From positions 1 through 60,291 of the IMG/VR virus record IMGVR_UViG_3300035682_000039: 60,291 bases of DNA. One strand, written 5' to 3'. This stretch comes from a virus. Its lineage: Duplodnaviria; Caudoviricetes. A program made the translations under genes and the position numbers. Of this stretch, positions 1 through 60,291 are shown in pieces. The notes below the pieces were generated by a model. The model did no database searches. It had not been told where the DNA came from and was given only the letters and a program-made list of their open reading frames with translations. Every line of letters starts with the position of its first letter. Position 1 is the stretch's first letter.

Positions 1-127
1 GGTAAACCAACATAAATACCATCTGTCGCTAAAATACCTTCGCCTGGAATCAGTGTATAAAAAGCCGTAGCAGAAGAACAGTCAAGCTCAACCAAAATAC
101 TTGCGTACATCGTTACATTTCCATTAG
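1..127. repeat. Terminal direct repeat, copy 1 (circular assembly overlap)
   Basis: Identical to 60165-60291; falls inside a gene; 127 nt is a common assembler k-mer size. Confidence 0.95.
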
Positions 128-449
128 TTGTTGCTGAAGCCACTGCAACTGTAAATGTGTTTGTGCCAACGGTAGCTACATCATACGGACCATCAGCAGC
201 AGACCCAGAGGTAAAGTTTAAATAAACCCTGTCCCCGACTGCTAACCCATGATTATTAATAGTCACAGTACAAACAGTGCTTCCTGGAACATCATAAGTC
301 CCAGACACACTGACGTTATTAGCAAAAATAGAATTAACTGTTGTAGACGCAGAAGGGGACATAAGAACCCCTTTTAAGCGAGTTCTATACCCCACCGCTA
401 CACCTGATGCGCTTGAGTGTGCTGACTTTACGTCATATTGCATTGCCAT
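1..449 (-). CDS. Virion protein spanning the contig junction (continues 60164..60131; 160 aa), paralog of 59641..60126
   Basis: Hand translation MAMQYDVKSAHSSASG...TVTINNHGLAVGDRV...IPGEGILATDGIYVGLPASVTTTLFYG*; GAGGA upstream; missing from ORF track because of the wrap. Confidence 0.85.
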   Translation of the reverse strand, partial: MAMQYDVKSAHSSASGVAVGYRTRLKGVLMSPSASTTVNSIFANNVSVSGTYDVPGSTVCTVTINNHGLAVGDRVYLNFTSGSAADGPYDVATVGTNTFTVAVASATTNGNVTMYASILVELDCSSATAFYTLIPGEGILATDGIYVGL

Positions 450-451
450 AA

Positions 452-616
452 TTAATCCTCTTTATGTTCTGCTAGTGGGCGGTCTAATTCGGTTAACAAC
501 ACGTCCACCATTGCAATTGCTCCGTTAGCCTGTTGAATAAGATCTGAGTACTTTTGCCGTTGCTCAAGTGCCTGATTTCTTAAATCCAACAGGTATTCTT
601 TATCTAGCACAGCCAT
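452..616 (-). CDS. Small hypothetical protein (54 aa)
   Basis: MAVLDKEYLLDLRNQALEQRQKY...HKED*; TAATG overlap with upstream gene. Confidence 0.7.
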   Translation of the reverse strand: MAVLDKEYLLDLRNQALEQRQKYSDLIQQANGAIAMVDVLLTELDRPLAEHKED

Positions 617-1176
617 TAGGTGATCTGAGTAGCGTAAAGGGGCAAGAAGAAATTGGTATTACCAACCCTAACCTTAATAGTAGCTCCTGCAGTTCCAAGC
701 GTTGTACCAGTTTGGAAAATGTGTCCAGAACCTGCTGTTACACCCTGAAGATTAAAGAACACGGCATTATCGTCAACTGCAGCTACGTTAGCGCCTTGGG
801 TTGATGCGTGGATAAAGCTCGTAAGGGTTCCAGTTGATGCACTTGCTGGAGCATTAAGTTCAATTTCAATAGGAGCATAAGTACCTGAAGAAGTGCCAGC
901 CGATAGGGTTAACTCAGCAACAAAAGCTGAACCTAGACCAGTCGTGCGACCTGTAGCACCATAGGTAACTTGAGCTTTTAGGGCGTTAGAAAACGAACCC
1001 AAAGCTACGTTGGTATCCATCTCAAACAAAGTACGTCCACCCGTGCCGCCAACACCCGTCATTGTGACAGAAGTAGTACTAGCATTGAATGTCGATGAAC
1101 CTGTTGAGGTATTTGTAATATCAGTGATAAAGCCGTTGTCGGATGCCACTGGACCCGAAAAGGTAGTACGTGCCAT
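616..1176 (-). CDS. Putative virion structural protein
   Basis: MARTTFSGPV start, Thr/Ser/Gly-rich, directly after capsid gene, GGAG RBS. Confidence 0.65.
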   Translation of the reverse strand: MARTTFSGPVASDNGFITDITNTSTGSSTFNASTTSVTMTGVGGTGGRTLFEMDTNVALGSFSNALKAQVTYGATGRTTGLGSAFVAELTLSAGTSSGTYAPIEIELNAPASASTGTLTSFIHASTQGANVAAVDDNAVFFNLQGVTAGSGHIFQTGTTLGTAGATIKVRVGNTNFFLPLYATQIT

Positions 1177-1183
1177 AATAATT

Positions 1184-1256
1184 CTCCATACAGAGTTAAG
1201 CTCATTAGTCTTGTATGCGTCTGCTGGGGCAGTCTAATAAGCTGGTTTACCCAGAT
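1184..1256 (-). ncRNA. Double-pseudoknot RNA downstream of the capsid gene, probably the Mu-gpT-DE RNA motif
   Basis: Three interleaved helices: CTGGG/CCCAG, AGCTTATTAG/CTAATGAGCT, CATACA/TGTATG. The motif name is assigned from position after a gpT-like gene, not from a search. Confidence 0.65.
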
Positions 1257-1281
1257 ATTTAAATCTTACTACAAATAAAAC

Positions 1282-1310
1282 AAAAAGGGGAGTTTTTGGC
1301 TCCCCTTTTT
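1282..1310. terminator. Intrinsic terminator after capsid gene (bidirectional type)
   Basis: AAAAAGGGGAG-TTTTTGG-CTCCCCTTTTT. Confidence 0.85.
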
Positions 1311-1317
1311 AGCACAA

Positions 1318-2232
1318 TTAAGCGCCTTGTGAACCCCACATACCGAGGGGATCAGACCAGCCAAAGCTGTAACGCTCACGAGACTTGTAACGTACGTTAC
1401 CAGTATCGAAGTCACCGTCCATGCTGTTGCTCAAAGGAGTACGAATGAAATGCTTCATACCGTTTGGAACATCAGTACAGAGGAAGTAAGCATTTGGGTC
1501 GGTCAGGTAGTTATTTACTGAATAACCATCTGGGATCGAACCATTGTTTACGATAGCGTTAATGTCGTTGTCTGCGGTAGCAACACGAAGCTGGGTCTCT
1601 AAGAGACGGGTAGCAACGAACTGCAATGCAGGTGGAACGATTAACTTCTTAGGTTTAGCAGCGATTAACAAACTACGCTCATCTGTCCAAGCAGCGATCT
1701 GAATAACGGCAGCTTCCAAGGAAGTTTCGTTCAAATCAGCAGGGGTAGATTGAGTGTTGCTGTTTACACCACCAGAAACCAAAGGATGCTGGGTAGAGAA
1801 CAAAGGTACACCGTCACCACCGTAATAAACGGCAGAGTTAGTGAAACCGTTATTCAACACAGCAGCGGCTTTAACCTGTTTGGTATAAGCCATAGCACGA
1901 GCCAAAGCCTTGGTATAACGAGCTGATAGGCTGTCATACAAGTTGTCCTCGATTGCCTCTTCCGTTAGGGAGAAGCCAAGGGCGATGGTTTCGTGGTTAT
2001 AACGTGCTGTGAATGCCTCTTGTGCATTGTCATAAGCGATGGCAGAGCCTTCGTTTTTGACTGGTGCAGCAGAGAAGCCAGACAGTTTAGTTTCTTCTTC
2101 GAACGAACGCTCAGAGGTCTCAGTATCGTAGATCTCTTTGTGTTGTTCGCCATATGTTGCATACTCAAGACCAAACAATGCGTTCAATCCAGGGAGCAAC
2201 TCTTTCAGTAGTTGTGCGCGTGAAATAGCCAT
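1318..2232 (-). CDS. Major capsid protein (Mu gpT-like)
   Basis: MAISRAQLLKELLPGLNALFGLEY, GDGVPLFSTQHP, PKKLIVPPAL, RERYSFGWSDP; 304 aa; followed by strong terminator. Confidence 0.9.
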   Translation of the reverse strand: MAISRAQLLKELLPGLNALFGLEYATYGEQHKEIYDTETSERSFEEETKLSGFSAAPVKNEGSAIAYDNAQEAFTARYNHETIALGFSLTEEAIEDNLYDSLSARYTKALARAMAYTKQVKAAAVLNNGFTNSAVYYGGDGVPLFSTQHPLVSGGVNSNTQSTPADLNETSLEAAVIQIAAWTDERSLLIAAKPKKLIVPPALQFVATRLLETQLRVATADNDINAIVNNGSIPDGYSVNNYLTDPNAYFLCTDVPNGMKHFIRTPLSNSMDGDFDTGNVRYKSRERYSFGWSDPLGMWGSQGA

Positions 2233-2243
2233 TTAATTGCTCC

Positions 2244-2858
2244 TTAAGCTGCAGTTGCGACAGGTGTTGCACTGTAATAGGTATGTACGCCAAAGTTGAA
2301 TTTAACGATTACCTCAGTGAAAGATCCAAGCGCATTAACAGTCTCTGGTACACCCGCAATAATACGGAATGGAAGAGTGGTTGTTGACGAGCTGGTACTG
2401 TTTAAAACGCCTTCGTTTGAATCGCCAGAAGTTGTAGAACCAACGGTTGTCAAGATTGATACGTTGTTGCCAACGTCAGTCTGAGTTAAACCACCAATGG
2501 TGGTTGAGGTTGCTAATACTGCTACTTTGAAAAGTCCATCTGGATCGTCAGCTACAAACGCAGTAATATCCGAAGCGGTAATAGCGCCTGGATAGAATTG
2601 CTGTTGTAGCAACTGTTTGGTAGTTGGGTTTGTGAACTGACAACCCATAAAAATACCAACGGCATCGGTTGCGGTAGCTGTGGTTGAAACACGGCTCAAA
2701 GCACCATCAGTATTCAGACGTACAACATCACCAAAGAAAATGGCGGTTGTAGAACCTGAAATGATGGGAATTGAACGAGTTTGACCAGCAAATACCTGAC
2801 CACCGATCAAATTGATCGGTCTGAACCCATAAGGTCCGTCTACGGTAGGATAAGCCAT
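2244..2858 (-). CDS. Putative capsid decoration/minor head protein
   Basis: PYGFRP...IFFGDVV...GIFMGC...DDPD; immediately upstream of capsid gene. Confidence 0.6.
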   Translation of the reverse strand: MAYPTVDGPYGFRPINLIGGQVFAGQTRSIPIISGSTTAIFFGDVVRLNTDGALSRVSTTATATDAVGIFMGCQFTNPTTKQLLQQQFYPGAITASDITAFVADDPDGLFKVAVLATSTTIGGLTQTDVGNNVSILTTVGSTTSGDSNEGVLNSTSSSTTTLPFRIIAGVPETVNALGSFTEVIVKFNFGVHTYYSATPVATAA

Positions 2859-2877
2859 TTAAAACTCCTAATTAAGT

Positions 2878-3324
2878 TTAGTTACCTTTACCAAAAGTCA
2901 CCGTAGATTTCTTCTCATTAAAGAGAGGCATCCTTGGGTCATTCTGGCGCATTAAATTATTGTCTACAGCATCCATCTGACTTTCGGCTTGAATTCGGTA
3001 ATGTTTATTACGTTGTTCAACGAACTCTTCTGGAGTTTTGCAAAGCAATAACCCGCCAATCTCAATGTTGTCCTTAAAACGACTATTGGGATCAACTAGC
3101 AGTTGGAATTTGGGTTGTTCTTCAAGTGCCACAGGCTCCCAACCTTCTCTTAGTTTCCCAGAGAGATTGCGGGGATCCGCCTGATTTAGCGTTGAAGTAC
3201 GAATCCAACGATACTTATACCCAGCCTGTTTGTCGGGTTCAGGCAGCAATTCCGCTGGCGCCCACTGCTGAGGACGTTCACTTGTTGCACGGGTTTCTGA
3301 TTCTCTATCTAATTTCTTAGTCAT
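2878..3324 (-). CDS. Conserved head-module hypothetical protein
   Basis: GYKYRWIR...LREGWEPV...IGGLLLCKTP; lies between scaffold and capsid genes. Confidence 0.6.
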   Translation of the reverse strand: MTKKLDRESETRATSERPQQWAPAELLPEPDKQAGYKYRWIRTSTLNQADPRNLSGKLREGWEPVALEEQPKFQLLVDPNSRFKDNIEIGGLLLCKTPEEFVEQRNKHYRIQAESQMDAVDNNLMRQNDPRMPLFNEKKSTVTFGKGN

Positions 3325-3325
3325 T

Positions 3326-4249
3326 TTAATTCTCCATTTTTAAAAGTTCACGGGCGTATTGCTCATTTGTAAGTCCCAACTTCTTAGCGATATTTTGCTG
3401 CGAAGTAGTCAGCTTTATCTTTTTCGAAGATGTGCTGCGACTTGCTGGAGCGACTACAGTACTCGGTTTCGAACGAGGTTTTTCGTCTTCTACGTCCTCG
3501 AAATTTTCGGGGAATCGTTTACGTATTGTTTCGTCAATACGTTTGTAATACTCGTCAGTCGTGGCGTAAGCCATCCCATTTTCCTTGACTAGCTTTTCGT
3601 GCAAACCAAGGGCGAGACTCGTCATCTCATCATCTTGACCAAACCAAGAGTTTCGCTCTTGCCAAGCCGAAGCTTTTTGGTCACGAACAGGTTTTTCAGA
3701 CTGTTGCGGTATTTTTACATCATTTTCCTCTTCTTGTAAAGAGGCCCGATGATTAATATTTTCAGCGTAGTTAGAAGCTTTTTCCATCTTCATCTTAGCG
3801 GACGTCATTTTTTCTTGAGCGTCCACTAGTTTATCGGCATCACCCGACTCATACGCATCCTTATATTCCCGCTTTGCCATATCTAATTCACGCTCTGCGG
3901 AAGTCTTAAAGGAATCAACGGCTACCTTTTCGCTGTTATTGACTTTACCTTTGAGAGCTTTGTTTTCCTCATAAAGCTTTTGGGCAATGGAAATGGCTTC
4001 TTTCTGCTCTCGCAAAGCCTGTTCTTTTTCCCGTCTTTCATCATGGTAAATCTTTTTAAAACCAGCGATTTTCTGCTTTACATCGTCTGAATATTCTTCT
4101 AATTCGTCTTTTTCGAGACTTTCGACATACTCAGGTTGAGATTTGGTCTTACCTTTATCTTCTGGTGGGGTGTCGTCTTCCACCTCGATATCGATCTTTT
4201 CCTCATCTGGAAAGGTGTATTTTTCCATTTCTTGTTTATTTTCAGACAT
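3326..4249 (-). CDS. Scaffolding protein
   Basis: Acidic coiled coil; C-terminal LTTSQQNIAKKLGLTNEQYA; position. Confidence 0.7.
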   Translation of the reverse strand: MSENKQEMEKYTFPDEEKIDIEVEDDTPPEDKGKTKSQPEYVESLEKDELEEYSDDVKQKIAGFKKIYHDERREKEQALREQKEAISIAQKLYEENKALKGKVNNSEKVAVDSFKTSAERELDMAKREYKDAYESGDADKLVDAQEKMTSAKMKMEKASNYAENINHRASLQEEENDVKIPQQSEKPVRDQKASAWQERNSWFGQDDEMTSLALGLHEKLVKENGMAYATTDEYYKRIDETIRKRFPENFEDVEDEKPRSKPSTVVAPASRSTSSKKIKLTTSQQNIAKKLGLTNEQYARELLKMEN

Positions 4250-4258
4250 TTATGGCTC

Positions 4259-4669
4259 CTATTTACGTTTAATACCACGGGGGTCGTCTACTATGCCTTC
4301 TACAGAATCATCGTTGATAATGCGGAATTCACGCCCATGGATTACCAAACGAGTTCCAGCATTGGGGCGTACAAGGACAAAGTCTCCTTTTTTACACCAT
4401 GCTCCGCTGGGAAAACGGTCTTTGTCTTTATAGCAATCAGGCCCTAAATCAACTACAAATAGGACTGTTGTTAAAAGTTCATCAAATCGGACAGCTTCGT
4501 CTGTCTTTATGATGCCGCCTTCGTACTCCCGCTCCACGTCTGGTATGGCACATAAAATGCGATATCCAGATGGTTTAGGTAGTTGTTTTGCCTTCTGTTC
4601 GTCCGTCTCAGGCAATACGGTCACATCATTTACATCATCGGTGGTCGATCCGATTAGTAATTCAGTCAT
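4259..4669 (-). CDS. groES: GroES-like co-chaperonin
   Basis: PSGYRIL, GGII mobile loop, GDFVLV, FRIINDDSVEGIV. Confidence 0.85.
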   Translation of the reverse strand: MTELLIGSTTDDVNDVTVLPETDEQKAKQLPKPSGYRILCAIPDVEREYEGGIIKTDEAVRFDELLTTVLFVVDLGPDCYKDKDRFPSGAWCKKGDFVLVRPNAGTRLVIHGREFRIINDDSVEGIVDDPRGIKRK

Positions 4670-4847
4670 TCAATCTCTCCATTTTGTCTTTGAGGTCTAA
4701 TATGTAACCCTTTGCAATGAGCAGACCTCTAATCTCTCCGCAAACTCGTTGATACTGTATGTGATCCATATTGCCAACCACCACAGCATTCTTTAATTGG
4801 TCAGTTTTTTCGTCTATCTGACCCATTAAAACGTCTATTTCTGTCAT
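4662..4847 (-). CDS. Small conserved hypothetical protein
   Basis: YQRVCGEIRGL; overlaps both portal and groES. Confidence 0.7.
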   Translation of the reverse strand: MTEIDVLMGQIDEKTDQLKNAVVVGNMDHIQYQRVCGEIRGLLIAKGYILDLKDKMERLND

Positions 4848-7318
4848 TGTTTACCTTTCATCATTTGAGCTAAGACTTGGGCTTTTTGAACATTTGTCTG
4901 GTCTTTCTTATGAGCCATGTCGATGCCCATCTTCGTACCTTCGATCTGTTCTTTTCTATTCATCTCGTCTTTTTCTTTGGCGATCTTGGCTCCCAACTTC
5001 GTGCCTTCTAATTCGCCTTGGATTTCAACTCGCTCACGGTCAATGTCCAACTGCTCTTGTCGTAGAGTGGCGTCCATTTGATCCTTCTGTATCTTGCGTT
5101 GAACTTCCTGCTGCTTAATTTGAAGCTCTTGCATCTGCATTTGGATGATCGGATCTTGCATTTGTTGTTGAGCCTGCTGTTGAGCTGCTTGAGCTTGATT
5201 TTGTTGAAGAAGCTGAGTGGAGGCTTGAGCCACCAGACGGGAGATCTGGACTTCGTACTCTTCAGGGATTGTGTCTTCCTCATCCTTAAGATAAGGTAAT
5301 GGCGCACCCAACTGTTGCTCAATCATCTGGCGGTACTTAAATCCGAAGTGTTCAGCAATGTGAGCCTGTAACCCAGCCGTGATTTGATTTGCCATAGGAT
5401 TTTGCCCGATAACAGCCGCGGTGGTTGGATCCTGTAGGAAGTTCGTATGAGCCATGATATGGGCGTCTTGATCTTGGTAGATAAAGGCTTTTAAGGGCTT
5501 GCCCATCAATACGTCCATGTTTTCCGAAATAGGATCTTTCGGCTTTTGGTCATCCTGAAGCGGGATAAGTTTTTGCGGGTTGCGGATCCCCAAGACATCA
5601 AGCATCTGCCTGTGTAGTTGGGGTAGATTATAAATCTGTGGCGCACCTTGGGCCAGCTGGAGAACTGCTTGGTACTGTACGATCTTTTGCGCCATCGTTG
5701 CTGCATTAGGGTCGCTGACAGGAATGACTGTGACCAAGTCATAGTCCGACTGTTTCGCACGAGGGCTGCCTTCTTCAGGTTCATAGTTGTAGTCAGGTGG
5801 TGTGTAATCTCGAATAATCTCTTTTAAGAGTTTTAATTCCTGTTTCATTGAGTAATGAATACGGGACTGCACCGCAGACATGACTTTAAGGGTTCTCTCC
5901 AGAATTGCTAAAGTCGTGCCGACAGGGGCGTTGGCTGACATATCCGCAATCTTCATATCGCCTGCGGAGGCAAATCTTCGTCCTTCTTCTACGATTGTGC
6001 CTAACAAGGAATACAAGACTTGGCTGGGTTCCTTGTAAGGAAGCGTCATTAAGTTGTCTTTAATGGCTCCCGAAGGGACATCTACGTCTCTAAACTCACC
6101 TGGCGAGATGGGGGTGTCGTCTCCTTTAACTCGCAAACCTCGGGTTTTAAAGCCACCTGGCAGATTCGATAATGTGCCTGCGTCCACAAGTTGTCTGATA
6201 AGAGAAGTACCAGACTTAGCAAAAGCACCGACAAGGTGAATAAGGCCAAAGCAGTAAAAACCAAAGCCTGGAACGTATCCATAATGGACGAAATGGTTTC
6301 TTTTTTGATGAGTGTCATCTTCTGGTCTCCAATTTCTACGGATAGACAGAATAGTCTGCGTACCCTTTTCAATCGTTACGACATACGGAAGAGCGATGCC
6401 TGTCTTTTCTCCGTCTTCTTCATCTTCGTATCCCGGAAGGTCTAGGTCTACGTGCATTTCTAAAAGCTTGTAGCGGTCATCCGAAGTCGCCCGAAAACCC
6501 ATCTTTTCGGCAATTTTTTTCTCGACTTCGTCTAAAGCTCCACTAGGTTCTTGAAGTTCTACATCCCTGTAAAAACCTGCAAACTGAAGTCTCTTGACTT
6601 CATTCTCAGTCTTTCGCATGACGTGGGTTACACGGGGAGACTGCTCTAGACTAGAAGCTCCGTAAGGAACAACGATGTCTTCCGCAGGGATAAACATCGA
6701 CACTTGGCGGTCTAAGGCGGGGTCAAAGTAGACTTTCTTAAAGGCGTTACCTGAGAGTCCCAATCCCCAAATCATTCTTTCATGCTCAGGGCGGTACTCC
6801 GTCATCACGTCTGTCAGTTGATAATTCATATCATCCTGAACACGTTGCGCTGCGTCTTTCTTTTCTTGAGTTTCTTTACCGATAATTAAAGTCTTTACCG
6901 GCCCAGCGGCAGGGAAAGTCTCCATAATAGTCTCGGCTTGGAACTTGACGAGTGCTTCGGAGAGGAGGGGGTGATAGACACCACAGGCTCCTTCCCAAGG
7001 TTCGGTTCGTTCCTCAATCTTCATTCCGAGAAGTTCTAGTCCGTCTACATAGGTCTGGATCCAGTCTTTACGGGCAGAGATGTCATCTTCAAAGTCTCCC
7101 AATAAATCCCCGGCGATTTCGGTCATATCCCCTTCGGACATATATTCCGCAAGGTTAGCGTCAAAGTCTTCGTCTGAAGGCTCGGCAGGTTCTATCTCAA
7201 TCTCCATACCGTCAATCCCAATCTTGACTGACTCTGGATCTTCGATCTCAATCTCGATATCTGGAGCCGCTATCGACTCAATCCCTACGGGTGCTTGGTA
7301 TAGACTTTTTTCAATCAT
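4844..7318 (-). CDS. Portal protein
   Basis: 824 aa after terL; GNAFKKVYFD, PGFGFYCFGLIH, Gln-rich C-terminal coiled coil. Confidence 0.88.
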   Translation of the reverse strand: MIEKSLYQAPVGIESIAAPDIEIEIEDPESVKIGIDGMEIEIEPAEPSDEDFDANLAEYMSEGDMTEIAGDLLGDFEDDISARKDWIQTYVDGLELLGMKIEERTEPWEGACGVYHPLLSEALVKFQAETIMETFPAAGPVKTLIIGKETQEKKDAAQRVQDDMNYQLTDVMTEYRPEHERMIWGLGLSGNAFKKVYFDPALDRQVSMFIPAEDIVVPYGASSLEQSPRVTHVMRKTENEVKRLQFAGFYRDVELQEPSGALDEVEKKIAEKMGFRATSDDRYKLLEMHVDLDLPGYEDEEDGEKTGIALPYVVTIEKGTQTILSIRRNWRPEDDTHQKRNHFVHYGYVPGFGFYCFGLIHLVGAFAKSGTSLIRQLVDAGTLSNLPGGFKTRGLRVKGDDTPISPGEFRDVDVPSGAIKDNLMTLPYKEPSQVLYSLLGTIVEEGRRFASAGDMKIADMSANAPVGTTLAILERTLKVMSAVQSRIHYSMKQELKLLKEIIRDYTPPDYNYEPEEGSPRAKQSDYDLVTVIPVSDPNAATMAQKIVQYQAVLQLAQGAPQIYNLPQLHRQMLDVLGIRNPQKLIPLQDDQKPKDPISENMDVLMGKPLKAFIYQDQDAHIMAHTNFLQDPTTAAVIGQNPMANQITAGLQAHIAEHFGFKYRQMIEQQLGAPLPYLKDEEDTIPEEYEVQISRLVAQASTQLLQQNQAQAAQQQAQQQMQDPIIQMQMQELQIKQQEVQRKIQKDQMDATLRQEQLDIDRERVEIQGELEGTKLGAKIAKEKDEMNRKEQIEGTKMGIDMAHKKDQTNVQKAQVLAQMMKGKQ

Positions 7319-7326
7319 GATGGTTC

Positions 7327-8823
7327 CTAGTAGTAAGCTGCTTTGCGTCTAAAGTGAATGGGTTCATCGGGTTCATCGCTGGGTAAACTAACAAATCCAC
7401 CTTTTCTGTATCTAATTAATGCTTGGGTTGAAGAGTCCACCAAGTCATCGTGTTCTGAATTTGGAAAGGCAGCCATCTCTTCGATGACTTCTTCAGCCCA
7501 CCTACGTGGTGGCGCCCAGACCTTCCCAGAAGAGAATAAGTCTGTCACCGAATTCATACGAGCTATCTTATCATTACCCCTTGTCGGAGTAAACTCTGAG
7601 ACTGGAATTCCCATTCTCCTTAATTCAAAAATTAACGGACTCCCAGCGGCTTTTGCTTCGACTACGAAAGCGTCTGGCTCCCACTCCTTATACATCTCTA
7701 ACGCTTTTGCCTTTAGTTCAGGGAATTCTAACCGTTGTTTCAAAGCGTCTAAGAGAATAATGTTTGGATCGTCTTGGTTTTCATTTAAATAAAAGACTCC
7801 CCAAGTCGTACAGGCGGAATAGTCCGACCGCTCGTTCTTTGTAAAGGCGGTATCCCAAGACTGAATAATAAATTCACACCGAGGTGGGTCTTCTTTCTCC
7901 CAAATCTTCCACCATTCCCGTTTGACCATCGCCCCCGCTTCGGAGGTCGGGGACTGCATATACTGGGCGTTCCACTTCGATACAGGAAGTTCAGTCTTTA
8001 GGGCGAGTAATTCATTAATCGGCCAGAACTCAGGCCAGAGAGAATTTCCCGAAGGCAGGATCGCAGGGAACTCAATAATCTCCCACTCTTCGCCCTCTCT
8101 TTCAATCGAGCTTTTAAGGATCTTCCCCACTAAGTCTCGCTTAGACCACCGAGTCATAATGACTACGATGGCTCCTCCGGGCTGGAGACGTTGTCTTGGA
8201 CCCGAGGAGTACCACTCAAAGACTTTATCGTAGACTTCGGGGTTAGTCGCCGCAATCGCAGCCTCTTGTTCTGAGTGTGGGTCGTCAATTATTAAGAGAT
8301 CGGCTCCTTTACCTGTCACCGTACCCCCTACCCCAATCGCAAAGTACTCTCCATTGGCATTAGTCGACCACCGTCCCGCGGCTTTCGAGTCTGACCTCAG
8401 AGTCACGTCAGGGAATATCCGTGCATATTGCTCAGAACCCACCAGATTTCGCACTTTTCGACCAAATCCGACCGCTAATTCAGCAGTATTGGAGGTCTGG
8501 ATAATCTTTTTGTCCGGGTATTTACCCAAAAACCACGCAGGCAGGAGGTAAGAAGCAAACTCCGACTTCGTATGTCTAGGTGGCATATTGATAATCAGTC
8601 TTTTACACGTCCCATTGGCGATTTCTTCGAACTTTTTCGCCATAATCTTATGATGACGTCCGTCTATAAAGCCGGGCCACATCTCATGAGCGAACGTAAT
8701 GAAGTCATTTTGGGCAGTTTCCCGTGTCAAAGAGCTTAAATACTCCTGAGCCACCTCTAAGAAGGCGTCCTGATCGATAGGGTCTAGCGACTCAATGATT
8801 TTTGCGAGATCCATATTTCCCAA
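7327..8823 (-). CDS. terL: Terminase large subunit
   Basis: MPPRHTKS Walker A, LLIIDDPH Walker B, SWDTA and HDDLVDS nuclease motifs. Confidence 0.95.
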   Translation of the reverse strand: MGNMDLAKIIESLDPIDQDAFLEVAQEYLSSLTRETAQNDFITFAHEMWPGFIDGRHHKIMAKKFEEIANGTCKRLIINMPPRHTKSEFASYLLPAWFLGKYPDKKIIQTSNTAELAVGFGRKVRNLVGSEQYARIFPDVTLRSDSKAAGRWSTNANGEYFAIGVGGTVTGKGADLLIIDDPHSEQEAAIAATNPEVYDKVFEWYSSGPRQRLQPGGAIVVIMTRWSKRDLVGKILKSSIEREGEEWEIIEFPAILPSGNSLWPEFWPINELLALKTELPVSKWNAQYMQSPTSEAGAMVKREWWKIWEKEDPPRCEFIIQSWDTAFTKNERSDYSACTTWGVFYLNENQDDPNIILLDALKQRLEFPELKAKALEMYKEWEPDAFVVEAKAAGSPLIFELRRMGIPVSEFTPTRGNDKIARMNSVTDLFSSGKVWAPPRRWAEEVIEEMAAFPNSEHDDLVDSSTQALIRYRKGGFVSLPSDEPDEPIHFRRKAAYY

Positions 8824-8868
8824 TATATTCTTTGATTAACATCCCAAGGGCGATTATCACGGCAAAAG

Positions 8869-9093
8869 TCATTCAATATCCCTCACTCTCATATAAGACG
8901 GGCGGATACTCCTAGCCTGTCTAGGGAGCATCTTGCAATGCCCTAATTGGCAGAGTACTTTATAAATTCGGTGGATATTGGACTTACCTTTATCGCCCGT
9001 GTGTTTCATGACATCTTCCATAGACGGTGCAAAGCCGTACATCTTCCACCACTCCTCAATAATCTTATACACAATCGCTTGTTTCTCAGTCAT
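8869..9093 (-). CDS. LexA-like winged-HTH DNA-binding protein (no peptidase domain)
   Basis: MTEKQ...GFAPSMEDV...L..LG....RQARSIR resembles the LexA N-terminal domain. Confidence 0.7.
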   Translation of the reverse strand: MTEKQAIVYKIIEEWWKMYGFAPSMEDVMKHTGDKGKSNIHRIYKVLCQLGHCKMLPRQARSIRPSYMRVRDIE

Positions 9094-9248
9094 CGTATAT
9101 AGGAAGGCTTCTCAGTCTTCTTCTCTAGAAAGGCTAACTTATCTAATAAGGGTTCTTTCATCTCTTTCTTAATCTTCTTCATAAGTCTCTCCCACTTGCG
9201 CCTGTTCCACTCAGTAGCCTCATTGTGTTTACCTGAAGTTAATTTCAT
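9090..9248 (-). CDS. Small basic hypothetical protein (52 aa)
   Basis: MKLTSGKHNEATEWNRRKWERLMKK...; ATGA overlap with next gene. Confidence 0.55.
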   Translation of the reverse strand: MKLTSGKHNEATEWNRRKWERLMKKIKKEMKEPLLDKLAFLEKKTEKPSYIR

Positions 9249-9254
9249 ACCCCC

Positions 9255-10175
9255 CTACCCCTTTTCTACTGAATTCATAAGGGGGGGTGTTTCCATATGC
9301 GACATCGTGTCGTTTTCGTCTAAATTTGTACCCCCACCCCCTTCTTTTTCTATCCTCAAACGGTTGGAGGATAGCGATGTCTTTGATTTCATTGACTTTT
9401 CACTCTTTTTAGGGGGGGTCTGTTGAGAATCATTCTCATCTAGTGATTGTTTGAGTGGAATACTATGTAGTATATGACGCACATCCGACTGCTCAATTGG
9501 GGGGTCACCAGGGAGTGGGTCTGCTGCCAGGGCCTTGTCCTCTAAATCTTTTTCTTGTTGCGTTGCGTCAAAACTATTTGAGCTTATCTCTTCTAATAGA
9601 CTCATGGCATCTGTATCAATCGTCCGCTTCTGATCTTTAATAGCTTGCTGGAGCTTCTGTAATAGATCCGCCTTAGCCGATGTGCTATCCCTGATTGTCC
9701 GCACCTCTTTACGCTCAACGAACACACCCAGCTCGGCAACATTACCCAGAGCTTTAAGAGCAGAGATACGCTCGCTGGCTTTGCTGGCTGGGTTTAGGGC
9801 TTCTTGTGTGAGCTGGGAGATCACAATGCTCTTCAACTGTCGGGCTGAATACGACTTCTCGAACTCAATAGCCCGTTTTTGGGCTTCGGTTTCCATTTGG
9901 ATTCTAGTATTTTTATTCATCTTATTGACATTCGCTCCTATGCTCTTCGGGTTACCCTTTGATTGGTACGCTTCTCTATATGCCTGATTGAATGGCTTAC
10001 CTTCTGCTACCTTCTTACAATAGCTCTTCTGCTTAGTAGTGAGTGATCTCACGGGAACATGGAGGATCTCTTCTATCGGAGTATTGGCGATCTGCTCTCT
10101 TATCTGCTTACGGGTTAATCTGGGTGTTTTCATATGTGAACAATCCATGAACTTAATTTGCCGAAGTATAGGCAA
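9255..10175 (-). CDS. terS: Terminase small subunit-like protein (start may be 10133)
   Basis: LTTKQKSYCKKVAEGKPFNQAYREAY HTH and ERISALKALG; upstream of terL. Confidence 0.7.
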   Translation of the reverse strand: MPILRQIKFMDCSHMKTPRLTRKQIREQIANTPIEEILHVPVRSLTTKQKSYCKKVAEGKPFNQAYREAYQSKGNPKSIGANVNKMNKNTRIQMETEAQKRAIEFEKSYSARQLKSIVISQLTQEALNPASKASERISALKALGNVAELGVFVERKEVRTIRDSTSAKADLLQKLQQAIKDQKRTIDTDAMSLLEEISSNSFDATQQEKDLEDKALAADPLPGDPPIEQSDVRHILHSIPLKQSLDENDSQQTPPKKSEKSMKSKTSLSSNRLRIEKEGGGGTNLDENDTMSHMETPPLMNSVEKG

Positions 10176-10437
10176 TCGCCCGAAATGTGCAACTCATAGG
10201 GGAATACTTCACAACCAAGTATCACCAGAACCCAAAGCACCGCCCTCTAGATCGCTCTGCAACCCTTATAAACACTCGAAAAAATTATTTTTTGCCCGCA
10301 GCAAAATCGCCTGGAAAATTTTTGACCTCAAAAATGCCACACCCAGACACACTTTTTTTTAATAATGACCCTCACCTTTTACGATTTGGATCGTCTCTAT
10401 TGATAGGGAATGTCTCCCGACTAACTAAGGAATAATC

Positions 10438-10608
10438 TTGAACTCAAAACTCAAAAACGCTTTGAATATCTGCAACGATATGTTTTCTGATGATCTGGAT
10501 TGGAATAAGCTCCCAGACTCCAGCAAGCTAATATTCGCTCAGGCTTTAATAACCGCCCACGAAGAGATAAAAAAAATCCCAGCCGTAGCTGGGACTAAAA
10601 CCCAATAG
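10438..10608 (+). CDS. Possible small hypothetical protein (56 aa, TTG start)
   Basis: AAGGA RBS then open frame LNSKLKNALNICNDMF... Confidence 0.35.
   Translation: MNSKLKNALNICNDMFSDDLDWNKLPDSSKLIFAQALITAHEEIKKIPAVAGTKTQ
10569..10594 (-). terminator. Intrinsic terminator for the amidoligase/amidotransferase operon
   Basis: Minus strand TCCCAGC-TACG-GCTGGGA then T-run; cUACGg tetraloop. Confidence 0.8.
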
Positions 10609-10617
10609 GGAAGGGTT

Positions 10618-11592
10618 TTAAGCTATGACTCGCTTCAGAGTCGGAAATGACTCTCTAGCGAGCTTATAGTCAGTCATAACACGCTTAAACCAATCTATAT
10701 CCAACTCCCCAGAGATCGCATAATCCACCAGATCAAGGAAGCTCTCTAGCCCGAATTCATCAACGAAATTCAAGCCCTGATCGATTGAGACATCATGCTC
10801 CCCGATGATGTAGTTTAGATCATCAAGATTTACTTCGACTTCTCTCCGATGATCTGCTGGCTTCTCATAAGCATATGCTGGATATAGATAGCTCCCCGAA
10901 TAATCCTCATAACCTCCGAAATAATTAAACCCAGAGGATTTATAGGAATATTTTTGGGGAGCTTCTAGCACTTGCTTTTTAGCTTTTTTCATATTCACGG
11001 GATGATTCTTAGCCGACTTGCTGGCACTCCACGCATAGGTATTAGAAAGCCACAACCCACCCCAATAAACCCCTGAACCTTCATTAATGACAGTTTGCCG
11101 ACCCTCATTGTCCATAATGACAAACTTATTCGACACCCCGATATGATCCTCAATAAGTGCTTTAAAGCTCGGATGAAATGCGAAATCTGGATTACCGGAG
11201 AGCATAGGTTTTAGGTAATTCTGGATATAGTGCCAAGTATCCGATTTAGTGGTATCCGCTTTATTACCCGTAGATAACACCCCATTATGCATAAGCCACA
11301 AATCCAGCCCATGTTGAGCTTTATTAAGGATTTCGTAAGGATGACAATTCAGAAGATCGATATCCCCGTGTGTCCGCATTCTTAGGTGAAAAGCACAATC
11401 TCGCCCAGCGATATTTTCCCGATAAAAATCGATAAACTCCTGAGCAGTATTGGGGATGATTTTCTTAATGATTAGCTCCCCATGGTGAGCAAACATAACC
11501 CCGACACCATCACCATTAAAGCTATAAAAATCCGATAGCCACGCATCGGAGAGGATCGGGGAAGATTTGGATTGAGTAAGTAATAAGCACAT
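10618..11592 (-). CDS. Class II (Ntn) glutamine amidotransferase
   Basis: Cys2 nucleophile (MCLL), DGVG, FHLRMRTHG, HPY, MHNGVL, SDT. Confidence 0.85.
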   Translation of the reverse strand: MCLLLTQSKSSPILSDAWLSDFYSFNGDGVGVMFAHHGELIIKKIIPNTAQEFIDFYRENIAGRDCAFHLRMRTHGDIDLLNCHPYEILNKAQHGLDLWLMHNGVLSTGNKADTTKSDTWHYIQNYLKPMLSGNPDFAFHPSFKALIEDHIGVSNKFVIMDNEGRQTVINEGSGVYWGGLWLSNTYAWSASKSAKNHPVNMKKAKKQVLEAPQKYSYKSSGFNYFGGYEDYSGSYLYPAYAYEKPADHRREVEVNLDDLNYIIGEHDVSIDQGLNFVDEFGLESFLDLVDYAISGELDIDWFKRVMTDYKLARESFPTLKRVIA

Positions 11593-11594
11593 GA

Positions 11595-12887
11595 TTAAGC
11601 CCTTTTCTTGAATAGGTGAACATTAGACTCGGGCATTGAAAAGCCCTTAGATTTGAGAAAAGCTCTGAGAAATTTCGTATCCTTTTTATTCTCATTAGCA
11701 CAAATAAACTTCAGGAAATAATCGACTGTCAAATTCTTGGTGCTGGCTTCCCGACAAAAGAACCATGTCGCATAGGTGAACTCTAAACACGCCATGATCG
11801 TATCGTATTTAAGTGAACCCTTAAATAATCTGAATTCGACTGTCCGGTCATTCTGAAAATTAAGAGCTTCATAACGATCCCGATTTAATCTCCGAAGCTG
11901 GGAACGCTTCCCGTTTACTTCAAGAGACTCTTTTAACCACCCTTTATCATCTTTTTTATTCTTAATTGACCCATAAGAACTATCTCTCCGAGCAATCGCT
12001 TTAATGAGTGATTGATTCGCCTGATCGTTAATGAAGAGGATCATTTTCGCACCATGCAAAGTAGTCATTTCTGATTTGCAGATATGCACATGAAGCCCAC
12101 AGGTATTGGTATCGTGAGACTTTGCACCCTTCAATGGTTTATAGAGATCATCTTTAAAAAACGATAATTGCTCCTGATGCACATCCAAACCCGTATATGC
12201 AGTAACCATTTCGAAACCATGATCCAGACTTGCGTCACCCTCACAAAGGGCATATGTCTCACCCTTATACTCTCCAAGCCCGTTTAAGAGCTTCTTAGCC
12301 GTTTCTGTGCGATCGCTTTCGACTTCTATTTCCAGCTCCAGCCCTAACAAGACTCTGGGCTTACGATCATCATACGCAGATGCAATATGACCCAGACGAT
12401 GCTTAGAGGAATGATACTCACCGATAATGCTATTCGAGGTTAAATCCTCTTCCCGAACATAAGTATCCTGATCTTCATCCCATTCGTAATTGTCTTCACG
12501 GCATGATTCACACACCAAATAATCATGATAGCAACGGGAAGAATTATCTCTATGCTCGATTACATTGCAGTCATTACAACGGAAAAGCTCGTTTTGGGCA
12601 TCTGGGAATTTCTCTTCTATGAAATCAATCCAATCACTCTGGAAACGCACCGAGTCATTAGCCAATTCAAGGATATGCGAAATACTTTGATCCCTGATAG
12701 CTATACCGACAGAAGCTCCAAAACGATTAAAAGAATTTCGCTGATTTTGGATATTATCCAATCTCACATGATCCCAGCGACTCGATCTCCGACCCGTTAA
12801 ATGGGTTTTAATTTCCCTCTTAATAATTTCCCTTCTGTAATCCCTTCTATGGCTGGAATAATCATTCCACAATCTTAAAATATTCAT
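11595..12887 (-). CDS. Putative amidoligase (COOH-NH2 ligase) with N-terminal Cys knuckle
   Basis: GLELEIE, DASL..GFEMVT, CGLHVHI, RYEALN, TVEFRLF; CNDC/CESC. Confidence 0.85.
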   Translation of the reverse strand: MNILRLWNDYSSHRRDYRREIIKREIKTHLTGRRSSRWDHVRLDNIQNQRNSFNRFGASVGIAIRDQSISHILELANDSVRFQSDWIDFIEEKFPDAQNELFRCNDCNVIEHRDNSSRCYHDYLVCESCREDNYEWDEDQDTYVREEDLTSNSIIGEYHSSKHRLGHIASAYDDRKPRVLLGLELEIEVESDRTETAKKLLNGLGEYKGETYALCEGDASLDHGFEMVTAYTGLDVHQEQLSFFKDDLYKPLKGAKSHDTNTCGLHVHICKSEMTTLHGAKMILFINDQANQSLIKAIARRDSSYGSIKNKKDDKGWLKESLEVNGKRSQLRRLNRDRYEALNFQNDRTVEFRLFKGSLKYDTIMACLEFTYATWFFCREASTKNLTVDYFLKFICANENKKDTKFLRAFLKSKGFSMPESNVHLFKKRA

Positions 12888-13128
12888 GCTTAAAACTCCC
12901 TATTAAATTGAATTAAACATATATTGCAAAGGGCAAAATCGCCCTATTGCATTAGACCATAGAAAACAAACCGCCAGAGAATACCTTAGTAATTTATAGG
13001 GTTATTACATCAAATAGAAATAAGCTCTATAAACGATCATTTACAGGAGCTTAAAAATACCATACCAATTTAGTCAACTAATATTATTTTTACTTGCAAT
13101 ATGGCACAATCACAAATGTATTGCGATT

Positions 13129-13231
13129 GGGTCAGGCTGCCAGGCCCAAGTAGTGGGTAGGGCTTGCTGGAGGGTCGGGCTTGTAGTTGGGTCAGGCTTA
13201 GGAGGGTCGGGCTTGTGAAGAGTCAGGCTTA
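13129..13231 (+). repeat. Six imperfect direct repeats GGGTC(A/G)GGCTT in a divergent intergenic region
   Basis: Copies at 13129, 13155, 13172, 13189, 13204, 13220. Confidence 0.85.
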
Positions 13232-13256
13232 TATTTAATTTAATAAGGATCTCGAA

Positions 13257-13502
13257 ATGAAAAATACAAATGATTTATGGTGTGATGTCGCCAAGAAATT
13301 ACTTCTCAATCGGAAGATTGTAGGAGTCCGCTATCTATTGGATGAAGAAATGGAATCGCTTGGATGGGATGAGCGTTCTATCGTTTTAATCCTAGACGAT
13401 GGCAATATGATTTTCCCCAGCTCAGATGATGAGGGTAATCAAGCTGGTGCTTTATTTACCAATAACCCCGACCATCCAACATTACCAACCTTACGGAGCT
13501 AA
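13257..13502 (+). CDS. Hypothetical early protein
   Basis: AAGGA RBS; PSSDDEGNQAGALF. Confidence 0.75.
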   Translation: MKNTNDLWCDVAKKLLLNRKIVGVRYLLDEEMESLGWDERSIVLILDDGNMIFPSSDDEGNQAGALFTNNPDHPTLPTLRS

Positions 13503-13504
13503 TC

Positions 13505-13852
13505 ATGAACTTATCTGAAAACTTATCGCAGTTTTACGGCACGGAAAATTACTACAAAACTTTTCTCTTTAATCCACGGCTAAAGCACACGGACGGAGTG
13601 CAATACTTTGCGGATAACGCCAAGGCTTTTTGGTTCTTGGATATCATCGCCACCGAGATTTATAAGCTCACATCCCAGCATGAATTTATTGCTATTACCC
13701 TTGATGTGGATAACGGGAAAGCCAAGATCACGGCTACCGATGGAAACGATAACAGGATATTTCAAAAGAATATTTCCTATACCGATTGCCCCAATGGTTC
13801 TTATAACTTTTGGATTTCTGGCGATGTCCTAATGCTTCCTTCGGAGTATTGA
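13505..13852 (+). CDS. DUF6876-like hypothetical protein
   Basis: FYGTENYY, TDGVQYFA, WFLDII, YTDCP, MLPSEY. Confidence 0.7.
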   Translation: MNLSENLSQFYGTENYYKTFLFNPRLKHTDGVQYFADNAKAFWFLDIIATEIYKLTSQHEFIAITLDVDNGKAKITATDGNDNRIFQKNISYTDCPNGSYNFWISGDVLMLPSEY

Positions 13853-13853
13853 T

Positions 13854-14192
13854 ATGAAACTAATTGAACCATTGGTTAAGGCTTTTAGCCTTTTAGAACC
13901 CCATCAAAATAGCAAAGATATCAGGGATGCAATGACCTATATCGATGAAGCTTTGCGTATTTTAGAGAGCAGTCGTCAGCCTGATTCCCCCAAACAGTTT
14001 GAATGCTTTTGGGGTGATAACTATCGGGCTACCCATGAGAAATCTATTTTGGAATATCACACGATTGAATTTTTCACCGAGGAACGGGGCTACGAATATG
14101 ACCATAGCAAATCAATCAATGCCCTCGAAATTGGTCAACAAATCGAGTTGGGCGATCCCTTTTCGATTCATTGGGTTAGGAGGATTAAATGA
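13854..14192 (+). CDS. Hypothetical protein
   Basis: Packed ORF with GGAG RBS. Confidence 0.65.
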   Translation: MKLIEPLVKAFSLLEPHQNSKDIRDAMTYIDEALRILESSRQPDSPKQFECFWGDNYRATHEKSILEYHTIEFFTEERGYEYDHSKSINALEIGQQIELGDPFSIHWVRRIK

Positions 14193-14365
14193 TTAATGCG
14201 AATAAACGCATTACAGAAGAACAAGTGGAATGGTGGATTGGAAGCGACCACCTTTCCCCTAGCGAATTAATTGAATTATTGACCGCACTTATCAATGGGG
14301 AATACACGATCCCAAATTTTCGTGCAGATGTTTTGGAATTTTCGGAGGATACAAATCATGCCTAA
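14189..14365 (+). CDS. Small hypothetical protein (58 aa)
   Basis: AGGAGG RBS; MINANKRITEEQVEWWIG...; fills the gap between neighbours. Confidence 0.6.
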   Translation: MINANKRITEEQVEWWIGSDHLSPSELIELLTALINGEYTIPNFRADVLEFSEDTNHA

Positions 14366-14864
14366 TTGGTGCTATAACAGATTGACCATTGATACCACGA
14401 CTGAGGGTGGTAAGAAGCTGGCGAAAGCTTTTGAACCGAAGTATGAGGACGGAGAGTCTAAGTTTCTTCATGCCAAGCCATTTCAAGACTTATTGCCATG
14501 CCCTCAAGAGCTTTTAGAAACCCAAGCTACTTTTTCAAAAGAGCCAACCGATCAACAAATCCGCAATAAAGAAAAGTATGGGCATACCGATTGGTATTCA
14601 TGGAATGTGGCTAATTGGGGGACTAAATGGGATGCACGAGTCGAGGACTTTGACGATAGCGATCCCAATCAGATTTATGTTTATTTTGAAACGGCTTGGA
14701 GTCCGCCTGTTGAATTTATGAAGTGGTTTGCAAGCCAATATCCTGATGCCTACTTCCGCAACGAGTATGACGAAGAGGGTATGCATTTTGAGGGCGTTAC
14801 AGAGAACAGTAAAAAAGATGGTTTTATAGACGAATGTTTTGACAAGGAAGAAGAAAATGATTGA
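14358..14864 (+). CDS. DUF1281/YubB ferredoxin-like family protein
   Basis: MPNWCYN, WYSWNVANWGTKW, FETAWSPP; GGAGG RBS. Confidence 0.8.
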   Translation: MPNWCYNRLTIDTTTEGGKKLAKAFEPKYEDGESKFLHAKPFQDLLPCPQELLETQATFSKEPTDQQIRNKEKYGHTDWYSWNVANWGTKWDARVEDFDDSDPNQIYVYFETAWSPPVEFMKWFASQYPDAYFRNEYDEEGMHFEGVTENSKKDGFIDECFDKEEEND

Positions 14865-15327
14865 TATTGAAAATATGAGTTTTACCGATAATCACATGGC
14901 TGTTCAAAATCCCACAGTTAGCGATTGTGGGAGGTGGACTGTTTCACCAAAGGATTACGGCTTTAGGATAGATGGGACGGGTGGCGGATGCACCGCATGG
15001 GTTAAGCAGTGCGAGAACGGCATCGTAGTCCTTACCAATGGTCATTTAAGCCACACGCTGGGAGAGTCTGGAAGTCCCTTTGTCATGTGCTTTTATGATG
15101 GCTCAGAGGATGGCGAAAACTCTTGGGGCAATCGTCTTGCTTGCACCGATCTATTTGTAGGAGTCCTACCAACCGATCTAAAAACGCCTGATGGCTGGGT
15201 GGTGGATTATAAAACTGCCGTGCAGATCATCAACCAAGTCTATAACAAAGCCGACCTCTTTATCGATGCGGATCAGGCTTTAGCGTTGGTGGATATATTC
15301 AAAAAAATTGATTTAGCGAACACTTAA
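14857..15327 (+). CDS. Hypothetical protein
   Basis: TGGGCTAW motif; coupled to upstream gene. Confidence 0.65.
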   Translation: MIDIENMSFTDNHMAVQNPTVSDCGRWTVSPKDYGFRIDGTGGGCTAWVKQCENGIVVLTNGHLSHTLGESGSPFVMCFYDGSEDGENSWGNRLACTDLFVGVLPTDLKTPDGWVVDYKTAVQIINQVYNKADLFIDADQALALVDIFKKIDLANT

Positions 15328-15337
15328 GGAGAAGCAC

Positions 15338-15787
15338 ATGGGCTTAGATATGTATTTAACCGCAAAGCGGTATTTATTCAAGGTTAGGGCTGGAGATAAA
15401 GCGATTGCAGAAGCTATTGGCAAGCTTGATCTGAATCACAATGGAATGAGGGTTAAGGAAATCGCCTGCGAAGCCATCTATTGGCGTAAAGCAAATGCCA
15501 TCCATAATTGGTTTGTTCAAAATGTGCAATCAGGGGTCGATGATTGTCGGGAATATTATGTAACTCGTTCCCAGCTTCAGAGCTTATTGTCGGTGTGTAA
15601 AAAAGTTTTAGCCGAACCATCTAAATCGGAGGAGTTACTTCCCCCAATGGCTGGCTTTTTCTTTGGTTCAGCCGAAGTAAATGAATGGTATTGGGATGAT
15701 CTTAAATCTACGATTGGGGGATTGAATGACATCCTTGCAGACTCCGTAACTCAAGAGTGGGAATTTTATTATGCCTCGTCATGGTAA
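15338..15787 (+). CDS. Conserved phage hypothetical protein
   Basis: MGLDMYL, YWRKANAIHNWF, GFFFGS, YYASSW; AAGGAG RBS. Confidence 0.8.
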   Translation: MGLDMYLTAKRYLFKVRAGDKAIAEAIGKLDLNHNGMRVKEIACEAIYWRKANAIHNWFVQNVQSGVDDCREYYVTRSQLQSLLSVCKKVLAEPSKSEELLPPMAGFFFGSAEVNEWYWDDLKSTIGGLNDILADSVTQEWEFYYASSW

Positions 15788-15989
15788 AAACCCGTTTTAC
15801 AAAGAGCGGGATAGGCTTAGACAAATAAACGAAGCGATTGATTACATGGAGTCTATGTTACCAACCACCTCCGATGCGTTAAAAGCCCTTCTTATTCGCA
15901 ATATTGACCAATCTAAAAAACAAGCTCAAACTATCTTAAATCAAATGATTTTGGATGGCTACACAGGAGAAAACCATGGACGATCTTAA
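15771..15989 (+). CDS. Hypothetical protein
   Basis: ORF overlapping the upstream gene. Confidence 0.5.
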   Translation: MPRHGKNPFYKERDRLRQINEAIDYMESMLPTTSDALKALLIRNIDQSKKQAQTILNQMILDGYTGENHGRS

Positions 15990-16027
15990 AGCTGAAGATA
16001 TTATTTGCACCTTTTTATTTGGTATTT

Positions 16028-16825
16028 TTATTGTGGCGTTCTGTTTTGTATAAGGCTGGATAATGATTCCCCAGCCGTTTCCGCTCCAACCCGAAGCTCG
16101 TAGTCGTTGAAGTCCTCCCCCTCATTGGGCGATACCCAATAGGGGAGGGATGACTGTTTAGCTACCCTGATACCCACAATGTCATGGTCAGCCACTATGA
16201 GCGAGTCAGGGTAAGCCTTTGCCATTTCGGATAGGTTAGATGCTGAGAAACATACTACGATCTTGTAGCGTGTTTTAATCGTTTTCAAAGCCCTACGGAT
16301 CGATAAAGCCGTGGCATATCCTTCACACAAAATAACCTGTCCTTTGTTATCAAAGATCGCAGAAGCGTTCTTGGTTTTCTGTCCGCTTAAAAACTTCTTA
16401 TTGCCCTCTGGATCGATCAATTGACATCCAACCAAATCCCCATTAATCCGCATTGGGATTGCCAGCACCTCGTTCCAAACCCATCCCTTTTCTTCTGGAA
16501 AGCCCTTTTTCACTAAGTAAGGGTGAGGCTTTTTGACGGCATTATTTAGGATGTATGCTGCCTTACCGCTTGCCCTGGAATTGTTCTTGGCAACATCGAT
16601 CACAACTTTTGGCTTTCGGATTACTTGTAAAGGGTCATGCTTGCCACGAAAGCTAATAGGTTTCTCGTGGACTGCCCAATTCTGCACCGCACCCGTTATC
16701 CCATCGAATATATACGAGCCATTCTTTTTGTTTGGCTTATCAACAGTCCTACATCTTGTCCATTTATCGTGAACCAAGTGATCGATGATTAGTCCATGCT
16801 TCTCTGCAAACGATTCAAAATTCAT
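16028..16825 (-). CDS. TOPRIM-domain primase
   Basis: HPYLVKKG, LCEGYATALS, IVADHD, DFND. Confidence 0.85.
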   Translation of the reverse strand: MNFESFAEKHGLIIDHLVHDKWTRCRTVDKPNKKNGSYIFDGITGAVQNWAVHEKPISFRGKHDPLQVIRKPKVVIDVAKNNSRASGKAAYILNNAVKKPHPYLVKKGFPEEKGWVWNEVLAIPMRINGDLVGCQLIDPEGNKKFLSGQKTKNASAIFDNKGQVILCEGYATALSIRRALKTIKTRYKIVVCFSASNLSEMAKAYPDSLIVADHDIVGIRVAKQSSLPYWVSPNEGEDFNDYELRVGAETAGESLSSLIQNRTPQ

Positions 16826-18057
16826 AGCATTCCCTTTTCTACCATTTCAACCCGCTCTCCAATCCATTTCATGCATGGGACTGCCATCGAATTACCCATC
16901 GCTTTATACCGAAGACTGTCGGGAGATTCGGGCTTGCCTCTCCAAGCGATGTTCGTATAGTTATCTGGGAATCCTTGGAGTCTTTCGCATTCGACAGGGG
17001 TTAGCCTACGAACCGCCATTTGCTGGGCAATAAAAGTTTGAGCATGATGACTTTGGACGGAGGGTCGGAGTGCTTGGAGGGCTGGGGTTACTTCCAAAGG
17101 GGTGGCACTAAAGTTACCCGCTATTGCATCTTCCCGAATGGAATACGCCACTCCTTGAGTAGCGGCCGCATCAAGGGTATACATCAAACCTTCATCATTC
17201 CAACCACGCCCATTCTGGGCCTTATCTCTGCCTGAGATATCCTGTAATGCAATCGGCACATTACCACCACCCGTCCCCCAGCGAGAGGTTACAGTCTGGC
17301 AAACATCACCCATCTCTCTTACTCGGGAGTCTGCTGGGTGAGTTTCATACACACAAGGGATTAGTCTTCCGCTGTATGCGTCTTGTCCGCTATAAGCTCC
17401 GGGGTGGGTATCTGCACAGAGTGTTCCAACTGTTCTTTGGATGCCGTTGCCATCAAAGCGTCCTTGAGAACTGTTGGAAGTTTTTTCCCTCGATTTTCTG
17501 CTCTCCTCAGTATCCCTTGACAAGCAATCTGGCTCAAAAAGAACCTTTGATGCAGAGACCCAGTCTCCAAGACATCCGACAACAAAGACTCTTCTGCGTC
17601 TTTGGGGGATTCCGAAATACTGAGCGTCAAGCACTCGGTATGCGAACCCATACCCGAGTTCTGCCACCGCCCCGAGGAAGGAACCAAAATCCCGTCCACC
17701 ACTTGAACTGAGGACACCTGGGACGTTTTCCCAAACAAACCATTTGGGTTTGAATCGATCAAGAATTCCAGTATAGACAAGGGTGAGGTTTCCTCTTGGG
17801 TCTTCGAGTCCTTTCCTAAGTCCTGCGACTGAGAATGCTTGGCATGGTGTTCCTCCAACCAAAAGTTCAACTGTTCCATTGATGTTCCACTCCTTATATT
17901 TTGTGATGTCCCCAAGATTTGGGACTGTTGGGTAATGATGATTTAAAACTGCCGATGGGAAGGTTTCGATCTCGGCATAGCCAATCGGATCCCAGCCTAA
18001 GGGATGCCAAGCAACTGTTGCTGCCTCCACCCCCGAACACACTGATAAGTATTTCAT
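16822..18057 (-). CDS. DNA (cytosine-5) methyltransferase
   Basis: SVCSGVEA (I), GGTPCQAFS (IV), ENVPG (VI), QRRRRVF (VIII), RRLTPVECERLQGFP, GNSMAV (X). Confidence 0.93.
   Translation of the reverse strand: MKYLSVCSGVEAATVAWHPLGWDPIGYAEIETFPSAVLNHHYPTVPNLGDITKYKEWNINGTVELLVGGTPCQAFSVAGLRKGLEDPRGNLTLVYTGILDRFKPKWFVWENVPGVLSSSGGRDFGSFLGAVAELGYGFAYRVLDAQYFGIPQRRRRVFVVGCLGDWVSASKVLFEPDCLSRDTEESRKSREKTSNSSQGRFDGNGIQRTVGTLCADTHPGAYSGQDAYSGRLIPCVYETHPADSRVREMGDVCQTVTSRWGTGGGNVPIALQDISGRDKAQNGRGWNDEGLMYTLDAAATQGVAYSIREDAIAGNFSATPLEVTPALQALRPSVQSHHAQTFIAQQMAVRRLTPVECERLQGFPDNYTNIAWRGKPESPDSLRYKAMGNSMAVPCMKWIGERVEMVEKGML
17361..17879 (-). CDS. Nested alternative-frame gene inside the methyltransferase (candidate second subunit)
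   Basis: AAGGAG 10 nt before ATG (MEQLNFW); LSDVLE...RFFLSQIACQGILRRAENRGKKLP. Confidence 0.6.
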   Translation of the reverse strand: MEQLNFWLEEHHAKHSQSQDLGKDSKTQEETSPLSILEFLIDSNPNGLFGKTSQVSSVQVVDGILVPSSGRWQNSGMGSHTECLTLSISESPKDAEESLLSDVLETGSLHQRFFLSQIACQGILRRAENRGKKLPTVLKDALMATASKEQLEHSVQIPTPELIADKTHTAED

Positions 18058-18230
18058 CGTATTTTCCTTATTTTTTGTTTTATTAGTTCTACATCTTCTT
18101 CTGCATTAAGCTGGTCAATAATATTTTTCCAGCCTCTCCTTCTGCCCACGCCTAGATACCAATTTGCCAAATAGGTAATCCGCTCCTCTGGTGTGTTTAG
18201 TCTGCACTTAGCCCATGGATCTTTTTTCAT
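18054..18230 (-). CDS. Small hypothetical protein (58 aa)
   Basis: MKKDPWAKCRL...; ATGA overlaps at both ends. Confidence 0.65.
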   Translation of the reverse strand: MKKDPWAKCRLNTPEERITYLANWYLGVGRRRGWKNIIDQLNAEEDVELIKQKIRKIR

Positions 18231-19708
18231 GCCTGAACCCTCGCTTTAGACTTACTGTAAGCAATGATGCGACTCTTAATCCATTTCATGGTTGGAGCAG
18301 ATGTAGGTAATGGTTCTACTCGGATGCCATTGGGGTACACGGAAAACTTCTCTTTGTATTTCATGGCAGCCCACCCGTCCTTATATCCCTTTAGCTTGCC
18401 GTAATACATCAACTCAGCATAGAACTGGCGGTTGTCAATCTGGAGCTTGCGGTTAGTTTCTGCAAGTTCTTGGAGTTCGCCCGGTATGGTTAGGATTTGC
18501 TTTAGCGGACGCTCGTAACCGCACTCGCCACAGATATTGCTTTTGAATGTCCATAACGCTTTGCACTTCGGGCAGACTGCTTCTTTCTTTTCCCGCTCGG
18601 TAGGTTCTTTCTTAGCCTTCTCTTCGGAGCTATCTAAAGTCTTAACTCCTTCGGTATACAGATTGTCCCAGTCGCTTCTAAACCGCAAGAAATTACCCGA
18701 GTGATCAAGCCAAAGACCAAACTCTTTACCTTCGTGCGGACGCATGACTCTACCCATCTGTTGCACATGGGATGAAAAAGACTTTGAGAATGGTCTAGCA
18801 GATACTCCGATCATTACATCGGTTACATCAAACCCTCTAGTAAGAATGTCAGTCGCAATCAATCCATGAATTTCGGTGTCTGGTTTAGAGAACTCCTCAA
18901 TGGTTAAACGTTTGTAGTCATCGTCTTCTTTATAGGATATGGACTCAAACCGATAGCCAGCCTCGGCAAATCCCTTGACTAGGTCTCTGCCATGATCTAC
19001 GCCCGAACAGAATACGATTGTCTTTCTTGGGCCGCCAAAGATTTCATGCGTCTTTTTAATCCATTCGTTGACTACATCGCCTGTAATTGCCATGCCACGT
19101 TTGGAAACTTCAGCTTCTTTCCATTCGCCAAATGAGTTCTTCTCAGCTCCTGTCATGTCAATCTCTTTGGCTACAAATACTTTCAAAGGGACTAACCAAC
19201 CTTTCTCTACCAAGTCGCCAGTCGGAGTAGCTCCTACCACATGGGTATAGATATCTCCTAAGCCTTTAGTAAATGGGGTGGCAGTTAATCCAATAGCACG
19301 GATGTGTGGATTTTTATTGAGGAACTCAACTGTTTTCTTACGGACGATATGACACTCATCCAAAATAATAAGGTCGATGTCTGGGAATGAATCCCTTCTC
19401 TCAAGGGTCTGTGCAGAACAAACTTGGATTCGCTCCGATGGTCTTTCTCTCCAATGACCAGCTTGCATAACTCCATGCTCGATGCCGTACTTAGACAGTC
19501 TGGCACTCGTCTGGTCAACTAAGACTATCCGATCTACAATCATGGCGGCTTTCTTGTACCCTTCGGATACTCGCCTCATGATCTCCATCGCTACCTCGGT
19601 TTTACCGAAGCCTGTGGATGCATACAGTAGTTGTCTTATGTGTCCTTGTTTGAAGCCTTGCTTTATTTGCTCCACCACTTCTTGTTGGTGTGGTCTTAAC
19701 TCTAACAA
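18227..19708 (-). CDS. Superfamily 2 helicase with C-terminal zinc finger (likely TTG start at 19708)
   Basis: LRPHQ, STGFGKT, DECH, TATP, QQMGRVMR, CPKC..CGEC; AAGGAG before the TTG. Confidence 0.9.
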   Translation of the reverse strand: MLELRPHQQEVVEQIKQGFKQGHIRQLLYASTGFGKTEVAMEIMRRVSEGYKKAAMIVDRIVLVDQTSARLSKYGIEHGVMQAGHWRERPSERIQVCSAQTLERRDSFPDIDLIILDECHIVRKKTVEFLNKNPHIRAIGLTATPFTKGLGDIYTHVVGATPTGDLVEKGWLVPLKVFVAKEIDMTGAEKNSFGEWKEAEVSKRGMAITGDVVNEWIKKTHEIFGGPRKTIVFCSGVDHGRDLVKGFAEAGYRFESISYKEDDDYKRLTIEEFSKPDTEIHGLIATDILTRGFDVTDVMIGVSARPFSKSFSSHVQQMGRVMRPHEGKEFGLWLDHSGNFLRFRSDWDNLYTEGVKTLDSSEEKAKKEPTEREKKEAVCPKCKALWTFKSNICGECGYERPLKQILTIPGELQELAETNRKLQIDNRQFYAELMYYGKLKGYKDGWAAMKYKEKFSVYPNGIRVEPLPTSAPTMKWIKSRIIAYSKSKARVQA

Positions 19709-19757
19709 CTTTATCTCCTTTACTATCAGGAAACCGCCTGATGTCGGTACAAAATAA

Positions 19758-19904
19758 TGGGCGGGGGTGGCTGGCGTTGATCTCCAGCTTCTGGAAAATG
19801 TTTTGTTCGCCACCCTATCCGAAGTGTGTGGAAAATAAGGTAAACCACACTACTTTTTCAAACGCAAACAGCACACCCTCGTATCAACCTACGAATTCAC
19901 CCCC
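19758..19904 (-). ncRNA. tRNA-like structured RNA with loop-loop pairing
   Basis: GGGGGTG/CACCCCC closing stem followed by GCCCA; 5' hairpin loop GGTTGA complementary to 3' hairpin loop AGATCAACG. Confidence 0.55.
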
Positions 19905-19970
19905 ATAAGTCTGGTGAGGTACTTACGCTCCGTATGTGAAGCGGAAAATCGTGCGTTTTCCCTCATTACG

Positions 19971-20804
19971 TTATGCAGCTTTTGAGACTTGCTTCTTCCA
20001 GTAATTCACTTGCTTTAATAATTCCGCATTCTTCTGCTGATAAGCGTCTCGAGAAGCAGTTAAGCCTTTGATCTGTGCTTCTTGGCTCTTGATGGTGGCA
20101 CGAAGCTCATCAATTAATTCTTGTGCAGATTGCTTATCTTCTTCGGACGCATCCATGCCTTTGACTGCTAACTTCGCCTTGAGTTCTTCGTTCTCCTCCG
20201 CTATGGCTTGGAACTCAGTTGCCATCTCTTCAATCTTTTGTTCCTTCTCATCAACGACTGGATCGGGTGGAGTCTCTGGTTTGGCTTTTTTTGTTCGACC
20301 CATCTTCGATGTGTCCATCGTATACTCAACACCGCCACGAGTTACTTTACGAGCTGTTGGTTGAGGAGTGTTCATTTCCTTACGAATCTTATCTACGAAT
20401 GTCGCTGATACACCGCAAACTTCTGCGATCTTGATATTGTTCCACTCGCTCCATTCAAAATCTTCCAAAAGAACAAGAACGGATCTGCGTTTATCGGCAT
20501 TGGTTCTGCGTAATCCGTGCTTATCGTTGGCACTGACGGCAAATAGAATCGCATCTCTGCGTGAACCATCATGGACTTCGGCTTCAATTTCTGCAAATGC
20601 TGCTTGTTTGTGGGCAAAGAAACGATGCCAGCCGTCTGCTAGGTGGTAGGTCTTACCATCAAAAAATACTGTTACTGGCGGCATCTTGCCACCTTCACGG
20701 ATTACTTCTGCGTATTCTCTGACGGCATCTTCAATGATCTTGTCACGAACCTGCAAATCGCCATCTACATTGATTTTTTCTAACCTTATTTTTTCTAGTT
20801 TCAT
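19971..20804 (-). CDS. ParB/Srx-domain protein with HTH and coiled coil
   Basis: PPVTVF..YHLADGWHR; IAEVCGVSATFV HTH. Confidence 0.8.
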   Translation of the reverse strand: MKLEKIRLEKINVDGDLQVRDKIIEDAVREYAEVIREGGKMPPVTVFFDGKTYHLADGWHRFFAHKQAAFAEIEAEVHDGSRRDAILFAVSANDKHGLRRTNADKRRSVLVLLEDFEWSEWNNIKIAEVCGVSATFVDKIRKEMNTPQPTARKVTRGGVEYTMDTSKMGRTKKAKPETPPDPVVDEKEQKIEEMATEFQAIAEENEELKAKLAVKGMDASEEDKQSAQELIDELRATIKSQEAQIKGLTASRDAYQQKNAELLKQVNYWKKQVSKAA

Positions 20805-20849
20805 TGTTTCCTCTTTTAGTTATTACTACTCTTATATGACACCCGTTCC

Positions 20850-21175
20850 TCTTTTGGTGGACGCACCTCGCCTACCCAGTGCGTCCTTCAACTGCTTCCT
20901 CCTTTGGAGCCACAGCACCCGACAGTCGTTCGTAGAGTCGGCACTATCTTCGCCACCGACCTTGCACTATTACATCTACTTACCCCCAGTAGTGCTTGTA
21001 TTTATCCCGCTGGTGTACTCAAAGCCGTCCAGGATAAACCTACAAAAGAAAAACCCCTTGGGGTTGTTCTAAGGTGAAGTTGCTTAATAAATGGATCTCG
21101 ATCATTTACTAAACACTCAGAACAACCCGAAGGGGTCTGGTCGAAATCAACTTACCACACGGACTTCACTCCGCC
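20850..21175 (-). ncRNA. Long structured leader / candidate ncRNA upstream of the replication genes
   Basis: Multiple stems including 21053-21070/21119-21136 (17 of 18 bp) followed by a U-tract. Confidence 0.5.
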
Positions 21176-21285
21176 ATAAAACTTTAACACAAAAGAGCCA
21201 AACAAAATATGTAATTTACGCTTGGCTCTAACTATCTTTATCCGATAACGATGGAAGGTAGTTGAAATAAATATAACACAAAAAT

Positions 21286-21326
21286 AAAAAAAGTGGGCGG
21301 CACGTGAGAGGAGACTAAACCGCCCA
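21286..21326 (-). terminator. Intrinsic terminator with a large loop
   Basis: TGGGCGG/CCGCCCA stem then T7 on the minus strand. Confidence 0.65.
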
Positions 21327-21439
21327 TAAGAACTACCAAGGAAAAAACAAAGAAACAGGACAATTGTACTGTATAAATAAACAGCATTAGTTGCCTATTT
21401 TTTAAGCGCATCCTCAAACGTTTGGGGATAGCTAAGTGT

Positions 21440-21769
21440 TTACCCTAATACTATCTTTACCATTCCACCAGTCTCGTCTGCTCGTTCTACCGTGATCTTT
21501 TTAAAGCATCGGTCATTGACCCCCAAGGCTAGAGACATCCCGTCTAACCCCGCTTTCATGCTTGCTAGGAGGTTATCAAGGTCGTAATGTCTTTTACTGG
21601 GTGGGTAAAAGATAAGATGCAGTTCCGAGTATTCCTTGGTCGGGATCTTCTGTTCCTTGGTTAAATAAAAACACATTTCCTTATATTCTTTAGTGGCTTT
21701 AGCCTTTGTAGCCCAGTGGGTTTTGACATTGGGCTTTAGTGGAGCTGGCGGCCAAGGGAAGGTAAGCAT
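21440..21769 (-). CDS. RusA-like Holliday junction resolvase
   Basis: FPWPP, FYPP, DLDNLLASMKAGLDG, VND. Confidence 0.8.
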   Translation of the reverse strand: MLTFPWPPAPLKPNVKTHWATKAKATKEYKEMCFYLTKEQKIPTKEYSELHLIFYPPSKRHYDLDNLLASMKAGLDGMSLALGVNDRCFKKITVERADETGGMVKIVLG

Positions 21770-21795
21770 CAGGGTTTGCCTTATTAAAAAATATT

Positions 21796-21825
21796 TTGCA
21801 ATACTTGAGAGACAATGTGTACAAT
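21796..21825 (+). promoter_or_regulatory. Sigma70-like promoter for the recombination operon
   Basis: TTGCAA-18 nt-TACAAT with TG extension. Confidence 0.5.
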
Positions 21826-21901
21826 CTATTGTATATTAATAAAAAACGAGGAATTCAATGCAGCAGATACTAATTCTATTATGCACCCCAGGGGTATACA
21901 A

Positions 21902-22780
21902 ATGATTATTACTAATAAATATGGACTGCCACAAACATTTGTGAATGTCGTAGAGCGTCCTACGTATACCAAGGGCAAAGCCCATATGTCGGTTACGGAG
22001 CTGTTAAACAGCCCACAGATTGTGCAATTAAAGGCTAAGTACTCCGAACAGATTGAAGTCGATGTGACCGATATGATATGGGCTGTATTTGGTACGGCAG
22101 TCCATCATGTCTTGGAACAGGGCAAAGATCCTAACCATATCGTAGAACAAAGACTCCATGCCGATATAGACGGCTGGCATATCTCAGGAGCTATTGACCT
22201 TCAGGTCGTCCACGAGGATGGCATTGAGGTTAATGACTACAAGACTGTCGGAGTATGGGCGGTCATGAATGAAAAGAAGGAATGGGAACAACAGCTCAAT
22301 ATTTATGCGTGGCTCGTTGAGACTGTCAAAAAGACCCCAGTAAATAAGCTAAAGATTATTGCCATCATCAGGGACTGGAGTGCTAGGGATGCTGAGAATC
22401 GGGAAGGATACCCTGAGAAACAGGTAGCTACCTTGGATATCAAGCTTTGGTCGATGGAAGAGCGAGAAGCTTTTATTAAAGAGCGTATCCACCTTCATAG
22501 TGAAGCCCTGTTTGCAACCGATACCAACGAAGACCTACCACCCTGTACTCCAGAGGAATGTTGGGAAAAACCAACAACTTATGCGGTTAAGAAAGAGGGT
22601 GGAGTTCGCGCGAAGTCTGTCCATACCACGAAAGAAGAGGCGGAATTGGCATTAGAAAGTACTGGTAAGGGATATTTTTTAGAAGTCCGAGCTGGTGAAA
22701 GAACTCGTTGTGCCAAGTTCTGTCAGGTTTCTCCTTGGTGCAAGCAGTACAAAGACTATTTGGAGGAGCAAGCCAAATGA
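21902..22780 (+). CDS. PD-(D/E)XK (Cas4-like) exonuclease
   Basis: GTAVH, SGAIDL, DYKT, QLNIY, C-terminal RC..FC....WC. Confidence 0.85.
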   Translation: MIITNKYGLPQTFVNVVERPTYTKGKAHMSVTELLNSPQIVQLKAKYSEQIEVDVTDMIWAVFGTAVHHVLEQGKDPNHIVEQRLHADIDGWHISGAIDLQVVHEDGIEVNDYKTVGVWAVMNEKKEWEQQLNIYAWLVETVKKTPVNKLKIIAIIRDWSARDAENREGYPEKQVATLDIKLWSMEEREAFIKERIHLHSEALFATDTNEDLPPCTPEECWEKPTTYAVKKEGGVRAKSVHTTKEEAELALESTGKGYFLEVRAGERTRCAKFCQVSPWCKQYKDYLEEQAK

Positions 22781-23004
22781 TAGACGCTAAGTACTATAAC
22801 AACGGCAAGATCAAGATTGGATCTGAGCATTACCTTAATCCGTTAAGGAAAAAATACATTGAAGAAGATCACGATATGTTGGAGATACAGAAGTATTTAA
22901 TTCATGATCCAGCCATTCTTAATCGTCAGTATTGGAATCAAAAAATTTTATTGCTTATTAGTTGTTTTGTTTTATTAGTTGTTTGTTTGAAAGGAATGAA
23001 ATGA
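22777..23004 (+). CDS. Hypothetical protein with hydrophobic C-terminus
   Basis: GGAGGA RBS; ATGA overlaps. Confidence 0.6.
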   Translation: MIDAKYYNNGKIKIGSEHYLNPLRKKYIEEDHDMLEIQKYLIHDPAILNRQYWNQKILLLISCFVLLVVCLKGMK

Positions 23005-23222
23005 GTGCAAACGATACACAGGTTGGTGGCAATCATTACGCCAAGCAGGAAATACAGACTTGGGACTATATTGCGGCCAACCAAATTGGGTACTTTGAAG
23101 GGAATGTTATTAAGTATGTATCAAGATGGAAGCAAAAAGGTGGGATAGAGGATCTACGGAAAGCACAGCACTACCTTAGTAAGTTGATTGAAATTTCATT
23201 AAACACACAGGAGAAAGTATGA
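23001..23222 (+). CDS. DUF3310 family protein
   Basis: QVGGNHY, GNVIKYVSR, KGGIEDLRKA..YL. Confidence 0.85.
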   Translation: MSANDTQVGGNHYAKQEIQTWDYIAANQIGYFEGNVIKYVSRWKQKGGIEDLRKAQHYLSKLIEISLNTQEKV

Positions 23223-23362
23223 AAAAGATAATCGCTGTTTTATTTATTGCCATGATGTCTACAAGTGTTATGGCTCAGGTTAAATGTGAATCCGATGGTC
23301 GTGGCGGTATGTGCTGTTGGGATATAGGTAAGCAAGGACCATGGAGACCAATTGGTTGTTAA
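23219..23362 (+). CDS. Secreted Cys-rich peptide precursor (47 aa)
   Basis: MKKIIAVLFIAMMSTSVMA-QVKCESDGRGGMCCWDIGKQGPWRPIGC*; AGGAG RBS; ATGA overlap. Confidence 0.7.
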   Translation: MKKIIAVLFIAMMSTSVMAQVKCESDGRGGMCCWDIGKQGPWRPIGC

Positions 23363-23371
23363 GGAGAAATT

Positions 23372-23527
23372 ATGGAAACATCACAGGAATTAACTTTAAA
23401 GTTTATGTTGGCATTGGCATCAAACCCAGCATACACAAGCCCAGACGAAGACTGGGAAACGGACGCTTTTAATATTTACACAATGGCACAAACATTAACT
23501 CACCTATATTTAGGGAAAATCGCATGA
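23372..23527 (+). CDS. Small hypothetical protein (51 aa)
   Basis: AAGGAG RBS; METSQELTLKFMLALASNP; ATGA overlap with ERF gene. Confidence 0.7.
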   Translation: METSQELTLKFMLALASNPAYTSPDEDWETDAFNIYTMAQTLTHLYLGKIA

Positions 23528-24204
23528 GCGTATATAAAAAATTACAACAAGCTAGGGTAGCTTTACAAGGAAAGAAACTAACCAAGTCGGGTAAGAACAA
23601 GTTTGCTGGCTACGAATACTTCGAGCTGGGAGACTTTCTACCTACGATCCAAACAATCTGCAATGATGTTGGGCTATGCGGGGTATTGTCATTTAACAAC
23701 GAGATGGCGTACTTGCAGATTAACGATGTTGTGGACGGCACATCCATCATGTTTACCTCACCCATGAGTTCGGCTGCTCTCAAAGGTTGCCATGATGTAC
23801 AGAACCTAGGTGCGGTGCAGACCTATCTTCGTAGGTACTTATGGACTAACGCATTTGAGATTGTGGAGCATGACGCTCTGGACGCTACCTTGGGAAAGGA
23901 TGAGCCACCCAAAAAGATAGAAGCCAAGGTTGAAAAGATCGAGCCAAAGATTGAGAAACCAAAGCCAACCAACGGCCCATGGCAAATATCCTTGGCAGAC
24001 AACGAGGATATCGGTGCGTGGATGGATACCCTCGGAGCTGGGTGCGATGCCCTTCTGTCTTTAACTACCAGCGTGGACGATGTGGCAACAATCTTTAAGA
24101 CCAATCGCTCTGTCTTTGACAAGGCAAAGGCATTGGATGAGGTCGGCTATTCCAAGCTCATGGAAAAGTTTTCAGCAACCAAAAAATCATTAACAAAGGC
24201 ATAA
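23524..24204 (+). CDS. ERF-family single-strand annealing protein
   Basis: KSGKNKFAGYEYFEL, QNLGAVQTYLRRY. Confidence 0.85.
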   Translation: MSVYKKLQQARVALQGKKLTKSGKNKFAGYEYFELGDFLPTIQTICNDVGLCGVLSFNNEMAYLQINDVVDGTSIMFTSPMSSAALKGCHDVQNLGAVQTYLRRYLWTNAFEIVEHDALDATLGKDEPPKKIEAKVEKIEPKIEKPKPTNGPWQISLADNEDIGAWMDTLGAGCDALLSLTTSVDDVATIFKTNRSVFDKAKALDEVGYSKLMEKFSATKKSLTKA

Positions 24205-24205
24205 C

Positions 24206-24478
24206 ATGGAATATTTAAATACTGGTGGTTTATTTGTATCAACAATTCGTACGACAGAAAAGTCTCCCGATTACTTTGGCAGTATCAAAGTGGATCGCTC
24301 TTATCTAAAGTTTCTTATGGAACAGCACGATGAGGATGGCGTTGAAATTAAGCTGGGTGGCTGGAAAAAGCAATCTCCCAAAACAGGAACTAAGTTTATT
24401 TCCCTATCAGTTGATACCTATGTCAAGAAAGACGAAGCCAAGCCAGTTATCAACGATAAGGACGAGTGGGAAATCTAA
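24206..24478 (+). CDS. Putative small ssDNA-binding protein
   Basis: PDYFGSI, GW, FISLSV, acidic/aromatic tail; follows ERF. Confidence 0.6.
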   Translation: MEYLNTGGLFVSTIRTTEKSPDYFGSIKVDRSYLKFLMEQHDEDGVEIKLGGWKKQSPKTGTKFISLSVDTYVKKDEAKPVINDKDEWEI

Positions 24479-24894
24479 TGGAAACCAGTCAATTTGAAGC
24501 TAAAAAAATAGCCTTGAAGCAGACAAAGGATGGTCATGTGTTGAATCTGGCTATCCATCCAGACGAGATCCCCGATGAGATCCTTCGGGACTTTGTGGGT
24601 GCTAGGTATATGGTGGTGATGGTTCGCCTAGCGGATACCGAAGTTCCCATGGTTCGGTCTGAGGAATACGCTGGTGCTAGGCTAGTCAAACAGGCTGGAA
24701 TGATATGCCGGGATCAGAAGTTTTGGGATTTCTTACACGACCAAGGATATATTTTTGATCGTAAAGAAACAGTGGCGGTAGATTGGCTATGTAGTTACCT
24801 CAATGTTGCGTCCAGAGCTGAACTCAAGACAAATGAAAAGGCGCAATATCTTTTTGAACAAATAAATGCAGAGTATAAAAAATGGAAAAACTAG
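24478..24894 (+). CDS. Hypothetical protein
   Basis: Packed ORF; AGMICRD..FW, SRAEL. Confidence 0.7.
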   Translation: METSQFEAKKIALKQTKDGHVLNLAIHPDEIPDEILRDFVGARYMVVMVRLADTEVPMVRSEEYAGARLVKQAGMICRDQKFWDFLHDQGYIFDRKETVAVDWLCSYLNVASRAELKTNEKAQYLFEQINAEYKKWKN

Positions 24895-25172
24895 TCCCCT
24901 ATTCACTTTACCTCCCAGAGGCACACATTAAAAAGCTGAAGTCTATGGCGAAGAACCGTAAAGCATCTAGTTTTATTCGAGATGCTTTGATTATGGCGTT
25001 GGATAAGACCGATGAGTATTCCAGTGGCTATAACAAGGGTCTCAAGGATGCCTGTGGAATTATCAAAGACAATCCCGAGGCTGGCTTGATTGCCGTCCGT
25101 GGAAAATCTTTAAATGACATTCTTGTTAAACAGATTGAAATATTGAGGCACGAACCAAAATGCCAAAAATGA
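24882..25172 (+). CDS. Ribbon-helix-helix-like DNA-binding protein
   Basis: YSLYLPE...LK.MA....SSFIRDAL pattern. Confidence 0.5.
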   Translation: MEKLVPYSLYLPEAHIKKLKSMAKNRKASSFIRDALIMALDKTDEYSSGYNKGLKDACGIIKDNPEAGLIAVRGKSLNDILVKQIEILRHEPKCQK

Positions 25173-25378
25173 ATCAAGAAACCGTATTGGATTTAGTACG
25201 TGAGATAGAAAAATTAATGATTGAGGAGCAGGCTGAATATGTCAATGCTTTTGCGGCTTCCTTGTATGTTGCCTGCGTTTCGGCTAACAATCTAGGAATG
25301 GCTAAAGAAACATTTTTGGCTAACTGTGAAACATTATTTGATAGCGATAAAAAAGAACAGATGAAGGAACTTCAATGA
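25160..25378 (+). CDS. Hypothetical protein
   Basis: Packed ORF. Confidence 0.6.
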   Translation: MPKMNQETVLDLVREIEKLMIEEQAEYVNAFAASLYVACVSANNLGMAKETFLANCETLFDSDKKEQMKELQ

Positions 25379-25548
25379 ACGACCAAGACAGAAGAGATTG
25401 TTTTGCCTTTATGTTAACCGTTGGGTTTGCCATGAAAGGTGAAATAAATCCCAAAGCAATATGGGAGATGGCAGATATGCTTGTCGAAGCCCGTAATGCA
25501 CCCCCAGAGGAGGGGATTGTTGCGATTAAAAGGAAAACTAAGAAATGA
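25375..25548 (+). CDS. Small phage hypothetical protein (57 aa)
   Basis: RDCFA...MADMLVEAR; ATGA overlaps at both ends. Confidence 0.65.
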   Translation: MNDQDRRDCFAFMLTVGFAMKGEINPKAIWEMADMLVEARNAPPEEGIVAIKRKTKK

Positions 25549-25742
25549 AAGAACCAATTCCATTCGCTGGATATGTTGAGATTGACGAAGACACAAAGAA
25601 GTATTGCTCGTCTTGCATGAACTATAAGTCTTTTGAAAATGGCAAGATTGTCCAGACCGCCAATAAAAATATTAAACGTTTTAAATGTTTTGATTGTTTG
25701 GCAAAAGCCAGTGTTCGTAGATACGCTAAGGAGAACGCATGA
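25545..25742 (+). CDS. Small zinc-ribbon protein
   Basis: CSSC...CFDC. Confidence 0.65.
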   Translation: MKEPIPFAGYVEIDEDTKKYCSSCMNYKSFENGKIVQTANKNIKRFKCFDCLAKASVRRYAKENA

Positions 25743-26089
25743 ATCCTACACACATTAGTAAGTCGATGGATGGCATGATGGCCAAGTCCCACAATTGTTT
25801 TCCTATCGGGCCAAAGGCGTCTTCCAAACAAGCATGGCTAGAAGATAAAGACTTGTACCTTGGGGATGTAAGTGGCATGGAACGGATACTAACACCAGTC
25901 ATTCTTGATACCGATATGCATCAAAAAATATATCTCATGGATGCCATTACTGGGACTCTTTATAAAATTCAAGGCGGTAAGTGCATGAGTTCTGATCAAC
26001 TGCATCTAAAACGATTTAAACAAGACAATAACCTAGCCAACAGACTTATGAAGGTAAAGGGTGATCAATTAAGTGGGGATATATTATGA
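25739..26089 (+). CDS. Hypothetical protein
   Basis: AAGGAG RBS; MDAITGTLY. Confidence 0.65.
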   Translation: MNPTHISKSMDGMMAKSHNCFPIGPKASSKQAWLEDKDLYLGDVSGMERILTPVILDTDMHQKIYLMDAITGTLYKIQGGKCMSSDQLHLKRFKQDNNLANRLMKVKGDQLSGDIL

Positions 26090-26517
26090 GAGAGCCAACA
26101 CAAAGATTCTGGGATGCCATGATTATTAAGTCGTGGCAAAACTTTGATAGTTGCTACAAGCTCAACATATGGGCAAGGGAAGAGTTTGGTAAGTATCCTC
26201 AACATTTAGAATTAAAACGTACACAAAACTGTTTTGGTAGCGGGACTCAAGGGGTGCGTGTTTGGGTGGCTCAATATATGCCAGCTTTAAGTGAGCAGTT
26301 ATTTGCACTACCCAAGGAAAGACACATAGAGTTATTGGATTGGCTTGCAAAGAGCAAGGTTGATTCTTTGTCTTCCAAAGGTTCAAAAGTCAGCAAGTAT
26401 TACCATGCAGCCAGAAGTGCAATGAAAGCCGCAGAAAGAAGAGCAACACAAAAAACTTGGTCAGATAATTTAGAGAAAACTCTTAATCGTAATAATCGAT
26501 GGACAACAGTTAAATGA
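26086..26517 (+). CDS. Hypothetical protein
   Basis: ATGA overlaps. Confidence 0.6.
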   Translation: MREPTQRFWDAMIIKSWQNFDSCYKLNIWAREEFGKYPQHLELKRTQNCFGSGTQGVRVWVAQYMPALSEQLFALPKERHIELLDWLAKSKVDSLSSKGSKVSKYYHAARSAMKAAERRATQKTWSDNLEKTLNRNNRWTTVK

Positions 26518-26687
26518 TGGTCACAATGCTTAATATGTTTGCTTTGTTCGTAGCCACCTGTGCTGTGCTTATCTTTGCCGTGGTCTTTGCCTTCTTCCTG
26601 TTCATTATGTATGCCTGTATACACATTGGGTGGAGAGAGATTAAAGGAATATCGATGTCTGAGTTATGGGAGAGGATTCAGAAATGA
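26514..26687 (+). CDS. Small membrane protein (57 aa)
   Basis: Long hydrophobic run FALFVATCAVLIFAVVFAFFLFI; ATGA overlaps. Confidence 0.55.
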   Translation: MMVTMLNMFALFVATCAVLIFAVVFAFFLFIMYACIHIGWREIKGISMSELWERIQK

Positions 26688-27334
26688 CATTCTTAGTTGC
26701 TAACATACCACCAGTCAAATGCTTTGTGCGTAGAGAGTTTCTTTACAACCACGAGTCAGGGCATGGAGAACTAGAGCCATGCGTATGGATGACTGCCAAG
26801 GCGATCAAGGGTCAAGCGTTTCGCATAGAGTCGATGCTAACTAACTATGGGGCGTTGTACGACAAGCTACCAATCCATGCCTATGTATGGAAAGAAGTAG
26901 CCGAGCCGTTGCCGTTAGATCATTTACAGATATGGGATTGCCTATCATATGACATGGCGGTGATTGAGAAGTCAAACCTACGTGGGCTAAAGGTCAAGTT
27001 CTTTGGTAAAGACAAACAGTTTCACTTTGGCAACTACCTGTTTACCATTGACTTTGCCTCGCCCGAATCTAACAGACTAGATACTAGCTTTTCAGAGGGT
27101 GTTGAGGAGCATAAGTCGTATAACTTTATACGCCTAGATAACGGGCAGTTTGCCTGCCAGCCCAACAATCGTTGCTTATGGTATGACGTATCGCTTGTGC
27201 CTGCTGTCTTAAAGACCCCTGACTTCAAGATACCCACCGAGGTATATAGCGTTGAGAACCACGCTAAGTGGAGTGCTAAGGATGAATGGTTTTATAACTT
27301 TGAAAATATAGAAGAAAAACAGGGGATTCAATGA
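26684..27334 (+). CDS. Conserved phage hypothetical protein
   Basis: FLVANIPP, GALYDKLP, LQIWDC, EHKS, NGQFACQPNNR. Confidence 0.8.
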   Translation: MTFLVANIPPVKCFVRREFLYNHESGHGELEPCVWMTAKAIKGQAFRIESMLTNYGALYDKLPIHAYVWKEVAEPLPLDHLQIWDCLSYDMAVIEKSNLRGLKVKFFGKDKQFHFGNYLFTIDFASPESNRLDTSFSEGVEEHKSYNFIRLDNGQFACQPNNRCLWYDVSLVPAVLKTPDFKIPTEVYSVENHAKWSAKDEWFYNFENIEEKQGIQ

Positions 27335-28068
27335 TTCATTATCATGGGTTGCCTATTACACCAGCAACAGTTGCAAACTATGCGGTGCAAGCTGGTCATG
27401 CATTTGTGTCTTTTGCTCACCCTGACCAAATTGGAACAGCCATTGAAGTATGCCAATCATTTGCTTTAGACAATGGTGCGTTTAGTGCTTGGAAGTCAGG
27501 CAAGCCCATTAAAGATTGGACTGAGTTCTACGATTGGGCATTAAACCTTAAAAAAGTACCATCGTGTGATTTTGCTTGTATTCCAGATGTAATTGATGGA
27601 ACAGAAGCTGACAATAATGCTTTGCTAAAAGATTGCCCATTACCACATTGGTTTGGTTCTCCTGTATGGCATTTGCATGAATCTTTAGAAAGATTAGAGC
27701 AGTTGGCTAATACCTATGTTCGGGTCTGCTTGGGTAGTTCAGGCGAATATGCCACAGTTGGCACTAACGCTTGGTGGTCAAGAATGGGTGCTGCTATGCG
27801 AGTTATTTGCGATGATATGGGAAGACCTATATGTAAACTACATGGGCTTAGAATGTTAGACCCCGCAGTATTTACTAAGTTTCCATTTAGCTCTACAGAC
27901 AGCACAAACATTGGCAGAAATGTAGGCATAGATAAACATTGGAAGAATGGTAATTATCCACCTCCCACTAAAGAAGCTAGGGCGCAAGTAATGAGATCTA
28001 GAATTGAATCTCATAATGCCCCGCCAGTATGGAACTTTATGCAAGTAGAACAGGATGGTTTATTTTGA
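27331..28068 (+). CDS. TGT-fold (DpdA-like) putative guanine transglycosylase
   Basis: LDNGAFS, PDVI, PVWH, HGL, SSTDST; adjacent to a QueD-like gene. Confidence 0.6.
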   Translation: MIHYHGLPITPATVANYAVQAGHAFVSFAHPDQIGTAIEVCQSFALDNGAFSAWKSGKPIKDWTEFYDWALNLKKVPSCDFACIPDVIDGTEADNNALLKDCPLPHWFGSPVWHLHESLERLEQLANTYVRVCLGSSGEYATVGTNAWWSRMGAAMRVICDDMGRPICKLHGLRMLDPAVFTKFPFSSTDSTNIGRNVGIDKHWKNGNYPPPTKEARAQVMRSRIESHNAPPVWNFMQVEQDGLF

Positions 28069-28436
28069 AATTAACTCAAACTTTTTTCTTTGATGCTGCA
28101 CACACTTTAAACAGAGCAGTTAATGTTTATGACCATATCAAGTCTAAAAACATACATGGACATACCTACCACGCTAGTATTTCGATAGAGGGTGAACCAA
28201 ACAAAAATGGCATGGTTAAGGATTTTAAGGATATAAAACAAGCTGTAGATGCTATTCGCTACGCTTTAGACCATGAACTACTAGACAATGTCCCTGAACT
28301 TGGTATTCCAACCTTAGAAAACCTTTGCTTGTTTATTGCAAAAAAACTTAAAAGTATTAATGTTTGCGAAGTAACTGTAGAACGAAAAGCTTTAGGTGAT
28401 AAATGTACTTATACATTAGAAAAGGAAGAAAAATGA
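28065..28436 (+). CDS. queD: QueD / 6-pyruvoyl-tetrahydropterin synthase family protein
   Basis: FDAAH, IHGHTY, GMVKDF, LDH, PTLENL; TTGA overlap. Confidence 0.85.
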   Translation: MKLTQTFFFDAAHTLNRAVNVYDHIKSKNIHGHTYHASISIEGEPNKNGMVKDFKDIKQAVDAIRYALDHELLDNVPELGIPTLENLCLFIAKKLKSINVCEVTVERKALGDKCTYTLEKEEK

Positions 28437-28654
28437 CTAATTGGACTACCAAAGATCGTTATAATACATCACCCCCACACATTGTTGATAGCGGAGCAAG
28501 CCCGAAAACCTTGTCGGATTTTATTGCCCAAGAGCAACGTTTAGAAATGCTAAGAGACCATATCCACAAACTCTATGAAGAAATTCATAGGTTAAGGGAC
28601 GAGAACGCTAGACTTAAAAGAGAAATAGAGAATTGGATGGACGGAAGATGCTAG
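28433..28654 (+). CDS. Small coiled-coil hypothetical protein
   Basis: AAGGA RBS; ATGA overlap. Confidence 0.6.
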   Translation: MTNWTTKDRYNTSPPHIVDSGASPKTLSDFIAQEQRLEMLRDHIHKLYEEIHRLRDENARLKREIENWMDGRC

Positions 28655-28759
28655 AACTTATGCAAACTTTGTTAGCCGTATTTGGAGTTGGCATCGCTCT
28701 GGCTTTGGTTTTATTTTTATTGGTGTATTTAATGATGAAGTTTTTTCATCTCAAATGAA

Positions 28760-29047
28760 ATGTACCGTAACCAAAAACTTTTAGAGATAGTTCGTAATTC
28801 TCCATGCCAGAATTGTGGTTCTCAGAACGGCACAGTCTGCGCGGCTCACTCTAATCAGCTCCGTGACGGCAAGGGTAGATCCCTCAAGGCTCACGATTTT
28901 CGGGTAGCGGCTTTGTGTTTTCGTTGTCATTCCAATCTGGATCAGGGATACCAGATGGATAAGGAAGAACGCAGGGAATTATGGGAAGAAGCCCACCGCA
29001 AGACGATTGCCTGGCTATTTGAGAACGATCACTTAGTCGTCAAGTAA
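28760..29047 (+). CDS. DUF1364/DUF968-like putative nuclease
   Basis: PCQNCG, AAHSN, LCFRCH. Confidence 0.7.
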   Translation: MYRNQKLLEIVRNSPCQNCGSQNGTVCAAHSNQLRDGKGRSLKAHDFRVAALCFRCHSNLDQGYQMDKEERRELWEEAHRKTIAWLFENDHLVVK

Positions 29048-32000
29048 CTACTTAGACTTACGGATGTCTTCCATCTGTTTGGCAATGTCCGACATTAGGA
29101 TCTTGATACGGTTCATCTCAGCCCGTTTGTCATCGGTATTAATGTCTTTACTATTCTCAATAATACGGCTTTGTTTGCGTAACTCAGCCAACTGTTTGGT
29201 AGCTTTGTCATAGACTTTGGACAGGGCAATCTTGTCACCCTTCTCTTCCATAATCTTGGTGACTTTCTCCATATCTCCCAGCTCGGCATAGTGACGCATA
29301 TCCGCCAAAGCAGACTGTAGCCTGGCGTTATTCTCATAAAACTGAGTCATATACTTAGATTGGGTCTCTGGCTCGGTTTTAATAAATCCCATAGCCAAGG
29401 TATCAATCACAGGCTTACGAACCCGTGTACCCTCTCTAAATGGCTCTACGGCTAGATCTGCGGTGGACGCTGCGGTAGCACCCATCCATCCTAAATAGGA
29501 CTTGATAAAGTAATCCATCTGGACTGGAGAAATACCCTGTGCGTCTGGGTTAAATGTCAAAACTTTTGCGGCTCCTTCGGATACACCGCCCAGTGTTTGA
29601 GCTATAACACTAGTCCTATTGGTCATACGCTCTTGCTTAGACAGTCTTTCCATACCAGCAGATTCAATCGGCGCCCCTGTGAAGCTGTCCTTATTTGCAT
29701 AGATGTCAATCAAAGGCTTAATCATCTGTGGCATTGGGTTTAAAGAGAAGGTGTCCATGAGGATGTGATTTAAGCGTTCTGCAAAGACCTTACCTTCTAC
29801 GCCCTCGTCAGCCAACTGTTCGTAGGTTCTCTCGGCAATCGTCCCCAAAGCACCAATCTCAAATGGCTTAGGAATACGGAATGCCACATCACCAATCTTG
29901 AACCACCAGAAGTTATCCCGATCCCAACCTTCCCGTCTTTGGAAGTCTTCATCGTCCTTGTAGATTCCATAGAGGAGAACCGATGCCAGCATGATGGCAC
30001 TGGACATGGTCATAAAGCGTTGGGCTTTTTGCTTATCAGACAGGCTTGTTTCTTTGCCAGTCGTGGCGTTATAGATTAAACGATAGGTTGGTGTGATACC
30101 GTCTCTTCCAAGTTTATAAAGACCTTGTAAACGGGCGTTAAAGAAGGGAACTAACGAAGCAATGACTTTGACAGTACGGAACTGCCCTTGCATCGAGAAG
30201 TCCATTAAGTCTCTGGCTGCAAAGGATGCTTCAAGATGGGACTTACCGCTGTCCCGTAATTTTCTATATAGAGCTAGACGGTTGGCGTTCTCAAACTTAT
30301 TACCTAATTCGTTATAGTTATTTAATAAGTCTTGGAACATCCCTTTAATTTTTTCAGGGCTATCAAGAATGGTTGTTTCTTTAATGCCCTTGTCGATTAA
30401 TCGCTTAATCATCTTAGCCTGGTCGCCTTCGTGAGCTGTACCCATCTCAAAGATACCGCCACCAGCCAACGCTGCCATAAAAGTTGGATCGCCCTTTTTA
30501 GACATCCGTAAGCCGTTATATACGTTCTCAATCATATTCGGGCCTAACTCTGATACTGCGGCAGAGGACATCGAATCACGGATTAAGTTGCGGATCTTAT
30601 AGGCTGGGGATAGGGTGACACCATACCGTAAGGCATTTGTAAACCCTTTGGCAATATCCAAGAACGCACTCTTAGGACCTAGATAGGAAATTGTAGAGAT
30701 AGCGTCTACTAGATCTGGATCGGATAAGGCGTAGTGAACGGTCTTACCATTCTCCATAAACTTAATAGTATTGGGAGGGTACTTGCCATCCATAGGCTTA
30801 ACCTTCTCCGCGGCTCCCATAGATTCCGCATCGTTAATGGTTTGATTGGTTGCCTGATTTTTCATCGAAGCAGACAGGATGTGAGACCAATTCAAAAGCA
30901 CATTCTCCATGAGGTCGTTGACCTTCTTCTCCCCGCCTTTTAAAGCCTTGGAGAAGTACTGGCCTGTTAATTTAGAGGATGCGTTAACGGCATCTACACT
31001 ACCGTCTTCCATTTGTTTATAGAATGGGATGTAGTAAATGTCGTTAGAGAAAACCTGATAGGCAGCGTTATCAATTAAACCTGTCTCTCTTGCAATATCC
31101 AAGACCGACTTGTTTAATTGATTTTCTTCCTGTAAGGCTTTGTCATAGAGTTCTTTACGGGATTTACCATTTAACTTGCCTTGGGATAATTTATCCCGCA
31201 ACTGAATGGTAGCGTCATCAAATGACCGTTTATCAGGAGGCATCCGTGCATCACGATTCAGAGCTTTCCACATTTGATATTGGTCTACCTCAGTGCCTAA
31301 TGGCTCTAGGATTGCCAGCAAGCCTTTTGTATTGGGACGAATATCTAACGCTCCGTCCTTCAAGTAAACCTGACCATGCTCTAAAAGTCCCTGTAAACCG
31401 CCATCGATGGACTTCGATAAACGAGCCATCATATAGCCTTCGGTTGAGTACTTTTTGATTGCTCGGAACTCGTCAAAGACACCCGTAATAAACCGCTCAA
31501 AGAAGTTATCTTTTAGATTCTCAAACTTCTGTCCTACGGTAGCCTCTTCTTGAACAAACTGTTTACGCAGTAAGTTCTTTTCATCTTCAGTCAGCCCTTC
31601 AAAGGTACCCTTCATTTCTTTTTGAAATAAAGTTCCTTGACCAGATGCGCCCTTTTTGCCCGTTGGTTTCTGACCAAAGCTATATCCTCTAGATATAATC
31701 CGATCGCCAATCATATCAATATCTTCGCTAAGAACAGACTCAGAAGTTCTGATCAAACGATCTAAGGCAGATTCGTAGTCCTTGTTGATGCCAAGAATCT
31801 CTCTAATTAACTGTACTAATTTGGTAAATGCGGTCTTCTCGCCAACTTTAATCTCGCTCAAGAAGGTTTGCATATCCTTATCGGTTAATCCCCAAGAAAC
31901 TAACTCATCAATGTTGCGTAATGCGTTAATTTCTTTGTTATATATCCGTTGCATAAACGGAGTAAGTTCCTTCTTTGCAATTTTTTCGTTGTAGTATTTG

Positions 32001-34984
32001 ACAACCTGATTGCGTAAATCGTTTAATTCAACCACCAATTTATCGTTCTTAGACTCCGTGAATAGTTGACCGCTGGTGGCAACGTGCAACAACTCATGCA
32101 AAATAGTTGTATAGTTCATGCCAGATGGATAGCCAAATTGATTGTCTAATATGGCTGCACCATTGAGATTTAACTCTATATTGGCTAATATGTTGGCAGA
32201 ATAATCAAAGTTTACAGAACCTTTAGCTTCCATCATTTTGACTGGTCTTTTACTACCAGAATGAATAACAAAGCTCAACTTAATGCCACGGGCTTCGATC
32301 TCTTTGATCCGCTTGTTTACCATTTTGGCAATTACTTTAGCAAACTTATTAGGTGCGTTCTTGACAGACCAGTCAGATACCTCGGTAATTGTTTTGCCAG
32401 TTAATTCTTTTTCAAGAAGTTGATCTTCTTTGGAAATCTTAGATGGTTTGCCGCCTTCCCGAGACTCTAAAGTTCCTTTTCCTTCAGCGTCTCCCTTAAA
32501 CTCTTCTGCAATAGCCTCCTCTGGAGCGCCTTTTAGCTTGTTCTCTAGGTATTCAATGTTGTTTTGAATGGACTCCAAATCCCTTATGACACGAATGTTT
32601 TGGGGCGTTGGCACGAATCCACCATCAACCGATGTGCGGATTAGTTCTCTAAAGTCACTAACACCACCGTCTACGCTATTTAGATCTACATCGGCTGCCG
32701 TTAGGATGTTTTGCTCAATAGCAATCCTTAATAAATCATCAAGGAACATACCGCCCTTGCGGAATAGACGATTGGGAATCCGTTTATCAATACCAATATC
32801 AGCCCTCTCGGACGGATCAATTCCAAAGCCCATCATCCATTTCTTAAATTCATCTGGCTCTTTTTCAAGTTTTTCTTTGCGTTTATACAGCTCTAGTATT
32901 TCTACTTGATCGGGATTTGGATTAACAAGAACATTTTCGGTTAACTCCCTTTCGCCATCCTTGTACTTGGCAAAACGTTTTTTGCCCTTTTGAACAATGG
33001 TTCCGTATTTAGTCTGGATGTTTCCCTCTGGATCAATGAACACAAACTGTTCTTGACCTTCCGCCTTACCTTCTATTTCTAGGGGAGGATTGAGGATGTC
33101 ATAGATATATTGAGGGGTAAGGAACTCAGTACGATTTAGATAAGTGTCAATATTGTCTTTAACTATCTGGCTCTTTGATTGATCCTTAAATGCCATCAAC
33201 TTAGCACGGACTCGATCGGCATTCTCAGGGACGGATAAGTCGGCATTAAGTACTTCTGGATCTTGATAGATTGTAGCGACTGGGTTAATGCCTAAGCCTT
33301 TTAAGACTTCTGACGAAACAATATTATTAAACGCAGACAGGGCGGCTTTATCTACATCTTTAGACTGTATAAACTTGTCATATTCATCGTAAATCTTCTT
33401 GATCTCTGGGCGGTCTTTAAAGCCTTTAATCATGCGGTCACGAAGAGCCTTAGCATCTGCCTCTGGAGTGGTCGTAGCCTCGGTAATCTGGGTAGGCGTT
33501 TCCGATACAGGCAGAGGTTGGAACTCGGGCCTTGTTAGGTAGTCTTCAATATTCTTACGAATCGTAGGATTGGCTTTTGGATACCTTTTAAGGTAGTCCT
33601 GAAGAGCTTCTTTAACCTTAGCTGCTTCTTGTGGGTTAGCAATATCTGCACCCAAAATATCTTGGTTTTTATACAGATTAGCCTTGGGAGAGATACCAAA
33701 AGACCTAATGCGGTCGGCATCAAAAGTACGATCTTTAATCTGCTCTGGGCTGGCAATCCCATACTTCTCTCTAAAGCCCTCCTCAGACAGTTCTGAGGTA
33801 GCGGTAGGGGCAAACTGAGTACGCTCGCTAGGAAAGATCGTAGTGCCGTCAGGATTGACAATAATCGGGGTATAAACTCCGCTACCCTCTACGGTGGGGT
33901 CATAACCAATTGCTAGATTTACTTGTTGTGGTTGAAGGGTTTCGGCTGCCTTACGTTTGGCTTCTTCCAGTTGGGCTTTGGCTCTCTCTAACTCAACCGC
34001 ATTCGCTTTATTTAAAAAACTGGCAGGTAGACCAAATAAAGCACCACCAACAGCTCCAAGACCAGCGGCTGCACCTACTCCCTTAAGGACATCTGTTTCG
34101 GGTGCTACACCCTGTAATTGAACATTTGAGATTAATTGACCGCCACCCTCTTCTACGGCTTCGCTGAGGGTCTCGCCCAAGGTTCCACGGATAATCCCTG
34201 TCTTGGGGACTCCAGCCATGCCACGAGTTAAAGCTTTTTCAATGGTAGAGCCAGCTCCAAAAGATGTGCCAACTGTAAGGGCTGCGGCTTGAACGGCTGC
34301 CATACGACCACGAGATAAAGCCTCTCTCATGGCGGTTTGATCATCAACGCCCTGACTAATTAATTCGTTATAAACATTCTCATAGGTTGCTGTACCAATG
34401 TCTGCGCCTTGCATGGTAGCGCCTGTACCAATCGCACCACGAACACCCGCTTTGGCAAAGACATCATCGGTAGCGTTTTTCATGGCTACTTTGACTACGC
34501 CACGAGTCAATAAGCCACCGCCCATTGTTCCAATTAGGTTGGGAATTTGTTCAAAAATAAAGGAGCTAAGTAAAGCTGGATCTTTAAGAGTCTGCCCAAT
34601 AGCAGTACCAGCCTCATCTAAAAGACCTTCTGCTTGGGAAATCTTTTGACTTCTTAGAGTTTCTTTAGCTCTTAATGCAGGCGACTTGGCTTCTTCGGAA
34701 AATGCTTCAAGCCGTTTACCAACTCCTTGAAGTCCCGTGGTTTCATCTGGACGTCCTGTGATAAGACCAGAAACTTGCCCCGGAATCTGAAGCAATGAGC
34801 CAATTCCTTTACCAATTGGAGCTACAACATCGGTAGCCATTTCACCAATGGTTCTGCTTTGTTTGGCTAATATCTCAGGAAATTGGGGGAGAATATCTCG
34901 CTCAATGGCATTTTTAATTTCTTCAGGCGCCATTGTGTCAGGGAAACTAACCTGACCGACCCCTTCGACATTGACAATCGGCAT
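29048..34984 (-). CDS. Large internal virion/ejection (polyvalent) protein with zincin motif and LPD38-like C-terminus
   Basis: 1978 aa; ILHELLHV; VPFFNARLQG, RIPKPFEIG, NKDSFTGAPI. Confidence 0.75.
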   Translation of the reverse strand: MPIVNVEGVGQVSFPDTMAPEEIKNAIERDILPQFPEILAKQSRTIGEMATDVVAPIGKGIGSLLQIPGQVSGLITGRPDETTGLQGVGKRLEAFSEEAKSPALRAKETLRSQKISQAEGLLDEAGTAIGQTLKDPALLSSFIFEQIPNLIGTMGGGLLTRGVVKVAMKNATDDVFAKAGVRGAIGTGATMQGADIGTATYENVYNELISQGVDDQTAMREALSRGRMAAVQAAALTVGTSFGAGSTIEKALTRGMAGVPKTGIIRGTLGETLSEAVEEGGGQLISNVQLQGVAPETDVLKGVGAAAGLGAVGGALFGLPASFLNKANAVELERAKAQLEEAKRKAAETLQPQQVNLAIGYDPTVEGSGVYTPIIVNPDGTTIFPSERTQFAPTATSELSEEGFREKYGIASPEQIKDRTFDADRIRSFGISPKANLYKNQDILGADIANPQEAAKVKEALQDYLKRYPKANPTIRKNIEDYLTRPEFQPLPVSETPTQITEATTTPEADAKALRDRMIKGFKDRPEIKKIYDEYDKFIQSKDVDKAALSAFNNIVSSEVLKGLGINPVATIYQDPEVLNADLSVPENADRVRAKLMAFKDQSKSQIVKDNIDTYLNRTEFLTPQYIYDILNPPLEIEGKAEGQEQFVFIDPEGNIQTKYGTIVQKGKKRFAKYKDGERELTENVLVNPNPDQVEILELYKRKEKLEKEPDEFKKWMMGFGIDPSERADIGIDKRIPNRLFRKGGMFLDDLLRIAIEQNILTAADVDLNSVDGGVSDFRELIRTSVDGGFVPTPQNIRVIRDLESIQNNIEYLENKLKGAPEEAIAEEFKGDAEGKGTLESREGGKPSKISKEDQLLEKELTGKTITEVSDWSVKNAPNKFAKVIAKMVNKRIKEIEARGIKLSFVIHSGSKRPVKMMEAKGSVNFDYSANILANIELNLNGAAILDNQFGYPSGMNYTTILHELLHVATSGQLFTESKNDKLVVELNDLRNQVVKYYNEKIAKKELTPFMQRIYNKEINALRNIDELVSWGLTDKDMQTFLSEIKVGEKTAFTKLVQLIREILGINKDYESALDRLIRTSESVLSEDIDMIGDRIISRGYSFGQKPTGKKGASGQGTLFQKEMKGTFEGLTEDEKNLLRKQFVQEEATVGQKFENLKDNFFERFITGVFDEFRAIKKYSTEGYMMARLSKSIDGGLQGLLEHGQVYLKDGALDIRPNTKGLLAILEPLGTEVDQYQMWKALNRDARMPPDKRSFDDATIQLRDKLSQGKLNGKSRKELYDKALQEENQLNKSVLDIARETGLIDNAAYQVFSNDIYYIPFYKQMEDGSVDAVNASSKLTGQYFSKALKGGEKKVNDLMENVLLNWSHILSASMKNQATNQTINDAESMGAAEKVKPMDGKYPPNTIKFMENGKTVHYALSDPDLVDAISTISYLGPKSAFLDIAKGFTNALRYGVTLSPAYKIRNLIRDSMSSAAVSELGPNMIENVYNGLRMSKKGDPTFMAALAGGGIFEMGTAHEGDQAKMIKRLIDKGIKETTILDSPEKIKGMFQDLLNNYNELGNKFENANRLALYRKLRDSGKSHLEASFAARDLMDFSMQGQFRTVKVIASLVPFFNARLQGLYKLGRDGITPTYRLIYNATTGKETSLSDKQKAQRFMTMSSAIMLASVLLYGIYKDDEDFQRREGWDRDNFWWFKIGDVAFRIPKPFEIGALGTIAERTYEQLADEGVEGKVFAERLNHILMDTFSLNPMPQMIKPLIDIYANKDSFTGAPIESAGMERLSKQERMTNRTSVIAQTLGGVSEGAAKVLTFNPDAQGISPVQMDYFIKSYLGWMGATAASTADLAVEPFREGTRVRKPVIDTLAMGFIKTEPETQSKYMTQFYENNARLQSALADMRHYAELGDMEKVTKIMEEKGDKIALSKVYDKATKQLAELRKQSRIIENSKDINTDDKRAEMNRIKILMSDIAKQMEDIRKSK

Positions 34985-34990
34985 GGATTT

Positions 34991-36700
34991 TTACTGTCCT
35001 AGTGATCGTGTCTGTGGATTGTATTTGATTACTGATGTTCTAGGTGCAGATATGTTTGAAATCCTTGCGTCTTTATATAGCTGTTGATAGATTGGATCCG
35101 TGCTAATAAATTTTGTATATGCTTCTTCTTGTTTGGCTGTTCTAGGAACTCCTTCCATAAAGAAACTTTTTAATACTCTATCGTTATAGTTTTTAAAGTT
35201 ATCTCTTGCCCTATCTAGATCTACAGACTGTTGAGCAAGATTGCGTCTTTTTATTTCTTCACCATAGTACAAACCTTCTACTTCTGATTTGTTTAATGCA
35301 CTCATTTCAGCAGCCCGTCTAGCCTTCGATGCGGCTAAAGTCTCTACGCCCTTAGCACCGCCAGCACCAATGTTAGTAAACGCATAAGGCGAAGTTCCAC
35401 CTAACATTCCAAGTCCAGCTGCCAATAAAGCTAAGTTACGATCTTCGGCAGCACTCTTTTTAATGGCTTCCCTATCTTCTTTGCGTTGAGCAACTATTTC
35501 AGCAAAGATATCTCGCTCGGCTGCTTTAGGAGGATTGGTATATTGAGCTATTTCTTCTGGGGTTAGGGCTGGCGCGGCTGGTGTAGCAGGCTCTTTCTTG
35601 GCGGTTTCTTTCTTTTTAGATGGTTGACTATACCCACTAAATGACGTTTGACCAGACGCTGGATCAATTACATCACTGAGGTCTGGACGAGGAACAAAAA
35701 TATCATCAGGAGGTAAATCTTCAAAACCACCCATCGTGCTACCGCCATATTGGAAGTGCTTAACCTCACCGCCAGAAGCAAGACCAACCATATAGTTTCT
35801 AGTCTCTCGTGGTAGATTGCCAATACCGCCTTCTGATCTCAAAGCACGATCTAATCTGCCCGGACCTGCGTTATAGGCTGCCGCTGCCAACGCTGGATCT
35901 TGGTATTTGTTGTACATTTTCTTTAAGTAGGAAATACCACCTTGGATATTTTCCATAGGATCTAAAGGATTAACCCCTAACTCTTTAGCGGTTCCAGGCA
36001 TCAATTGCATAACGCCTAATGCACCAGCTTTTGATTTAGCGGACTCTGGGTTAGCTAGATTACCTGTTTCTTTATACAGCACATGGACAGCTAACCGAGG
36101 ATCTACACCTTGACGGGTTGCCTCTTGAATAACCAAATCCTCATACTTATGACTACCCTTTTTGACTGCTGGCATGGATGCTGTAGCTGGAGCGTTTTCA
36201 ACAGGAATCCCTGCTTTTGCTCGTTCAGCAGCAAATGATTGAGGAATAATTTCTTTTACTTTGCTTGGAATGTTGGAGAGCATTGCGTATAACTGCTCTA
36301 CAGGCACACCAAACGATTCCATACGAGACTTGCGAATACGATCTTCTTCATCATCTTCTACATCACCGCCTTCATCAAAGGCAATAATTCCACCGCCAGC
36401 GTACTGTCTTTCAGGAACGGGGATTTGAGCAACGCCCATGTTGTCAACTGCTGGCTGTTCTGCCATAGCATTAGTAGCCATGACTTGCTCTAGTACAGAA
36501 GGCTGTGGCTGATTACCACCCTGTAGGGCTTGCATACGAGCAACGGCTTCTGCCATCTCTGCCTTACGCCCAAGGATCGGGGCAAGCATATCTTCACGGA
36601 TTTGACCCTTTTGAGCCATCTGCATAATCAGGATTTGTGGAAGTTTTGCTAAGTCGTCAATAGACTCAGTTTGTTGTTTTAGTGCGCCTAATATGCTCAT
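34991..36700 (-). CDS. Internal virion protein with lytic transglycosylase (SLT) domain
   Basis: KETG, GALGVMQLMPGTA, AAAAYNAGPG, ETRNY. Confidence 0.88.
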   Translation of the reverse strand: MSILGALKQQTESIDDLAKLPQILIMQMAQKGQIREDMLAPILGRKAEMAEAVARMQALQGGNQPQPSVLEQVMATNAMAEQPAVDNMGVAQIPVPERQYAGGGIIAFDEGGDVEDDEEDRIRKSRMESFGVPVEQLYAMLSNIPSKVKEIIPQSFAAERAKAGIPVENAPATASMPAVKKGSHKYEDLVIQEATRQGVDPRLAVHVLYKETGNLANPESAKSKAGALGVMQLMPGTAKELGVNPLDPMENIQGGISYLKKMYNKYQDPALAAAAYNAGPGRLDRALRSEGGIGNLPRETRNYMVGLASGGEVKHFQYGGSTMGGFEDLPPDDIFVPRPDLSDVIDPASGQTSFSGYSQPSKKKETAKKEPATPAAPALTPEEIAQYTNPPKAAERDIFAEIVAQRKEDREAIKKSAAEDRNLALLAAGLGMLGGTSPYAFTNIGAGGAKGVETLAASKARRAAEMSALNKSEVEGLYYGEEIKRRNLAQQSVDLDRARDNFKNYNDRVLKSFFMEGVPRTAKQEEAYTKFISTDPIYQQLYKDARISNISAPRTSVIKYNPQTRSLGQ

Positions 36701-36703
36701 AAT

Positions 36704-37639
36704 TTATTTTCCAAACATATTGTAAAGACCAAGTCCTGTTATGCCCATACCAGCTAATTGACTAGCAAAACTAGGTGGAGGCGTAGTCTGAGACCCAGAG
36801 CTTGCGGTCTGTGTTAATGGTACACCACGGGCTAAGTTGCTCATAGTCTCAATACTGGTTAATGGATAGTTCAATCTAGACATTAAGTCTTGATACTGAG
36901 CATCTAATTGTTGTTGCTGAACGCCACGCTGGAGGTCACCATATGCACCTTGAGTCTTAATACGGTCAATGTCTGAAGCTTGTTGAGCAGTACCTAAAGC
37001 ACCGTAAGTTTGACCCAACTGACCATAAGTTTGACCTAGTTGACCGTAACCAGCAGCTTGAGCCAATTGCGCTTTTTGTGCTGCTTCAAAGGCGTTCTGC
37101 ATTCCTGTAGCTTGGATGTTTCCTAATTTATTCTGTAGATTACGTTCTTGTTCAGTTTGCGAAAGTAACTGTCTAGCGCCACCATAAGTACCTTGACGGG
37201 CTGCGGCTAAATTACCAGACATTAAACCTTTTTGTGCATCCCTTGTGGCTTCTGCTTTGTTAACGTCAATAACATTTTGAGAGTAAGGAGACATATACAT
37301 AGCGGTTTGCTCTGGGCTTAACATAGAACCCAACGCACCCAAACCTAAAGCGGTAGAACCAACACCTAACTGAGCCGCACCCGTACCTGTACCAAACTGA
37401 GTAGGTGTTGCCATCTGCCCTAACTGAGTTCCTATCTGTTGCTGCATAGGAGACAAACCAGCCACACGACCTGACCCTGCTAGACCAGCTTGTTGTAACG
37501 GAGCGCCATAGGTAGTTTGATAGTCTTTAGATAAAAGAGTCTGTGCCGTAGGAAGCACACCACCAGCACCAGTAATATACGGGCGTAAGACCTCTGGGAC
37601 GTCTGTTAGTGCTGTTGATATTGAGGTAGAAGTTGCCAT
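36704..37639 (-). CDS. Putative DNA ejection protein
   Basis: Gln/Gly/Ala-rich; YMSPY; position in core-protein cluster. Confidence 0.65.
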   Translation of the reverse strand: MATSTSISTALTDVPEVLRPYITGAGGVLPTAQTLLSKDYQTTYGAPLQQAGLAGSGRVAGLSPMQQQIGTQLGQMATPTQFGTGTGAAQLGVGSTALGLGALGSMLSPEQTAMYMSPYSQNVIDVNKAEATRDAQKGLMSGNLAAARQGTYGGARQLLSQTEQERNLQNKLGNIQATGMQNAFEAAQKAQLAQAAGYGQLGQTYGQLGQTYGALGTAQQASDIDRIKTQGAYGDLQRGVQQQQLDAQYQDLMSRLNYPLTSIETMSNLARGVPLTQTASSGSQTTPPPSFASQLAGMGITGLGLYNMFGK

Positions 37640-37648
37640 ATTAGTCCT

Positions 37649-39379
37649 TTACGCAGGAAGATACTTGCGTGGGTTGATTTGTTTGCCTTGCTTTGGGTTG
37701 CCTGTACGAGCTTTGCGTATCTTATCCATCATAGAATATAACTGTTTTGCACCAGCCTTGGAAGAACCATTACCTAAATGACTAACCACATCGGCAGGGA
37801 TAACAAACTCCCCATCTGCTAAACGGGCTGGTTGCTTATCGTTAATTGTGGCAGGGATAGAGTCTGACATTCCATCTCCACCACCTGATAAAAATCTAGG
37901 AGTGCCACCTTCAGCAAACTGCTGCATACCACCTACAGCACCTTCATTAAAAGCTGGCTGAGAGAGTCTACTTAGGGCTAGATTTGGCATACCGCCAAAA
38001 GCATATCCCATACCAAATAAACCCTTTTGGAGATTGCCCTGATCCATGCCCATAGCAGAGTAATCACCGCCTAGTTCATCATCTACTTGACCGCCCATAG
38101 CGTACAAAGTACTTTGTGAGGTAGGCAAACGAGCATATAGATTTTCACCTTCTCCGCTACGACCATAAAAGGTCTCACCAATAGATACATCACGGCTTGG
38201 ATTAGGATTAAATTGATTTTTGCTAACCACATCAGCGGCATAATCTCTTTGGCTAATAATGCTTGCCATAGCTCGGTCATATTCAGCTTGGCTAATTGCG
38301 TTAGCTCGTTTTGCTTCTTCAAGGTATTTACGTTGCTCTTCCATACCAGCAAGGGTTGATTCACCAGCAATAACTATTCCAGCCATTTTCATTGGATCTA
38401 TGCCTGTTTTGGCTGCTAATTTAGCTGCTTCTTTAGCTGTCATTTCTCCAGCACCAAGCAAGTTTTGAATACCCTCACCAGTTCTTGCTACTTCCGATAC
38501 CCCAGTTGTAGGAAGTTCAGTAACGTATTTAGCAGTCCCACTCACTGCATCGCCAGCTTTTGTTCCCATCCTGTCCAAGAAAGAAGGTGGTGGTGGAGGG
38601 GCAGGGGGATTATATACACTAGGCAAGCCAGGATCTACATCAAAATATCCAGGATCAATATTTGGTGTTATAGGTGGTGGCGGAGCTACATTACCCAACT
38701 CTACTAACGGTTCATATGGCACTGAATTTAATAATTCTGGAGCAGCTTCTTTAGCTACTGCCTCAGTTAAAGATTGTGTTGTCCCTTCAGTACCAGGAGG
38801 TACAGCGCCACGCATATAATCACCTAGTTCTGCACTAGCATAAGCTGTGGCGCCACCTATTACAGCACCTTTAAGGTCAGCTCTTTGAAGAGAAGAACCT
38901 GTACGCATTAGTCCAGCACCTCTAGCTGCACCGTAACCTACTTGTAACGGTACTGGAGCGCCTGTTGCTGCAAGAGCTACTTGACCAACAGTTGACCAAC
39001 CACCCGGAATTGTCTTTGCTACCTGTTTATCAAAATCTGCTAATCCACGACTAGTAGGTTGAACAATGGCTTTTTCTATAGGTTGAAATATCTGTGTGCC
39101 TAACTTATTAGCAGCTTGATTAATATCACCAATAATAGGAGTAGTATTAATTGTTTTGTTTAGACCACTGCCAGGATTAAATGGGTTAATAGATGCAATT
39201 GCAGGGCTAATATATTTTTTATAAAAGAATTCGGGTAAACCCGTATCTGGGTTTCTTGTTCCTGATCCGCCTAAAGCTTTTAAGATGCCTGCTTCTTGAG
39301 GATTAATATGGGCGAGGATAGTATCGCCATAGCGACCTTTGCTTTGAAGTTCTTTAGCGAGTGTTTTTAAGCCTGCCAT
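37649..39379 (-). CDS. Putative internal virion protein
   Basis: GRYGDTILAHINP..NPDTGLPEF; GDGMSDSIPA..RLADGEFVIPADVV. Confidence 0.7.
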   Translation of the reverse strand: MAGLKTLAKELQSKGRYGDTILAHINPQEAGILKALGGSGTRNPDTGLPEFFYKKYISPAIASINPFNPGSGLNKTINTTPIIGDINQAANKLGTQIFQPIEKAIVQPTSRGLADFDKQVAKTIPGGWSTVGQVALAATGAPVPLQVGYGAARGAGLMRTGSSLQRADLKGAVIGGATAYASAELGDYMRGAVPPGTEGTTQSLTEAVAKEAAPELLNSVPYEPLVELGNVAPPPPITPNIDPGYFDVDPGLPSVYNPPAPPPPPSFLDRMGTKAGDAVSGTAKYVTELPTTGVSEVARTGEGIQNLLGAGEMTAKEAAKLAAKTGIDPMKMAGIVIAGESTLAGMEEQRKYLEEAKRANAISQAEYDRAMASIISQRDYAADVVSKNQFNPNPSRDVSIGETFYGRSGEGENLYARLPTSQSTLYAMGGQVDDELGGDYSAMGMDQGNLQKGLFGMGYAFGGMPNLALSRLSQPAFNEGAVGGMQQFAEGGTPRFLSGGGDGMSDSIPATINDKQPARLADGEFVIPADVVSHLGNGSSKAGAKQLYSMMDKIRKARTGNPKQGKQINPRKYLPA

Positions 39380-39401
39380 ACAAGCCTCTTAGAGTTAAAG
39401 T

Positions 39402-39701
39402 TCATACAATAGTCACCGTTACAGTCCCCACACTAGCTGTGGCTGATACTCCAAATAGATAAGAAATATAAGGTACAACAATTCGCAAGTCTTCGCCAAC
39501 CTGAAATACAGTGCCGTCTGGCAAATTGTACCCCGATGTTGGTAGATTTAATAGCCGTAAGCCGTCCATTTGTAAAGGAGTATTGGAGTCGCCTTGCGCA
39601 AAGTAAAGCCTTAATGCCCCAATTAACTGCGCCATGTGCTGTTGGTCGTATTCGACTGGAGCCAGAGGTAACGCTGGCGCACGGAACCGTTGCATTCCCA
39701 T
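39402..39701 (-). CDS. Small virion-module protein
   Basis: PALPLAPVEY...LRLYF; coupled to nozzle gene. Confidence 0.6.
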   Translation of the reverse strand: MGMQRFRAPALPLAPVEYDQQHMAQLIGALRLYFAQGDSNTPLQMDGLRLLNLPTSGYNLPDGTVFQVGEDLRIVVPYISYLFGVSATASVGTVTVTIV

Positions 39702-41749
39702 TATCTACGCCCATCTGGTCTGCCATCCAATCTAGGACTGCCTAACTGCCATTGGACGTTTAAGTCAGATGATTGAATCTGAATAGCCATCTGTCTAGCC
39801 CTAGCCCGCATAAAGATTTGCTCAGTATATACGTCTACCGAGGTCTCAATAACCTGCTGAGATTCTGTATTGGAATATGCGTTGCCAGGAAAGTTTCGTG
39901 GTTTTATTAACATTGTGACCGCAGGCAAGGTGGCAGTCGATCCCGCAAAGTTAAGGTCAGGGATAATCCGTTTGGTCAGGATAAACTGATCCCCGTCCAC
40001 AAGATCAAAGTCTGACGAGGCAATATAAGAGGTCATTGCCGTTGTGTCATCGTTTAAACCCTGCTCGTGGTTATAGATAATACTGTCGGCAATCATTGCG
40101 GTCTGGACTACTAGCTGGGAGATATTAACGGTATAAGTGCCTATTCCGCCTGTACCCGTTCCTAGAGCAGTAATCTTAGTGCCTGTGGCTACTCCAGTAC
40201 CCGTAATGACTGAGCCTACTTGCAGGGTTCCTGTGGATATTGCAGTCACATTGAGGGTTGTACTGTTATTAAGAGAGCCTGTAAAAGACGTTGTGGTAAC
40301 TGCTTGAGGATATTCCCTTAGAGACGAGTCTGACCATGCAGTGCGATCTATTGTGCCGTAGTACCAAATCTTTTCTAAGTGGTTATAGATCACATAGGCG
40401 TTATTAATTTGACTGTCTGCCGTTGGGTAAAACCACCAGATTTCATTCCAGCCTTCGTTTGTTCCTGAGATAATCTGATCGGCTTGATTGTAGTTAAGGT
40501 TCTCAAATACGTGGTTTCTTAGGGTACATGGGAGGGTCTCTACCCGTCCGCCATAGGCATAGAACTTATCATGCCCCATCCAATAAGCCGTGTTATTAAC
40601 AGTAACGACCGCCCGTGGACTAAGGATTGAAATGTTATCAGAAAGCTCTTGAAGACCGAATACGTCCGTAGTGCCTAGGAACTGTAAAGAATTAAGGGTT
40701 CCTTCTGTATATACAAGGATCTCCTGACGAGTTGCTACGGCACAGACTATGGCAGAACCACGGGATACCCGTAAGAATCCTGCTGAATTGGTAACTAACG
40801 GAGTCCAGACATTAGGTTGATCTTGGGTGGCAAAACGGATTAATAAGGGGTCTGACGTTCCTCCACCAAACGGTGTACAGCCAAAAGCCAACAAGTGTTT
40901 ATCGTTCTGGGAAACTAATACCTGCATTGCCTGAGTAGGTACATCAGCAGGAGCAACACCGTCTATGGTTGTAGCAGACAACAAAGCGGCTCTAGTCGCC
41001 ACACCACCAGAATACTTCCAATAGTAGATTGCTCCATCACGGATATTAGCTACTAGGTCATCGTCAAAATTTTGTAAGAACCAATCCCTCTGTGGTGCAT
41101 AAGCAGGAGTAGCAGCTCCTAAACCCCAACCAACCGTACCCCATGAACCTGCGCCCCAACCGTATCCAGCAATACCGCCATCGTTGCCTACATTGATTTG
41201 GAAGGCGGCTGAAACAGATGTTCCTCCACCAGAGGTTGAAGATGTAGCTGCTGTAGCTGCGGTAATCCTAAAAGAGTTTGAATCTACATAAGTAATAATA
41301 AATTCAGTATTTAAGTTTGGTGCTGTAATCCCACCTACCGCTACAGCACCAGAAAACGTGACATAAGACCCATCCGTAGCACCGTGGGATGAGATAGCTA
41401 CCGTAACCGTTTTAGAGCCATTAACCGTGGTAAAGCAGTTATTGGTTGCTGGAGATACAAAAGTAGCTCGTATTGGGGTAATGTCGTATAAGGTCTGTCC
41501 TGCTTCTATGTATAGTTTTCTAGAAGTTCCAAGAGCTAGGTAGTTATCTGCAACCGTGGTAATCCAATTAAAGACTTGCCGACAGGTTCCCACAACAGTA
41601 AATAAACCATAACGAAGCCAGCCGCCCATTTTTTGAGGATAGCCTGAGCGAAAGCGGATTTTGTCGCACTCAAAGAACCCACCCTCATTGGTGTAGTTAG
41701 TCTGATCTCTGTTTAATCCTGGTTTAAATTGTAGTTTTTGCAGTGGCAT
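39701..41749 (-). CDS. Putative tail nozzle / stabilisation protein
   Basis: [43 protein letters not shown]; beta-rich 682 aa. Confidence 0.65.
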
Positions 41750-41760
41750 ACGGGTTTACC

Positions 41761-42237
41761 CTAGGATAAGAACAATGCTCGTTCATCGTTTCTACGAGTA
41801 ACTAAGCCTTTCAGTACTTTACCCCCAGCGAGCGTATATTTCAAGAACTCTTCTGCTGCTTCTTCCATCTCGCCCCGAAGAACTTTCTGACGGAGGGTGC
41901 TGCGCTGTAGTGTTCCCAGACCAACATTGAAAGCAAAACTAACAAGAGAATCGAACTGACCTTGAGTGAGCTTAACGGGACAGTAGCGTTCAACACCTCG
42001 CTCAAAGCGATTAAGATCGTCTCTAAGAATGTCATCTACTTCCTCCATCGAAAAGGTACGGTCATCTTTGTATTCCAGTGGGTAGGCATCCCGTTCTTCC
42101 ATCTTTAACTGAGCCTGACGGGGGTAAAGTACATGGCCCACCCCGACCGTATGCAACTTGGCGGGGCAGCGGTAGGGACGCTGGCGGACACCTTCGTGGT
42201 GCTTAATCATTTTGATTGCTTTATCGCTTACTTTCAT
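41761..42237 (-). CDS. Phage lysozyme (GH24 endolysin)
   Basis: HEG...Y.CPA..TVGVGH, QFDSLVSFAFNVG, GLVTRR..E. Confidence 0.92.
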   Translation of the reverse strand: MKVSDKAIKMIKHHEGVRQRPYRCPAKLHTVGVGHVLYPRQAQLKMEERDAYPLEYKDDRTFSMEEVDDILRDDLNRFERGVERYCPVKLTQGQFDSLVSFAFNVGLGTLQRSTLRQKVLRGEMEEAAEEFLKYTLAGGKVLKGLVTRRNDERALFLS

Positions 42238-42719
42238 TTCTTACTAAATGCCTGAGTCCCGAACCAAAAAGATACAATTGATGCCCAGATAATCTGGGTC
42301 TCATCATCCCATAGGAGGTTAAGCGCTACGTCAAATGGCACTTCCCGATAGAATGCAAACCAGAACCCAAACAGTTCTACAAACATAAACATTATGAACA
42401 TACCGTAGGTAATGGCTGGTCTGACCATCGCCCTAGAGTTAATAACCCACTGGGACGCACCTTTGCCAATCTCGATGTCGTGAGCATACAAAGACTCCCT
42501 TTCTTGGGCTTGAGTCTGCATCTCAATCTGCTGGGTCTTAATCTCTTCTACATGGGCTTGGGCGGCAAAGCCACGCTCTGCCATCTGTAGTTCCCGTTCG
42601 GTCTGCAAACGAGCCATTTCCATCTCATGCTTCTTGTCGGACTTGTCTTGGAAGAACCCTAATAGGTTAGGCAATCCTCCTGACAAGAAGGATATAAGGG
42701 TGGTAAACAGGGTAATCAT
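42234..42719 (-). CDS. Putative holin
   Basis: VRPAITY plus TM segments, SFWFG; adjacent to lysozyme. Confidence 0.6.
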   Translation of the reverse strand: MITLFTTLISFLSGGLPNLLGFFQDKSDKKHEMEMARLQTERELQMAERGFAAQAHVEEIKTQQIEMQTQAQERESLYAHDIEIGKGASQWVINSRAMVRPAITYGMFIMFMFVELFGFWFAFYREVPFDVALNLLWDDETQIIWASIVSFWFGTQAFSKK

Positions 42720-42982
42720 TTTTTTGCTCTTTCTTCAAGGAGTTTGACCCGCACATGGAGATCATGCAGTTCTTTATAAAGTTCTTCACGCATCTTTGCC
42801 CGTTTTTCTGCTGATATTGGGCTGTCTGTTGGTACGCCTTCGTTGGTAATTAAGGCTGGCATCTTGCCTTCTATCTGAGTAAGGCGAGTTTGGAATGAAG
42901 ATACCTGACCGAGTAGCCAACCTAGGCAAACAACCACAATAGGAATAACCGCTTTTAAAAGGTCTTGCATATTCATTTCCAT
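42716..42982 (-). CDS. Membrane-anchored coiled-coil protein (lysis module)
   Basis: N-terminal TM helix. Confidence 0.6.
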   Translation of the reverse strand: MEMNMQDLLKAVIPIVVVCLGWLLGQVSSFQTRLTQIEGKMPALITNEGVPTDSPISAEKRAKMREELYKELHDLHVRVKLLEERAKK

Positions 42983-43419
42983 CTACCCCATGTGCATTCG
43001 TAAGCAACCCAAGTTGCAAATATGTAACACAACGCCATAACGCTTTTCATTACCCGTCTATCGCTTTGCTCTAAATACTTATCACGCTTGTCTTCCCACT
43101 GCTTTCTAGCTTTAATACCCTGTATTTCTTCCCACGCTTTTTCGCCATACTTCTTAACTATTTCGTGTTTAATCTTTTCTTCAGACTGCTTGGCTAACAT
43201 CAGCCTTTGAAACTCATCTACCGCCTCAATGATGGTGGTGGTATCAGGGCTAACAACCCTTGAATTCTTCCTTGATGCTGATCTTTCTTTTGCTGCCTTA
43301 TCCGCTACCGCCAGTACGCCATCAATTGCTTTACTTAATTCTTCAGACGCCTTTACAGACTCATTAAGAGTCTTTGTGACCTGTTTCGTGCCATCTATAA
43401 TTCCAAACGGATCGGGCAT
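42973..43419 (-). CDS. Hypothetical protein with C-terminal TM
   Basis: 148 aa ORF in lysis region. Confidence 0.6.
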   Translation of the reverse strand: MPDPFGIIDGTKQVTKTLNESVKASEELSKAIDGVLAVADKAAKERSASRKNSRVVSPDTTTIIEAVDEFQRLMLAKQSEEKIKHEIVKKYGEKAWEEIQGIKARKQWEDKRDKYLEQSDRRVMKSVMALCYIFATWVAYECTWGRWK

Positions 43420-43427
43420 GATTCAAT

Positions 43428-43640
43428 TTAAAACACCTCTCCGCCAGCGGCAGGAACAGACGTAGCATGGATAGAAATATGCTGTCTTAGGTTTAAAGGC
43501 GCACCGCAGTCTGAACAGGTATCTGCCTCTAGCTCGGCTTTATCTAAGTCGTATCCACAGGCTGCACAAATAACCTCTACCTCATGGGCTGGTTCAATTA
43601 GCCCGCCCTCTAAGTTTCTAGCCTCTACAAACTGTTTCAT
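43428..43640 (-). CDS. Zinc-ribbon protein
   Basis: CAACG...CSDCG. Confidence 0.65.
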   Translation of the reverse strand: MKQFVEARNLEGGLIEPAHEVEVICAACGYDLDKAELEADTCSDCGAPLNLRQHISIHATSVPAAGGEVF

Positions 43641-44464
43641 GTCAGCCCCATTTCTTTGCGGATCTTGGTTGCGGATATATCGGTTATGGTTTTATCAAAA
43701 GTTTCTTGCTCAATCTTGTAGCCTACATCTCTGCCGTAGGTGATGTTTGTAATGTTAGGCACTACTTGAATCTCATACTGCCCTTGGAATAGGGGGTCTA
43801 AATCCCGCTTAATATTGTTCTTAACTTGCTCGATGGCAAATGGGTTAGAACCTTGCCAGCCCTGGCAATCACGAATCTGAATAACTACTTGACCCGTCTT
43901 GGCAATAGCTCTTTCAAACAAAGCTCTATGTCCTTCATGCCAAGGTTGCCATCTACCAAGCATCTGTACGGTTTCAGATTGCCAGTTAAAGACTGGACGT
44001 CTGCGGTTTTCAATAATGTGGTTGCCGATAAACTCAGCCCACTTCTCGCAGTTCTGCTCGGTGACACGGAAGTCATAAACTGTTGGTGGGATAAAGGCTT
44101 TGTTAGTATCCTCATACCGACCAGCATCTATGGTGTCCATCCAGACAGTCCAGTCGGCTTTAAAGTTATTACGCATCTCAACCAACGGTGCTACAAAGTC
44201 GCAGATAACATAATCACCGCCAGCTTCTAGGGCAAACTGAGCCATGCGTAAAGATTGACGGATTCTACCTTCGTTGGAAAAATCCCAGTCGTTGTACTTC
44301 TTACGAACCTCATCAGCGTTAAACCAATTAACCTGTGCATTAAAGCTAGTAAAGACTTCGCCATAATCTTTGCGAGTACCGTTTGATTCTAAATACTTCT
44401 TTAGAGCTTGGGCTAAATAAGTCTTACCTGAACCTGGCAAACCCATGATTAGTATCTTTTTCAT
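43637..44464 (-). CDS. Adenylyl-sulfate kinase (CysC)-like domain fused to HxGH nucleotidyltransferase
   Basis: GLPGSGKT, NADEVR, DFSNEGR, DFVAP; GRWQPWHEGH, ISATKIR. Confidence 0.85.
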   Translation of the reverse strand: MKKILIMGLPGSGKTYLAQALKKYLESNGTRKDYGEVFTSFNAQVNWFNADEVRKKYNDWDFSNEGRIRQSLRMAQFALEAGGDYVICDFVAPLVEMRNNFKADWTVWMDTIDAGRYEDTNKAFIPPTVYDFRVTEQNCEKWAEFIGNHIIENRRRPVFNWQSETVQMLGRWQPWHEGHRALFERAIAKTGQVVIQIRDCQGWQGSNPFAIEQVKNNIKRDLDPLFQGQYEIQVVPNITNITYGRDVGYKIEQETFDKTITDISATKIRKEMGLT

Positions 44465-45160
44465 TTATCTCTCTAAGTTATCGTTTCTAATGGTGCTTCG
44501 GTCTGTTCCTGCTCTGTTTAATATCGTGGTATTTTCACGACTGCCTTCGTCATAAGCGTATACGCCCATCTGGTGCATTGGAAATATGTCTGCTCGTAAC
44601 ATACAGTCTAACGAACTATTAATACCGTACTTCAATACATGAGCAAGCATATTCTTTGCTACCGCTGGGTCTATGGAGTAAGCGTGCGCTCTGCACATAA
44701 AATGATAATTTGTCCCCATCGAACCATGTGGCGGTGTTGGTAACACCTGCCAGTTTTGCTTTACTTGCTCATTACAGCCTAAGTACGAAATAGAGTTATA
44801 CACAGTATGTTCACGATAAGGTGCAACCATAATAGCGTCATGCTCCAAAACAACCAACGGTACATCATCTTCTACACATTTTGCCCACAAACTAATGTGG
44901 GATAAAGCACAAGCCACTTCTGACCTAGTTAAAAAATGGTCGGCAATCTTTACCATTCTCATAAAAGGATTTAAGTTCTCTGGTGGATTAATACCATCCT
45001 TTGTTCCGTCAAACGCATCCCAATATTGGTACCTCATTCCAACTTTATCGCATGAATCTGCACATCGTTTAGCTAATGACTCTGATAGCTCGTGTCCTTT
45101 TAGTCTAATAATGTAAGCACCGCTAACCTTTACATCATAAGAAAAAAATAAGGACTTCAA
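44465..45160 (-). CDS. GT25-like glycosyltransferase
   Basis: DAFDG, EVACALSHISLW, VLEHDA, AHAY. Confidence 0.8.
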   Translation of the reverse strand: MKSLFFSYDVKVSGAYIIRLKGHELSESLAKRCADSCDKVGMRYQYWDAFDGTKDGINPPENLNPFMRMVKIADHFLTRSEVACALSHISLWAKCVEDDVPLVVLEHDAIMVAPYREHTVYNSISYLGCNEQVKQNWQVLPTPPHGSMGTNYHFMCRAHAYSIDPAVAKNMLAHVLKYGINSSLDCMLRADIFPMHQMGVYAYDEGSRENTTILNRAGTDRSTIRNDNLER

Positions 45161-45540
45161 ATTAAAGCGTCAAGTTCGTCATGCGTAGTACAGGCATCAA
45201 TAGCAGCTTGTCTTGGTGCAACAGCATCTTTAGCAGCTTGCAGGGCTACAGGGTCATACGTAGATGGGTCGGCTGCTTGTTGTCTAAATAGCATATTAAA
45301 TGCCATTGCAGCATTTTGTTTCATGCCTTCTTTGCGGTCAGCCACAGATATATCTGCAACGCCATAAACTATTTCTACAGGGTCTTTGGTCAAATCAAAG
45401 GTATGTCCTGTGTAGTATTGACGATGTGGGGTAATGGCAGGTCTTACCTCAATAGCAGTTTTCCAGCCAGGTCTGCTATCAGGTGGGGTATCCCAAACAT
45501 CTTTAACTTCACCATTTTCAATGCGAATATTTAAACTCAT
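45157..45540 (-). CDS. Hypothetical (possibly tail fibre assembly) protein
   Basis: C-terminal AIDACTTHDELDAL. Confidence 0.55.
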   Translation of the reverse strand: MSLNIRIENGEVKDVWDTPPDSRPGWKTAIEVRPAITPHRQYYTGHTFDLTKDPVEIVYGVADISVADRKEGMKQNAAMAFNMLFRQQAADPSTYDPVALQAAKDAVAPRQAAIDACTTHDELDALI

Positions 45541-47243
45541 TTGATTCTCCTAATATTTTGGTTAAACTCACCAGTCACTTTAGCTAATGGGGTATCCCAA
45601 TCGCCAAATTTCTCTTGCCTAAACAGTCTGACATTACGATACCAGATGCTTGTGTCCTTGCCATCAGCCCATAAATAATACGGGAGTATAGGGCTAATAA
45701 TCCAAGTTTCTTTACCCATTGCTGCTGCTAAATGTGCAACTGAGGTGCAAGAACTAATAACCTTGTCCACACTTTCAATAACCGCCTTGGTATGTAACCA
45801 AGTATCTAAGCAAGGTTTTTGCACATGGTCAGGGATGTTATCTATACCTACATCCCGTTGCAGACTGACTAACTCTGCTGGTATTGTAAACAATGGTGTT
45901 GGGTCAAATACTCTATTATGCTCATGCTCAAAGCGTGGGTTACCTTGCCACCGCAATCCAATCTTGCCATTAGGTTTAATCGTCTTACAAGGGATATAAG
46001 GTGCGTTATTGACTGTTAAGAAACTGAGATATCCTGACATTCCTAGTACATGGTAGTCATGGTACACACCGCCAGCAGCCCTTGATTCAACTACCGCAGA
46101 CACGCCATCAACCAACATCATTAAGCCAGCCAACTCAGGCATACAGGCAACCACACAGACACCACCACGACTGACAATTTCTCTAGCCCATCTAGCGGAG
46201 TGTATTTCGTCACCTCGACCACCTTCTAGTACCAATAAAACAACCTCTCCATTTAAAGGTCTGCCATCGTATCTTGGCATTGACGAGGGGTTTGGGTTAC
46301 CAAATATTTCTTCGTTACGACCTCTATCAAGCAATTCAAAACCTTCTTTTAAGTTGCCATGTCTTAGTGCGTACCAGCCACGATTAAAGGCTGCTCGGTC
46401 ATCATGTGGTCTTGTTTCTAAAAGAATTCTGCACATTGATTCAGCAGCCTCAAACTCACCACGCATGGCAGCTTCTACTTGGAAGTCTAGTATGTCTTTC
46501 TTAGGCTCTGTTTCGCCTTTCCAAAACTTAGGTGCGTGGAATCGATACTCAAACTCGCCTAAGACTTCTTTGGCGGATGTGCCTGTGTTCTTTAGTTCAG
46601 GCTTAATGTCGTGTAGTCCAACAATACCCCAAGCGTTCTCGTCATCCTCTGCGACTGAATTGCCGTCAATATTATTAAAGTCGTGAGCAAAAGGCTGTAG
46701 ATTCCAAAAGGCTTCTATCTTAGAAATGACCGCCTGTGGGTCTGACATTAACTCATCATATTCAACAAACAAAATGTTTTCAGGATGCTCGGTATAGCCT
46801 TGGTGTAGGGTAGCGTAAGAACCTTTTAGGTGTCCTATTAGGTGTCCATTACAGAACTCAGCAAAATTTGCAGGTTTAGCAATCTTGGCAAAAGATGCTG
46901 CACAAGTAGCCACATCCCTAACAGTCGCTACAATTCGCATTGGTGATCCTAAGACTTCACCCATTGTTTTTTGAATCTGCGGTGCTACCCAACCCCTAGA
47001 CTTGTCAACAGTAATCTTGCCGTCATCCCGCACAGGAATTAACTTCCTAAGTGTTTCGTAAAGATGCTCGTTAGTCTGCCTTTGACCTTTGGTTGATGGG
47101 TTGTTTTCCCATGTTTGAACTACAGCACCAAATATATCAATAAGTCCTGAAGTTGGAGTTACATGGATGTCGTTTCTCTGATTTAGCAACGCAGCTAAAA
47201 CAGTGGATCCTGAACGGGGTAGTCCTGATAGAAAGTACATCAT
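45537..47243 (-). CDS. Sulfotransferase + TPR + GT-B (GT9-like) glycosyltransferase fusion
   Basis: SGLPRSGST, DKSR, VEYDEL; TPR helices; EGGRGD, GLRWQGNP, TSVAHLAAAMG, LFRQ...DW. Confidence 0.85.
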   Translation of the reverse strand: MMYFLSGLPRSGSTVLAALLNQRNDIHVTPTSGLIDIFGAVVQTWENNPSTKGQRQTNEHLYETLRKLIPVRDDGKITVDKSRGWVAPQIQKTMGEVLGSPMRIVATVRDVATCAASFAKIAKPANFAEFCNGHLIGHLKGSYATLHQGYTEHPENILFVEYDELMSDPQAVISKIEAFWNLQPFAHDFNNIDGNSVAEDDENAWGIVGLHDIKPELKNTGTSAKEVLGEFEYRFHAPKFWKGETEPKKDILDFQVEAAMRGEFEAAESMCRILLETRPHDDRAAFNRGWYALRHGNLKEGFELLDRGRNEEIFGNPNPSSMPRYDGRPLNGEVVLLVLEGGRGDEIHSARWAREIVSRGGVCVVACMPELAGLMMLVDGVSAVVESRAAGGVYHDYHVLGMSGYLSFLTVNNAPYIPCKTIKPNGKIGLRWQGNPRFEHEHNRVFDPTPLFTIPAELVSLQRDVGIDNIPDHVQKPCLDTWLHTKAVIESVDKVISSCTSVAHLAAAMGKETWIISPILPYYLWADGKDTSIWYRNVRLFRQEKFGDWDTPLAKVTGEFNQNIRRIK

Positions 47244-49687
47244 GGTGTTTGTATACAACCAGATGTATTTGCACCTGCTGCTGGTACAACCCAAGTAGTT
47301 AAAGCACCGACTTGAACAGGGGAAGAACGATTAGCAATATCGCCTAAGCCTAAGTCACCACGACCGTTATAACCCCAGCCCCACAGTGTTCCATCTGTTT
47401 TAAGGCATACAGCCATATTACTACCTGCTTTTGGAGTAGACCAATTAGTTAATGCACCAATTTGTTTAGGTGAAGAATAATAAGTAGTATTACCTGTGCC
47501 TGATTGACCATAAGCATTAGCTCCCCAAGACCAAAGTGTTCCATCAGTTTTAGAACACAAAGCAAAAGCTTGACCGCCATCAGGTTTAGACCAATCAGTT
47601 AATGTTCCCACCTGAACTGGTGAAGAACGAGCAACTGTATTATTTTGTCCTAATTGTCCAGCACCATTGTATCCCCAAGCCCACAATGTTCCGTCAGTTT
47701 TAGTACACATTGAAAAATTACCATTTGCTGCTGGTATTTTCCAATTTGTTAACGCCCCAACTTGAACTGGTGATGAACGATTAGCAGTATCGTTTAGACC
47801 TAATCTTCCAGAACCATTGTATCCCCAAGCCCACAATGTTCCGTCTGTTTTAGCACACAAAGCAAAACCAACACCAGAACTTATTGTAGCCCAATCAGTT
47901 AACGCACCAACTTGAACTGGGGAAGAAAGATCAGTTGTATTGTTTTGCCCTAATTGACCAGAACTATTTTTACCCCAACTCCATAAAGTTCCGTCTGTTT
48001 TAGTACAAAAAGAAATATTATTGTTGTTAGATTCTGGTGTTTTCCAATTTGTTAAAGCACCAACCTGAACAGGAGATGAACGGCTTCCAAGAGCATTTAA
48101 TCCTAATTGACCATCATAATTAGAACCCCAAGCCCACAGCTCTCCAGTAGTTTTAACTGCAAGTGTACAATTGCCTGTTGTTACTTTTTTCCAAGTAGTT
48201 AATGCTCCAACTTGTGTAGGAGAAGAACGCCTAGCTGCAGTTCCATCGCCTATCTGTCCTGTATCATTGTTTCCAACAATAAACAACTTACCACTAGGAA
48301 GAGCTGTTACTGTAGCTGTATTAGCAGAGTTAGCTGGTGTTGATCCAATACCATTTGTAGCTGTTACTACGCAACGGAGCGTAGATCCGACATCGGCTGC
48401 TTGAATTGTATAAGTGCTAGATGTCGCACCGACAATATCGCTAGTACCTCGTTGCCATTGATAAGCAAAACTAGATGGGAATTGACCCCATGTACCTGTA
48501 GTAGAAGATAGTGTTTGATCTTCTTGTGCTGTTCCTGAAACAACTGGGACTGTTAGGTTTACTGGGGCGGCGGTTCCTACTCCTTGTATACAACCAACTG
48601 TTTGTACGCCTGCTGCTGGTACAGCCCAACTCGTCAGAGAACCAACTTGGACAGGTGAAGAACGGTTAGCGGTATTGCCTATTCCTAAATGACCAGCACT
48701 ATTATTACCCCAAGTCCATATTGTTCCGTCTGTTTTAGTACAAGCACTATTTGTATTTCCAGCCTGCGGGGTTACCCAATTAGTTAATGATCCAACTTGT
48801 ACTGGAGAAGAACGATTATATACGTTCCCTATTCCTAAATTACCAAAACCACCATAACCCCATGACCATAATGTTCCATCTGTTTTAGCACATAAAGAAA
48901 ATCCACCTCCAGATGTTGGAGTTTTCCAATTGGTTAATGCGCCAACTTGGACAGGTGAAGAACGAGATACAGTATCACCAGTTCCTAATTGACCACTAGA
49001 ATTTAGACCCCATGCCCATAATGTGCCATCGGTTTTAATACATAAAGACAGACTGCCACCAACGGATGGTGTAGCCCAAGTAGTCAGAGAACCAACTTGG
49101 ACAGGTGAAGAACGATTGGCGGTGTCACCTAATCCTAATACACCATTAGTATTTCTACCCCATGCAAAAAGTTTGCCATTGTCAACAGCTAAAGCATTAT
49201 AAGCATTTGCTGCTGATACTGCAGTCCATGTTGTTGATGATCCAATTTGAACTGGGGAAGAACGATTAGCAGTATCGCCTAATCCAATTTGACCAAATTG
49301 ATTTCTACCCCATGACCATAAAGTTCCATCTGTTTTAATACAAAAAGATATATTATCGCCACCAACAACAGGTGTTTTCCAGTCTGTCAAAGCACCTACT
49401 TGAACAGGAGATGAACGAGCAATTGTATTATTGTGTCCTAATCCACCATAATTAGCAAAACCCCATGTCCATAAAGTTCCGTCTGATTGAGTTGCAATCG
49501 TGTGGTTACCTGTTGATAATTTTGTCCAAGTAGTCAAAGCTCCTACTTGAACTGGTGAAGAACGATATATTACGTTTCCTGTGCCTAATGCACCAGCAAA
49601 ATTATCAGCCCACATAAACAACTTACCGCTAATAATAGCGGGACCACCAGCACTTTTAGCAAATAAGAAATTACGAGAACCGAACAT
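47240..49687 (-). CDS. RCC1/BLIP-II repeat protein (two propeller blocks), putative tail/receptor-binding protein
   Basis: Repeated KTDGTLWxWGxNxxGxLG...RSSPVQVG; Ig-like spacer (YQWQR...LRCVVTATN). Confidence 0.85.
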   Translation of the reverse strand: MFGSRNFLFAKSAGGPAIISGKLFMWADNFAGALGTGNVIYRSSPVQVGALTTWTKLSTGNHTIATQSDGTLWTWGFANYGGLGHNNTIARSSPVQVGALTDWKTPVVGGDNISFCIKTDGTLWSWGRNQFGQIGLGDTANRSSPVQIGSSTTWTAVSAANAYNALAVDNGKLFAWGRNTNGVLGLGDTANRSSPVQVGSLTTWATPSVGGSLSLCIKTDGTLWAWGLNSSGQLGTGDTVSRSSPVQVGALTNWKTPTSGGGFSLCAKTDGTLWSWGYGGFGNLGIGNVYNRSSPVQVGSLTNWVTPQAGNTNSACTKTDGTIWTWGNNSAGHLGIGNTANRSSPVQVGSLTSWAVPAAGVQTVGCIQGVGTAAPVNLTVPVVSGTAQEDQTLSSTTGTWGQFPSSFAYQWQRGTSDIVGATSSTYTIQAADVGSTLRCVVTATNGIGSTPANSANTATVTALPSGKLFIVGNNDTGQIGDGTAARRSSPTQVGALTTWKKVTTGNCTLAVKTTGELWAWGSNYDGQLGLNALGSRSSPVQVGALTNWKTPESNNNNISFCTKTDGTLWSWGKNSSGQLGQNNTTDLSSPVQVGALTDWATISSGVGFALCAKTDGTLWAWGYNGSGRLGLNDTANRSSPVQVGALTNWKIPAANGNFSMCTKTDGTLWAWGYNGAGQLGQNNTVARSSPVQVGTLTDWSKPDGGQAFALCSKTDGTLWSWGANAYGQSGTGNTTYYSSPKQIGALTNWSTPKAGSNMAVCLKTDGTLWGWGYNGRGDLGLGDIANRSSPVQVGALTTWVVPAAGANTSGCIQTP

Positions 49688-49698
49688 TATCGAATCCC

Positions 49699-50553
49699 TT
49701 ATGAAAGGTTTTGAATAGCACTACCATACCAAGTAGAACCAACCGCTATAAAGCTGATGAGGTCTACTGCCGATGCTGTGGCTGTGATTGTAGGAGCTGT
49801 ACCGCCAGCAAATTGAACACCTGTAAAGGTTGCCGTTGTCATGCCTGTAGCTGCTTGGGTAAGTCTTAGGATAAACGATGTACCAGCAGTAGCCGTTGGC
49901 ATCGTAAAGGTACAAGGTGTCGATGCAGTCAATGTAGCGGTTTGGACTGTACCTGTAGTAATAACGAATGTATGCGATGCACCAACTGTACCGATAGCTA
50001 CGACTGTTTCTGTGTAGCCTGTAAGGGTAGAAGTAATGATGGTTGGTGATGTACTTAATACGACTGCCGTAGAACCTGTCGATGCAGTAACACCTGTACC
50101 GCCAGAAGCTACTGGTAGGGCTGAACCAAGAGTCAAAGAACTTAAATGAGTGATTGCATCCACTACGTTTGTACCGTTATTAAAGACAAACATTGACTTA
50201 CCAGCAGGGACTGCAATTCCAGTACCAGACGTGTTCTTTACTGTAACGGCATCTGCTAATCCGTTGTTAATAAGGTACAACTTCTCAATTTGACAACCTG
50301 AACCAAGGATTAAGTTCCTTGCCCCGCCAGAAGTTCCTGTAAGGTTTAGTCGTAAGTTACGAGCTGTTTGAGCCGCATTGCTATCCGTAAGGGTAACTGT
50401 AACGTCTGCACTAGAAAAAGCGACATCCGCAGATCCTGTGATTGCTTCGCTAATTGCGACAGAGAAGTTGTTGTTGGTCGTGGTTCCCCATGTACCTGTC
50501 TGGTCACCTGTACCAATCAGCTCTATTTTAAGATCACTATATGTCGATGCCAT
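49699..50553 (-). CDS. Putative tail fibre protein
   Basis: MASTYS..ELIGTGDQTGTWGTTTNNN; LPVASGGTG; PTIT....DLISF. Confidence 0.7.
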   Translation of the reverse strand: MASTYSDLKIELIGTGDQTGTWGTTTNNNFSVAISEAITGSADVAFSSADVTVTLTDSNAAQTARNLRLNLTGTSGGARNLILGSGCQIEKLYLINNGLADAVTVKNTSGTGIAVPAGKSMFVFNNGTNVVDAITHLSSLTLGSALPVASGGTGVTASTGSTAVVLSTSPTIITSTLTGYTETVVAIGTVGASHTFVITTGTVQTATLTASTPCTFTMPTATAGTSFILRLTQAATGMTTATFTGVQFAGGTAPTITATASAVDLISFIAVGSTWYGSAIQNLS

Positions 50554-50586
50554 AATTTGTCCTTACTTTATTTAATAATATCCATT

Positions 50587-50952
50587 TTACGCTGCTATTT
50601 CAACCCAATTCGGGGTCTGGTTGTCATTAATGGTGATCCAAACCGTTACCGATGTGACACTAGCCGTACCGCTAACACCCACCACATTTACAGGTGTAAT
50701 AACATTTACATTAACCGTTCCAACAGACCCTGTAGCTTGCAGACCCGTAACTGGGGTATTAGCTGCTCCTGCTACAGAAACTGATCCTACAAAAACTGTA
50801 CCCGCTACGCCTGTAACTTCTATGGGATTTAGTATAAAAGTCACAGAACCTACTGCTCCTGTGGCTACAACTGATACATTCCCCTCCCCCCAAGCTGCGC
50901 TTCCCCACCCCTGACTACCAAACCCGCCTAGGGCTATAGTGACATCGCTCAT
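50587..50952 (-). CDS. GWG / VTGV-repeat virion protein (short)
   Basis: GWGSAAWG; V-T-G-V repeats; INDNQTPNW. Confidence 0.7.
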   Translation of the reverse strand: MSDVTIALGGFGSQGWGSAAWGEGNVSVVATGAVGSVTFILNPIEVTGVAGTVFVGSVSVAGAANTPVTGLQATGSVGTVNVNVITPVNVVGVSGTASVTSVTVWITINDNQTPNWVEIAA

Positions 50953-51968
50953 GCTGCTGTCCTAATTAATGTCCAATTTGGGTTCTGACTATCATCAATT
51001 AAACTCCAAACCAAAACACTTCCTACTTGTCCTGTGCCTTGTACTCCCGTTACGCTTATGTTAGCAGAAGCAATAGTTGTTACGCTACCTACACTAACCG
51101 TACCTGCAACGCCTGTAACTAAAACTTCAATACTGGGGGTAACTACTACCGTCCCTACTGCCACAGTCCCTGCTACGCCTACAACGTCTACAACTGCCGT
51201 ACCTGTTACAGAAGCCGTACCAAGCGCAACTGTTCCAGCAACTCCTACGACAAAGACGCCAACACCTTCTTGAACCGTTACTGAGCCTACATTGCCTGTC
51301 GCAGATACTCCTGTAACCGCAACATCAGCCCCAGCTTGTGCTACAACAGAACCTACATTTGCTGTACCAGAAACCCCAGTAACATCAACTAAAAGCGACC
51401 CATCAATTTCTACACTGCCTATCGCTCCAAAACCGCTAACTCCCGTTACAGCAACATTTGCTCCAGCCGTTACAGTAACCGACCCTACCGATCCTGTGCC
51501 TGACAACCCAGAAACTGAAACATCAGCACCAGCCTGTGCGTTAACAGAACCTACAAAACCTGTTCCAGAAACCCCTACAACTGCAACACTAGAACCTTCC
51601 TGAACCGTTACTGAACCAATCTGTCCTGTACTGGTTACTCCAGTTACATCTACAACTGCCGTTCCCGTTACCGTTGCGCTGCCTAGCTGCCCTGTACCAA
51701 AAACACCTACTAAATTAACGTTTACATTTTCAGTAGTCTGAACAGTTACAGAACCAAGCTGCGTTGTGCCTACTACACTAGCGCTACCTTGACCCCAAGG
51801 GCTTTCACCCCATCCACCATAACCCCAGCCACCTAATATAACTACTACATCAACGTATGCTTCGCCCCACGGACCGCCACCCCAGTCGCCTCTACCCCAA
51901 CCAGTATTGAGGTCTCCCCAAGCATCAGCGCCCCATGCGCCTTCACCCCACCCATAATTGGTTGACAC
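50949..51968 (-). CDS. GWG / VTGV-repeat virion protein (long)
   Basis: WG repeats then ~23-aa VxGVxxTGxVGSV repeats; IDDSQNPNW. Confidence 0.75.
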   Translation of the reverse strand: MSTNYGWGEGAWGADAWGDLNTGWGRGDWGGGPWGEAYVDVVVILGGWGYGGWGESPWGQGSASVVGTTQLGSVTVQTTENVNVNLVGVFGTGQLGSATVTGTAVVDVTGVTSTGQIGSVTVQEGSSVAVVGVSGTGFVGSVNAQAGADVSVSGLSGTGSVGSVTVTAGANVAVTGVSGFGAIGSVEIDGSLLVDVTGVSGTANVGSVVAQAGADVAVTGVSATGNVGSVTVQEGVGVFVVGVAGTVALGTASVTGTAVVDVVGVAGTVAVGTVVVTPSIEVLVTGVAGTVSVGSVTTIASANISVTGVQGTGQVGSVLVWSLIDDSQNPNWTLIRTAA

Positions 51969-51978
51969 CTAACCATTC

Positions 51979-52416
51979 CTAGGCAATGCGGATAATTGCG
52001 TTGCTTGCGTCTGCTGTTGGGAACACAATCGTAAACGTACCTGCTGTGGAGGTTTTAGCACCGCCAAAATCAAGGATACATACTGAAGGATCGCCAGCTG
52101 CTGTGTCGTTATAAATCATTGCACCAAATGCTGTAATGGTTGCAGATGTAAATGACAAGTCAGCAAAGTCGGTAAACGCTGTAGTTCCTGACGATGTTGG
52201 TGTAACGTTAGTCAGCGTACCGCCACCAGCAGAATAAGTACCAGAAGCAGCTACTTCGTTTGTGGCTGTATACGCAGTAGTCGCAGCCGTGAATGACGCT
52301 GAGTTGTCATACATTGCTAATTTAAAAGTATTACCAGTACCAGTTGTAAAGTTGTGCGTTGCTGTCATTAGCTGTACTTTGAAGCTAGTACACATAAAGT
52401 TGCCTGTAAATGCCAT
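51979..52416 (-). CDS. Conserved virion protein
   Basis: MCTSFK, FKLAMY, YSAGG, LDFGG, FPTAD..AIIRIA. Confidence 0.75.
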   Translation of the reverse strand: MAFTGNFMCTSFKVQLMTATHNFTTGTGNTFKLAMYDNSASFTAATTAYTATNEVAASGTYSAGGGTLTNVTPTSSGTTAFTDFADLSFTSATITAFGAMIYNDTAAGDPSVCILDFGGAKTSTAGTFTIVFPTADASNAIIRIA

Positions 52417-52425
52417 TTTGGACTC

Positions 52426-52713
52426 CTATTCGTCTAAAAGTTTAATTAATTCAGGATGACCAGCTTCCCTTAGCTTGTGAGCTAGTGTTACACGATCAAA
52501 TTTTACTACTTCATTCATGTAAAAGACTAGAACTTCCCGAATATGATTACGAAAAGCAGTCGCCTGCTCCCGAACCAAGGGATGAGACTGATCTCCCACC
52601 TGAATGATTTTGTCTAATGCCCGTTCAGCAACTTCCTCTGGAGTAAAGCCACCGTGGTCTTTTGTAAATACTTGAATCCCGCTAGACTCGCCTAGCCCTT
52701 GTACACTAATCAT
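52426..52713 (-). CDS. Conserved hypothetical protein
   Basis: GFTPEEVAE...QATAFR. Confidence 0.7.
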   Translation of the reverse strand: MISVQGLGESSGIQVFTKDHGGFTPEEVAERALDKIIQVGDQSHPLVREQATAFRNHIREVLVFYMNEVVKFDRVTLAHKLREAGHPELIKLLDE

Positions 52714-53369
52714 CTGACTGGATACCTTACTTGTCCACTTCTGTAGGCGTCTTGACGGTTCTTACCATCGCCTAATTGCTTGAGTTCTGCCATTGCATCG
52801 TCATAACGGGATTTATAGACCGTCATAGTATCAGCGTCCGACTTCATAAATAAAGCTGCTTCTAATAAAGACCCATAAAGGAGCGCAGAGTCAAAGTTTG
52901 TTCCAAGCCAAGTTGTACCTGCCGTCACAATAGACTCTGGATAGTAGAAATAATGCAGTTCTACGGCATAGTTTGCGTCTGGGGTAGGTCCAAGAATAAA
53001 GGTGTTGTCGTCAAATACAGCGTAATACTCTGGTTTGGCGTAGAAGGCTGCATCCGTGTCTGGGTAGGATTCACGGATAAAGTTAACGTCTTTATTCAAT
53101 AGGTAGTGGTACTCGTTTGCCGTATTAATTACTGCAAGGCTAAAGGTAGATAACCAGTCAGAAGGAGTTGCTAAGTACTTATTGCCCGTGGTAAGACCAC
53201 CCGTAACGTTCTTGCGGATAGCAGGTAACTGCACCATGTTATAGATGCGTTGCTCCGCCAACTGTACAAACCTAGCAATCTGCTCGGCAGACGTAAACGA
53301 CCCGACTGTCGCTGGGAAGTCATTCTCAGCAAAGCCTTTAATGGCAGTAGTTAACTGCGTGTAATTCAT
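52710..53369 (-). CDS. Putative head-tail adaptor / tail tubular protein
   Basis: MNYTQL, AEQRI, LGPTPD, LLYGSLLEA. Confidence 0.65.
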   Translation of the reverse strand: MNYTQLTTAIKGFAENDFPATVGSFTSAEQIARFVQLAEQRIYNMVQLPAIRKNVTGGLTTGNKYLATPSDWLSTFSLAVINTANEYHYLLNKDVNFIRESYPDTDAAFYAKPEYYAVFDDNTFILGPTPDANYAVELHYFYYPESIVTAGTTWLGTNFDSALLYGSLLEAALFMKSDADTMTVYKSRYDDAMAELKQLGDGKNRQDAYRSGQVRYPVR

Positions 53370-53635
53370 CCCATCTTCCCACTAGACATACGACCTTTAG
53401 TTGCTGCACCAGCACCACGCATCTCAATCTTGCCGTATTGGTTTATAGGTTTACCCTTAAACTTACTAATCCCGCCAACAGAAATATCCATAGTAGCCAT
53501 TTCTTCTGCGCCAGTCATACCTTTGGAAGTTAGTCCTTTAGCAGAGATTGTCTTGCCCTTCATTGTATGGGGAGTAGCATAGACTTTAGCGTCTCCAACT
53601 TCCTTGCCCATAACTTTTTTAGAGAACTTAGCCAT
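53366..53635 (-). CDS. Small Lys/Gly-rich protein
   Basis: MRGAGAATKG. Confidence 0.65.
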   Translation of the reverse strand: MAKFSKKVMGKEVGDAKVYATPHTMKGKTISAKGLTSKGMTGAEEMATMDISVGGISKFKGKPINQYGKIEMRGAGAATKGRMSSGKMG

Positions 53636-53844
53636 TATCGACCTCTTCCTGCGGATTTACGCATCATTTGGTTTTGGACTTTTGCTAAACCACGTCCAAT
53701 TTTCTTCATTACCATCTGGTCTTTACCGCCCATCTTTGGCTTTGCCTTCATGCCCAAGACTGTAGGACCTGAGTCACCTAAATTCTTGCCTTCAGTCTTG
53801 CCTTTTTTAGCAATTCCATCTGCGCTTTTCTTAAACATTTTCAA
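53635..53844 (-). CDS. Small Lys-rich protein
   Basis: ADGIAKKGKT; KIGRGLAKV. Confidence 0.65.
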   Translation of the reverse strand: MKMFKKSADGIAKKGKTEGKNLGDSGPTVLGMKAKPKMGGKDQMVMKKIGRGLAKVQNQMMRKSAGRGR

Positions 53845-53848
53845 CTCC

Positions 53849-54271
53849 TTATGTTGTTGTTACCGTTACACTACCTACCTGACCTTCTGGGGCTAAGTTG
53901 TTGGGGGTTAATCCATCATCTCTAGACCCACCAACAGGGTTCCATCCCCACTGGAAAATCCTACTACCGCCCTCTGGAAAACCAACACCAGCTTCAGTAT
54001 TATCGTTGCTTCCGTTAAGTTGTAAACCGCTTGTTCCAGATACTGTATAGCTTACATCAGGGCGTGGTTCCCGTACAGCCTGTGGATCGTCCACTGGGTA
54101 CATACCTAACGACAACTGTGGCTGATCTGGATCCCAACAGCTAGGGCAAACCTTAATATTTTTTACTTGCTGCTTAACAATTAACTTTCTAAGCTCTTTT
54201 AGCTTATACCGCTGACCGCATCGGTCACATTCGGCAATCGCAAATTTTCCACTACTAAATTTATTAGGCAT
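53849..54271 (-). CDS. Conserved Cys-motif protein
   Basis: CDRCG...VCPSCWDPDQPQ..DPQAVREPRPD. Confidence 0.75.
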   Translation of the reverse strand: MPNKFSSGKFAIAECDRCGQRYKLKELRKLIVKQQVKNIKVCPSCWDPDQPQLSLGMYPVDDPQAVREPRPDVSYTVSGTSGLQLNGSNDNTEAGVGFPEGGSRIFQWGWNPVGGSRDDGLTPNNLAPEGQVGSVTVTTT

Positions 54272-55190
54272 AGAAGGTCGTCCTAGGAACGAACCTAGAA
54301 GCGGCTTTTTCTCTGTCCTCCGTAGAAGCCATGAGCCACTGCTCCTCGTATTCTTGCTTTAAAAATTGCACTCGTGCCTGTCCATCTGGTAGCTTTTGAG
54401 CCATATAGAAAGCCAATCCTGCCACCATACAAGGTAATAGGCGAAAGGGAATATCAGGCTCTACCGCTCCATTAGATCCAGCATCTTGAATCCTACGCAA
54501 CCTCCAGTACACAAAGGTATAAGGACCACCACCAGCATCGGGCGTGGGCCAAACGTTAATAGAAGGAAGGTTCTGTATCGTAATAGCCGCACCTGTTGTA
54601 TGAGCAGCCGCTGTAGTGCCGTTTTGACCACGGTAGCAGTTGGTTAATACATTTCCTACTACGTTAGCGTAGCTGATTGTCTCATTGTCAATTTTGACAA
54701 ATCCACCGATTGGAAGGGCGCTGGCGTCACTAACGGTGATAGATGTGGTCACAGCATCAATCGTGCCGTTTAAGGTCACAGCGGTCGAATTAGACTGTCC
54801 TGTCTGGCGGTTAAACCAAACTTGAATAGGACGCCCAGTAGTTAGCTTATTAGGAATCGTAGAGTAGGTAGACTCTGAAATACGGCTAATATTGATGTCA
54901 ATCTGATTGCTGGTAACACCGTTATTCTGACGGACTACATGGTCTAATAGATCAATTGTGTTGACTGGAATAGGATAGATACCTTGCCCAGTAACCATTG
55001 CAATTTGACCCTGCTCGATTGTCCAGAGGTTAATACCACGGTTAGCCCATTCAACCGTCAATAGGTTCAGGGATCTGCGGGCAGTTCGCATATCGTAACC
55101 AGTACGCAATTCCGTACCACAACGCTCAAAAGCCTCTTCAATGAGGTTATTAAGGTCTAGATTAAACGCAGAAGTTCCTGAAGTACTCAT
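54264..55190 (-). CDS. Putative head-tail connector protein
   Basis: IEEAFERCG, ARRSLNLL, WANRGINLW, WPTPD, GLAFY. Confidence 0.65.
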   Translation of the reverse strand: MSTSGTSAFNLDLNNLIEEAFERCGTELRTGYDMRTARRSLNLLTVEWANRGINLWTIEQGQIAMVTGQGIYPIPVNTIDLLDHVVRQNNGVTSNQIDINISRISESTYSTIPNKLTTGRPIQVWFNRQTGQSNSTAVTLNGTIDAVTTSITVSDASALPIGGFVKIDNETISYANVVGNVLTNCYRGQNGTTAAAHTTGAAITIQNLPSINVWPTPDAGGGPYTFVYWRLRRIQDAGSNGAVEPDIPFRLLPCMVAGLAFYMAQKLPDGQARVQFLKQEYEEQWLMASTEDREKAASRFVPRTTFYA

Positions 55191-55435
55191 ATTTTCCTAT
55201 ATGGTTTTACTTTTGCTTTTACCTTTTTGGGCTGTGGCACGAACTGTTTTCCCTGTGCTTTGCCCGCCCGCTTTGCTCGTGTTGTTGCTGCGTACTCGGC
55301 TGGGCTTAGTGCCTGTATTGCTTTTTTTGGCAGGTATCTTTCGCCCGTCTCGGACGACTTCTTCCCTGACTTGGTTGTCCATTTCTGTTCTCCCCAAGCC
55401 TTTAAAGAACGCTGAGATTTTGCCAATCCACTCAT
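55187..55435 (-). CDS. Small basic conserved protein (DUF5872-like)
   Basis: QRSLKAWGEQKWTTKSGK, GERYLP. Confidence 0.7.
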   Translation of the reverse strand: MSGLAKSQRSLKAWGEQKWTTKSGKKSSETGERYLPKKAIQALSPAEYAATTRAKRAGKAQGKQFVPQPKKVKAKVKPYRKI

Positions 55436-55704
55436 TTATAGCCACCGCCAGCTGCCTTATATTTTTTAGCTACCAACTGCGCTTTTCTAGCTGACCACTG
55501 ACCTGCGCCAGTACCATGTGTTGCAGCTGCTTTTACCTGAGAAACAATCCGTTTACGTAAACTGGGTTTAGTGTAATTACCCGCAGCATTGACTTTACCG
55601 CCTTCTTTGTATTGAGTAAAGTCAGTATCGTCCCTACGAGCTTTCTTAACTCCTCTGCCCATTTTGGTTGGCATAATTGCCCCCATCCCACGACTTGGTC
55701 TCAT
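55432..55704 (-). CDS. Small basic protein
   Basis: MRPSRGMG, YKEGGKV, GQWSARKAQ. Confidence 0.7.
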   Translation of the reverse strand: MRPSRGMGAIMPTKMGRGVKKARRDDTDFTQYKEGGKVNAAGNYTKPSLRKRIVSQVKAAATHGTGAGQWSARKAQLVAKKYKAAGGGYK

Positions 55705-56222
55705 GCTCTTGTCTTTCCTCTAATTGCTATACCGTCTGCTCGTTTAGAAGCCATGCCACCAGCTTTCATTTTCTTGGCTGAAAATAGTTTCTCAACCATA
55801 GATATTCTCTGGGGTTTAGTTGTTGCTTTACTGACAATCTTTTCTCGTTCTGACTTAGTTGTGCCTTTTGCATAAAAACCAGCACTTTTCAATACTTTAG
55901 AAACTTTGCCACCAGCTTTAAACGGTTTATCTAGACCCTTCATACCAGTAAAATCACCACCGCCACCGCCACCAGTAGGCTTAGATAGTCTGCCCATATC
56001 TTGTAGCCTTTCGGTATAAGTGCGTGGGCTTTCAGCTTTAGCTTTAGCTCTTTGCTCTTCTGCCATTTTACTTGCTTCAGCCTTAGCTTTTTCGTTATTT
56101 TGCTTCACTTTTTCTGCCGCCTTATCGTACTCGCTAGGGCCGAACTTTTCCTTGGGAGGAGTGTATTTATCACTCTTACCATCTCCAACCTTTTTAGAGG
56201 GGTCAATAGGCTCTATTGGCAT
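55701..56222 (-). CDS. Lys-rich protein with shared C-terminal tag
   Basis: Ends ASKRADGIAIRGKTRA. Confidence 0.7.
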   Translation of the reverse strand: MPIEPIDPSKKVGDGKSDKYTPPKEKFGPSEYDKAAEKVKQNNEKAKAEASKMAEEQRAKAKAESPRTYTERLQDMGRLSKPTGGGGGGDFTGMKGLDKPFKAGGKVSKVLKSAGFYAKGTTKSEREKIVSKATTKPQRISMVEKLFSAKKMKAGGMASKRADGIAIRGKTRA

Positions 56223-56944
56223 TACGCTCTAGTCTTTCCACGAATAGCAATACCATCAGCTCGCTTAGATGCTGAAGATACTTTACCGCCTTTTTTCATA
56301 CCCATTTCTTGCTCAAAAGATGATTCACCCTCAGAGTATCTTGGATATTTTCTGGCCATACTTACCGCATCTTTGGCAATTCTACCTTGGGGCGTCATAT
56401 CCATAAGCCTTTTTCCAGCAGCCATAGCGGTACTTTTTACTTTTTCAAGTGCTTGATTTCTGCTTCTTTCTGCTGGATTACGCATTTGCGAATCCACAAC
56501 CTTACGATAATCTTCTGATCCTGGTTCTAAGCCGAATCTCTGTGCTTTATCATGTGCTTGTGGAAAACTAGATGCTTTTTTACCAGATAATGTTTCTACT
56601 GCACTTTCATAGTCTGGAGTACCTTTTTTAAATCCAATACTTAAAGCACGTTGCTCTGGTGTTCTTTCAGAAGTAAATCCACCTTCGTCAAATTTACGCA
56701 TCTTTTTCACTTTTCCACCCTTTTTGTAACCAGCACTTTGATATGCTTCGCCTTCTCTGGCAGAAGCAGGCACAGTTTCCCGTAAGGCTTTGCCAGCCCT
56801 TATTTGGTCACGAGCATCTTTAGCCATCGTTGTTGAAATTTTGGAAAGAAGATCCTTTTCACCCTCAATACCCTCAACCATCATTTTACGTGATTTGTTG
56901 AGCTTCTCAGTCTCTTTGTCAGTAGGTTTACGATAATTAGGCAT
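56222..56944 (-). CDS. Lys-rich protein with shared C-terminal tag
   Basis: Likely start MPNYRKP; ends KKGGKVSSASKRADGIAIRGKTRA. Confidence 0.7.
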   Translation of the reverse strand: MPNYRKPTDKETEKLNKSRKMMVEGIEGEKDLLSKISTTMAKDARDQIRAGKALRETVPASAREGEAYQSAGYKKGGKVKKMRKFDEGGFTSERTPEQRALSIGFKKGTPDYESAVETLSGKKASSFPQAHDKAQRFGLEPGSEDYRKVVDSQMRNPAERSRNQALEKVKSTAMAAGKRLMDMTPQGRIAKDAVSMARKYPRYSEGESSFEQEMGMKKGGKVSSASKRADGIAIRGKTRA

Positions 56945-57591
56945 CACACCATCCTTCCACGAGTTTTGCCTTTGATTGCGCAACCATCGGCACGTTTAGA
57001 AGCAGAGGATACTTTTCCACCGCTTGCCATCTTTTTAACTGAACCGCCCTTTTTCATACCTAATTTTAAATTATCACGGCTTAATCTTGGAACAGGAGGC
57101 TTAGATAACTTAGGAGTCATAGCCTCAAATTCTGAAGCTGTGTATGTTTTCATACGGGGTTTCATGAGACCAGTAAGACCTTTACGGATCATCCCTTTAA
57201 CCATGCCAACTCCCGGAATATAGTCTTCAGGGCTGACATTTATTAAACCTTGATTTTTCTCTAACTTAGCCAAACGATCTTTCTCTTCTTGAGGCATCGT
57301 TGGTGGTGTAGATGGTTTTGTCGTAGGCTTGGAAGTAGGCTTAGGAGCAGATACACGAGTTACAGTCTTTTTTATTTCTGCAAACTCTGGCAATTCGTTT
57401 TGCTCTCCATAGCCAGATTTACCAGCAGGAGAATCATCACCAACTTCGGTGGTTTTCGTACCCACACGATCAGGAACAGCTTTCCGCATACGAGCCAAAA
57501 TGTATGGATCTGTGCGGTCAGCACCGCCTAACCATTCCTCTTGTTCGGCACTAAAACCACCCTCTTGGAATTTACGGACTTTCTTTTTCAT
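56944..57591 (-). CDS. Lys-rich protein with shared C-terminal tag
   Basis: Ends SGGKVSSASKRADGCAIKGKTRGRMV. Confidence 0.7.
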   Translation of the reverse strand: MKKKVRKFQEGGFSAEQEEWLGGADRTDPYILARMRKAVPDRVGTKTTEVGDDSPAGKSGYGEQNELPEFAEIKKTVTRVSAPKPTSKPTTKPSTPPTMPQEEKDRLAKLEKNQGLINVSPEDYIPGVGMVKGMIRKGLTGLMKPRMKTYTASEFEAMTPKLSKPPVPRLSRDNLKLGMKKGGSVKKMASGGKVSSASKRADGCAIKGKTRGRMV

Positions 57592-57592
57592 G

Positions 57593-58003
57593 TTAGCAAG
57601 TTCTCCCGCCTGATTTCATTTTAATCATCTTGCCTTTAGTCTTGCCTTTGATCTCAATGCCACCGCCTTTAGCCATGCTGTGCATACGCTTCTCATGACC
57701 TTTAACGGCTTTAGCAGCAACCTTCTTCATCATTGGTTTATCTTTAGAAATATCTGAATGTTTCACGTTACCACCTTTTTTCATATAGCCCATTTTGTTG
57801 CGTACTTCTGTGGGCAGTTTGGATAATCCTGGGTTGCTATCAGAATCAACTTCTTTTAAGCCACCAGCTCTGAATTTACGTCCTTTATCTGCTTTCATAA
57901 ACTCTTCTCCTACGGATTTAGATACGCCAACCTTTTTGGCAAATTTTGGATTGTTAGCGACAGCAGCCATAAATCCGTGTTGTTTTTTTGAAACACTAGG
58001 CAT
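57593..58003 (-). CDS. Lys-rich protein
   Basis: MPSVSKKQHGFMAAVANNPKFAKK; GGGIEIKGKTKGKMI. Confidence 0.7.
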   Translation of the reverse strand: MPSVSKKQHGFMAAVANNPKFAKKVGVSKSVGEEFMKADKGRKFRAGGLKEVDSDSNPGLSKLPTEVRNKMGYMKKGGNVKHSDISKDKPMMKKVAAKAVKGHEKRMHSMAKGGGIEIKGKTKGKMIKMKSGGRTC

Positions 58004-58247
58004 TTATTTTCCCCTGAATAAGCTGGTCAATCTTGCTTTCAAGTTTGTTAAAGCGTTGATCAATGTGCTGCATAATGCGGTCAACTTCTGCTTGAGTAAC
58101 GTTTTCACGAGCTACCTCCTCACGAGTCTTGTTTAATAAAATCCCTATACGGGCGAGTTCAGCAGATTTTTCTTTTGCCCATAAACCCACGAGAACCCCC
58201 GCTAATGATAGGATTGCATTCCATAAAAGTAACATTTCTTGGCTCAT
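57996..58247 (-). CDS. Membrane-anchored coiled-coil protein
   Basis: N-terminal TM; ILLNKTREE. Confidence 0.7.
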   Translation of the reverse strand: MSQEMLLLWNAILSLAGVLVGLWAKEKSAELARIGILLNKTREEVARENVTQAEVDRIMQHIDQRFNKLESKIDQLIQGKINA

Positions 58248-58561
58248 ACCATCTTACCTTTGGTCTTACCTTTAATAGCACAGCCATCAGCACGTTTAGA
58301 AGCAGAAGATACTTTGCCACCTGACTTGTAATTCTTAGTGATGTCTCTATTTGACTTAGGCATTGCTCCGCCGCCGCCTGTTGGGGTATTGCGTTGGACA
58401 ATATCACTATATTTTTCGGCTGAATACCTATGTGATCCATGTTCTAAATTTTTACGCTCTGCGGTTTTGTTTGCCGTTGCTTCTGAAGCGTACTCTTTTT
58501 GATTTACAAAAGCACGTTCTTTATTGTCGTATAGTCTGTAGGGTTCGTTTTCGTCAATCAT
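58244..58561 (-). CDS. Protein with shared C-terminal tag
   Basis: Ends YKSGGKVSSASKRADGCAIKGKTKGKMV. Confidence 0.7.
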   Translation of the reverse strand: MIDENEPYRLYDNKERAFVNQKEYASEATANKTAERKNLEHGSHRYSAEKYSDIVQRNTPTGGGGAMPKSNRDITKNYKSGGKVSSASKRADGCAIKGKTKGKMV

Positions 58562-58878
58562 ACGATTTTCCCTTTAGTTTTGCCACGAATCTCGCAGCCA
58601 CCACCACGAACTGATCCGCCTTCTTTGCAGTTCCAAGCCCGTAAAGACTTGTTAATGCGTGAGTCTGGATCGTTAGCGGTTTTAGCAGATGTGAGCTTTT
58701 TCTTCATACCTGACATTCTGGCGCAAAATGACTTCTTTCTTGAACCGCCTTCTGGCTGAGGACGTTTTAAGCCAGGTTTGCCAGGATTTGCTGCATTGTA
58801 GGAGGCACGACCTTTAGCGTTTAAACCACCTTCAGGGTTTTTACCTTCCTTACGAGTCCATGCAGGGGTCTTAGCCAT
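58558..58878 (-). CDS. Basic conserved protein (DUF6321-like) with tag variant
   Basis: GGLNAKGR, RKKSFCARM, SLRAWNC; ends RGGGCEIRGKTKGKIV. Confidence 0.75.
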   Translation of the reverse strand: MAKTPAWTRKEGKNPEGGLNAKGRASYNAANPGKPGLKRPQPEGGSRKKSFCARMSGMKKKLTSAKTANDPDSRINKSLRAWNCKEGGSVRGGGCEIRGKTKGKIV

Positions 58879-59648
58879 TATGCAACATCCTTTTTAGCAT
58901 CAAGAGGTCTAATAAGAGGATAGAGATACTCTTCTCCAAAAGAACCTGCAAACTCTTCCATTCCTAGATGACCTAGCTTAATGGTGGGGTCAATCCATAC
59001 TTCGTAACCGTGAGCCGTAGCACGATCACAGAAAAGATAATCCTCGCCTACATAGCCTTCTGGAGTGGATTTGAAGTCAAAGAATGAATAGCAAAACTTG
59101 TCTGGGTGCCCGTCTACTACTCGGTCATCGTGGTATTTCCACTCAGGATGGTTGTCTCTGAGGGTCTCAAATACGTCTTTACGAATCAACATAAAAGCGG
59201 TAGCAATCCGTTTAGCCTTAACTAATCCGTAGGAATTCATATAAATCCCGCCATCAGCATCTTGCTCTAAAGTCGATATATAGACCTGACCTTTTTTACG
59301 GGCAACAGGAACTCCGCCTACGATACCCTTCTTAGGGTCAGTATTCCACGCCATTAGACGGAAGATGTCTTGTGGGTTAAACGTAATGTCCGAATCAATA
59401 AACATTAAGTCTGTGCAGTCTGACGCTAAGAAGTCTTTAGCAATTAAGTTTCTGACACGAGACACAACTGAGCATCCAGAGATGTTGCAAATCTGAATAT
59501 CAATTCCGTGCTTAGGAGCTTCTACAGCAAACTGAGCCATAGCAATAGCCAGTTTGACTGAGACTTTAAAGTCATAAGCGGGAAGACCAAGCATGACCTT
59601 CCTACCTACTAAGTTAAAAGAACCTTGAGCTTGCGTTGGATTATCCAT
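58878..59648 (-). CDS. GT-A (family 2-like) glycosyltransferase
   Basis: RVRN, LMFIDSDI, GEDYLFC, LGHLG. Confidence 0.8.
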   Translation of the reverse strand: MDNPTQAQGSFNLVGRKVMLGLPAYDFKVSVKLAIAMAQFAVEAPKHGIDIQICNISGCSVVSRVRNLIAKDFLASDCTDLMFIDSDITFNPQDIFRLMAWNTDPKKGIVGGVPVARKKGQVYISTLEQDADGGIYMNSYGLVKAKRIATAFMLIRKDVFETLRDNHPEWKYHDDRVVDGHPDKFCYSFFDFKSTPEGYVGEDYLFCDRATAHGYEVWIDPTIKLGHLGMEEFAGSFGEEYLYPLIRPLDAKKDVA

Positions 59649-60126
59649 ATATCACCGTTGCTGTTACGCTTGGACCAACCCCAACATAAATCCCGTTAGG
59701 GCAGTAAATACCTTCGCCTGGAATCTTAACAGGTAAACCTACTGTATTAAATGTATCAAGTTCAACATAAATATTTGTGTACATTGTTACTGTACCAGTA
59801 GCAGATCCAGATGTAACGGAAGTTACTGTAAATGTATTAGCTGTTACGTTAGATACTTCGTATACCCCATCACGCATGGTTGTTCCAGCCGCAACATCTA
59901 AAAATACTCGTTGACCATTTACCAAACCATTGCCATTAATTGTCACCGTAACCGTTGTTCCAGTTCTACTCCAAGTACCTGACTTTGAAACTGCTGGGTC
60001 TGCAACCGCCATGTTTCTTGCCGATACCGTACCGCTAGTAACTGTTACATTTTTTAGACGAACAGACTCTGTGGTGGCAGTACCAGATGCTGAAGCATGA
60101 TACGATTTAACGTCATATTGCTGCAT
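59641..60126 (-). CDS. Virion protein, tandem paralog of the junction-spanning gene
   Basis: MQQYDVKS, IPGEGI, GIYV, final YG. Confidence 0.75.
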   Translation of the reverse strand: MQQYDVKSYHASASGTATTESVRLKNVTVTSGTVSARNMAVADPAVSKSGTWSRTGTTVTVTINGNGLVNGQRVFLDVAAGTTMRDGVYEVSNVTANTFTVTSVTSGSATGTVTMYTNIYVELDTFNTVGLPVKIPGEGIYCPNGIYVGVGPSVTATVIYG

Positions 60127-60164
60127 AGTGTCATCCGTAAAACAGAGTAGTTGTTACAGAAGCG

Positions 60165-60291
60165 GGTAAACCAACATAAATACCATCTGTCGCTAAAATA
60201 CCTTCGCCTGGAATCAGTGTATAAAAAGCCGTAGCAGAAGAACAGTCAAGCTCAACCAAAATACTTGCGTACATCGTTACATTTCCATTAG
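60165..60291. repeat. Terminal direct repeat, copy 2
   Basis: Identical to 1-127. Confidence 0.95.

What the first reader, a model, noticed from the sequence alone, without database searches (positions are those of the whole stretch)
19758..19904. tRNA-shaped RNA with kissing loops and a long insert
Seen on the minus strand: a 7-bp closing stem GGGGGTG/CACCCCC followed by GCCCA. A 5' hairpin TCGTA-GGTTGA-TACGA and a 3' hairpin GCTGG-AGATCAACG-CCAGC are present, the latter stacked directly on the closing stem. Their loops are complementary (GTTGA/TCAAC). About 90 nt with an internal hairpin replace the anticodon arm, and there is no TTC T-loop. Established: P1 C4 and P4 CI are RNase P-processed phage regulatory RNAs. 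Inference: a processed stable RNA (antisense regulator or tRNA decoy) embedded in the replication transcript.
Basis: partly seen in the sequence, partly recalled or inferred. Interest (0 to 1): 0.7.

Follow-up and report, generated by a model that had tools for sequence, protein, structure and literature searches.

The report
Widespread phage tRNA-shaped kissing-loop RNA
The flagged stretch is a real, conserved, tRNA-shaped RNA whose two side loops pair with each other, and it belongs to a large family of phage and prophage RNAs that no RNA database lists and whose job is unknown.

Summary
On the minus strand, 19758-19904 folds into a four-way junction. It has a 7-bp closing stem, a 5-bp hairpin with loop GGUUGA, an 83-nt central arm, and a 5-bp hairpin with loop AGAUCAACG that abuts the closing stem. 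ARAGORN and Rfam 15 find nothing there.

I collected 14 distinct close copies. In these, 13 of 36 pairs show changes on both sides. A model built only from 24 enterobacterial-type relatives finds the window's element as its only hit in the window (39.5 bits, E 2e-07).

The family is large: at least 120 IMG/VR stretches, 136 cultured-phage records including HK620, and 605 of 5,426 complete E. coli genomes, all unannotated.

The loop-loop pairing is supported. The window type has GGUUGA with UCAAC. The large subfamily has GGCUGA with UCAGC, which is a U-A to C-G switch.

The central arm varies from absent to about 200 nt, so the conserved core is the closing stem, both hairpins and the kiss.

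Elements sit just upstream of same-strand tRNA genes far more often than chance (12 of 117, about 1 expected).

RNase P processing is not shown, and the RCC tail is not family-wide. The most likely reading is a stable mimic of the tRNA top half carried in phage operons.

The parts
19758..19904 (-). Whole element as flagged: four-way-junction, tRNA-shaped RNA (147 nt)
   Evidence: Sequence; fold; R1 hit at 173 bits; R2 hit at 19759-19907, 39.5 bits, E 2e-07, the only hit in the window.
19898..19904 (-). P1 5' strand (GGGGGUG), acceptor-like closing stem
   Evidence: 5 of 7 pairs change on both sides among 14 copies. 6 of 8 pairs do so among 97 family members.
19763..19769 (-). P1 3' strand (CACCCCC)
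   Evidence: Pairs with 19898-19904.
19895..19897 (-). J1/2 linker AAU. The GUGAA at the P1/J1-2 boundary is conserved across the family.
   Evidence: Alignments; invariant columns.
19879..19894 (-). P2, D-like hairpin: 5-bp stem and 6-nt loop GGUUGA (loop 19884-19889)
   Evidence: Invariant in the 14 close copies. The stem covaries in divergent members: 5 of 5 pairs change on both sides.
19796..19878 (-). P3, long variable central arm (apical hairpin 19826-19850, loop 19832-19844)
   Evidence: 5 of 13 plus 3 of 5 pairs change on both sides. The arm is replaced, shortened or absent in other family members.
19789..19795 (-). J3/4 linker between P3 and P4
   Evidence: Read; alignment.
19770..19788 (-). 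P4, T-like hairpin: 5-bp stem and 9-nt loop AGAUCAACG (loop 19775-19783). It abuts P1 with no linker.
   Evidence: Invariant in close copies. 3 of 5 stem pairs change on both sides across the family.
19884..19888 (-). Loop-loop (kissing) partner 1: GUUGA of the P2 loop
   Evidence: Pairs with 19776-19780. Family counts: 98.5% of cells paired; one pair reads C-G in 69 rows, U-A in 12 and other in 2; one pair reads G-C in 72 and G-U in 13.
19776..19780 (-). Loop-loop (kissing) partner 2: UCAAC of the P4 loop
19758..19762 (-). 3' tail GCCCA. RCC is kept in all 14 close copies but not across the family.
19971..20804 (-). Upstream gene: ParB-like protein (context)
   Evidence: Pfam ParB_N and phrog_1033.
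18227..19708 (-). Downstream gene: SF2 DNA helicase. Start is TTG at 19708, with SD AAGGAG at 19715-19720.
   Evidence: Pfam ResIII, DEAD and Helicase_C; phrog_16. Start read and conserved in relatives.

Best explanation
The element is a member of a large, undescribed family of phage and prophage RNAs that imitate the top half of a tRNA. A closing stem, usually 7-9 bp, stacks directly on a 5-bp T-like hairpin. A 5-bp D-like hairpin follows a conserved GUGAA(U) junction. The two hairpin loops are held together by a Watson-Crick kiss of up to 5 bp, in place of the canonical D-loop/T-loop elbow. The position of the anticodon arm is a free insertion site.

The element is transcribed as part of phage operons, here between the ParB-like and helicase genes. 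I infer that it folds on its own as a stable module and is handled by host factors that recognise the acceptor/T-arm/elbow shape of tRNA, meaning the tRNA processing machinery. It would then either be released as a stable RNA or mark a processing point in the polycistronic transcript.

Shown: the structure, the kiss, family membership, distribution, and association with tRNA genes.
Inferred: processing, stability and any trans-acting role.
For: Structure. Among 14 close copies, 97.2% of cells pair and 13 of 36 pairs change on both sides; 0 of 500 shuffles reach this. Across 97 distinct family rows, 97.2% pair, 15 of 23 pairs change on both sides, and slid controls pair 21-54%.

Kiss. The D-arm pattern left the T loop free. 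Of 108 unique elements found that way, 81 can form all 5 loop-loop pairs: UCAGC in 69 and UCAGU in 12, opposite GGCUGA. The window type has GGUUGA with UCAAC. It kept both loops in 9 of 9 metagenome hits where both loops were left free. In the 9-nt T loops, positions 4-8 are nearly fixed while positions 1-3 and 9 vary.

Homology. R2 was built from 24 enterobacterial-type sequences only. It finds the window element as the only hit in the window, at 39.5 bits and E 2e-07.

tRNA-like geometry. There is no linker between P4 and P1. P1 is 7-9 bp in 91 of 107 clean elements.

tRNA association. A same-strand tRNA gene starts within 500 nt downstream in 12 of 117 elements, against about 1.0 expected.

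Independence from the downstream gene. The element occurs in the HK620 late leader between qut and tR', and upstream of N-like, small-terminase, major-head, MazG-like, primase and helicase genes.

Presence/absence. It is present in 8 and absent from 22 of 30 helicase relatives, where other modules or none fill the gap.
Against: - No RNA ends were seen. The one RNA-library contig, from run X1, runs from 19928 through the element to 19660 inside the helicase gene. It does not stop at the element, and it could be DNA carry-over.
- The RCC tail is not general. It is found in 23 of 146 loosely scanned elements and 21 of 107 clean ones. The base before P1 shows no preference: A 40, C 39, G 39, T 28.
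- Divergent members extend P1 into long helices or sit inside another scaffold.
- In the primase-group phages, the ACC after P1 pairs with the downstream Shine-Dalgarno sequence. An AUC variant in a different module of the same slot keeps that pairing through G-U. This points to a translational role there.
- The loop switch may be a single evolutionary event separating two clades.
- 3 lineages carry uncompensated loop mismatches: L263 group, L200 and L210.
- The tRNA and tmRNA models do not match.
Confidence: 0.5

Rival explanations
1. It is a cis-acting mRNA element. It stays part of the messenger and sets the stability, processing or translation of the gene that follows, for example as a protective 5' structure after cleavage or as part of a Shine-Dalgarno-masking leader.
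For: - It is always on the sense strand, just upstream of a gene. The gap to the helicase start here is 49 nt, and about 15 nt to the primase start in the second phage group.
- In that group, CCACC (the end of P1 plus ACC) pairs with the GGUGG Shine-Dalgarno sequence. An AUC variant keeps this pairing through G-U.
- The same slot holds at least 8 other structured modules with the same G-run/C-run clamp in 18 distinct slot sequences.
- The metatranscriptome contig is continuous with the helicase gene.
Against: - The downstream genes are unrelated across the family.
- 12 of 117 elements are followed by tRNA genes rather than a coding gene.
- In L080 and HK620 a terminator lies between the element and the next gene.
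- The Shine-Dalgarno pairing is specific to one phage group. It is absent in the window, where a separate conserved hairpin precedes the Shine-Dalgarno sequence.
Confidence: 0.25
2. It is a sensor RNA, riboswitch-like or protein-binding. The junction, held by the two kissing hairpins, binds a ligand or factor and controls a downstream terminator or ribosome-binding site.
For: - The minimal member (L200, 65 nt) is a three-way junction with two kissing hairpins, the general layout of purine-type aptamers. That layout is recalled from memory, not tested here.
- 17 of 106 clean elements have a terminator-like hairpin within 250 nt downstream.
- The junction sequence GUGAA is highly conserved.
Against: - A helix of anything from zero to about 200 nt is inserted in the junction strand, where a pocket would be expected.
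- The 3' strand of P1 does not overlap the terminators seen.
- 89 of 106 elements have no nearby terminator by the strict scan.
- No Rfam riboswitch matches.
Confidence: 0.08
3. It acts at the DNA level, as a single-strand initiation or origin element, or as a mobile cassette with terminal inverted repeats, rather than as an RNA.
For: - In the window and in two other phage groups it lies directly upstream of the replicative helicase or primase gene.
- It behaves as a presence/absence cassette between close relatives whose helicases are 94-99% identical.
- The P1 strands form terminal inverted repeats.
Against: - Many pairs are G-U on the sense strand only. These include three invariant G-U pairs at the base of P3, and G-U in P1, P4 and the kiss.
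- The orientation always matches transcription.
- Most family members are not near replication genes.
Confidence: 0.07

Closest known systems
Phage T4 stable RNAs species 1 and 2 (rnaC, rnaD)
   Same: These are small stable RNAs of about 120-140 nt and unknown function. They are encoded in line with phage tRNA genes (annotation). rnaC has paired ends, a T-arm next to its 3' end and a long insert in place of the anticodon region.
   Different: rnaC carries a canonical GGUUCGAAUCC T-arm. The present family has an AGAUCARYR loop and a Watson-Crick kiss instead. Model R2 does not match rnaC or rnaD; the best hit in the 8-kb T4 stretch scores 7.8 bits and lies elsewhere.
P1/P7 C4 and P4 CI RNAs (RNase P-processed phage regulatory RNAs)
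   Same: They are phage-encoded and cut from a longer sense transcript, with paired ends and two hairpins.
   Different: Rfam 15 gives no match at E up to 10 on the window element or on an enterobacterial member. In C4 the loops pair with an mRNA target; here the two loops pair with each other. Processing was not tested here.
Bacterial Y RNA-like YrlA (tRNA-like domain)
   Same: It is a non-coding RNA with D-like and T-like arms and an acceptor-like stem, also found in phages. The M. smegmatis YrlA is cut by RNase P RNA in vitro, which the authors link to its 7-bp acceptor-like stem (PMC4201824, passages read).
   Different: In YrlA the RNA ends form the Ro-binding stem and the acceptor-like stem is closed by a loop. 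The gene lies beside a Ro60 gene, and canonical tRNA tertiary contacts are kept. In the present family the ends form the acceptor-like stem. The phage has no TROVE/Ro60 gene and there is no Rfam match.
t-elements of plant mitochondrial mRNAs
   Same: They are tRNA-like structures inside messengers that serve as end-forming signals (PMC1920247; title and abstract seen in the listing only).
   Different: They belong to a different kingdom with no sequence relation. That role is only a hypothesis for this element.
Rfam Betaproteobacteria-1 RNA (RF02932)
   Same: It is a structured RNA of unknown function in the same operon leader region of this phage (20917-21039, minus strand, 102 bits). It is conserved in 5 of 8 related loci scanned.
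   Different: It is a separate element about 1 kb upstream, with a different structure, and is not matched by R1 or R2.

Membership tests
tRNA | Cloverleaf with anticodon arm and canonical D and T loops, detected by ARAGORN or the Rfam tRNA model | tested here: not met
   ARAGORN finds 0 genes in the window and none in the 79 loci held. Rfam gives no match at E up to 10 on 19500-20200.
tRNA | 7-bp acceptor stem stacked on a 5-bp T stem, followed by discriminator and CCA | tested here: inconclusive
   The window has 7 + 5 bp with no linker, then GCCCA. Close copies have 7-9 bp then RCC. Across the family, RCC occurs in 23 of 146 elements.
tmRNA | tRNA-like domain plus tag reading frame, detected by ARAGORN or Rfam | tested here: not met
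   Searches give no match.
C4 antisense RNA / P4 CI RNA | Match to the curated covariance model | tested here: not met
   No Rfam match at E up to 10.
C4 antisense RNA / P4 CI RNA | 5' end made by RNase P, giving a discrete stable RNA | not testable with these tools
   Only contigs of RNA libraries were available, and these cannot show ends.
YrlA / bacterial Y RNA | Encoded beside a Ro60 (TROVE) gene | tested here: not met
   PF05731 gives 0 matches in the complete 60,291-base phage record. The control genomes gave positive hits.
T4 species 1/2 RNA | Sequence and structure similarity to rnaC or rnaD | tested here: not met
   R2 with filters off on the T4 tRNA region gives a best score of 7.8 bits, and not at rnaC or rnaD.
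New family defined here (kissing-loop tRNA-shaped phage RNA) | P1, then GUGAA junction, then 5-bp P2 with loop GGYUGA, then variable P3, then 5-bp P4 with loop ending UCARY N, abutting P1 | tested here: met
   Window element: sequence. R2, built without any window-type sequence, scores 39.5 bits at E 2e-07.
New family defined here (kissing-loop tRNA-shaped phage RNA) | Loop-loop complementarity of 5 nt | tested here: met
   The window has GUUGA against UCAAC. Across the family, 98.5% of cells pair and one pair switches on both sides.

The most novel reading that the evidence does not exclude
The family is an RNA decoy. It would be a minimal imitation of the tRNA acceptor/T-arm/elbow, carried by phages in their RNA-gene slots such as late leaders and the heads of tRNA clusters. 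It would soak up or misdirect host factors that recognise that half of a tRNA. Candidates are defence toxins that modify or cut tRNA acceptor ends, or tRNA-processing and quality-control enzymes. The free central arm would be tuned to each host.
Probability: 0.12. Interest if true: 0.9.

Novelty: new variant of a known kind. Interest (0 to 1): 0.72.

Why it matters
If this reading is right, a common structured RNA has gone unnoticed in well-studied temperate phages. It is present in HK620, in Klebsiella, Salmonella and Stx-converting phage records, and in prophages of about one in nine complete E. coli genomes.

It shows a second way to build a tRNA-like elbow, with a Watson-Crick loop-loop helix in place of the canonical D-loop/T-loop contacts.

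It also offers a testable link between phage tRNA clusters and non-tRNA stable RNAs, whose function has stayed unknown since the T4 species 1 and 2 RNAs were described.

Finally, it points to a hypervariable slot for RNA modules upstream of replication genes in freshwater phages, which behaves like a cassette site for structured RNAs.

Tried and rejected
**Searches that found nothing**
- blastn of the 291-nt intergenic region against 50,697 phage records gave no match. The family link only appeared through structure-aware patterns.
- Rfam gave nothing for the other slot modules either.
- Five literature searches found no description of this RNA. An exact 22-base string search also found nothing.
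- P22 has no copy by R2. The P22 small RNAs reported upstream of genes 24, 13, 1 and 5 (PMC13397905, passages read) are therefore not this family.

**Leads rejected**
- StxS lead. The PR'-tR' leader of Sakai prophage Sp5 was read and does not contain the element. StxS (PMC7547250, passages read) is therefore unrelated.
- RydB lead. Rfam gave an 18-nt partial match at E 0.14. The K-12 rydB locus has only a similar hairpin and no D-like arm, so I treat it as a resemblance.
- Leader motif. TTTAYGG upstream of modules gave 2 matches against 2.0 expected. A looser form gave 23 against 12.5, mostly inside genes. This was not pursued.
- Promoter and terminator scan around the element: nothing above shuffles.
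- Antisense idea for the apical loop of P3: dropped, because P3 is not conserved across the family.

**RNA-library evidence**
- 4 runs were laid. Runs X2-X4 cover only parts of the helicase gene. Their absence over the element proves nothing.

Prophage hosts outside E. coli were therefore not surveyed.
Coordinates were read from the ruler instead.

Full report
**What is there**

The window is a complete 60,291-base phage record with direct terminal repeats. The flagged stretch lies on the minus strand, in the 262-base gap between two genes:
- a ParB-like gene at 19971-20804 (Pfam ParB_N, phrog_1033);
- an SF2 DNA helicase gene (ResIII, DEAD, Helicase_C; phrog_16).

A C5 methylase and a Toprim primase follow downstream.

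| Feature | Sequence | Coordinates |
|---|---|---|
| P1 | GGGGGUG / CACCCCC | 19904-19898 with 19769-19763 |
| Linker | AAU | 19897-19895 |
| P2 | UCGUA-GGUUGA-UACGA | 19894-19879 |
| P3, central arm | 83 nt | 19878-19796 |
| Linker | 7 nt | 19795-19789 |
| P4 | GCUGG-AGAUCAACG-CCAGC, abutting P1 | 19788-19770 |
| Tail | GCCCA | 19762-19758 |

The helicase start is TTG at 19708, after AAGGAG. It is not the upstream GTG of the mechanical ORF.

ARAGORN finds no tRNA or tmRNA in the window. Rfam 15 finds nothing at the element, even at E up to 10. The fold is more stable than shuffles: -50.9 against -40.5 kcal/mol, z -2.6.

**Close relatives and covariation**

Protein-anchored searches returned 30 helicase loci and 35 ParB loci. 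The element is present upstream of the helicase in 8 of the 30 loci and absent from 22.

Pattern scans found further copies: 13 viral stretches and 9 metagenome stretches. In the metagenome scan both loops were left free, and all 9 kept them. Together these give 14 distinct sequences.

Model R1 found only these copies among 53 sources: 15 hits at 135 bits or more, and 2 chance hits at E above 1.

On the model-fitted alignment:
- 97.2% of cells pair;
- 13 of 36 pairs change on both sides: P1 5 of 7, P3 5 of 13, apical hairpin 3 of 5;
- 0 of 500 shuffles reach these values;
- slid controls pair 35-58%.

P2 and P4, stems and loops alike, are invariant in this set. Several pairs are G-U on this strand only, so the folded strand is the sense strand.

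**The slot is hypervariable**

In relatives that lack the element, the same gap holds other structured modules or none.
- Distant ParB/helicase relatives (38-44% identity) have only a short conserved hairpin before the Shine-Dalgarno sequence.
- A second phage group carries the element between a phrog_27714 gene and a 957-aa primase/helicase.
- In 29 relatives of that primase, the slot has 17 distinct sequences, 18 with L082 added. These fall into at least 8 module types, and only 4 of the 18 hold the element.
- All modules are clamped by a G-run/C-run helix followed by A(C/U)C, and that tail pairs with the GGUGG Shine-Dalgarno sequence downstream.
- In L080 the element is followed by a terminator and then a primase gene.

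**A much larger family**

I relaxed the patterns step by step.
- T-arm only: one new member.
- Both loops fixed with free stems: 68 stretches. Five have fully paired but different P2 and P4 stems.
- T loop only: four further lineages.
These yield 108 unique parsed elements.

Model R2 was built from 24 of these enterobacterial-type sequences only. Its results:
- it finds the window element as the only hit in the window (19759-19907, 39.5 bits, E 2e-07);
- it finds all the divergent members;
- it finds HK620 at 83 bits;
- it finds nothing in P22 and nothing in the other slot modules.

One member matches 136 cultured-phage records (Klebsiella 61, Escherichia 40). Its P1/P2 part matches 605 of 5,426 complete E. 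coli genomes, and 92 of those cover at least 80% of the query. The listed rows carry no annotation.

In HK620 the element lies between pR'/qut and the late terminator.

P3 ranges from absent (L200, a 65-nt element) to about 200 nt. One member sits inside another scaffold (L122).

**The kissing loops**

Within the window type, both loops are invariant, so no test is possible there. Across subfamilies the test works.
- With the T loop unconstrained, 81 of 108 elements carrying loop GGCUGA have UCAGC (69) or UCAGU (12) at the matching place.
- The window type has GGUUGA with UCAAC.
- On the 98-row alignment (97 distinct rows), the five loop-loop pairs are 98.5% paired.
- One pair reads C-G in 69 rows, U-A in 12 and other in 2.
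- Another pair reads G-C in 72 rows and G-U in 13.
- T-loop positions outside the pairing vary more than those inside it.

Limits of this evidence:
- The switch may be a single event separating two clades.
- Three lineages carry uncompensated mismatches: the L263 group, L200 and L210. They were found with a pattern that fixed the T loop.
- The alignment was fitted to the model.

**What it does**

The conserved core is P1 stacked on P4, plus P2 tied to P4. This is the geometry of the tRNA top half, with a free insertion site where the anticodon arm would be.

P1 is 7-9 bp in 91 of 107 clean elements.

A same-strand tRNA gene starts within 500 nt downstream in 12 of 117 elements. About 1.0 is expected from the 38 tRNAs in 1.06 Mb of these loci. 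Rfam confirms tRNAs directly after the element in four loci.

Downstream genes are otherwise unrelated: N-like, small terminase, major head, MazG-like, primase and helicase. This argues for a self-contained RNA rather than a regulator of one particular gene.

I therefore favour a stable tRNA-top-half mimic that is handled by the tRNA-processing machinery (confidence 0.5).

Against the specific RNase P argument:
- RCC follows P1 in only 23 of 146 scanned elements;
- the -1 base shows no preference;
- some members extend P1;
- the only RNA-library contig reads through into the helicase gene.

**Comparison with known RNAs**

- T4 rnaC is the nearest in kind: a stable RNA in a tRNA cluster, with paired ends, a T-arm and a long insert. 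It is not matched by R2.
- YrlA has the opposite topology and needs a Ro60 neighbour (PMC4201824, passages read). The phage has no TROVE gene.
- C4 and CI are not matched by Rfam.

I found no description in print.

**Verdict**

The element is a member of a new, widespread family of a known general kind, tRNA-like phage RNAs. Its function remains to be shown.

Noticed in passing
window 20917-21039 (-): Rfam Betaproteobacteria-1 RNA (RF02932, 102 bits) lies upstream of the ParB-like gene. The same RNA is found in 5 of 8 related loci scanned (L008, L011, L014, L016, L017). It hints at a betaproteobacterial host.
   Followed up: partly
window 19913-19964 (-): A second small module lies directly 5' of the element. 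It is a G-rich/C-rich clamp (GAGG/CCUC, then ACC) around an internal loop with GAAA opposite AGUA, which resembles a loop-E/sarcin-ricin motif (recalled from memory). Longer versions of the same scaffold fill the slot in the primase-group phages, and one (L122) carries the kissing-loop core as its apical domain.
   Followed up: partly
window 19725-19742 (-); loci L017-L019, L044-L064: A 6-bp hairpin with loop CGGUUU lies directly before the helicase Shine-Dalgarno sequence. It is conserved, with compensatory stem changes, even in distant relatives that have no RNA module. It may be a translational operator.
   Followed up: partly
loci L093-L117, upstream of the primase gene (about 1400-1500 in each locus): A hypervariable slot holds at least 8 unrelated structured modules in 18 distinct slot sequences. 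All are clamped by GGGG...CCCC plus A(C/U)C, and that tail can pair with the GGUGG Shine-Dalgarno sequence of the primase gene.
   Followed up: partly
window 21040-21190 (-): The leader has mutually exclusive pairings: a long stem competing with a CCCC-AA-GGGG hairpin followed by a U-run. It ends in a terminator-like site at 21065-21052, just upstream of the Betaproteobacteria-1 RNA. This looks like an attenuator.
   Followed up: no
L263 1526-1698 and 2677-2788; also L268, L307, L294, L295: Some phages carry two copies of the family. In the first L263 copy, the central arm contains a hairpin with a canonical GGUUCGAUUC T-loop and looks like a nested small cloverleaf.
   Followed up: no
L391 2714-2781 (E. 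coli K-12 rydB): The rydB sRNA contains a hairpin, GCCGG-AGAUAAGCG-CCGG, that closely resembles the T-like hairpin of the enterobacterial subfamily (Rfam partial match, E 0.14). It has no D-like arm. This is either a resemblance or a remnant.
   Followed up: partly
window 18227-19813 (-): The mechanical ORF starts at GTG 19813, inside the RNA element. The conserved start is TTG at 19708, after AAGGAG. My protein query started one codon early, at 19711.
   Followed up: yes
L388 (HK620) 2506-2602: In HK620 the family member lies in the constitutive late leader, between qut and the late terminator. The record has no feature annotated there.
   Followed up: partly
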